Part shown: positions 1-32,000 of the stretch, piece by piece
How positions within the stretch are numbered: position 1 is the first letter of the stretch
Layout: every line of letters starts with the position of its first letter
NCBI GenBank assembly: GCA_027031765.1
Contig: JALVPN010000040.1
Location: forward strand, 53,265 to 85,264
Reading direction: 5' to 3'
From: Promethearchaeota archaeon
GTDB taxonomy: Archaea; Asgardarchaeota; Thorarchaeia; Thorarchaeales; Thorarchaeaceae
Length of the DNA stretch: 32,000 nucleotides
The notes under the pieces: generated by a model
What the model saw: only the letters and a program-made list of their open reading frames with translations
Databases searched by the model: none
Told to the model about the DNA's origin: nothing
Made by a program: the position numbers and the translations under genes

Positions 1-332
1 CCATCATGATTCCCGGGGACAATGGTGATGGGGACTAGTTCCGCAATGGACTCCACGAACGTGGGAATTGTGTGCCAGTTGTAGTAGGCATCTGTGTGGA
101 GAGCATGTTTCACGTCCCCAAGTAGAACAAGATGTGTAGCATGATACTTGTTGATGAGGGCGCGGACTCGTCCTGCAATGACCGTATGTTGTGGTGGGAC
201 AGAGATGCCAGATTGTGCCATCAGGGCCGCCTCATACCCGAGGTGCAAGTCCGCCACGACGACTGTACGGCCATGGGAGTTGTCAATGACAGCAGCACCA
301 GCATCAAACACAAACATCGGTATGTAGGACAT
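1..332 (-). CDS. Metallophosphoesterase (calcineurin-like, COG1407/Lhr-associated MPE type); C-terminus runs off the window edge
   Basis: Not in the ORF track; translated by hand from ATG at 332: MSYIPMFVFDAGAAVIDNSHGRTVVVADLHLGYE...LVLLGDVKH...IVPGNHD. It shows the DxH, GD and GNHD metallophosphoesterase motifs in the expected order. Confidence 0.88.
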   Translation of the reverse strand, partial: MSYIPMFVFDAGAAVIDNSHGRTVVVADLHLGYEAALMAQSGISVPPQHTVIAGRVRALINKYHATHLVLLGDVKHALHTDAYYNWHTIPTFVESIAELVPITIVPGNHD

Positions 333-369
333 GAACAGGCCGTCTTGTTTTAATGCCACCGCAATGTAG

Positions 370-786
370 GTGTTCATGTGCGGAGAGATGTTGCCAGAGC
401 ATGAGGCCAGAATCCTAGCGCGGGGCGAACTGACACAGGGGGAGAACCAGTACTTCCGGAAACGCTATGGAAAGAGGTTCATACGTGCGCTCCGTGCAGT
501 AGAAGAGGGACGCGTCGTCCGCTATCACTTCATGCCTAGTGACACCACCGTTTGGATAGTCCGTGGGAGTGATGACGAGTACAGGGTAATCCCAGGCATT
601 TTCTGCACGGGACGCGACTTCTACCAGTCCGTCGTGATGTCTCGTGAGAGCAAGATGTGCTATCACATGCTGGCGCAGCAGATTGCGGAGCTACGTGGCA
701 CGTACGAAACTGTAGAGGCAACTGACAGCGAGCGACGCCAAATCCTTTCGAGGTGGAGGGCAAGGTTCAGTGTAGACATGGTGTGA
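370..786 (+). CDS. SWIM zinc-finger family protein (COG5431-like), second Cys replaced by Gly
   Basis: Segment DEYRVIPGIFCTGRDF...KMCYHMLA matches the archaeal SWIM pattern CxCxDF...CxH. Start uncertain (370 GTG, 376 ATG or 388 ATG). Confidence 0.7.
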   Translation: MFMCGEMLPEHEARILARGELTQGENQYFRKRYGKRFIRALRAVEEGRVVRYHFMPSDTTVWIVRGSDDEYRVIPGIFCTGRDFYQSVVMSRESKMCYHMLAQQIAELRGTYETVEATDSERRQILSRWRARFSVDMV

Positions 787-970
787 GTAGAGTGGCAGAC
801 ACTCCATCGTGGGGCGACCCGGTTGTTCTATGTGCCAGGGTGACATATGTGGAGTCATGGGCATGGCAGACGGGAGGCTGACCCGTCCGCTACCTCGCCA
901 CAAGAGTGTGATGGAATGTAGCAGACCCCTCCACGCACATGGCCTTGAAGGGGTCGAGTGACACGGTAGG

Positions 971-977
971 TTTAAAA
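971..977 (+). promoter_or_regulatory. TATA box candidate for the membrane glycoprotein gene
   Basis: TTTAAAA in GC-rich intergenic DNA about 50 nt upstream of ATG 1029. Confidence 0.5.
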
Positions 978-1028
978 CGAAGACCAAGGTGTGGCACCAA
1001 GACTGAGCAGAGAGGACGGACTGAGCTC

Positions 1029-2150
1029 ATGTTGTGCTCCAGGAGCATCTCAAAGATCCATGTTGCATCCGTACTGATTCTAGTTGTGCTCTCCTCTTCA
1101 TTCCAGTGTACCGTAAGGGCGCAGAAATCGCTTGACCAGGTTGTTGTATTGTATGATGCGTCTCACAGACAACAGTTCGCTCCTGACGATGCTGATCAAG
1201 GGCTCAAACTCATGCTTGACATGGTCAATGTCTCGACTAGGTACGTTGTGAAGGTCAACAATGACGACCCCCTCAACGACACAACCCTCAGTGGTGTTGA
1301 TGTCCTCATTCTGGCTTCACCCGACAAGAGCAACGAGTTCACCGACGTAGAAGTGCGTGGGATTGCGGAACTCTTACACAATGGCAGCTCGTTGTTTGTC
1401 CTAGGCGACCCCAGCATCGATCAGAACTCGACGTACTGGAACGACTTTGAGTTCCAAGACCTTGGTGAGAACATCGCAATAAACAGGCTCCTCGATGCGC
1501 TGAACATCACGGGCGCAAGGTACAGTATCAACCATACAATTGTTGGTGATGACGAGTACTGGTGGGGCGACACGATGTTTGACTACGAGCATGCACTCAA
1601 CACCTCGTCACCATCAATCATACGTCTGGACAGCTCAACCTGGGACACGACACACCCGATTTTCAAGGACATAAACGAAATCATCACAATGACATCGACA
1701 CTGAAGCCGATGAACACAACAGGTGCGATTGCAAAGGGCTACGACACCTCCTTCGCTCAGTACCGTAGGGGGCCCAACACCTTCGCGAACATATCATTTC
1801 CAAACATGTCGCTCACAGAGTTTGCCGAGAGGCCACTGTCATACTCGGCAATCAATGGCACATTCCCACCGTGGCTTGCTGCATTCAAGATCAACCGGAG
1901 CCGAATAGTGATGAGTGGCTCCACCATCATGTTCTCGGCAAGAGAGCTCGACCTCCCAGAGGACGATGCCAGGTCTGATGAGAAGTGGTTCTATCAAGGT
2001 GACAACCGGTTCCTGTTCATGAACATCCTAGACTGGCTGTCAGAGGAGTTCATTGAAACACCCACAGCCACAACGTACATGCTTGTGCTATCAGCAGGCA
2101 TGATACTTGTCGGAGTGGTATACTACATCGCTCAGAAGAAACGGCGCTAG
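1029..2150 (+). CDS. Type I membrane glycoprotein with GIFT/DUF4350-like (GldG/IFT52/OST48) extracellular domain
   Basis: Signal peptide (VASVLILVVLSSSFQCTVRA), VVVLYDASH and VDVLILASP segments typical of GIFT-type domains, DN..LFMNILDWL end motif, C-terminal TM helix followed by QKKRR-stop, 12 N-x-S/T sequons. Start moved from 939 to ATG 1029. Confidence 0.7.
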   Translation: MLCSRSISKIHVASVLILVVLSSSFQCTVRAQKSLDQVVVLYDASHRQQFAPDDADQGLKLMLDMVNVSTRYVVKVNNDDPLNDTTLSGVDVLILASPDKSNEFTDVEVRGIAELLHNGSSLFVLGDPSIDQNSTYWNDFEFQDLGENIAINRLLDALNITGARYSINHTIVGDDEYWWGDTMFDYEHALNTSSPSIIRLDSSTWDTTHPIFKDINEIITMTSTLKPMNTTGAIAKGYDTSFAQYRRGPNTFANISFPNMSLTEFAERPLSYSAINGTFPPWLAAFKINRSRIVMSGSTIMFSARELDLPEDDARSDEKWFYQGDNRFLFMNILDWLSEEFIETPTATTYMLVLSAGMILVGVVYYIAQKKRR

Positions 2151-2157
2151 CCCAAGT

Positions 2158-2748
2158 CTACCAGTCGGGGACAGGAAGTCCGCGACGCTTGAGTGATAGG
2201 GACATGGCATTGGCAAGGTCGTCTATGCCATGCCCCTGACGGGCAGACATTGTAATCAGGGTCAGCCGCCGGTCAGGTACGGCCGCAACGAGGCGGCTCC
2301 GGAGATATGACACCTCCACCTCACGTTGGTGTTTCCTGAGCTTGTCAATTTTGTTGGCGACCACAATGACATCTGGGGAGATTTCGCTCAGGAAGCTATA
2401 GAACTCGATGTCGACCGGTATCTCACCACGCCTCTCCCAACGGTCAACGAGTTGTCTGAACAGTGATATGTCAACAATCAGGACTGACAGTACAATCCGC
2501 TCGCCCCACGCCTCGAGTTGCCGGACAACATGGGTCTTCATACGGTCGATATCACGTCGACTCATCCGTGCCATGTGACCAAAGCCGGGTGTGTCAACGA
2601 GGAGGAGTGGGCCGAGGTCGATGATGCGCTCCCAGCGAGTACTCCCCGGCTTCTTGCCCACCACAACTCTCCTGCCGGTGAGAGCCCGGAGAATGCTGCT
2701 CTTACCCACATTGCTACGGCCTGCGAAGACGACCATTGGCTTCTCCAC
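2158..2748 (-). CDS. engB: GTP-binding protein EngB (YihA/YsxC family)
   Basis: G1 AGRSNVGKS, G2 KPGST, G3 DTPGFG, G4 NKID. Probable GTG start at 2748, one base after the lhr stop, with GGAG upstream. Confidence 0.88.
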   Translation of the reverse strand: MEKPMVVFAGRSNVGKSSILRALTGRRVVVGKKPGSTRWERIIDLGPLLLVDTPGFGHMARMSRRDIDRMKTHVVRQLEAWGERIVLSVLIVDISLFRQLVDRWERRGEIPVDIEFYSFLSEISPDVIVVANKIDKLRKHQREVEVSYLRSRLVAAVPDRRLTLITMSARQGHGIDDLANAMSLSLKRRGLPVPDW

Positions 2749-2749
2749 T

Positions 2750-5584
2750 TCAACTCCAGAACGGCCTTGTTCGGGCATATTCGGCCTCCGCTCGTGCAAT
2801 AGCTCGTAGCAGCTCGGTACGGTCTGTCATGTGAGGCTTAAGAATCTGTGCGGCAGTGTGCGGGCCAATCCCATGACCCGCCAGTACCAACAACGCACGC
2901 TTCCCGTATTGGGCAACAAGCGACGCTGCAAGAGAAGCCGACTTGAGTTCTCGCTGTTCGGTACGTGTGAGCCGGACTCCCGACCTCTGTCTGCGGAGAA
3001 CCTGTTCCACTCTGGGGTGGTCAGGGGGCTGGGGGGCAATCATTGAGGAACCACAGGCCGGACACTGGACATGAGCCTCAAGGGTGCGTAGCGTACGTAA
3101 CGAACTCCACCCGCAGTTCGTACAGACCAGCCTGAACTGTTTTCCAAGCAGTCTGTCTTCGAGGAGGCTGAGCACCTCGGCCTCATCCGCAACATCGGAG
3201 ATGACCTCGAATCGTGTCTTTGTTTCCAAAATCAGGCGTGCCAAGGGCGAGGGGCGACCGGTGCGCACTACGATCACGGAACACGACCCCTCACTGACTG
3301 CGTCAAAGACTGCGGATATGCGACCCGTGTCAAACTTCTCAACCAGCACTTCACGCGTTGCCTCATCAAACACGGGTGTACCCTCCAATGCACGGATCAA
3401 CCGTGAAACTGGAACCTCGCTGAGGGGTACATCCTTCCTGACGGCACCCATCCGACGGGCAACATGGACGAACCGTGACCCGAATGTCTGCGTCTGTCGG
3501 AGGGCTAGTCGGAGTATCTCCAGCGCCTGAGCACCCGTGTACTCGTGGAGAGCATCAACAACAGCATCCGCAGGGACACCCCCACTTGCTGCAAGGAGAA
3601 TGCGATACGGGTCGCATTCCACAGCAACGTCCTGGCCACACCTCGTTGTCAACAGCGCGGCAAGGACAATACCCAGCCCTTCATTCGTCTGTGAGCCAAG
3701 GGGCGCATGGACAACAACGCCATCACCAAAGTCTTCAACAAGCAGGCAAGTCGGGGACGGTAGATGTCCAAGGACATGCAGCGCCTCGGTAACAGTTTCA
3801 ATGACCAGGTCCTGGGCGCTGCCAACAATCCGATACTGGCTGTCCAGGTAGAACCGTGCGGTAGACTCGTCCTTCTCACCCACTACGTGCCAGAGCCGGG
3901 CAACTTCTGCAGCGACCTCATACGGAACCGGGATCATCTCCCCGACCCAGTGGGGCGTTTGGGTGTCAACATTGCTGACTGGGACACATAGTATCTCTTC
4001 GGGTTCAACACTCACAACACACCAAGGCCGTCCCCGGATTATGAACACGGAGCCCTGTTCAACGTGTTCTGCAACATACTCCTCGTCCAGTACACCAATA
4101 CTTGTGCGGGTCGTCATGTCTAACGCAGTCACACGCCTGATGTCAGGGATTGTACTGAGGTGTTCATAGTAGAACTTCCTGCACCAAGGGCCAGGCAACA
4201 CGTTGTCCCCATCAACACGCACAACATTCTGCTGGGCCATATACTCAAGAACACGGATCAGTTCGGTTCGGCTCAGCGATGAGAAAGGGTATGCGGAACG
4301 GACTATGTCCAGCAGGAGGTCGACTCTTGCACCCATTGTTTCAAGGACAATCCCCGAGAGCTGGTGCATCAATACATCAAGTGCAAGGACCGGAATCTTT
4401 GTGGGCTCGACTTTATGTGCTCTTGCCCGTCTCAAGATCACGGCAGCCTCGGTCACATCATCGAGGTTGTTGGTGGCGAGAACTACGCCTTCTCCCACAG
4501 CATCCACTCTGTGACCGGCCCGCCCAATGCGCTGCAGAGCCCGTCCAACCTGCCGGGGGCTGGAGTACTGGACTACGAGGTCGGTATGGCCGATGTCGAT
4601 TCCAAGCTCAAGGCTGGATGTCGCAATCACAGCCCGGGAATGGTGGGACTTGAACTGGTCTTCAGCGGCCATCCGGGCCTCGCGAGAGAGAGACCCGTGG
4701 TGCACATCGAACTTGAAGTCCGGACTGAGCAGACGCATCTTTGCACCGAGGGTCTCGGCAAATGAACGAGTGTTGGTGAATACAATCGTGGAGTTGTGGC
4801 CCTCAACCAGTTCGACAATCCGGCGGAGGCGTGCTGTAGAATGAGGGGGATAATGGAGTTGCTGCGCGACCCGAAAATCCTCTGCGGTGGGAACCGGCAT
4901 CTCAACACGTAGCCGTGTCCGCCTCTTGCTATAGCCCCCCCAGAGGATGTGGACTTGATGGCGCCGCCCACCCAGCAGCTGTGCAACATCACGGGGGTTG
5001 CCGACGGTTGCCGACAGTCCAATCCGTTGGACAGGAGCACCTGTGACACGCTCAAGCCGTTCCAGTGCCACTGCAAGTTGTGTGCCGCGCTTGCTGCCCG
5101 CGAGCTCGTGCACTTCATCAACAACAACAGCGAACACACTGTGCAAGTGAGTGCGCATACGCTTTCCCGGCAGTATTGCCTGCAGTGTTTCAGGGGTTGT
5201 AATCAGTAGCTGAGGGGGAGATATGGCCTGCTTCCGTCGCATGTACTGTGAGGTATCACCGTGCCGCGTCTGGGCGACTACCCCCAACTCCTCACAGAGC
5301 TGCACGACCCGTTTCAGTACGTCACGGTTAAGAGCACGGAGTGGGGTCACATACAGTACAAGGATGCCATGAGATTGCCGCCGTGAAACTACTGTGAGCA
5401 TACGGGTCAGGAGAGGTAGTAGTGCCGCCTCAGTCTTGCCGGAACCCGTTGGGGACAGGAGCAGTACGTCTTCACCGCGGCTAACAGCTGGGATTGCCAG
5501 TTCCTGGATGGGTGTTGGTTGTGTAATCCCATTCCGCTCCAAGAACTCGCGGATTGGTGGCGCAAGCAGATTAAATGCTCCCAC
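2750..5584 (-). CDS. lhr: Lhr-family SF2 DEAD/DEAH helicase with C-terminal Cys-rich Zn-binding region
   Basis: SPTGSGKTEAA, DEVHE, GLSATVGN, HHGSLS, ATSSLELGIDIG, QRIGRAGH motifs; C-terminal CTNC...CPAC. GTG start at 5584 preceded by GAGGTGG. Confidence 0.93.
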   Translation of the reverse strand: MGAFNLLAPPIREFLERNGITQPTPIQELAIPAVSRGEDVLLLSPTGSGKTEAALLPLLTRMLTVVSRRQSHGILVLYVTPLRALNRDVLKRVVQLCEELGVVAQTRHGDTSQYMRRKQAISPPQLLITTPETLQAILPGKRMRTHLHSVFAVVVDEVHELAGSKRGTQLAVALERLERVTGAPVQRIGLSATVGNPRDVAQLLGGRRHQVHILWGGYSKRRTRLRVEMPVPTAEDFRVAQQLHYPPHSTARLRRIVELVEGHNSTIVFTNTRSFAETLGAKMRLLSPDFKFDVHHGSLSREARMAAEDQFKSHHSRAVIATSSLELGIDIGHTDLVVQYSSPRQVGRALQRIGRAGHRVDAVGEGVVLATNNLDDVTEAAVILRRARAHKVEPTKIPVLALDVLMHQLSGIVLETMGARVDLLLDIVRSAYPFSSLSRTELIRVLEYMAQQNVVRVDGDNVLPGPWCRKFYYEHLSTIPDIRRVTALDMTTRTSIGVLDEEYVAEHVEQGSVFIIRGRPWCVVSVEPEEILCVPVSNVDTQTPHWVGEMIPVPYEVAAEVARLWHVVGEKDESTARFYLDSQYRIVGSAQDLVIETVTEALHVLGHLPSPTCLLVEDFGDGVVVHAPLGSQTNEGLGIVLAALLTTRCGQDVAVECDPYRILLAASGGVPADAVVDALHEYTGAQALEILRLALRQTQTFGSRFVHVARRMGAVRKDVPLSEVPVSRLIRALEGTPVFDEATREVLVEKFDTGRISAVFDAVSEGSCSVIVVRTGRPSPLARLILETKTRFEVISDVADEAEVLSLLEDRLLGKQFRLVCTNCGWSSLRTLRTLEAHVQCPACGSSMIAPQPPDHPRVEQVLRRQRSGVRLTRTEQRELKSASLAASLVAQYGKRALLVLAGHGIGPHTAAQILKPHMTDRTELLRAIARAEAEYARTRPFWS

Positions 5585-5619
5585 AGGTTGCCACCTCAAG
5601 GGCGCGATTGACGCCCAGA

Positions 5620-5865
5620 CTAGTCGGTAGAGCATGTGACACCAAGTCTACGAAGCACATGTTCCATTTCGTCCAAGAGGATACGTACATCGGTTCGGAG
5701 CGTTATGTCAGCACCCGCCACGACTTGTTTCAGCCTAGCCCGAACAGACTGGAGAGAGTCCGCTTCGCGAGCAATGTCACCGACGAGCTCACGGACATAG
5801 GACAGGTTGTGTATGTGACCTGCCACGTTCTCAAATGCCACAAGGAGGACTTCACCGGGTTTCAT
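5620..5865 (-). CDS. Small helical hypothetical protein (81 aa)
   Basis: MKPGEVLLVAFENVAGHIHNL..., ATG 5865 preceded by GGTGATA RBS, co-oriented just upstream of lhr. Confidence 0.6.
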   Translation of the reverse strand: MKPGEVLLVAFENVAGHIHNLSYVRELVGDIAREADSLQSVRARLKQVVAGADITLRTDVRILLDEMEHVLRRLGVTCSTD

Positions 5866-6010
5866 ATCAGAGGTATCACCACGAACAGGTGTAGGATGAA
5901 AGTGTGGGGCACCAACCGACAGTCTAGACACATTGGACAGGCCGCCATGGCCCAAGTGGTATGAGCAGTTTTACGTTTAGCTTGAGTACTGGTCAATCCC
6001 GTGTGTTGCG

Positions 6011-6121
6011 CTACTCCTCTTCCTCCTCGCCATAGACAGTATACGCAAGGATGAGGAGGAGAGCAAAGAAGCCCATTGCATTGAGGACAATCCCAAGAAT
6101 GGGGGTCAGGTCGGCTTGCAT
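6011..6121 (-). CDS. 36-aa single-pass membrane miniprotein with poly-Glu tail (OST4-like candidate)
   Basis: Hand translation MQADLTPILGIVLNAMGFFALLLILAYTVYGEEEEE*. TTATAA box at 6152-6157, about 31 nt upstream, suggests a leaderless transcript. Confidence 0.7.
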   Translation of the reverse strand: MQADLTPILGIVLNAMGFFALLLILAYTVYGEEEEE

Positions 6122-6151
6122 GACAATCTTGTGGGAGCGGACTCTAGGAAC

Positions 6152-6157
6152 TTATAA
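6152..6157 (-). promoter_or_regulatory. TATA box candidate for the miniprotein gene
   Basis: TTATAA at canonical distance from ATG 6121. Confidence 0.5.
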
Positions 6158-6260
6158 TGGTTACGACGAAACATATTGTCGTAATCATGGTGCAGGGGGA
6201 GGTCATCATGGCCACTGCGGCAGCAAAGTCACGACGGAACATATTGTCGTGATTATGGTG
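6157..6260 (+). repeat. Two imperfect direct repeats (about 33 nt, 68-nt period), each a hairpin with AACAUA loop
   Basis: 6160-6192 gttacgacgaaacatattgtcgtaatcatggtg versus 6228-6260 gtcacgacggaacatattgtcgtgattatggtg; the differences preserve base pairing. Confidence 0.85.
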
Positions 6261-6485
6261 GTGGGGCCACGCCGGCTCCAAGAACTCATAGTGGTCAAGA
6301 CGGGACACGGCTTATCGCCATTCCCCCATCAGGGGGCCGGGTAACCAGTGGCAACGCCCATAGAAAACCGGCAACGACCATGGTGCTCCGTATGGCCCGT
6401 GAGGACTACAGGTCACCCGAAACCAGTATGCATCGTACAGATGCGACAGTGGTTGGTAGTCAAGCAGGGTATAGGCCGGCGGGTG

Positions 6486-6740
6486 CTATTCTGCCTCCGT
6501 ACTACTGGACTCGTAGAACTTGTCAATGAAAGACCCGTAGACGTCGACCGGCTCGGTCAGTGATGTCACTTCATCAATCAGCATCTCCAAGCCACATGCC
6601 CCGCACTTCACAGTAGCCCAGCCAGCCTCCTTGTGCAGCTCTATCTTGATTGCGGTGTTACCACAGTCAGGGCAGGGGTATACATCGGGAATCCGCTTTG
6701 GTGGCCGTCGACGAATCTTCTGCCTTCTTCTTCGTCCCAT
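6486..6740 (-). CDS. elf1: Transcription elongation factor Elf1
   Basis: MGRRRRQKI basic N-terminus, CPDC...CGAC zinc ribbon, EPVDVYGSFID C-terminal motif. Confidence 0.92.
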   Translation of the reverse strand: MGRRRRQKIRRRPPKRIPDVYPCPDCGNTAIKIELHKEAGWATVKCGACGLEMLIDEVTSLTEPVDVYGSFIDKFYESSSTEAE

Positions 6741-6980
6741 GTTGTTCGCCTCTGTCTATGTTCCACACCGTGGAGCTGGATGCCCAAGAAGCAGAGCAGG
6801 CTGGAACTCGTGTGGGATGTTTTAAACATTATGATGGGTTAGAACCAGTGCGGGTCAGTGCCGTTGTCCTTCATGAGCAGGTCGGGGAGTGGTCATGCAG
6901 ACTGACAGCTCTGTCGAGTGCAAGGGTATACATACACATAACAGAGAGTTAATATCTCGGCTCGTTGTGCGGAACCAACA

Positions 6981-7214
6981 ATGTCAGAGCTATCAAAGAA
7001 CGCACAGTGCGTCCTCAGGATTCTTGAAACCGCCGACTCACTTACGACCAGTGAGATTCTCGAACTCGCGCGGAGTAAGGAGTTTGCAGACATCTGTACC
7101 GACTGTGCAGGTGGCGACACGTTCATTGCTGCAGCGAACCAGCTGGTCGAGAGAGGACTGATTAGGCGCAGGTTCGGTCGTGGGGGCTACCGGTGGGAAC
7201 TCGTCCGGGAGTGA
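6981..7214 (+). CDS. Small winged-helix protein with CxxC insertion
   Basis: VLRILETADSLTTSEILEL (helices 1-2), ICTDCAG, ANQLVERGLI (helix 3), wing GGYRWEL. Ends 6 nt before sufS; TTAATA box about 6950. Confidence 0.7.
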   Translation: MSELSKNAQCVLRILETADSLTTSEILELARSKEFADICTDCAGGDTFIAAANQLVERGLIRRRFGRGGYRWELVRE

Positions 7215-7220
7215 TGCATA

Positions 7221-8453
7221 ATGTTGGATGTGAGAGAGGACTTCCCTGTCCTGAAGAGGAGGATAAACGGGCATCCACTAGTATACCTTGACAGTGCATG
7301 CATGTCCCTAAAACCAAAGCAGGTGGTCAATGCGATGAGGGAATACTATGAGGTATTCCCGGCCTGTGGAGGCAGGAGCATCCACCGACTAGGAGAGGAG
7401 GTCTCTAATGCATGCGCTAGTGCAAGGGAGCGGTTTGCCAGGTTCATCAATGCTGCAGAGAGTAGCGAGTGCATCTGGACACGCAATGCGACCGAGTCGT
7501 TGAATATTGTTGCAGCGTGCACGGATCTGTCTGCCGGCTCCAAAATCGTCACGACATCACTGGAACACCACAGTGGTTCGTTGCCATTTGTGGAGAGGGC
7601 AAGGCGCGACGGGCTGAAGATAGAGGTGGTAGAGGCAAGACCTGACGGCACATTTGATATCGAAGACTGGAAGAGTGCAATTGACAGCTCGACCAGAATG
7701 GTATCAGTGGTACACTCTTCAAACGTCACAGGAACCATCGCACCACTGAAGGAGATTGTCGAGATTGCACATGACCGTGGTGCACTGGTCATATCCGATG
7801 ATGCGCAGTTTGCCCCACATCACCCCTTGGACGTACAGGCGCTCGATGTGGACTTCTCCGCAATCTCAGTACACAAGATGTGTGGGCCGACAGGGATGGG
7901 AGTCCTGTACGGGAAGATTGAACACTTGAAGTCGATGCGGATGTTCCTCTATGGCGGGGACACGGTCAGTGATGTGCGCTATGAAGAGGGGAGAATACTT
8001 CCCGAGTACCTGCCACCACCAGAGAAGTACGAGGCAGGCCTCCAGAACTATGCCGGGATAATTGGTGCCGGCGCAGCAGCGGACTATCTACAGTCGCTAG
8101 GCATGGACGAGATAGAGAAGCACGAGAGAGGCCTCTTGGAAAGAGCCCTGAAGGAACTTAGCGACATGGATCACATACACATTGTTGGTACGGATGACAC
8201 CAACATTAAGACAGGACTCGTGACATTCACAATCGACACAATTGGGGCGGCCCATGACATTGCGACCTTCCTCAGTGAGGAATATGGCGTGATGATACGA
8301 AGTGGGTGGCACTGTGTAGGTCCGTTCCACTATCAACTGGGGATTGACCCTACAAAGGGCTCAGCACGAGCTAGTTTCTACATATACAACAACATAGATG
8401 ATCTGAGTACGTTTGCCCAAGGGGTTCGCGCGCTCATTGAGATGAGTTCATGA
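7221..8453 (+). CDS. sufS: Cysteine desulfurase, class II (SufS/CsdA type)
   Basis: REDFPVL, VYLDSACMSLKP, PLP-lysine SVHKMCGPTGMG, catalytic RSGWHC, RASFYIYN. Confidence 0.92.
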   Translation: MLDVREDFPVLKRRINGHPLVYLDSACMSLKPKQVVNAMREYYEVFPACGGRSIHRLGEEVSNACASARERFARFINAAESSECIWTRNATESLNIVAACTDLSAGSKIVTTSLEHHSGSLPFVERARRDGLKIEVVEARPDGTFDIEDWKSAIDSSTRMVSVVHSSNVTGTIAPLKEIVEIAHDRGALVISDDAQFAPHHPLDVQALDVDFSAISVHKMCGPTGMGVLYGKIEHLKSMRMFLYGGDTVSDVRYEEGRILPEYLPPPEKYEAGLQNYAGIIGAGAAADYLQSLGMDEIEKHERGLLERALKELSDMDHIHIVGTDDTNIKTGLVTFTIDTIGAAHDIATFLSEEYGVMIRSGWHCVGPFHYQLGIDPTKGSARASFYIYNNIDDLSTFAQGVRALIEMSS

Positions 8454-8480
8454 GGACTATTGGGGCAAGAGGAACCCGGT

Positions 8481-10250
8481 TCAGTGCAGCAGCCCTTCGA
8501 CCCTCTCTTTCATACGTCGGATTTCCTCAACGGGGTCTGCAAGGCGCAGTTGCATTGCGGAAATGTCGAGAGAGTCCCGGAACTTTGTCACCCGGCCTGC
8601 CACAACCACATAGCTCCCCAGAACCCGTCCTGTTGCAGCTTGGAGAGGGGCAGTATCATTACCACTCTCTTCAATAAGTTGGAGTGCTTCAGCAGCGCTC
8701 ATCTGGAGCAGTTCTTCGCCGGTTGTGCCGAATAGTGTCGCACGGATTGTGCCTGACCCGTCGTCCACCGTAATCTTGTACAGCATTCTGGGCTCGGGGC
8801 TTTCAGTGGACTCTCCGCAGTTGGCACAGACAAACCGCCCTTCTTCCCGCTGGACTTTGCGCTTACAGTTGGGACACGCGAGATACACGGGGCGTGCCTG
8901 CGAGAGACCAACGACTATCCCACACACTTCCACCACGTGATTCACCATCGTCGCGTCAATCTCTTCAATCATCACGCGGCCGGCTGGCCCGACTGGCTGT
9001 TGTGAGAGTTCAGACATATCAATGTCAGCAAGAGCGGAATCGTCAGGGTTAATCTCAATCTGAGCCCGCCTGCCGACTTGGAAGTCCACGCCACCGCGAA
9101 AGCCCTCCTTCACGTAACCATGACGGATGCGAAGGATGTCGCCCTCCTTGAGGCCAGCAATGGTGTCAATATCATCGTTCCAGAAGGTCACACGGATTGT
9201 GCCCGAGTCATCAGCAACAATCACATTCTGTACACGGCCAGTACGTCCATCACGCTCAAAGGTAGTAGGAGGAAAGATACGCATGACCCTGCCTTCGATG
9301 TCGACATCCTTCATCTGGGGTGTGAGCTCAGACAGCCGGCGGAAACCAAGGGGCTCGGCCACCATGGGCACGCCCTCTATTGGGACAGCGTCTATGTCGT
9401 CAAGGTGCCGCGAGATTGATGACGAACGCCCCACATGGACTTCTACATCACCAGTCCGACCCACACGCGAGTAAGCACCACTCACCGAGATGACCTCGCC
9501 TATATCCAAGTCCTGTATCTCTTCTGCGCGCTCGTCCCAGAACACAATACGGATGCTCCCAGTCTCGTCTGATGCAAGTACGCTTGCCACTTTTCCAGGT
9601 GAGCCGTCAGTCCTCCGGGTGAACTCACGTAGTGGGAACACTGCGCCGACTTTCACGCGCAGTGATATATCGAACATCCGGTCAGTGATATCAGACACTT
9701 TCAGCGTCTGTGATTCTGCGGGTTCGAAGTCGAGTCCTTCCAGCTCATAGTCCTCCAAGACGCGGATGGCACCCTGACGACCAAGGTTCAACTCAAGGGC
9801 ACCACCGAGGCCCCGGCGGACATACGCACCCCGTATCTGGACTATGCTACCAATGGTGACAATCTCCTCCGAAACAGCACGGGTCATGTCGTCCCAGAGG
9901 GCAACACGGATGCGGCCGGTGTCATCTGCCACAACAATACTCGCAACCATACCTTGGCTACCATCTTTGCGTACAAAGCTGCGAACCGTGCCGACACTCA
10001 CAACCTTTGCAGTCAGTGCAATGCTGCGGGACGACTCCGTGATCTCGGATATCTTGAGACGCGCGCGTGTCGACATGTGTTGCAGGTCAATCCCCAACTC
10101 CCGCGCGATGATGAGGGCGGCCGACTCGTCATTGACAATCTCGGGACCAAGCTGCTCCCGTTTATCATGGATCATCTGTAGGACGTCGCCCCGGTCAAGC
10201 TCGGGCCGTTGTTTGAGGATTGTTTCAATAGCTTCCTCCAGCGTGAGCAT
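8481..10250 (-). CDS. rpa: Replication protein A large subunit (four OB folds, Zn finger in the last)
   Basis: Repeated DDTGRIRVALW / DETGSIRIVFW / DDSGTIRVTFW / DDGSGTIRATLF OB motifs; CPNC...CANC zinc finger. Confidence 0.92.
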   Translation of the reverse strand: MLTLEEAIETILKQRPELDRGDVLQMIHDKREQLGPEIVNDESAALIIARELGIDLQHMSTRARLKISEITESSRSIALTAKVVSVGTVRSFVRKDGSQGMVASIVVADDTGRIRVALWDDMTRAVSEEIVTIGSIVQIRGAYVRRGLGGALELNLGRQGAIRVLEDYELEGLDFEPAESQTLKVSDITDRMFDISLRVKVGAVFPLREFTRRTDGSPGKVASVLASDETGSIRIVFWDERAEEIQDLDIGEVISVSGAYSRVGRTGDVEVHVGRSSSISRHLDDIDAVPIEGVPMVAEPLGFRRLSELTPQMKDVDIEGRVMRIFPPTTFERDGRTGRVQNVIVADDSGTIRVTFWNDDIDTIAGLKEGDILRIRHGYVKEGFRGGVDFQVGRRAQIEINPDDSALADIDMSELSQQPVGPAGRVMIEEIDATMVNHVVEVCGIVVGLSQARPVYLACPNCKRKVQREEGRFVCANCGESTESPEPRMLYKITVDDGSGTIRATLFGTTGEELLQMSAAEALQLIEESGNDTAPLQAATGRVLGSYVVVAGRVTKFRDSLDISAMQLRLADPVEEIRRMKERVEGLLH

Positions 10251-10304
10251 GGTTGCCTCAACTCAGTCGGTATGCAAACTTGTCATGAGATGGCGGCCCT
10301 GTGC

Positions 10305-10310
10305 TTTAAA
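10305..10310 (-). promoter_or_regulatory. TATA box candidate for rpa
   Basis: TTTAAA about 55 nt upstream of the rpa ATG in the divergent rpa/DP2 intergenic region. Confidence 0.45.
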
Positions 10311-10612
10311 CCCCTATGCTCATGTGCGGCGAGCTGAACAGCGGTGACGTCTGCATTACTACGGACAGCATCCGGCGACGCTTGAAGCGTGGCTCTCGTG
10401 ACTGGGAGGTAAGCCTGCGGACTGGGTAGCCAGACCAAGCATGTTTGGTACAGTGTCACATATAGGACTCGTGATAGCATGCTGTTTCGCGGGCTGTGGA
10501 GGTGGACTGGTGTCTGACTGGGGACGTATTGGACTGTTATTGGCACAGAAAAGAGATGCTCTTGCGAAAGACAGAATACCATGCCGGCATGGAGTGCAAG
10601 TGTGTCAACACG

Positions 10613-13600
10613 ATGAGTCCCGAGTTCAAGTTGCCAGCGCACAGTAGCCAGTATGGGCGGTATTTCACTGAACTCACTGAACGGGTCCGGGAGATATATG
10701 CAATTGCAGAGAAGGCTAGAGCGGAAGGGTTGGATCCGGTAGAACGGGTAGAGATACCACATGCACACGATGTGGCCGCCCGTGTTGAGGCAACACTTGA
10801 GGGGCCTGTGGGAGTGGCCAGTCGAATCCGTGAACTGCAGGCCACAATGTCTCGAGAGGGAGTAGCCTTCAAGGTCGCAGAAGAGATAGCCCGGGGAGAG
10901 CTCGGGGGGATGGAAGACCCGGAGAAAGCGGCAGACAAGGCGGTCAGGGTTGCGCTGGCAATACTGACGGAGAGCATAACGGCAGCCCCACTTGAAGGGA
11001 TAGCAAGAGTACGCATCCGGGGCTCTGGATTGGCCAAATACCTAGCACTATACCTCGCCGGGCCAATTCGTGCAGCTGGTGGGACTGAGAGCGCAGTCAC
11101 AGTTCTTGTTGCAGACCATGTTCGTCAGGCACTTGGACTCCCCGCACTCGAGTCCACCCAAGAAGAGATTGACCGCGTTGCGGAGGAGGTGGAACTGTAC
11201 AGGCGGAATGCACACCTACAGTACAGCGATGTCCCCTCCGAACTCATCAAGTTTGCAGCCAAACACCTCCCAATAATGCTTACTGGAGAGCCAACTGAGG
11301 AGTACGAGGTGTCAGGAGGGCGCGACCTGGACAGGATTGAAACGAACCGCGTCCGTGGGGGGATGGTACTAGTCCTCAATGATGGCGTGGTCGGCAGGGC
11401 CGCAAAACTCGCACGGATTGTCGACAAGCTCGGAATAGAGGGGTGGGACTGGCTCAACGAGATTGCTAGGAGGTTGGGCAAAGCGAAGGAGGCTAGCGGT
11501 CGAGCTGAGGACAAGACAGCACCTAAGGAGGGGTACCTCGCAGATGTCATAGCAGGGAGACCTGTGTTCGCACACCCGTCTAGAAGAGAGGGCTTCCGCT
11601 TAAGGTATGGAAGGGCAAGAAACACAGGGCTAGCTGGTGTTGGCATACATCCGGCCACGATGCACCTGCTCGACGAGTTCCTTGCGACCGGGACGCACAT
11701 ACGCACAGAACGCCCCGGAAAGGGGTCTATCGTCGCCCCGGTGGACACCATAGAGGGACCGGTCGTGCTCCTCCGAGGTGGCAGCGTGGTCAGAGTGGAT
11801 ACTCTGGACGAGGCGCGAAGGATTGCGGGACGGGTGGAGCGGATACTGTACCTAGGTGACATACTGGTCGCAGTGGGCGAGTTCCGTGAGAACAACCACC
11901 CTCTTGTGCCAGCCGGATACTGCGAGGAGTGGTGGGCCCATGACTTGGAGGTGGCACTCGTCCGACTGTCCGACGAGAAAATGCACGAGCTTGTGACGGA
12001 AGCGGGCGTCGCACCAGACAGGCTACACGAACTGATACGGCACCCGCTCTCTGTTTTGCCAACACCAGAGGAGGCCGTTGGACTCAGCACCGTTCTTGGA
12101 ATACCACTCCATCCGCGCTACCTCTATAGATGGACAGCCCTCGGGAGAGACGAGGCCTGCAGTCTGAGGACATGGATTCTAGAACATGGGAGGCTGGAGG
12201 AGGCCAATGGCCAGAGAAGAGTTGTACTCCCCTATGACAAAGACTTCAAACGACTGTTGGAACGGGCTGGAGTCCCACATACAGTGCAGGAGCGGGGCAG
12301 CGAGATTTTGCTCACCGATGATGCGACCACAGTCCTTGCACAGCTGGGATCACCAGACGCCGAGCCAAGAGGGGACACGGCACTTGAGGCGCTGAACTCC
12401 GTAAGTGAGGTTGTACTGCGTGACCGCATAGGGACCACAATAGGGGCACGAATGGGACGACCCGAAAAAGCTGAGGCACGAAAGATGCGGCCACCGGTGC
12501 ATGTCCTGTTCCCTGTTGGGCGGAAGATGTCGAACGAACGGAGGTTGGAGAGAGTAGCAGGGTCGAGACTGGCCGTGGCCACACTAGAAGATGGGAATGT
12601 TCTGACTGACTCGACAGCCAAGCTTGAGATGGTTTCTAGGGTCTGCCCAAAGTGTGGGGCAGTCACTTTTGAGTCCAAGTGCCCCAATTGCAGGAACGTC
12701 CACACTGAGATTCAGCCTTGGTGTTCACAAGAGGGCTGTGGCGCACCAGTAGACCCAGACAGTGGAATGTGCAGGCAGGGACACGACATAAACCTAGTCA
12801 GAACCACAAGAGAGTACTCGGTGGACATGGGTGCCCTCCTAGACCGGGTCAAACAAGAGATTGACGAGCCCCAAGCATATGGTGTGAAGGGAGTGCTTGG
12901 TCTGACGAGTGTTCACAAGATACCAGAGTACTTGGGAAAGGGGATACTCAGGGCGAAGCATGCGGTCTATTGTTACCGTGATGGTACTGCTAGGTTCGAT
13001 GTGACAGATGCACCACTCACCCACTTCAGGCCATGTGAGGTGGGCGTGAGTGTTGAGAGACTCCACGCCCTTGGATATCATAGCGACTACAAGGGACGGC
13101 CACTAGTTTCTGAAGAACAGATAGTGGAGCTCAAGGTGCAGGACATCGTGATACCAGAGAATGGTGCAGAGTACCTCCTGCGAGTGGGCAGATTTGTAGA
13201 CGACTGCCTCCGTAGCATATACAAACAAGAGGCCTTCTACAAGTTCGAAACGAGGGAGGACTTGATTGGACAACTGGTAGTTGGTCTGGCACCACATACG
13301 TCTGCGGGCATCATCGGTAGGATTGTAGGGTTCACCCGCGCCAAGGTTTGTTATGCACATCCGTTCTGGCATGCGGCGAAGAGGAGGAACTGTGATGGGG
13401 ACGAGGACGCGATAATCCTCGTCCTGGATGCACTCCTCAACTTTTCGCGGTCGTACCTGCCGGCCGGGAGGGGCGGGTTCATGGATGCGCCACTAGTCCT
13501 ATCGGTAATCCTAAACCCGCAGGAAGTGGACGACGAGAGCCACAACATAGAGGTCTGTGCGAAATATCCGGCTGAAGTGTATAGTGCAGCAACAAGAGCC

Positions 13601-14155
13601 CTGCCTCCCAGAGAGATAGAGGATGTCATAGACAGTGTGTCGGCACGCCTAGGTACGGAAGCTCAGTATGAGGGTTTTGCATTCACCCATGGGACGACGA
13701 GGATAGACATGGGGCCGCGGGAAACCAAGTACAAGGTGCTGGGGTCGATGCAGGAGAAACTGGGGGCCCAGCTCCACGTAGCCGAACTGGTCGATGCAGT
13801 AGACACACTGGATGTCGCACAACGAGTGGTCTCACATCACTTCTTCAGGGACATAAGAGGGAACTTGAGGGCGTTTTCGACACAGAGGTTCCAATGCCCC
13901 AAGTGCCGCAGGGTAATGAGACGGATGCCATTGTCAGGGAAGTGCGTATGTGGGTCTGACCTTATCCTGACCGTGAGCCAGAAGAGTGTTTCCAAATACC
14001 TCGGTGTGGCTGAGGCAATCATCCAGAAGTATGGCCTTGACAGGTACTTGGAGCAAAGGTTACAACTCATCAAGAACGTCATCGGTTCGTTGTTTGTATC
14101 GAGCCAGACAACACTGACCGAGTTCATGGACGGCGGCGATGTCAGGTCGAGGTAA
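10613..14155 (+). CDS. polC: DNA polymerase D large subunit DP2, no intein
   Basis: YLAGPIRAAGGT, FRLRYGRARNTG, HAAKRRNCDGDEDA catalytic motif, MDAPLVL, C-terminal CPKC...CVC Zn finger and PIP-like QTTLTEFM. Start moved to ATG 10613. Confidence 0.96.
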   Translation: MSPEFKLPAHSSQYGRYFTELTERVREIYAIAEKARAEGLDPVERVEIPHAHDVAARVEATLEGPVGVASRIRELQATMSREGVAFKVAEEIARGELGGMEDPEKAADKAVRVALAILTESITAAPLEGIARVRIRGSGLAKYLALYLAGPIRAAGGTESAVTVLVADHVRQALGLPALESTQEEIDRVAEEVELYRRNAHLQYSDVPSELIKFAAKHLPIMLTGEPTEEYEVSGGRDLDRIETNRVRGGMVLVLNDGVVGRAAKLARIVDKLGIEGWDWLNEIARRLGKAKEASGRAEDKTAPKEGYLADVIAGRPVFAHPSRREGFRLRYGRARNTGLAGVGIHPATMHLLDEFLATGTHIRTERPGKGSIVAPVDTIEGPVVLLRGGSVVRVDTLDEARRIAGRVERILYLGDILVAVGEFRENNHPLVPAGYCEEWWAHDLEVALVRLSDEKMHELVTEAGVAPDRLHELIRHPLSVLPTPEEAVGLSTVLGIPLHPRYLYRWTALGRDEACSLRTWILEHGRLEEANGQRRVVLPYDKDFKRLLERAGVPHTVQERGSEILLTDDATTVLAQLGSPDAEPRGDTALEALNSVSEVVLRDRIGTTIGARMGRPEKAEARKMRPPVHVLFPVGRKMSNERRLERVAGSRLAVATLEDGNVLTDSTAKLEMVSRVCPKCGAVTFESKCPNCRNVHTEIQPWCSQEGCGAPVDPDSGMCRQGHDINLVRTTREYSVDMGALLDRVKQEIDEPQAYGVKGVLGLTSVHKIPEYLGKGILRAKHAVYCYRDGTARFDVTDAPLTHFRPCEVGVSVERLHALGYHSDYKGRPLVSEEQIVELKVQDIVIPENGAEYLLRVGRFVDDCLRSIYKQEAFYKFETREDLIGQLVVGLAPHTSAGIIGRIVGFTRAKVCYAHPFWHAAKRRNCDGDEDAIILVLDALLNFSRSYLPAGRGGFMDAPLVLSVILNPQEVDDESHNIEVCAKYPAEVYSAATRALPPREIEDVIDSVSARLGTEAQYEGFAFTHGTTRIDMGPRETKYKVLGSMQEKLGAQLHVAELVDAVDTLDVAQRVVSHHFFRDIRGNLRAFSTQRFQCPKCRRVMRRMPLSGKCVCGSDLILTVSQKSVSKYLGVAEAIIQKYGLDRYLEQRLQLIKNVIGSLFVSSQTTLTEFMDGGDVRSR

Positions 14156-14456
14156 AGTCACGGTAGATGCTCCTAGCTGCTGCACCCCACCGGTATTCGT
14201 CCACAGAAGACTTCTGCAGAACCAGTCTTGCAAACATCCACATCGACTCGAGAAGCGAGCCCCCAGTCAGTTTCACGCGCCATTCAGTCCACTGTGAGTA
14301 GCGTCCAGATGTTGTGTTGATTTCACGAACCCGTTCACGCACAAGATAGCTGCCGGGAGCTGTGCGTAGTACTTGCACATGGTCAACATCGGTCCTGTAT
14401 TCAGCAGGAACCGTGCGCTCATCGTATTTGCCCTCGCAAGCAATATCTGATGTCAT
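14142..14456 (-). CDS. Hypothetical protein (104 aa)
   Basis: ATG-started ORF filling the gap downstream of rps7; overlaps the DP2 stop by 14 nt; no family recognised. Confidence 0.5.
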   Translation of the reverse strand: MTSDIACEGKYDERTVPAEYRTDVDHVQVLRTAPGSYLVRERVREINTTSGRYSQWTEWRVKLTGGSLLESMWMFARLVLQKSSVDEYRWGAAARSIYRDFTST

Positions 14457-14628
14457 CGCTCATCAACTGGAGCGGTCATCAAACGTAGGTCACCTGCCCC
14501 AGATGGGGGAAACAAAATACCTTGATAACACTTTGGGCGCGGAACCTTGGGTAGTCCCGACATTCGGGACGGATATAGTCAACTATCATGGGACTGACAT
14601 GGCGACTGCGCAACAGTGGAGCAGAGGG

Positions 14629-15291
14629 CTACCTTGCCGAACGTGCCACACGTTCCCGCTCTTCCTTCTTTGCAATCGCAAAGCTGGCGGGATCATTCTT
14701 GTATGCAAGCAGCAGCTCGTCGACTATGCACTCCTCAAACGACTTGGCGCTCTTGTGAGCGGCCCGAACCGCACCAACTGCCAAGTATCTCAGTGCAAGG
14801 TCAATTCTCCGCTGGGGGGAAACATCAACAGAACGGGGATATGCCATTCCACCGTATGAAATCCGCGTTGTCTCTTCAGCCGGGGCGGCGTTCTCGATGG
14901 CAGTCACAAGCACCTGAATCGGGTTCAGTCCCGTCCGGAAGTCAATCATCTCAAAGACGCGACGCAACACGCCTATTGCACGCGCCTTCTTGCCAGCACC
15001 ACGACCAGTCCGAGTCCGCTTCTCCTTGCGGTTCCCGGCATTCATCAGCTTGTTGACAAAACGTTCAACTATGGGAGCGTGCGACTTGTGAAAACGCTTC
15101 CCAGCATGCCGTCCAGAGGTGTGCGGGATTAAGACAGGCTTGAGAGAGATGTAGCGTGCAAGGCCGACATCCGAAACCTGGACTTCGGAAACATCCCACT
15201 TGCCGAAGAGCAAGAATGGCGGGCCACCATGTGACTCGACTTCAGTGTCTGATGGCTGGACAGATGGGCTGTCTTCGGACACCACAACCAC
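14629..15291 (-). CDS. rps7: 30S ribosomal protein uS7
   Basis: LFGKWDVSEVQVSDVGLARYISL, PHTSGRH, NPIQVLVTAIENAAP, VDVSPQRRID. GTG start abuts the rps12 stop. Confidence 0.96.
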   Translation of the reverse strand: MVVVSEDSPSVQPSDTEVESHGGPPFLLFGKWDVSEVQVSDVGLARYISLKPVLIPHTSGRHAGKRFHKSHAPIVERFVNKLMNAGNRKEKRTRTGRGAGKKARAIGVLRRVFEMIDFRTGLNPIQVLVTAIENAAPAEETTRISYGGMAYPRSVDVSPQRRIDLALRYLAVGAVRAAHKSAKSFEECIVDELLLAYKNDPASFAIAKKEERERVARSAR

Positions 15292-15735
15292 CTACCGGAT
15301 TGGCTTCTCCTTCTTTCCGTATATTAGGGACTCAAGGGCCACACCGTTCACTTTGAAGACGCGCCATCGAACACCAGGCAGGTCACCCATTGCACCACCC
15401 ATGGCACCACCAATTCCCTCAACAATGACCTGGTCGTGCTCGTCAATGTACTTGAGCCCACCATCCCCCGGCACAAACGCAGTAATCTGCTTGCCGTTCT
15501 TGGACAACTGTACCCTAACGGCCTTCCGAATGGCAGAGTTCGGCTGCTTGGACTCAATACCGACCTTCTCAAGGACAATCCCACGCGCTTGGGGTGCGCC
15601 CTCAAGAGGATCCGTCTTGCGCTTCAACTGGAGCATGCGGCGCTTATAGCTCCCTTTCTTCCACCGAAACCTCTTGCGCTTCGTCCTGAGGGGACGCGCA
15701 GCGAACTCGCCGAGGGGGCTCTTTGAACCTGTCAA
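15292..15735 (-). CDS. rps12: 30S ribosomal protein uS12
   Basis: [37 protein letters not shown] start preceded by AGGTGAG. Confidence 0.97.
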
Positions 15736-15998
15736 GTTTCAGACTCACCTTTTAACAGCAAGCATACTGTTGAGTATATTCTCTGCCAATGGCCATCGCA
15801 ACGCCTTTGTGTGGACTTAAAAGGCTTATGACGCGACATCAGAGCGGGGGCGCCCCGTCAATGGATACGGGTTGATAGTCCGGAGCAGTCAGGTCAGAAG
15901 GGGACGTGATACCACATGCGAATCACTACGTAGACATTCAGACCATGGGGGCGACCAGAGCGGCGACCACCGGTGCCCCAGCAACAGACAGCAAAGGG

Positions 15999-16004
15999 TT
16001 TAAA
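15999..16004 (+). promoter_or_regulatory. BRE/TATA candidate for lsm
   Basis: GCAAAGGG followed by TTTAAA about 36 nt before GTG 16040. Confidence 0.55.
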
Positions 16005-16039
16005 TCACGCAGCCGGTCGCTCAAGACGAGGAACCGACT

Positions 16040-16267
16040 GTGCCCGAGAAACTACCAATCAAGGCACTTGAAACTGCGCTTGACGATATCGTGTCAATAA
16101 AGCTCAAGGATCAGCGTGTATTTCGCGGGCGACTGACAAGTTGCGATATGTACATGAACCTCACACTCTCAAGTGCGGAGGAGCTTGAGGAGGACAGGGT
16201 CAGGGCCAAGTATGGCTCTGTATTGATTAGAGGGAACAATATTCTCTGGATTCAAATCCCAGACTAG
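16040..16267 (+). CDS. lsm: Sm-like archaeal protein (Lsm/SmAP)
   Basis: Sm1 motif GRLTSCDMYMNLTL and Sm2 motif VLIRGNNI. Confidence 0.93.
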   Translation: MPEKLPIKALETALDDIVSIKLKDQRVFRGRLTSCDMYMNLTLSSAEELEEDRVRAKYGSVLIRGNNILWIQIPD

Positions 16268-16298
16268 CGGCGCATTGTTGGCTGTGGCCTTACAACTG

Positions 16299-18317
16299 TT
16301 AGCGACCGGCGTCATGTCTGTACTCCTCAATTAGCGCTATTAGTTCCTCTTCGCCCTTCTCTAGGGCGGCCTCACGTATTCTTGACAGAAAGACTTGGAA
16401 CCGCTGCTCGAATTTTTTCCGACTGATGAATGCGAACTCGTCCACCCGCTCTAGTTCCACCTCATTGGCATCAATCACAGGAATCCCTGACCTGACAAGT
16501 TCTTCCTCGGCCAAGTGCGACAGTGGTGTATCGGCAATCACTGCACGGATCCCGTACTCGAAGAGCAGGCGGGCTGTCTGGAACCCCCCACCACTGGCAT
16601 CGTCAAACAATACAATGTCTGCCCGTTTCAGGCCGTACTGTTGGGCGTACTCTTGGATGCTCTCCTGCGTGAACTTTGGGATGACGCGTATTGCGAGGGT
16701 GTCACCCCGCATCTCACGACGCTTGACACCACGGAGCTGTTCGAGCCGCGCCTCCAGTTCCCGTGCAATCATCTTCTGCCTTTTCATCTCCCGACGGAGG
16801 GCGCGTATCTCTGCTTCCTTCTTCACCACCTCACGGTCACGTTTCACGTGCCAGTAGTTCTCACGAGAAACAATCTCCAAGCTGTGCATCAACTCGCTCT
16901 CACGGAACCTGAGGAACTCAATGAGGTGCTCAAGGTCTTCGACCCTGCTTGTCAGGGCTCTGTTCTCTTCCAACAACTCGGCGTACTTCGTCTGAAGGGT
17001 CTTGTAGCGTTCGGGCGTGATGGCCTCTTCGGTAGGTGGCGTTTCAGACGGCATGTCTGCAGGTGCAGCCTCCGAAACAGTAAGACTTGCAATGGCCTCC
17101 GCAATGGGGGTGCCCCGGATGACGAGGGCCTTCAACAGTCCCCGGTCAACGGTCAGGTGTTCAGCACGCACGCGCTGGTCTACTTGCTCAAGCTTGGGGC
17201 GGATGCTCCTGTACGCCAATACCGCGGCAGCTAGAGCATCACGTTCGTGTGCATTCGACACCCGCACCCCTCCAGAGCAGGTACGTGCAATCTCGTTCTT
17301 CTCCGCTATCGAAACGGGTCTGCTCGGGATGAAGAGGTCTGCATTGATGACGCTTGCAATCTTCTTGACGAAGTGTGGCTTCTTATGTACGTCTGTCGCA
17401 ACGAGGACAGGTACGCCGTGTTCGTAGACCGTGCGGATGATTTGAGCACGAGTGAAACCCTTTCCACTCACCAGCAGGTGCACCTGTCCCTCAAGTGACA
17501 GTAGGCATAGCGCTGCGGTTGTGCCGGGGTCGACGCCAAGGATGAAGTACTTTGGATGGACAACGAACGGCCCCGGTACTGGTTGCAGTGGCAGGAACTC
17601 AACCCTTTTCCGGACAGGCGCAACGAGCACGTTGAAGTCGCCGCCTCTCCTTGAGTCTATGAGCCCACGGACTACAAGATACGACGCATAGGCGGTTATC
17701 CGTGCACTGGAGTACCCGAAGTCCGAGGTGCGTATGTCAATCTCATATTCGATGCCAGCAGTAGTCAGCTGCTCTTCAATCAGTCTCGTCATCTGCTGGA
17801 TTTTTGACTGGACATTCCGCCGGTACCTGTTGGCACTCTGCCCACCACGACCAGGCTTGCGCCCACGCGTTATCTTGATTTCGGTGTGCTCGCCGAAACA
17901 CTCAAGCACATACCCAACACCCATTGATGCGAGCAGGGCAACAGCTCTTGCAGTTTCCAGTGGACTCGGCTTTCCGCGAAGTGGAAGGCCGTACTTCTTT
18001 GCCAGCCGCTTCAGAGACGTCTGATGTGGTGGGACACCAGTGACCTGTACGACCTTTGTTTCAACAGGGAGCCTCTCGACCAACCTGAACAATGTCTTTG
18101 CACTTGGTGCAATTTCAAAGATGTTGTCAGTTGCAAGATAGTGCGGTTGTATCTCATTCACGAGGCGTAACAGGGCGGCCCGTGTGATTGCCGAGTGCTC
18201 TGCAAGAACCATCCCCTTACGGACTACTGCGCAGGCATACTTCGGACGAGCTCTAGCACGTGGACTATGGAATGGGAGTATGTCAAAGCCTATGACGAGT
18301 TCGTCATCATCAGTCAT
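16299..18317 (-). CDS. DUF460 family protein (COG2433, predicted RNase H-fold nuclease with coiled coil)
   Basis: LVIGFDI, ITRGRKPGRGGQSANRYRR, ILGVDPGTTAA, HERDALAAA, long C-terminal coiled coil. Confidence 0.88.
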   Translation of the reverse strand: MTDDDELVIGFDILPFHSPRARARPKYACAVVRKGMVLAEHSAITRAALLRLVNEIQPHYLATDNIFEIAPSAKTLFRLVERLPVETKVVQVTGVPPHQTSLKRLAKKYGLPLRGKPSPLETARAVALLASMGVGYVLECFGEHTEIKITRGRKPGRGGQSANRYRRNVQSKIQQMTRLIEEQLTTAGIEYEIDIRTSDFGYSSARITAYASYLVVRGLIDSRRGGDFNVLVAPVRKRVEFLPLQPVPGPFVVHPKYFILGVDPGTTAALCLLSLEGQVHLLVSGKGFTRAQIIRTVYEHGVPVLVATDVHKKPHFVKKIASVINADLFIPSRPVSIAEKNEIARTCSGGVRVSNAHERDALAAAVLAYRSIRPKLEQVDQRVRAEHLTVDRGLLKALVIRGTPIAEAIASLTVSEAAPADMPSETPPTEEAITPERYKTLQTKYAELLEENRALTSRVEDLEHLIEFLRFRESELMHSLEIVSRENYWHVKRDREVVKKEAEIRALRREMKRQKMIARELEARLEQLRGVKRREMRGDTLAIRVIPKFTQESIQEYAQQYGLKRADIVLFDDASGGGFQTARLLFEYGIRAVIADTPLSHLAEEELVRSGIPVIDANEVELERVDEFAFISRKKFEQRFQVFLSRIREAALEKGEEELIALIEEYRHDAGR

Positions 18318-18374
18318 GTGCCAGCACTCATTGGGTCTTTGTTGTTATCGCTATAAGAGTTGATGTTTGTCTAT

Positions 18375-18545
18375 ACGGGCCTTTGCCCAATGATCCCCGC
18401 AGTGCGGGGCATGTCGGACTGGTATCGGCCCCCACACATGCCCATCGTCACTGATGGCACCCTACGCGGCGGATATGGCCCGGGTAAAACATGGGCGCTA
18501 ACCGGTTGGAGGGACAGACCCCTACCGAATGCTCAAGACCCGCTC
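18375..18545 (-). ncRNA. Candidate structured ncRNA (about 170 nt), family unknown
   Basis: TATATA at 18565-18570 on the minus strand; predicted 5' end GCGGGUCUU pairs with 3' end AAGGCCCGU (G-U pairs work only on the minus strand); several internal hairpins. Confidence 0.4.
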
Positions 18546-18713
18546 ACATGCCCCAGCCAGCCGCTATATACTGGGGCTCGCAATCACATTGGTGCACCAA
18601 CATAGACTGTGACCACACCCACATCGAAACAGTGCGCAAGGAGGCTTGTTAGACAACAAGTATAATAAAGCAACACTTGAGTGACCGAGCGCAGATAATG
18701 TGAGGTGTGACCA

Positions 18714-18992
18714 CTGTCAGACACACTAGAGATTAGCAGTGATGAAGCAATTCTGCGCATTGGACGCGCCTTGTCTTCTGGCACACGACTGAGAATCCTC
18801 AGACTCCTCCTACAGGGCGAGAAGGATGTGACCCGGGTGGCCAAGCACCTAGGTGGGACCGAAGCCAATGCCAGCGCTCAGATCAAGATACTTCAAGAAT
18901 CTGGACTGGTTGAGTGCCGATACGAACCAGGACAACACGGGCTCAAGAAGCTCTCACGCACGAAGGTCAGGCGCATCATAATAGAGCTGTGA
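18714..18992 (+). CDS. ArsR/SmtB-family HTH transcriptional regulator, probable CTG start
   Basis: ALSSGTRLRILRLL, VAKHLG, ASAQIKILQESGLV. Frame is open back to TGA at 18708; GAGGTG RBS lies 6 nt before CTG 18714; TATAATAAA at 18661. Confidence 0.85.
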   Translation: MSDTLEISSDEAILRIGRALSSGTRLRILRLLLQGEKDVTRVAKHLGGTEANASAQIKILQESGLVECRYEPGQHGLKKLSRTKVRRIIIEL

Positions 18993-19086
18993 GGACTAGA
19001 CGACCGCACACCACTCCAATCTCAAGTAGTGTTGCACACAACACCATGCAACGGTACAAGTCCCTAGCCCTCATTATGTGGTACAC

Positions 19087-19713
19087 CTACCCTGTGGCTG
19101 AGAGCAGCACTTTCCACCGCTGAATGCGCTTTAGGATGTTCGTCCGCTCTTCCGGTCGGATTGCCTTCAGCCCCCTAGCACGGAGGAACCTGAGCACAAG
19201 ATCCATGTCCCGCGCCACTCGTTCGTTGGGATACTCCGTAGTGATGAGGTATTCCTTGGCGGTCTGCAGGTATTCTGCAAGCAGACTTGCGGGTGCTTCA
19301 CCAGTCCGTATCTCGTGTGCAATTGGGTCAAGGACACGTGCCACGCGTGCACTCGGAGAGGGGGCAGTCTCATGCGACCCCACTGTCACTGACTGGGGAG
19401 CCCCCTGTACTGGTTGCGTGCGCGACGCCGACCCCCGAGAAGAAGACACATGTGCACCTTGGTCTGCTGGCACTTCTCGGGTCTGGCCAGGGGCAGTGGT
19501 AGTGGATGCCACTACTGCATCGGACACTGGAGTGAATGGAGAAACGGGGGTTGTCTGTCCTGAGGGGTGCGGGTTATCACTGCTGTGCTCAGTTGAACAG
19601 TCGGCTTGGCCTAGCAGGTAGCGGAGTTCTCTGAGCTGATCGAACAGCTCGACTAGTGTGGCCTGAATCTCGCCGATGAGTCTGCTGAGTCTGTCATAGT
19701 CCTTTGTGGGCAC
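19087..19713 (-). CDS. Hypothetical protein: N-terminal coiled coil, P/S/T-rich linker, C-terminal helical bundle
   Basis: 208-aa ORF with an amphipathic N-terminal helix, low-complexity middle and helical C-terminus (RVLDPIAHEI...ILKRIQRWK). Confidence 0.75.
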   Translation of the reverse strand: MPTKDYDRLSRLIGEIQATLVELFDQLRELRYLLGQADCSTEHSSDNPHPSGQTTPVSPFTPVSDAVVASTTTAPGQTREVPADQGAHVSSSRGSASRTQPVQGAPQSVTVGSHETAPSPSARVARVLDPIAHEIRTGEAPASLLAEYLQTAKEYLITTEYPNERVARDMDLVLRFLRARGLKAIRPEERTNILKRIQRWKVLLSATG

Positions 19714-19853
19714 ACGGGAGCCCCCATTCCTGACTGTGTCATACCTTGCGGGGCCAATCCAAATATGACTTTTGAGCTCGTCATGGGTGCAGAGGTATGG
19801 AACGGCTAGCTCTGCCCTTCGTGTAGATTGGCAGTACGCGGTCTAGCGACAAC

Positions 19854-19860
19854 TTTAATA
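19854..19860 (+). promoter_or_regulatory. TATA box of tRNA-Asp
   Basis: TTTAATA 27-33 nt upstream of tRNA position 1. Confidence 0.6.
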
Positions 19861-19886
19861 GAATACCGATTGCGGATATCGGACAG

Positions 19887-19994
19887 GCCCCTGTAGTGTA
19901 GCCCGGCCTAGCATTCGAGACTGTCACACTTCGTGGATGGCAGTCCCGGAGGGCCACTCTCGAGACCCGGGTTCAAATCCCGGCGGGGGCGCCA
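19887..19994 (+). tRNA. tRNA-Asp(GUC) with 30-nt intron (19927-19956) and encoded CCA
   Basis: Acceptor GCCCCTG/CGGGGGC, discriminator G plus CCA, D-arm GTGTAGCCCGGCCTAGCAT, anticodon stem CGAGA/TCTCG, CT-GTC-A loop, T-arm CCGGG-TTCAAAT-CCCGG. Confidence 0.93.
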
Positions 19995-20089
19995 TCTCAT
20001 CCAGTTTCCTACAGCAGGAAGTCCTCCTCTCTTCAAGGGCTCAGGGTTATGGGGATGACAAGTGCCAGAAACAATTGACTGGCAGTGCA

Positions 20090-21406
20090 TCACATATGTA
20101 TCAGTGCAGACTCTGGGACTTCCCTGAAGATGCTTCTTGCCGCACGGCCGACCTGTAGTCGGTACTGCGGGGTCGTATATACCCGAATCACATCAAAGTA
20201 CCCACGCATCACATCGCCAATCTTTGAGAACTCGGAGAGGTAGTGCGAAACCTTCTGCCCCTCAATCATCTCGAAGATATTGACTTCCATGGGTTTCTCT
20301 TGGAGGGGGTTATATGGGACAGATGGTAGTGATGGCACATCGACAATTACTGCTTCAACCGGTACATCAGCCCGTGTTGCAATCTCTTCCTGTATGCTCT
20401 CGCACACCTTTTTCTTGGTCAAGAGTTTGGAAACGAAACGGTCAGGCGTGTGGAGGATTTTCTCAAATGCCGACTTGTAGAGGACACGACAGTCGAGCAT
20501 CTTCATGAGACGCGATGCCTCCCTTGTGTCCTCCGAATCTTGAGGGTCAAGACGCCGAATCTGTGAAATCATAGACACATCATCAAGGGCGAGAAACTCG
20601 TCCGGTGAGGAGAAGCGTGTCAGCCCGAGCGGCTCATCCGCTGCTGACATCAGCTGGACCAGCATGACCTCAACACTGCGGACGGTCTTGTGGAAATAGA
20701 CGTTCATGAACATCTCGTATCTTGCCACAAGGAACGCCTCAAGTGCGCCTCTCGCAGCCAAGGCAAACTCTAGGACGAGTTCGTCGGACACCTCCAAGCT
20801 GTCAATCAGGCGATGGAAGTCAACAAGACCATAACTTACGCCGCAATAGAAAGAGTCCCTAATGAGGTAGTCCAGTTTGTCTGCATCGACCTGTCCAGCA
20901 ACCAAGCTCCCGAGTACGAGGTCTACACGATCTTTCAATGTCCCACGCACCAGGCGGGCAATGCGTTCTTTTGAATACCCATTGTCGTCGAGTATATCCC
21001 CAATCCGACTCTTCTTTATAACCCACTCCGTGACGTCCTCATGGTTCATCCCACGGTGTTCCAGCAGAACCTCTTCGAACACATGGCTGAACGGTCCGTG
21101 CCCTATGTCATGTAGAAGAGCAGCAAGCCGCAGCTCGTCGAGGCGGTCAGAGTCTAGATCCAACTGTTCCAGTATTCTTCGACCCAACAAACTTGCAATG
21201 AACATGGTGCCGAGCGAGTGGCCAAACCGTGTATGCTCTGCAGTAGGATATACGAAGTGCCCACCAGAGAGCTGTTTGATTCGGCGCAGTCGTTGAAAGG
21301 CGTGAGTGTCAATTATCTTCTGCTCGGTCTTCGACAACCTGATGAACCCATGTATCGGGTCATTGACCTCCATCTCGAATGTCAACGTCTTAGCCTCGGC
21401 AATCAT
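20090..21406 (-). CDS. HD-domain phosphohydrolase (dNTP triphosphohydrolase-like, COG1078)
   Basis: DPIHG, QRLRRIKQL, YPTAEHTRFGHSLG, LLHDIGHGPFSH, DADKLDYLIRDS, VYFHKTVR. Confidence 0.92.
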   Translation of the reverse strand: MIAEAKTLTFEMEVNDPIHGFIRLSKTEQKIIDTHAFQRLRRIKQLSGGHFVYPTAEHTRFGHSLGTMFIASLLGRRILEQLDLDSDRLDELRLAALLHDIGHGPFSHVFEEVLLEHRGMNHEDVTEWVIKKSRIGDILDDNGYSKERIARLVRGTLKDRVDLVLGSLVAGQVDADKLDYLIRDSFYCGVSYGLVDFHRLIDSLEVSDELVLEFALAARGALEAFLVARYEMFMNVYFHKTVRSVEVMLVQLMSAADEPLGLTRFSSPDEFLALDDVSMISQIRRLDPQDSEDTREASRLMKMLDCRVLYKSAFEKILHTPDRFVSKLLTKKKVCESIQEEIATRADVPVEAVIVDVPSLPSVPYNPLQEKPMEVNIFEMIEGQKVSHYLSEFSKIGDVMRGYFDVIRVYTTPQYRLQVGRAARSIFREVPESALIHM

Positions 21407-22146
21407 ACGTCGGGTTCAAACAGTCGGAGCCTTTTCACAAGCTCCTCGACCGTTGGAACCTGTGATATACACAGCGGGAGGTGCATGCCATCCGCGATGC
21501 GAACGGCCAGCGGATCCAGTTCTTTGACCCCCTGTAGAATGACAACAGCAGGCTTCACCGCCGGCGAGGTGCCAATTTGACTTGCTTTTATTGCCACCAT
21601 TGGAGAACGCCCCGTTGAAACGTTGGTGAGGACTGCAGCTCTCTGGGTAGTGCCACCGTAGAGCCTGAGCAGCTGGTGGGGTGTGAGGCTCACAATTGCA
21701 CTTACGCTGTCCAGTGCAGTATATCCGTATACGTCACGTCCCAGCAGCGCACCATGTGTGAGCACTTTGCAGTCTAGGAACTGTACCAGCTGGCGGGCCG
21801 GGACTGGCACCCCAAACTCACGGCTGTCAAGGATGGCATCTGATGCAATCTCAGGCGAGATTAGTTTCTCAAGGGCCAGTGCAATACGCCCACCGTTTGC
21901 GGCATCCATTTCAAGCAGACCATCAACAAACCTCTTGATTGTGTCAACACGAGGGGACTTCCTGCGTCCGCTCTCATAGTCACTTATGACGGACGGGGAC
22001 ACACCCAGATAGTCTGCAAGTGCTTTCTGTGACACTTGGAAGCGTTCGCGCCACTGACGCATGACTGAGCCCGGATCGTTCTCAGCGAGACATATCTCGC
22101 CAGCAATCGTTTCGGCAAGCCGTTGCAGTGACTCCCGACGGCTCAT
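21403..22146 (-). CDS. XRE/Cro-type HTH transcriptional regulator (COG1709-like)
   Basis: IAGEI..DPGSVMRQWRERFQVSQKALADYLGVSPSVISDYESGRRKSP, NVSTGRSPMVAIK. Start moved to ATG 22146; stop overlaps the HD gene start. Confidence 0.88.
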   Translation of the reverse strand: MSRRESLQRLAETIAGEICLAENDPGSVMRQWRERFQVSQKALADYLGVSPSVISDYESGRRKSPRVDTIKRFVDGLLEMDAANGGRIALALEKLISPEIASDAILDSREFGVPVPARQLVQFLDCKVLTHGALLGRDVYGYTALDSVSAIVSLTPHQLLRLYGGTTQRAAVLTNVSTGRSPMVAIKASQIGTSPAVKPAVVILQGVKELDPLAVRIADGMHLPLCISQVPTVEELVKRLRLFEPDV

Positions 22147-22460
22147 GAGCACAACAGTAGTCACAGGGCTGATAAGAGTTGTGTAGCACAGTGGAGAAAC
22201 GGGCAGACGATGAACACTTGCGTGCCAGCCCACCAGTCCAACAGTCCCGCGTATGACAACACTTGGCGGTGAGGACTGTTGTTCTCCCCCTCGGCACCTG
22301 CGCCGCAGAGGGGGACGTGTGGCCAATCATGACCACATAGATGGGGCAAAGAACCTCTCGGACAGCCCGGACAGGTCACCGGGCAACATCCATTATCACC
22401 ACATGGATGAATCGAAGGACTCAAAGATGTCCACCGGTACTCTGGAAGAGAGGACAGGCC

Positions 22461-23231
22461 ATGTTCTTTGCGTTCTTGGTGGGAACTGCGGGTTCTGGAA
22501 AGTCACACCTCACGGCTGCCCTTGAGAAGTGGCTTGTAGCAGCTGACCTGAGCGTCACGGTTGTGAACCTCGACCCGGGCGTGGAAGACCCCCCATATAC
22601 CAGTGATGTTGACATCCGGGAGTACGTTGACTATGGAGAGATAATGAAGAAGCTCGGTCTTGGGCCTAATGGGGCACTGGTCGCGTCACTGGACTTGGCG
22701 CTGGGACACATCGAGCAGATTCGTGAGGAGGTTCTTGAAACAGGTCGGGACTACGTACTGGTCGACTGCCCGGGCCAGATGGAACTCTTTGCCTATCGGA
22801 ACTCGGGCCCGCTCATGGTATCTGGGCTGAGGGGGACTGACAACGCACTGTCGCTGTATCTAGTGGACTCCAATATTGCAAGGACGCCAGCCGGATACCT
22901 TTCGTCTCTTCTACTCGGGGTCTCAATCAACATCCGGTTTGGCCTGGCCCAATTGAACGTACTGAGCAAGCCAGATATCCTCATGGAAAGAGAACGTGAG
23001 AGTATCCTCACATGGTCTTCCGACCCATATACGCTACAGGAGGCCCTTGAGGCGTCATCGGAGGGGCTAGTCCGAGAGTATTCCAGATCCATACTGATAA
23101 TGCTTGAGGAACTCGGTGGGGCAACAGAGGTAATCCCCGTTTCTGCAAAGCACATGACGGGAATAGACACACTCTATGCATTCATGCAGCGCGTCTTTGC
23201 AGGTGGCGAAGACTACCTAACATACGAATAG
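22461..23231 (+). CDS. GPN-loop GTPase
   Basis: GTAGSGKS, NLDPG, GLGPNGA, DCPGQME, SKPD. Start moved to ATG 22461. Confidence 0.93.
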   Translation: MFFAFLVGTAGSGKSHLTAALEKWLVAADLSVTVVNLDPGVEDPPYTSDVDIREYVDYGEIMKKLGLGPNGALVASLDLALGHIEQIREEVLETGRDYVLVDCPGQMELFAYRNSGPLMVSGLRGTDNALSLYLVDSNIARTPAGYLSSLLLGVSINIRFGLAQLNVLSKPDILMERERESILTWSSDPYTLQEALEASSEGLVREYSRSILIMLEELGGATEVIPVSAKHMTGIDTLYAFMQRVFAGGEDYLTYE

Positions 23232-23245
23232 TAGGAGGGCGTAGA

Positions 23246-24274
23246 CTGCGGGACTATTTTGCCTATGTTTCAGGCGAACACGTAGACCTTGCCAAGGCAG
23301 AAATCGAGTCGCTCCTCAAGCTATGGGACGACTGTACCGTGCAATGGTCAGGTAGACTCGCTGTAATCCGGGCAGCAAGAGACCCTTCAGATTATCTACT
23401 TGGAAGGGCAGCGTTGCTGAAAGAGGCGGGCACGATTGTCCACCGGGGATACACGGATCAGGACAACGGCCTTGACATTTCAGATGACATACTATGCTCA
23501 TGGATCCGTAGTGACAGCAAGTTCCACATCCGCACCCTCCATCTGCCGACATCCACATGTCCGTACGAGCCACAGGTGCTCATCAGGCAACTTGGGAGGA
23601 TGGTGCAACACGTGTCCGGGGCGGAGGTCTCATTTGACTATGAGAGCACAAGGTTGCTGCTCGTATTCCACGAGTCTCAAGTCTTGCTGTGCCGCTCGAA
23701 GCGGTCAGACCTGCGACATGTTCTCATGGTTAAGACACCCAGGCGCAGGAAGTTCTTTCACCCGTCGATGATGAACTCAGTTCTTGCACGTGTGATGTGC
23801 AACCTTGCCCGCATCCGTCCGGGTGTGCGTGTTCTTGACCCGTTCTGTGGGGCTGGTGGAATACTCTGTGAGGCCGCATCTATTGGAGCAGTGCCCATTG
23901 GCATTGACCTCAACTGGAGGCTACTCAGAGGCGCCCAGGCAAACCTTGCAGACATAGGCAGCACAGGGCTCCTGATAAAAGGGGATGCACAGCATATCCC
24001 ATTGACTCTGGGCGCCTGTGATGCGGTTGTCACTGACCCCCCATATGGCAAGGTGAGCTCAACACGGGGGTCTAAATCCAGAAACCTTGTATGGGCAATG
24101 CTCAGTCAGACGCAGGACATCCTCTCTGACCACGGCACCATTTGCATCTGTGGGAACAAGCCGATGGGGCTTCCCACCCTCGTGGAGAGAGCCGGGCTGC
24201 ACATTTGTCGAGTTGTTGAAGTACCGGTACACAAGCAGCTCACACGCATACTTGTTGTTGCAACATGCGCATAG
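23246..24274 (+). CDS. trm11: tRNA (guanine(10)-N2)-methyltransferase Trm11/TrmG10, probable CTG start
   Basis: RKFFHPSMM, LDPFCGAGG, VVTDPPYG. The N-terminal YVSGEHVDLAKAEIESLL lies upstream of the track start; AGGAGG RBS 7 nt before CTG 23246. Confidence 0.85.
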   Translation: MRDYFAYVSGEHVDLAKAEIESLLKLWDDCTVQWSGRLAVIRAARDPSDYLLGRAALLKEAGTIVHRGYTDQDNGLDISDDILCSWIRSDSKFHIRTLHLPTSTCPYEPQVLIRQLGRMVQHVSGAEVSFDYESTRLLLVFHESQVLLCRSKRSDLRHVLMVKTPRRRKFFHPSMMNSVLARVMCNLARIRPGVRVLDPFCGAGGILCEAASIGAVPIGIDLNWRLLRGAQANLADIGSTGLLIKGDAQHIPLTLGACDAVVTDPPYGKVSSTRGSKSRNLVWAMLSQTQDILSDHGTICICGNKPMGLPTLVERAGLHICRVVEVPVHKQLTRILVVATCA

Positions 24275-24313
24275 TGGGACACCATTGCCAGTGGCGGGTA
24301 TGTCGCACTGACA

Positions 24314-24727
24314 TTAGAACTGCCCAACAATGCGACCATCTCTTGTCGGGGGCGTGAACCACCTGATGAACTCTTGGAACTCACCTGTCCCATCGAAGTA
24401 TAGCGTGACAGTGATTGCCCCCAGTGGGGGGTGGACATCATCGTGTACCAGCCTGAGTTTCCCCATATAGGCAGCCTGTTTGTCAAGAACCAGAGTAGCC
24501 GATACTCCATCCCAGCCAGACTCAAGCACAACTCTTGTTGCATCAATTGTACGTGAGTCGTGTATCATTTGCCGGAGCCACGATACTGGAGAGCGACCAC
24601 TGGACTCTGCACTAATCTCTTCTTGCGTTGTTGCGGGGTCTATATTGGGAAAAATATTCAGCACTGCTTCGCGCACACGGGCAGGGTCTTCAGTGGGTCT
24701 CACGGGGCACCGGATTTCCACCCGCAT
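24314..24727 (-). CDS. UPF0201 family predicted RNA-binding protein (COG1931)
   Basis: RVEIRCPVRPTEDPARVREAVLNIFP, LDKQAAYMG, PLGAITV, FIRWFTPPT. Start moved to ATG 24727. Confidence 0.88.
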   Translation of the reverse strand: MRVEIRCPVRPTEDPARVREAVLNIFPNIDPATTQEEISAESSGRSPVSWLRQMIHDSRTIDATRVVLESGWDGVSATLVLDKQAAYMGKLRLVHDDVHPPLGAITVTLYFDGTGEFQEFIRWFTPPTRDGRIVGQF

Positions 24728-25268
24728 CTGCAATGAACCTCCTCGCAATCTCTTCTGCCACCTGACGGAGCTCCTCAACGGATCCTTCATTGACAATCAT
24801 TATGTCACTCATTGCAATTACACCACCCAGCCCTACGGAGATCTCACGTAGGTCGCGCTCACGGAACTCGTCCCAACTCCGTGGAGCATCCTCTCGTCCC
24901 CGGGCCACCAGCCGTGCAAAACGTGTCCTGGGTGAAGAGTGCACACTCACAGTTGTGACCGCGTCTGCGTATCTGTCAAACACCTCAACCTCGACGATGC
25001 TGCGACAGCCCTCAATCACGACAAGGGGCGCATCCGCCTTCTTGAGCTCCTTGATACACTGTTCTGCAACTGCTCCAGGCCCATGCTCATCTCTGAGCTC
25101 AAGCATTATCTTGCGTGTGTTTGCAGGATTGGGGCTGAGCCCGCGACGGGTGGCCTCCCGTCGTATCACATCGCCCATGACAACAATGGGCACACCATGA
25201 TTGCCAAACACGGTTGCGAGTTCTGTCTTTCCGGCGCCAGGCATGCCTGAAACAATCACAAGCTTCAC
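24690..25268 (-). CDS. UPF0200 / CoaE-like P-loop nucleotide kinase
   Basis: VIVSGMPGAGKT, MGDVIR, VVIEGCRS, RFARLVARGREDAP, FRERDLRE. GTG start at 25268; typical neighbour of UPF0201. Confidence 0.85.
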   Translation of the reverse strand: MKLVIVSGMPGAGKTELATVFGNHGVPIVVMGDVIRREATRRGLSPNPANTRKIMLELRDEHGPGAVAEQCIKELKKADAPLVVIEGCRSIVEVEVFDRYADAVTTVSVHSSPRTRFARLVARGREDAPRSWDEFRERDLREISVGLGGVIAMSDIMIVNEGSVEELRQVAEEIARRFIADAGGNPVPRETH

Positions 25269-25497
25269 GAAATCGCCCCGGTGAGTGGTTCTCCTGAGCG
25301 TTGATAGCTGATGTTCTTTGTGTTTTGCGGTCTGACTGCACCCAACTCCCTGTGGGAACATTGGTCTTCGAGTTGTGTGGCAGGGCCAGCACCCCGGTCG
25401 GATTATTATGTTTCGAATCCCCTCGGAAACGGCAGCGTGGGACGCACCCCATTGGAACACATCATTTATTCGGAGGAAGTGAGATGGTGGACGCAAG

Positions 25498-26058
25498 TTG
25501 AAGACGGTCAGGGCATTTCTCAGCGTCGACATAAAGGACAGGCCGCTCGTGGTGCATATAACACACATCCAGCAACAGCTGGACACCACCTCAGCAAGCA
25601 TGAAACTGGTCGAGCCGGAGAACCTGCACTTTACATGGAGGTTTTTTGGAGAGACAGCCATCACGAAGATTGACCAGATGCGCCAGACGCTTCAAAATCT
25701 TGTATTCTCAGCGTTCACGATAGAAGTGGGGGGAGTGTCTGCATTCCCAAGCCCCTCACGCCCCCGGGTGGTCTGGGTGGGGGTGAAACACAACAACGAC
25801 ATGATGGTCAGGCTCAAACAACAGACGGACAGTCTGCTCGCCCGACTCGGCATCCCGCCGGAGAAACGGTTCGTCCCACATGCAACAATCGCAAGAATTC
25901 GACGCATTCATGACAGTCGTGCCCTTGGCGAGAACATTGGAGCACTGAGGGATGTTACCGTAGGCACTATGACTGTCGACGCAATCACCATGAAACAGAG
26001 TACACTGACACCATCGGGCCCGATATACAAGACACTGTGGGAAATACGTGCGAGGTAG
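25498..26058 (+). CDS. thpR: RNA 2',3'-cyclic phosphodiesterase (2H family, LigT/ThpR)
   Basis: RAFLSVDI, two HxT motifs (NLHFT, PHATIAR), PRVVWVGV. Confidence 0.93.
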   Translation: MKTVRAFLSVDIKDRPLVVHITHIQQQLDTTSASMKLVEPENLHFTWRFFGETAITKIDQMRQTLQNLVFSAFTIEVGGVSAFPSPSRPRVVWVGVKHNNDMMVRLKQQTDSLLARLGIPPEKRFVPHATIARIRRIHDSRALGENIGALRDVTVGTMTVDAITMKQSTLTPSGPIYKTLWEIRAR

Positions 26059-26069
26059 GTGGTGGGCCG

Positions 26070-26245
26070 GGGGAGACTTGTCCCGTCGGGGGAGCCCCAA
26101 CGACGTTTGAACTCCCGATCTCTTGCATTCTGTTGCTGGAGGGCCTTTGCCCCAGCCACCCCAAGCAAGCATCATACCAAGCTAGACTACCGACCCATCT
26201 ACCTTGCACGGTGGCAGCCCATGCTTTCATGGGGCCTAGTCTAAG
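26070..26245 (-). ncRNA. Candidate structured ncRNA (about 175 nt), family unknown
   Basis: Three nested helical domains foldable on the minus strand, two AAAG tetraloop hairpins, and a TTTATTTT box at 26259-26266. Confidence 0.4.
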
Positions 26246-26492
26246 GACGGACGCACCCAAAATAAAGCTTGCCAAAGAGTAGAAGGAGGAGCCCAAGGGG
26301 GAGGGAGGGGCGTTGGTGTTGGAGGAGGAGCAGAACCAAGCGCCACCACTCTCATTTACGGACAACAGCAGGTCGTGTCTGCTGATGCAACCTGCAACAC
26401 TGCCTACGGAAACACTGTTGCAATGGCGTGCCACGCATGGAGCATGCACCTCACGACGCACAGTGGTAGGACTGGGCTCTCGGCTTGTGGCG

Positions 26493-26500
26493 TTTAAATA
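26493..26500 (+). promoter_or_regulatory. TATA box candidate for the roadblock-DENN-GTPase operon
   Basis: TTTAAATA about 125 nt upstream of TTG 26626. Confidence 0.5.
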
Positions 26501-26625
26501 GCCCCTTCACGACTCCATTCCGATTGGAATGTCTAAAGGCAGACCTAGGGCTGGCAGTGCAGTCCGGGCGCACTGTGTGCACGAGTGGCACAGGGCCACA
26601 CGAACGAGATGTGGGAGATGATGTA

Positions 26626-27570
26626 TTGAACGACCTGAGTGACACGCTACAGAACATCAAGATGATTACAGGAGTTGAGAATGTGGTCCTGGTGCAGAAG
26701 GACGGGGTGCCTGTCGCAAGTGCCGGGGTATGGTTTAGCAAGGAAGAGGTCTTTGCCGTTGCATCGTCCGCTTCTGCAATCTTTGGGGTCGCCCGTCTGA
26801 TCCACAACGACTTCAAATACCTCCTGATGGAATCGGACACGTCAAAGGTGTTCTTGGCAGCGCTGCCCAATGACCCCGACTACTTCCTGACAATCACGAC
26901 GGCCCCACGTGTGAACCTTGCTGCACTGTTCATTGAAATGCGCAGAAACCTCTCCCACCTGTCCTTTCTCCTACGACAACAGGCTGAAGGCCGCGCACCA
27001 CCTCTCAGATCGTATAGCCTCGACGAGACCCAGAGGGTGCTCCGGGGGTTTGCCGTTTCAGAAGGTGACGGGACATCGTATGTGCTCTCACGCACAGTTG
27101 TTTCACTTGACCGCAGTCATGCTGTTGCTCTCCGGTCACTGCTCCGACAGATCAGCGACAGCATCCCACGTGTGAGTTCGGTATTCCTATCACTCACCGG
27201 AGGCGTCCGGATTTCGCTGGACGGGTTCACTGATGACCGCCTTGCGGCCATGTCATTTGCGCTGCACGATGCATCGGAGAGAGTAATCCGTACCCTCCGC
27301 AACAGTTCTCTGGCGACTGTTCTCTGTGAAACCGACTCGGTGAGACACTTTACATACTCAGTTCCAAACGGCGTCTTCAGCCTCTGGGTGGAGAAGTCGA
27401 GTCAGAAGCTTGGCTTGATGCGACTGCTCCTGAAACATTTCATCACGGAGATGCGGCGAGTCCTGGCATCGGCATCGGTTGTCAGACCATCCATCCCGGC
27501 AGACCTGAGGGAACTGCTGCTGTCAGGGATTTCCGAAGAGTCAATACTGATGACGAGGCGAGAACAATGA
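26626..27570 (+). CDS. Tandem Roadblock/LC7 (MglB-like) domain protein
   Basis: Domain 1 LQNIKMITGVENVVLVQKDGVPVAS...AVASSASAIFG...NLAALFIEMRR; domain 2 LLRQISDSIPRVSSVFLSLTGG...LAAMSFAL...KLGLMRLLLK. Probable TTG start at 26626 after GGAG. Confidence 0.85.
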   Translation: MNDLSDTLQNIKMITGVENVVLVQKDGVPVASAGVWFSKEEVFAVASSASAIFGVARLIHNDFKYLLMESDTSKVFLAALPNDPDYFLTITTAPRVNLAALFIEMRRNLSHLSFLLRQQAEGRAPPLRSYSLDETQRVLRGFAVSEGDGTSYVLSRTVVSLDRSHAVALRSLLRQISDSIPRVSSVFLSLTGGVRISLDGFTDDRLAAMSFALHDASERVIRTLRNSSLATVLCETDSVRHFTYSVPNGVFSLWVEKSSQKLGLMRLLLKHFITEMRRVLASASVVRPSIPADLRELLLSGISEESILMTRREQ

Positions 27571-28487
27571 CGTACTCGGTTCTCCGGCTGATTGAGGTCA
27601 TGGGTGACCAGTTCTCCGAACTCCTCAACACAGTCCTGACCAGGGTTCCGGTTCTGGTCGTTGGCAAGGACGTTGAACTTGTGGATGACCTTACGGAGAG
27701 CCTTGCTCTCCTGTGCCCACATCGGCGCAAGCTGCTGTTCTGGCGGGACTTCACAACCGAAGAGGAGATACAGACCGTCTGGGACGAGGAGAAACACGAC
27801 TATGAAGTGAGCCGCACTGTGGTCATTGGGCTGGCGTCAAATCTCAGACTTGCTCTTGACAGGATATCACAGTTCATGGGGTGGATAATGTCGGTACCGC
27901 TGGAGATATCAATACTCGGACTACGTGTGACCGAGGACTCGTTATCAGATGTGGTCGACCGGGTTTCAGGTCCCAATGGAAACTGCGGAGTCCTACGCGT
28001 TGAGTCACCTTCGGTAATGGCCTTCTCGCTGGCCCGCCAGAGGACAAGCACCCTTGCTGTCGAGCGGCGCATAGTATCCAAAATCCTGAAGAGGAAGCAC
28101 CAGTCACTTGAGCGTATCCGACGACTCCTCAAGAAGTCACTACGGGGAGTCCCGCAATCAAACAGCCTCCTCAGTGTAGTCCTGCAACTTGACGACGAGT
28201 CGGAGAAGATAACGCGCGACGTCTTTGACGAGGAGATTGGCATCTATGTACATGCGGCCCGCCGTGCTGTAACGCTGCTCTCAAGGATACGACTTGCAAG
28301 AGAGTTTGATGTCCCGGCCGAGCTCACAGAGCGGAACCTCTGCGAGGCCATCGGTTGGGACGGTGGCGCACTGACAGACTTGCTGCAGTTCATGCGTGCC
28401 GAGTGGCATGAGGACTTCTCGGACTGTGTCAAGGGTAGCACCCTGTCCGACCTCGGAGCATGGGTGGACAGTATGTGGGGTGGTTAG
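27567..28487 (+). CDS. Stand-alone DENN-like (folliculin C-terminal-like) protein
   Basis: FSELLNTVLTRVPVLVVGKDVELVDDLTESLALLCP resembles the cDENN core; start overlaps the roadblock stop (ATGA). Confidence 0.7.
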   Translation: MTYSVLRLIEVMGDQFSELLNTVLTRVPVLVVGKDVELVDDLTESLALLCPHRRKLLFWRDFTTEEEIQTVWDEEKHDYEVSRTVVIGLASNLRLALDRISQFMGWIMSVPLEISILGLRVTEDSLSDVVDRVSGPNGNCGVLRVESPSVMAFSLARQRTSTLAVERRIVSKILKRKHQSLERIRRLLKKSLRGVPQSNSLLSVVLQLDDESEKITRDVFDEEIGIYVHAARRAVTLLSRIRLAREFDVPAELTERNLCEAIGWDGGALTDLLQFMRAEWHEDFSDCVKGSTLSDLGAWVDSMWGG

Positions 28488-28488
28488 A

Positions 28489-29079
28489 ATGATAATTGAC
28501 TATGGCAATCGCACGGTTTCGCTCAAGATTGTCTTCTTTGGTCCGGCCATGAGCGGGAAGACGACTGCAATCCGCTGGCTCTTCAATGCCTTTGGATGTG
28601 CTGACCGACTCGTATCAATTGAGAACACCGTTGGACGGACAATGTTCTGTGACTTTGGAACACTGTCGTTTGACCTTGGTGGTGGGTGGCGAATTGACGC
28701 ACATGTGTGGTCAGCCACAGGCCAAGATTTCTACAGATCCACACGAGAAGTTGTGTTGGTCGGCACGGATGGCGTTGTCTTTGTTGCAGACTCGCAGGCG
28801 ATACTATTGAATGAGAACATTGCTAGCTGGCGCGAGCTCACAAGGATGCTGGAAGGAGGCGACAGCACATTCCCAGTGGTCGTGTGTCTGAACAAGCAGG
28901 ATTTGCCGGACTCCATAGACGAGTCCAAGTTCAGGGAATACCTTTCATTGCCAAAGTGTGTCGCAGTCTTCAGGAGCGTTGCAAAGGACGGTGTCAACAT
29001 CCTAGAGGCTTTCGAATACCTCTTCCGCCTTGCGATGCAGTCCAGCTTGCTTGCAACAACGCCGCCAATGGAGATATAG
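28489..29079 (+). CDS. MglA-type small GTPase (Ras superfamily)
   Basis: KIVFFGPAMSGKTT, GRTMFCDF, WSATGQDFY, GTDGVVFVADSQ, NKQD, SVA, collinear with Myxococcus MglA motifs. ATG 28489 lies one base after the DENN stop. Confidence 0.9.
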   Translation: MIIDYGNRTVSLKIVFFGPAMSGKTTAIRWLFNAFGCADRLVSIENTVGRTMFCDFGTLSFDLGGGWRIDAHVWSATGQDFYRSTREVVLVGTDGVVFVADSQAILLNENIASWRELTRMLEGGDSTFPVVVCLNKQDLPDSIDESKFREYLSLPKCVAVFRSVAKDGVNILEAFEYLFRLAMQSSLLATTPPMEI

Positions 29080-29208
29080 ATCAACGCTCCCGCTCACGGG
29101 CTGGCCATCCGTGAGACCACGCAGCCGCCAGTGGTCAGATGGGGCAAGTACACATTGTAGCCGCGGGGCGGCTCACAGATTGAGAACCACAGGCCCTCAA
29201 AGTGCCAC

Positions 29209-29224
29209 GGCCTGTCGACAGGCC
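29209..29224. promoter_or_regulatory. Perfect 16-bp palindrome, operator candidate
   Basis: GGCCTGTCGACAGGCC is its own reverse complement; lies 140 nt upstream of pyrG. Confidence 0.4.
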
Positions 29225-29363
29225 CAAGACTTGCAGTCAGCTGTACCATGCCAGAAATGTTATCAGGACTGTGTTTCATGTCCCGACAAGTGTTGTTGCG
29301 AGCCTGGTCATGGGAGCTCACAGTGCAACTCTTGCTCAACAACAGGCAACGTGGGGGTCTTGG

Positions 29364-31046
29364 TTGAACTCGGCAGAACCGGAAACACGATTTGTCTTTG
29401 TGACTGGTGGCGTGCTATCGGGGATAGGAAAAGGCGTCACCACCGCTTCACTGGCCAAACTGTTCCAGTTCCGGGGTTACACGGTCAGGATTATCAAGAT
29501 TGACCCGTACCTGAACATCGACCCCGGTACCCTGAACCCTATTGAACATGGGGAGGTCTTCGTTACCGACAAGACCTGGGTCTTCGTCCCTGTGCCCGGT
29601 TTTGAGTTCTTGATATCAGAGATTGACCAGGACTTTGGAACATATGAGCGTTTCACCGGGATTGAGGTATCACCTTCTCAGAACATAACATCCGGTCAAA
29701 TCTACATATCGGTAATCTTGGGTGAGCGCAGGGGCTCATTTCTTGGGCGCACAGTGCAGATAATTCCACATGTCACTGATGCAATCAAGAAGAGGATATG
29801 GGAGATAGTCGATACACCGCCATGCCCCGATGTGGTGCTTGTTGAGATAGGGGGGACAGTCGGTGACATCGAGGCAATGCCGTTCCTTGAGGCTGTGCGT
29901 CAGCTGGTCCTTGAAGTGGGGCGGAGCCGTGTTGCCCTTGTACATGTGACACTCGTGCCATACATGAAATCCGTTGGCGAGTTCAAGACAAAGCCGACTC
30001 AACACAGTGTACGGACACTTCAGGGGCTCGGCTTGCAGCCTGACATAATCGTATGCCGCGCGGACAAGGAACTTGGCGATGCTGCGCGCGCAAAGATTGC
30101 CCTTTTCTGCAATGTGCCAGAGAGCCGGGTCATCTCCAACCCGGACATCCCTGTGACCTACGAGCTCCCGCTCTCCTTTGAGCGGCAGGGACTGGGCAAG
30201 ATACTAGTTGAACACTTTCAAATGGAACATCGGAAGCCAGACACGGGATTGTGGGAGCGAGTTGTCAGCACCTTCCAATCATGTACGGGGAGCATTGCCA
30301 TAGCAATGCCAGGGAAGTATACTTCGCTGAGCGACTCGTACAAGAGCATCAATGAGGCCTTGCGTCACGCTGGTGCTGCATGCGGTGTCCGGGTCGATGT
30401 GAGGTGGATTGACACTGATGATGACCCGGATGTCGCCTCACTCCTAGCCCCCATGGAAGGGATTCATGGGATACTGTTGACACCAGGTTTTGGGGCACGC
30501 GGTGTCGAGGGAATGATAAACGCCGCGACAATATCCCTCGACCACGGCATCCCGTTTCTAGGCATCTGCTACGGGGCACAGCTCGGCACCGTCGCTTTCG
30601 CCCGCAAGATGATGGGCTGGAAAGATGCCCACACCACAGAGGTGAACCCTCACACCTCACACCCAGTTGTAGACCTGTTGGAAGAACAACGACGGACTCA
30701 GGATAAGGGGGGGACCATGCGTCTTGGGGGGCAGGAGATACGCATAGTCGAGGGGACACGCCTCCACGAGCTGTACGGGGAGAAGTGCACTCGTGAACGC
30801 TTTCGTCACAGGTACCATCTAATCAATGACTATGTCGACAAGATGCGGGAGAAAGGCATGGTAGTATCTGCATACGATAGCACGGGTCGAATGGTAAACG
30901 CCGTGGAGGTCACAGACCACCCCTTCTGGATAGGTGTCCAGTATCATCCAGAATTCCGCTCGCGTCCTGGTCACCCACACCCATTGTACTTGGGATTCGT
31001 AAAGGCTGCAATTCAACACCAGAAGAGGGGAGGAGGGGCAAGCTGA
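29364..31046 (+). CDS. pyrG: CTP synthase
   Basis: FVFVTGGVLSGIGKGV, KIDPYLNIDPGT, EIGGTVGDIE, KTKPTQHSV, GICYGAQ, ERFRHRY, QYHPEF. TTG start at 29364. Confidence 0.96.
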   Translation: MNSAEPETRFVFVTGGVLSGIGKGVTTASLAKLFQFRGYTVRIIKIDPYLNIDPGTLNPIEHGEVFVTDKTWVFVPVPGFEFLISEIDQDFGTYERFTGIEVSPSQNITSGQIYISVILGERRGSFLGRTVQIIPHVTDAIKKRIWEIVDTPPCPDVVLVEIGGTVGDIEAMPFLEAVRQLVLEVGRSRVALVHVTLVPYMKSVGEFKTKPTQHSVRTLQGLGLQPDIIVCRADKELGDAARAKIALFCNVPESRVISNPDIPVTYELPLSFERQGLGKILVEHFQMEHRKPDTGLWERVVSTFQSCTGSIAIAMPGKYTSLSDSYKSINEALRHAGAACGVRVDVRWIDTDDDPDVASLLAPMEGIHGILLTPGFGARGVEGMINAATISLDHGIPFLGICYGAQLGTVAFARKMMGWKDAHTTEVNPHTSHPVVDLLEEQRRTQDKGGTMRLGGQEIRIVEGTRLHELYGEKCTRERFRHRYHLINDYVDKMREKGMVVSAYDSTGRMVNAVEVTDHPFWIGVQYHPEFRSRPGHPHPLYLGFVKAAIQHQKRGGGAS

Positions 31047-31111
31047 CAATCTGGGGGCCGGTTTTGTGAGCCTTTATTATGCATTTGACGCTACAGTGGC
31101 GTGTGGACTAG

Positions 31112-32000
31112 ATGCATTCATGGGAACACGACTTGCTCAAACTGGTACGCGAGATAGAGCGGGTAGAAACTACAAAACGCAAGTTCGGTGACGCAATGAG
31201 AACAATCAAGGACTCGATTGATTTCTCACGTTTCCGTGCCATAGCGGAGACTACGCTGGAACCGACACTTATTGCCCGAGTAAGTGAAACCTCTCTCTCG
31301 GGGCTACGTATTGCGGGCATAGATGGTGGACTGGTGCGGAAACAATTCCAGTCAATGAACCTGTTGCTCACACGTGGTGTTGCAGTAGTGTTCAGCTTTG
31401 GGCCTGAAGAGGGGCCACATGTGGAGTTCTATCCCGAACCGTTCCCGGAACCGAGAGTTACCCCTGTCCTCCCGATTCTGTCACCTACCGAGCTTGATCA
31501 GATGGCTTCGCTTGAACGTGTTTCCACAGAGCTCCGTGTCGCGTTAGGAGTGCTTGAACGCTTCCGTTCAAACTTGATATTGCTTGACGGGAGCCTATTC
31601 TATCATCCCCGCGACAGGCCCCAGAGAGGGTCACCAGTCTTTGAGAAGTTCCAAGAGGTGCTGGCACTATATCGGCGCATGTATGGACTTGCAATGGAAC
31701 GGAATACAACGCTGGTGGGAGTGGTCAAGGATGGACGTTCGACCCGTGTGACAAGTGTCTTGGGTGATATCCTCCCCCATATTGTGCGCGACCCCGCCAT
31801 TTTCGAGACCATGCAGGATGTGGACTACAGGTGGTTACTCAAGATGTCACGGGACTGCGATGTCCTTGACACTTTCATGGATGTGGGTGAGCGCACCTTT
31901 GCTTTCAGGTACTCTTCGGAAATCAACTCCAGTGTGAATGCTCCTGATGACCTGCTTGCGTGGGCATCATCCATCATTGTGACCTATCTCAAGGCCGCCC
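31112..32000 (+). CDS. nurA: NurA 5'-3' nuclease (DSB resection); C-terminus runs off the window edge
   Basis: Not in the ORF track; hand translation from ATG 31112 (MHSWEHDLLK...) stays open to the end with IAGIDGG, LILLDGSL and LVGVVKDGRS motifs; TTTATTAT box at 31073-31080. Confidence 0.88.
   Translation, partial: MHSWEHDLLKLVREIERVETTKRKFGDAMRTIKDSIDFSRFRAIAETTLEPTLIARVSETSLSGLRIAGIDGGLVRKQFQSMNLLLTRGVAVVFSFGPEEGPHVEFYPEPFPEPRVTPVLPILSPTELDQMASLERVSTELRVALGVLERFRSNLILLDGSLFYHPRDRPQRGSPVFEKFQEVLALYRRMYGLAMERNTTLVGVVKDGRSTRVTSVLGDILPHIVRDPAIFETMQDVDYRWLLKMSRDCDVLDTFMDVGERTFAFRYSSEINSSVNAPDDLLAWASSIIVTYLKAA

Follow-up and report, generated by a model that had tools for sequence, protein, structure and literature searches.

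The closest described system is eukaryotic OST4 (yeast Ost4p, human OST4; Pfam family PF10215; PDB entries 1RKL, 2LAT, 6EZN, 6C26 and 6S7O). OST4 stabilises STT3 and is needed for the incorporation of Ost3/Ost6. In a review of cryo-EM structures, 'Ost4 is nestled between TMH1 and TMH13 of Stt3', where it helps to recruit Ost3/6, with its N-terminus out and its C-terminus in (PMC7226087).

Ost4 and Ost5 homologues have been reported in most Asgard classes (Eme et al. 2023, Nature 618:992, PMC10307638), and the statement of an earlier sequence-only reading of the present locus that no archaeal OST4 was known is out of date. That claim is of the same kind as the one considered here, namely a tiny OST4-like subunit present in most Asgard classes beside homologues of STT3, Ost1, Ost3 and Ost5; its likeness to the family described below is one of description, not of compared sequences. 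Literature searches returned no further paper describing an archaeal Ost4, and a 2026 structural-clustering preprint mentions OST48 but not Ost4. A more generic likeness is found in the YldA-like and MgtS-like small proteins, which have 30–45 aa, one transmembrane (TM) helix and short charged ends and pack onto a larger membrane protein, as is proposed here; they are, however, bacterial families with other partners, their Atlas scores (0.77–0.84) are below the lead threshold, and the archaeal protein has no Pfam match.

The window, that is, the whole stretch of 32,000 nucleotides analysed from a Promethearchaeota archaeon (contig JALVPN010000040.1), encodes a single-pass membrane miniprotein of 36 aa (Table 1). 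It belongs to the same 36–37-aa class as eukaryotic OST4, has one TM helix with a Gly followed ten positions later by a Tyr, is predicted to lie N-out and C-cytoplasmic, and is modelled in contact with TM1 and TM13 of the STT3-type catalytic subunit; Ost3/6-like and ribophorin-I-like genes are likewise present in the host genome. Unlike eukaryotic OST4, it gives no significant sequence match to the family (none in Pfam, and a negative comparison of HMM scores with decoys), lacks the M-I-[ST]-D-x-Q-L start in register and the His after the Tyr, does not conserve the Asn, carries a strongly acidic tail (EEEEE) instead of a polar or basic one, and is encoded in a helicase cluster.

Gene Structure and Conservation

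The sequence-only reading had described a 36-aa ORF preceded by a TATA box of its own, and both were found as described. The minus-strand ORF encodes exactly the residues that had been given, MQADLTPILGIVLNAMGFFALLLILAYTVYGEEEEE; the MQ at its start is invariant, the TM helix spans about residues 5–30, and the acidic tail reads EEEEE. The end of a TTATAA box at 6157..6152 (-) stands 31 nt before the ATG, so that the leader would be very short, and the same box, within the consensus GCAATGATTATAAG, was present at the same distance in all of the 16 orthologous loci inspected.

The short frame was intact in 24 of 24 same-family genomes in a six-frame search of 40 relatives, and with the family HMM an intact copy was recovered from 84 of 85 same-family genomes. 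All same-family copies start with MQ, comprise 33–41 residues and always use the short frame. The conserved positions in the family alignments were L13, G17, A20, L21, Y27, Y30 and G31, with G17 nearly invariant and Y27 invariant, whereas position 14 is Asn in about one third of the members and K, T, S, A, D, E, Y or V in the others; of the three residues singled out earlier for conservation, the Gly and the Tyr are thus kept and the Asn varies freely. On a gap-free core of 24 codons in 32 unique sequences, pN/pS was 0.37 (pN 0.28; pS 0.76, near saturation) and the median dN/dS of less saturated pairs was 0.25. The ORF is a real gene, constrained at the protein level and under purifying selection (dN/dS about 0.25–0.37).

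The exact sequence was absent from a collection of 15 billion proteins, in which the relatives, where named at all, are only 'hypothetical protein'. Gene callers predict the miniprotein in other assemblies, but it is unannotated in its own genome. When 1.84 billion representative proteins were searched with the HMM, the matches were 20 clusters of the same narrow family and one repeat protein. The only sequencing run listed as containing the stretch was that of a hydrothermal-vent metagenome (DNA), and no RNA run was listed. Two same-family genomes have a second, paralogous copy on another contig (L060:1477-1590 (+), and L061).

The spacer between the Elf1 gene and the miniprotein gene measures 365 nt in the window versus about 70–100 nt in relatives. 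Positions 6157–6254 hold a pair of direct repeats of about 30 nt whose units each contain a hairpin, ACGACAATATGTT(T/C)CGTCGT, and no further copy of the repeat was detected anywhere else in the genome. The 403-aa ABC_transp_aux-like protein is encoded 4 kb from the miniprotein gene. An RPA-like protein is also among the neighbours of the miniprotein in the window, and the nearest named relatives of the window's Lhr helicase are from Candidatus Thorarchaeota MAGs.

Table 1. Features of the window around the miniprotein gene, with positions counted from the first nucleotide of the window.
Feature	Position	Strand	Evidence and remarks
403-aa protein	939-2150	+	ABC_transp_aux 34.0 bits, just below the 34.7 cut-off; weak match to the IFT52 GIFT domain
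Lhr-type helicase	2750..5635	-	Pfam DEAD, Helicase_C, DEAD_assoc and WH_Lhr; synteny
orfX, conserved helical protein of about 80 aa	5620..5865	-	Conservation; no Pfam family
36-aa single-pass membrane miniprotein gene	6011..6121	-	Stop codon included; ORF, orthologs, alignments and dN/dS
Spacer between Elf1 and miniprotein	6122..6485		Holds the promoter and a local direct-repeat pair
Promoter element, BRE-like stretch and TATA box, GTAACCATTATAAG	6151..6164	-	Motif conserved in orthologous loci; putative promoter function
Elongation factor Elf1	6486..6740	-	Window neighbour
wHTH protein and cysteine desulfurase	6981..8453	+	Window neighbours

Gene Order and Distribution

The order SufS-wHTH-Elf1-miniprotein-orfX-Lhr was retained in every same-family locus examined. 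The gene downstream of the miniprotein, designated orfX, overlaps the Lhr start by 16 nt in the window; its listed ORF extends to a TTG at 5955, and conservation begins near the ATG at 5865. The orfX product is a helical protein of 75–85 aa with the motifs AFENVAxHIxNL and TLRTDIRILINE, was found in 82 of 85 same-family genomes as well as in nine other Asgard families, and matched no Pfam family; it may be an uncharacterised partner of Lhr. The gap between miniprotein and orfX is 55–145 nt in this genome, and a reading of the sequence between the two in the window made no separate promoter motif evident.

Families f2, f8 and f15 (Baldrarchaeota) share the order miniprotein-orfX-Lhr, with a spacing between miniprotein and orfX of 2–15 nt in f8 and f15, and a one-helix ORF lies just upstream of orfX in families f7, f13 and f19. 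These syntenic ORFs encode about 27–38 aa with a charged tail, the exact start being uncertain in some. With the Thor-only HMM, members of f2, f19 (f19b), f13 (f13c) and f8 scored 20.7, 19.9, 19.2 and 15.4 bits, respectively, versus a maximum of 11.2 among TM decoys, a comparison that somewhat favours the orthologs because the decoys, segments of 28 aa, lack a charged tail. In three f13 genomes (L109, L110, L056) the miniprotein frame starts right after a TGA and has no in-frame ATG, GTG or TTG near its start; an ATGATG or GTG stands in the -1 frame behind a GGAG.

Outside the Asgard archaea, a one-helix ORF with an acidic tail directly precedes Lhr, without orfX, on contigs from three Bathyarchaeia MAGs (L142, L143, L144). 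One of the Bathyarchaeia sequences, MKMDSNIILYIIYIVLILGGFLALGYHLLAGEEEEA, shares a Y-H pair with eukaryotic Ost4. Family f22 (L051:1477-1611 (-) and four related genomes) has a 44-aa miniprotein with a TTG start and a long acidic tail (..ALLLILAYLLFYNEEEEE..), which scored 21.8 bits with the Thor HMM; its gene is flanked by those of a HerA-like ATPase and ribosomal protein S3Ae and is not close to Lhr.

The miniprotein gene heads an orfX-Lhr-type cluster in at least seven Asgard families, and a similar ORF precedes Lhr in a few Bathyarchaeia. Its conserved neighbours were orfX and the Lhr helicase, never glycosylation genes, in the loci examined. Both annotation and family HMMs overlook candidate small subunits of this kind; synteny can be used to trace them instead.

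Sequence Relationship to Ost4

Several details of the likeness that had been described were correct. The first 28 residues of human OST4 had been quoted exactly, as judged against PDB 2LAT/6S7O, the Ost4 chains in the PDB have the stated 36–37 aa, and the pattern L.I..N..G....LL...Y is shared without gaps once the two sequences are offset by +2, in which register N12, G15 and Y25 of the human protein align with N14, G17 and Y27 of the miniprotein. The ten-residue spacing of G17 and Y27 is that of G15 and Y25 in both human and yeast Ost4. The Asp at position 4, which had been counted as shared, is out of register in this alignment and is not conserved. Compared with the OST4 signature (the M-I-[ST]-D-x-Q-L start, G15 and Y25-H26), the miniprotein starts with MQ and has no His after Y27.

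Profile searches with the miniprotein and its Thor relatives gave no support for a relationship. PF10215, with a curated cut-off of 25 bits, matched neither the miniprotein nor 14 Thor relatives at E<=10, and gave 0 matches above the cut-off in six-frame translations of this genome and of 301 Asgard genomes, the four sub-threshold matches there being read-through tails or pieces of large ORFs and hence spurious. Pfam and NCBIfam returned nothing useful for the miniprotein, the best match being MyrrCad with an E-value of 0.15, and yielded no match for the 14 Thor relatives either. A search of PDB sequences with the family profile found CP43 helices only and did not find OST4. When residues 1–28 of human and yeast Ost4 were scored with the family HMMs, both scores lay inside the spread obtained for 1167 natural TM segments of the own genome, which served as decoys; with the A3 HMM, 25% and 4.5% of the decoys scored as high as human and yeast Ost4, respectively, and broader family HMMs were no better than A3 at separating the two proteins from TM helices. 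From the negative Pfam, six-frame PF10215, PDB-profile and HMM-decoy results it follows that the miniprotein itself has no statistically meaningful sequence similarity to OST4. Human and yeast Ost4 gave only 14.8 bits against each other, which indicates that the OST4 family holds little sequence signal.

A weak bridge was provided by the syntenic ortholog of family f19, MTIDIYFIQNLLILLGLLTIIFIIAYSIIEAEEK. Pfam Ost4 was its sole match and was in register (E 0.0098; 16.2 bits, cut-off 25), an E-value within the range of clearly spurious matches to other small TM families in the same scans. Its top three named Atlas clusters were all Ost4 (0.82, 0.80 and 0.80; 192/256 shared features). The Atlas look-alikes of the miniprotein and of the f7 ortholog included no Ost4 and had scores below 0.85, the f7 ortholog giving YldA-like clusters. 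The chain from synteny through the f19 ortholog to Ost4 is suggestive, not proof, and sequence alone cannot prove common descent of the miniprotein and OST4.

Predicted Complex with AglB

The genome has a single STT3/AglB of 917 aa (contig C40:20019-22772), encoded 36.5 kb from the miniprotein gene; it also has an Ost3/6-like gene, about 4 kb away from that of AglB, and a ribophorin-I-like gene. The best PDB matches of this AglB were human STT3A/B and yeast Stt3 (E 1e-67 to 1e-57), and no archaeal AglB structure passed E 1e-5. The N-terminal cytoplasmic helix of AglB is conserved and very basic (KRSxxRFLRQVFHxPKAKISRGS).

A 27-row alignment of the AglB TM domain (530 aa) and a 15-row alignment of the miniprotein were the input for a co-fold of the two. 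The OST4-like pose on the organism's own STT3/AglB that the sequence-only reading had proposed to look for was predicted with a clear margin, with ipSAE values of 0.73, 0.74 and 0.71 versus 0.00 for the best of three controls, which were unrelated 36-mers and perhaps not hydrophobic helices. The 0.73 mark is reached by 58 of 80 solved complexes and by 2 of 110 mismatched pairs. The runs agreed in at least 87% of contacts, with a partner pLDDT of at least 72.

The predicted interface on AglB comprises residues 27–54, 155–167, 450–461 and 486–506, which in the AF2 model (mean pLDDT 76) correspond to TM1, TM4, the cytoplasmic end of TM12 and TM13. Residue 13 of the miniprotein contacts AglB 46–47, near the outer end of TM1, and residues 23–24 contact AglB 35–36, near its inner end; these pairs run antiparallel to TM1 and therefore predict an N-out, C-in topology, like that of Ost4. 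The lowest-error contacts involve miniprotein residues 13, 16, 17, 20, 21, 23 and 24, among which 13, 17, 20 and 21 are conserved. The modelled acidic tail would adjoin the basic cytoplasmic N-terminal segment of AglB. Conservation of AglB does not discriminate the site (0.67 for contact versus 0.75 for non-contact residues on the same helices).

As modelled, site and topology coincide with those published for OST4 on STT3. Solved STT3-OST4 complexes memorised by the model may have contributed to the pose, and the modelling might put a generic hydrophobic helix into this AglB groove as well.

Functional Interpretation

Of the roles considered for the miniprotein, the most likely is that of a small subunit accessory to STT3/AglB, the organism's eukaryote-type oligosaccharyltransferase. 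The miniprotein would probably insert as a single-pass protein with its N-terminus out and its acidic tail in the cytoplasm, and its conserved small-residue face (L13, G17, A20, L21) would pack in the AglB groove lined by TM1, TM4, TM13 and the cytoplasmic end of TM12, the site where OST4 sits on eukaryotic STT3. For this identification as an Ost4-like subunit of an STT3-type AglB the chances appear about even; it draws mainly on the co-fold, in which both site and orientation are as expected for Ost4, together with the weak sequence bridge through one ortholog, that of f19. The resemblance to OST4 put forward at the outset thus stands in part: the conserved gene, its promoter, G17/Y27 and the pose speak for it, while N14, Asp4, the Pfam result and the HMM comparison with TM helices do not. 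Binding to AglB, a functional effect on it and common descent with OST4 are what we infer from these data.

The real partner could instead be another membrane complex, or the miniprotein could have a tethering or regulatory role with co-transcribed orfX and Lhr, the AglB pose being a modelling artefact; we regard this as quite conceivable, though not probable. What recommends it is mainly an ancient, tight linkage to orfX and Lhr and not to glycosylation genes, seen in the gene order of every same-family locus examined and of f2, f8 and f15, in the 2–15 nt spacing in f8 and f15, in the position upstream of orfX in f7, f13 and f19, and in the position before Lhr in three Bathyarchaeia loci; the miniprotein also has no sequence-level link to Ost4. 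Lhr and orfX are, however, soluble and have no known membrane role, and archaeal operons often mix unrelated functions, while the AglB co-fold passed by a wide margin, at a specific site and with a conserved face, and no alternative partner was identified.

The position as first cistron of a conserved cluster, tight to orfX in some lineages and with no separate promoter motif evident between the two in the window, would also suit a translated leader (uORF) that mainly tunes the downstream orfX-Lhr operon and whose peptide has little function. This is very unlikely given the purifying selection on the amino-acid sequence and the conservation of the helix face, the Y..YG motif and the acidic tail across families sharing almost no nucleotide identity; the 55–145 nt gap to orfX in this genome and the second, paralogous copy elsewhere in two genomes argue in the same direction. 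That so short an ORF, unannotated in this genome, arose by chance in an intergenic spacer has a negligible probability: it is intact in 84 of 85 relatives with a dN/dS well below 1, its start and promoter are conserved, and gene callers predict it in other assemblies. A chance ORF is effectively refuted by the conservation data.

Biological Significance

The family could, in a further step that we consider rather unlikely, be the true archaeal ancestor of OST4 and be older and wider than reported, spanning at least seven Asgard families and some Bathyarchaeia; the STT3-OST4 core would then predate the eukaryotes, perhaps even the Asgard lineage, with the gene still heading an orfX-Lhr operon. 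Since Asgard Ost4 homologues were announced in 2023 and the evidence consists of structure prediction and weak sequence hints, the value of the finding is limited. Beyond the known Asgard Ost4, it adds the acidic tail, the linkage to a helicase operon and a possible reach into Bathyarchaeia; the tail, the orfX-Lhr link and the Bathyarchaeia look-alikes were in no paper found in the literature searches.

If the miniprotein is a subunit of AglB, the STT3-Ost4-Ost3 subcomplex known from the eukaryotic oligosaccharyltransferase would be present in Thorarchaeota, and the two proteins would offer a concrete pair for reconstituting a pre-eukaryotic multi-subunit OST.

Follow-up and report, generated by a model that had tools for sequence, protein, structure and literature searches.

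A stand-alone DENN protein encoded with a tandem MglB-like roadblock protein and an MglA-family GTPase in a conserved operon of Asgard archaea

Results

Organization of the locus

The window analyzed here is a stretch of 32,000 nucleotides from a Thorarchaeota genome, and all positions given below refer to it. At the locus of interest, three genes follow each other on the forward strand downstream of a candidate promoter element (Table 1). The central one is an open reading frame at positions 27567-28487 that encodes a protein of 306 amino acids, with a translation identical to the peptide quoted in an earlier reading of this DNA (hereafter the original prediction), which had described the product as a folliculin-like DENN protein devoid of the N-terminal longin domain. 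The roadblock stop codon and the DENN start codon overlap (ATGA at 27567-27570), and a single base lies between the DENN stop codon and the start codon of the GTPase gene (TAG-a-ATG), so that the roadblock, DENN, and GTPase genes are tightly coupled at the level of translation.

Table 1. Features of the roadblock, DENN, and GTPase locus in the window.
Feature	Positions	Strand	Description	Basis
TATA-box-like element TTTAAATA	26493..26500	+	candidate archaeal operon promoter, ~110 nt 5' of the roadblock gene	read from sequence
Tandem roadblock (MglB-like) protein	26611..27570	+	319 aa; probable GTG start at 26611, alternative TTG at 26626	
cDENN domain	27567..28040	+	aa 1 to ~158 of the DENN protein; three-layer alpha/beta sandwich	AF2 secondary structure
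dDENN domain	28056..28487	+	aa ~164-304 of the DENN protein; helical throughout, with the TAG stop codon behind it	AF2
MglA-family small GTPase	28489..29079	+	196 aa	profile versus PDB, invariant columns

The product of the upstream gene consists of two MglB-like roadblock domains fused in one chain (domain 1 at about residues 1-125, domain 2 at about residues 165-290, joined by a linker with a conserved PP motif). The protein matches Pfam family Robl_LC7 (E 1.9e-9), and profiles of its two domains find roadblock proteins in the PDB, namely, a Thor roadblock for domain 1 (7f8m, 2.3e-6) and Asgard Roadblock3 (9jue_D, 6.4e-9) as well as MglB (4e-3) for domain 2. The AF2 model (pLDDT 78.7) folds into two alpha-beta-beta-alpha-beta-beta-beta-alpha units, and the best structural match of domain 1 is MglB of M. 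xanthus (6hjm_A, Z 12.9, rmsd 1.7). Translation most likely begins at the GTG codon given in Table 1. A longer open reading frame from 26485 was discarded as an over-extension, given that the orthologues start directly 3' of a stop codon. Recoding was likewise dismissed as an account of 4 Thorarchaeota roadblock orthologues that are labeled “1 TGA inside”: The stop codon lies immediately 5' of the true ATG in both of the orthologues that were read.

The downstream gene encodes a small GTPase with the P-loop G-P-A-M-S-G-K-T and an NKxD motif but with S-A-T-G-Q in place of DxxGQ, and across its orthologues this G3 motif reads [S/T]-A-T-G-Q rather than DxxGQ. When the PDB was searched with a profile made from 15 orthologues, MglA of M. 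xanthus and T. thermophilus scored 1e-43 (152 bits); Rab11, the runner-up family, reached 3e-14. Residue R50 aligns with the intrinsic Arg53 of MglA, and the equivalents of both Arg53 and the catalytic Gln82 of MglA are invariant in the orthologues. Pfam recognizes the protein only as Arf/Ras-like, with Gtr1_RagA staying below its cut-off (E 0.018). By these profile matches, the operon GTPase is assigned to the MglA family and is neither of Rab nor of Rag type.

Distribution and conservation of the gene family

Close homologues of the DENN protein are all around 306 amino acids long, share 63-70% identity with it, come almost always from Thorarchaeota, and are annotated as hypothetical proteins. 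With an exhaustive HMMER search, the family grew to 57 cluster representatives, whose identity falls as low as 17-35%; full-length members nearly all measure 290-310 amino acids, and the remainder are shorter fragments. In an alignment of 35 family members, only R26, P28, and R53 are invariant, all of them in the cDENN domain.

Of the 301 Asgard genomes searched with a profile of the DENN family, 165 gave a match, nearly always in single copy. The distribution of the DENN gene follows that of the tandem roadblock family by family (families are designated by number): 74/76 genomes for DENN versus 76/76 for the roadblock protein in f1, 57/68 for each in f9, 4/4 for each in both f3 and f15, and 5/7 for each in f24, while profile searches found neither gene in f5 (0/28), f14 (0/11), or f22 (0/21). 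The tandem roadblock was found in families f1, f3, f9, f12, f15, and f24, with coordinates that adjoin the DENN gene. The two genes therefore co-occur in one common family-by-family pattern, and the order roadblock-DENN-GTPase on one strand was kept at all 14 loci compared, which cover diverse Asgard families. As a side observation, the contig of one distant DENN homologue (1-2 kb) carries an Arf/Ras-type GTPase gene directly downstream.

A DENN fold without longin domain

The original prediction had suggested the Folliculin_C and DENN profiles as a check, and the window protein itself gave no Pfam or NCBIfam match at E<=1. Neither the protein nor any orthologue reached the Pfam gathering score of DENN, Folliculin_C, SMCR8_C, SPA, or related families. 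Below threshold, Folliculin_C was the Pfam family matched most often (3 hits among the 35 members), with P0126 as its best orthologue (E 4.8e-4, with 20.2 bits versus a cut-off of 27) and P0133 next (E 0.015). No other Pfam family came below E 0.001 for an orthologue, and DENN (PF02141) was matched at best with E 0.093 in a single one of the 35 members. The sub-threshold Folliculin_C hits place orthologue residues 5-62 on profile positions 4-62, and this is the same register as the N-terminal alignment with human folliculin (FLCN) put forward in the original prediction; the register was thus reproduced, but the similarity is not significant on its own. FLCN was absent from PDB sequence and profile searches with the DENN protein at E<=10; the rows that these searches did return, such as LRP4 and ferritin, were weak and spurious. 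A six-frame search of the window's own genome with Folliculin_C (PF16692) gave no match, nor did one with the folliculin longin family (PF11704), which carries no information because its control was likewise silent everywhere. Taken by themselves, sequence methods would leave membership in the DENN families below threshold.

We therefore turn to the predicted structure, for which an AF2 model was built from the 35-sequence alignment. The model is of high quality (pLDDT 90.4, pTM 0.86) and comprises two lobes, the first of alpha/beta type (residues 1 to ~158) and the second helical (residues ~164-304), with helices at residues 164-191, 209-246, 255-262, 269-280, and 294-304. When it was aligned exhaustively (VIA-align) with 48,161 PDB representatives, the 5 best solved matches were DENN modules that span both lobes (Z 13.5-11.3), among them DENND10 (8p0v_M, Z 13.5, rmsd 4.2, chain 156-357), FLCN (3v42_B, Z 13.4, rmsd 3.2-3.3 Å over 185 aligned residues, with FLCN 345-555 on model residues 1-281), SMCR8 (Z 11.4), and C9orf72 (Z 11.3); DENND1A followed at rank 8 (Z 9.5). 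Foldseek returned FLCN as its best match (3v42_A, E 1.1e-3, probability 1.00), in line with the structural comparison to the FLCN C-terminal domain that the original prediction had suggested as a check. Every named match in a shape search of the ESM Atlas belonged to a DENN family (SMCR8, FAM45/DENND10, AVL9, DENND11, or DENND6), and a language-model search of the Atlas placed the protein nearest to clusters of C9orf72-like proteins, followed by Folliculin_C/SMCR8_C and SPA/DENND11. The shape matches of the Atlas further include a Heimdall cluster in which the folliculin longin family is present. The modeled structure thus confirms the DENN fold that had been claimed for this protein, with a cDENN and a dDENN domain.

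The alignments with DENN modules begin at model residue 1 or 2 and end at model residues 281-292, and in 5 of 6 rows they start on the partner side with the first cDENN residues (FLCN 345, DENND10 156, C9orf72 202, SMCR8 702, and DENND1A 170). The modeled protein therefore lacks an N-terminal longin/uDENN domain, as had been proposed from the sequence. This absence fits the gene layout, with a start codon that overlaps the upstream stop codon and orthologues that are all around 290-310 amino acids long.

A better match to an unrelated alpha/beta family would have spoken against the DENN assignment, and P-loop ATPases come into question here. Residues 1-156 are matched by secretion and RecA-type ATPases with Z 8-9.9, and AAA+ proteins appear in weak rows of the Foldseek search, as would be expected if the protein were no DENN protein at all but a degenerate P-loop or RecA-like NTPase domain with a helical lid. 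However, these matches extend over the alpha/beta lobe alone, and their scores are lower than those of the 5 DENN modules, which cover both lobes. A Walker A-like motif was present in 0 of the 35 family members, in which the equivalent loop after beta1 is variable, and a P-loop-like topology without the residues that bind nucleotide or Mg is a published property of the cDENN domain (PMC3521125). Given the one-lobe matches and the missing Walker A motif, we rejected the NTPase reading, which we regard as highly improbable.

Relationship to folliculin and other DENN proteins

The label “folliculin-like” of the original prediction holds in part. The searches disagree on a closest relative among FLCN, DENND10, SMCR8, and C9orf72: FLCN (Z 13.4) ties with DENND10 (Z 13.5) in the exhaustive structural alignment and ranks first in Foldseek and Pfam, while C9orf72-like clusters come first in the language-model search of the Atlas. 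The Asgard protein shares the two-lobe cDENN and dDENN architecture with the C-terminal domain of FLCN (3v42 and 6nzd), but the structural alignment shows only 14% identity. FLCN further has an N-terminal longin domain with a GAP arginine finger, pairs with FNIP, and has a Rag GTPase as its client, whereas the Asgard protein lacks a longin domain, its operon does not encode a second, FNIP-like DENN protein, and its neighbors are a GTPase of MglA type and roadblocks of MglB type. A second DENN-family gene was found in essentially none of the Asgard genomes searched with the family profile. Of the hallmarks of the FLCN family in the strict sense, neither the longin with its arginine finger nor a Rag/Gtr client is found here, the client being judged from the operon neighbor.

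The same two-lobe fold is found in DENND10/FAM45A, C9orf72-SMCR8, and DENND1A/B, which also form the nearest Atlas clusters, but all of these carry a longin/uDENN domain in the same chain and have Rab or Arf GTPases as targets or partners, or else operate inside the Commander complex. In eukaryotes, DENND1 works as a GEF, whereas FLCN and SMCR8 have GAP activity through the longin domain, and DENND10 serves as a scaffold. With GEFs, GAP subunits, and scaffolds all represented among the eukaryotic members, the fold does not fix the activity of a DENN protein. The last of these roles would make the Asgard protein a non-catalytic effector or scaffold that reads the state of the GTPase, like DENND10 in Commander, and the top rank of DENND10 among the solved structures together with the high position of FAM45/DENND10 clusters in the Atlas searches could be taken in this sense. 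Yet FLCN ties with DENND10 at a better rmsd (3.3 versus 4.2), and the operon encodes no Commander-like partners. That 3 residues stay invariant in orthologues that have diverged so far points to a conserved functional site, although these residues could just as well belong to a binding site. We consider a purely scaffolding role improbable.

The operon as a whole also resembles the bacterial MglA-MglB polarity switch, with which it shares an MglA-family GTPase (with the intrinsic arginine and the [S/T]xxGQ motif) and MglB-like roadblocks. Bacterial MglB is a single-domain homodimer, whereas in the Asgard operon two divergent roadblock domains are fused into a single protein. The bacterial MglA-MglB system is not known to have a DENN gene, and its GEF is RomR-RomX.

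Discussion

Much of this operon has been seen before. Liu and colleagues predicted an operon, kept in most Asgard archaea, in which a protein of the Roadblock superfamily is encoded together with a small GTPase and a DENN protein, likened it to the FLCN complex, and proposed a GEF function (10.1101/2020.10.19.343400). Our locus shares the three gene families, the operon logic, and the comparison with FLCN, and is a Thorarchaeota instance of the same arrangement; since the operon and the FLCN analogy have been in print since 2020-21, we view the window as a further instance of a known system and not as a discovery. Our results differ in the identity of its parts and in its distribution. Liu and colleagues labeled the GTPase as Rab-like and the roadblock protein as LAMTOR1-like (10.1101/2020.10.19.343400), whereas here the GTPase profile favors MglA over Rab (1e-43 versus 3e-14) and the roadblock tandem is closest in structure to MglB, and several Asgard families of the present genome sample gave no match for the operon. 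What is added here is that the GTPase is of MglA type rather than Rab or Rag type and that its roadblock partner is an MglB-like tandem. DENN domains are among the known eukaryotic signature proteins of Asgard archaea, and MglA groups of these organisms are likewise known.

We find a stand-alone DENN protein in a conserved, co-translated operon with a tandem MglB-like roadblock protein and an MglA-family GTPase, and we think it probable that the three products serve one GTPase switch, which would be a switch of MglA/MglB type with DENN added. The fused roadblock pair may serve as a built-in pseudo-dimer platform for the GTPase, in parallel to the MglB dimer for MglA and to the longin/roadblock dimers for Rag, Rab, and Arf GTPases. 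In this picture, the DENN protein would regulate the GTPase as well, next to the roadblock platform or bound to it, as its second regulator and most plausibly as a nucleotide-exchange factor or a co-factor of exchange or GTP hydrolysis (GAP co-factor). That the operon proteins bind each other and that the DENN protein acts as GEF, GAP co-factor, or scaffold is what we infer from fold and gene context. Complex prediction from alignments of the three operon proteins, with DENN as the partner, gave scores of 0.01 and 0.00, where the mark is 0.32, and counts neither way.

The two regulators may also work apart from each other. In bacteria, MglB acts as the GAP of MglA without further help, and MglA carries its own arginine finger, which makes the necessity of a third protein less than self-evident. 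There might then be no split-folliculin complex, with the roadblock protein as an MglB-type GAP and the DENN protein alone as a GEF, two antagonists without stable contact. The invariant intrinsic arginine and catalytic glutamine of the operon GTPase, together with the ability of MglB dimers to act as MglA GAPs on their own, are consistent with this division of labor, as is the fact that the DENN module itself binds the GTPase in the matched DENND1 structures; DENND1B as the GEF of Rab35 would be the model, and no roadblock-DENN fusion was seen. However, all three domains of the DENN module, including the longin, contact Rab35 in the DENND1B-Rab35 structure (PMC3521125), and a longin-less DENN protein may therefore need a platform. 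Moreover, the strict adjacency of the roadblock and DENN genes and their translational coupling fit a stoichiometric complex at least equally well. Overall, we find separate action of the two regulators rather unlikely.

The original prediction had proposed that the roadblock pair supplies the missing longin in trans, as in a folliculin split over several chains. The translational coupling, the gene order conserved at all 14 loci, and the co-occurrence of both genes agree with this idea as genomic association only, but it has gained no support from a fused relative: No roadblock-DENN or longin-DENN fusion was found among the longer relatives searched (546-2000 amino acids), which is weak evidence. 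The roadblock is a structural cousin of the longin domain, and Zhang and colleagues (2012) proposed that the longins of DENN modules derive from an MglB-like roadblock (PMC3521125). Seen in this light, the operon with its MglA-family GTPase and MglB-like tandem resembles a DENN module in unfused form that acts on an MglA protein. We tentatively consider, at somewhat less than an even chance, that the operon is indeed such an unfused, pre-eukaryotic tripartite DENN module, in which the roadblock pair would stand in for the longin, the ancestral client of DENN would have been MglA-like, and the DENN protein would be the missing GEF of the archaeal MglA/MglB system.

DENN proteins have long been regarded as regulators of membrane-traffic GTPases that are exclusive to eukaryotes, and that Asgard archaea have them too is relevant to the origin of the eukaryotic endomembrane and nutrient-signaling machinery. 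Most small GTPases of Asgard archaea cannot be paired with their regulators by gene order (PMC10933270), and the operon is therefore a clean and tractable system for the biochemistry of ancestral, longin-less DENN proteins. If true, the reading of the operon as an unfused module would open the scenario of Zhang and colleagues for the origin of DENN to experiment.

The operon's GTPase belongs to the MglA family

The small GTPase encoded downstream of the DENN gene scored 152 bits against MglA and 56 bits against the best Rab, so that by sequence score it is clearly an MglA-family protein despite its more general Pfam label (see table). This assignment differs from the published operon description, in which the GTPase is labeled "Rab-like" (Liu et al., bioRxiv 10.1101/2020.10.19.343400). 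Separately, two genomes of Asgard family f9 encode a second, more distant MglA-like paralogue (E ~1e-20) around 500 nt past the operon's GTPase and on the opposite strand.

Features of the operon and of the f9 loci L042 and L044
Feature	Position	Strand	Remark
Operon's GTPase	window 28489-29079	+	Pfam: Arf/Ras/Roc-like only
Mechanical ORF of the roadblock gene	window, from TTG 26485	+	361 aa
TATA-like TTTAAATA	window 26493-26500	+	inside the over-extended part of the roadblock ORF (26485-26626)
Second MglA-like paralogue	L042:1523-2218	+
Second MglA-like paralogue	L044:1460-2149	+

Start of the roadblock gene

Comparison with orthologues indicates that the mechanical roadblock ORF is over-extended and that the predicted true start is GTG 26611 or TTG 26626, because the orthologues begin ~42-47 codons downstream of the equivalent of TTG 26485, immediately 3' of a stop codon. 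Roadblock matches in four Asgard genomes (G296, G299, G176, and G124) were flagged as containing one internal TGA. In the two of these that were read, G124 and G299, this TGA is a stop directly 5' of the true ATG start, and recoding or a broken roadblock gene was therefore rejected for both.

Divergent relatives and distribution of the DENN family

Among relatives of the window's DENN protein, P0135 is ~95 residues longer than the others (400 aa) and aligns with the query in two stretches (query residues 162-304 to P0135 residues 257-399 in one of them); the added length may come from an insertion or from additional sequence at the N-terminus.

Profile searches of Asgard genomes gave no match to the DENN family or to the tandem roadblock in families f5 (0/28), f14 (0/11), and f22 (0/21), many of whose searched genomes are >90% complete. 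In family f27, the DENN family was found in none of 11 genomes and the roadblock profile matched in one. A shape search of the Atlas returned a cluster of ~380-aa proteins, mostly from Heimdall, with the Folliculin longin family. The lineages in which the DENN family was not found may instead encode fused longin-DENN proteins.
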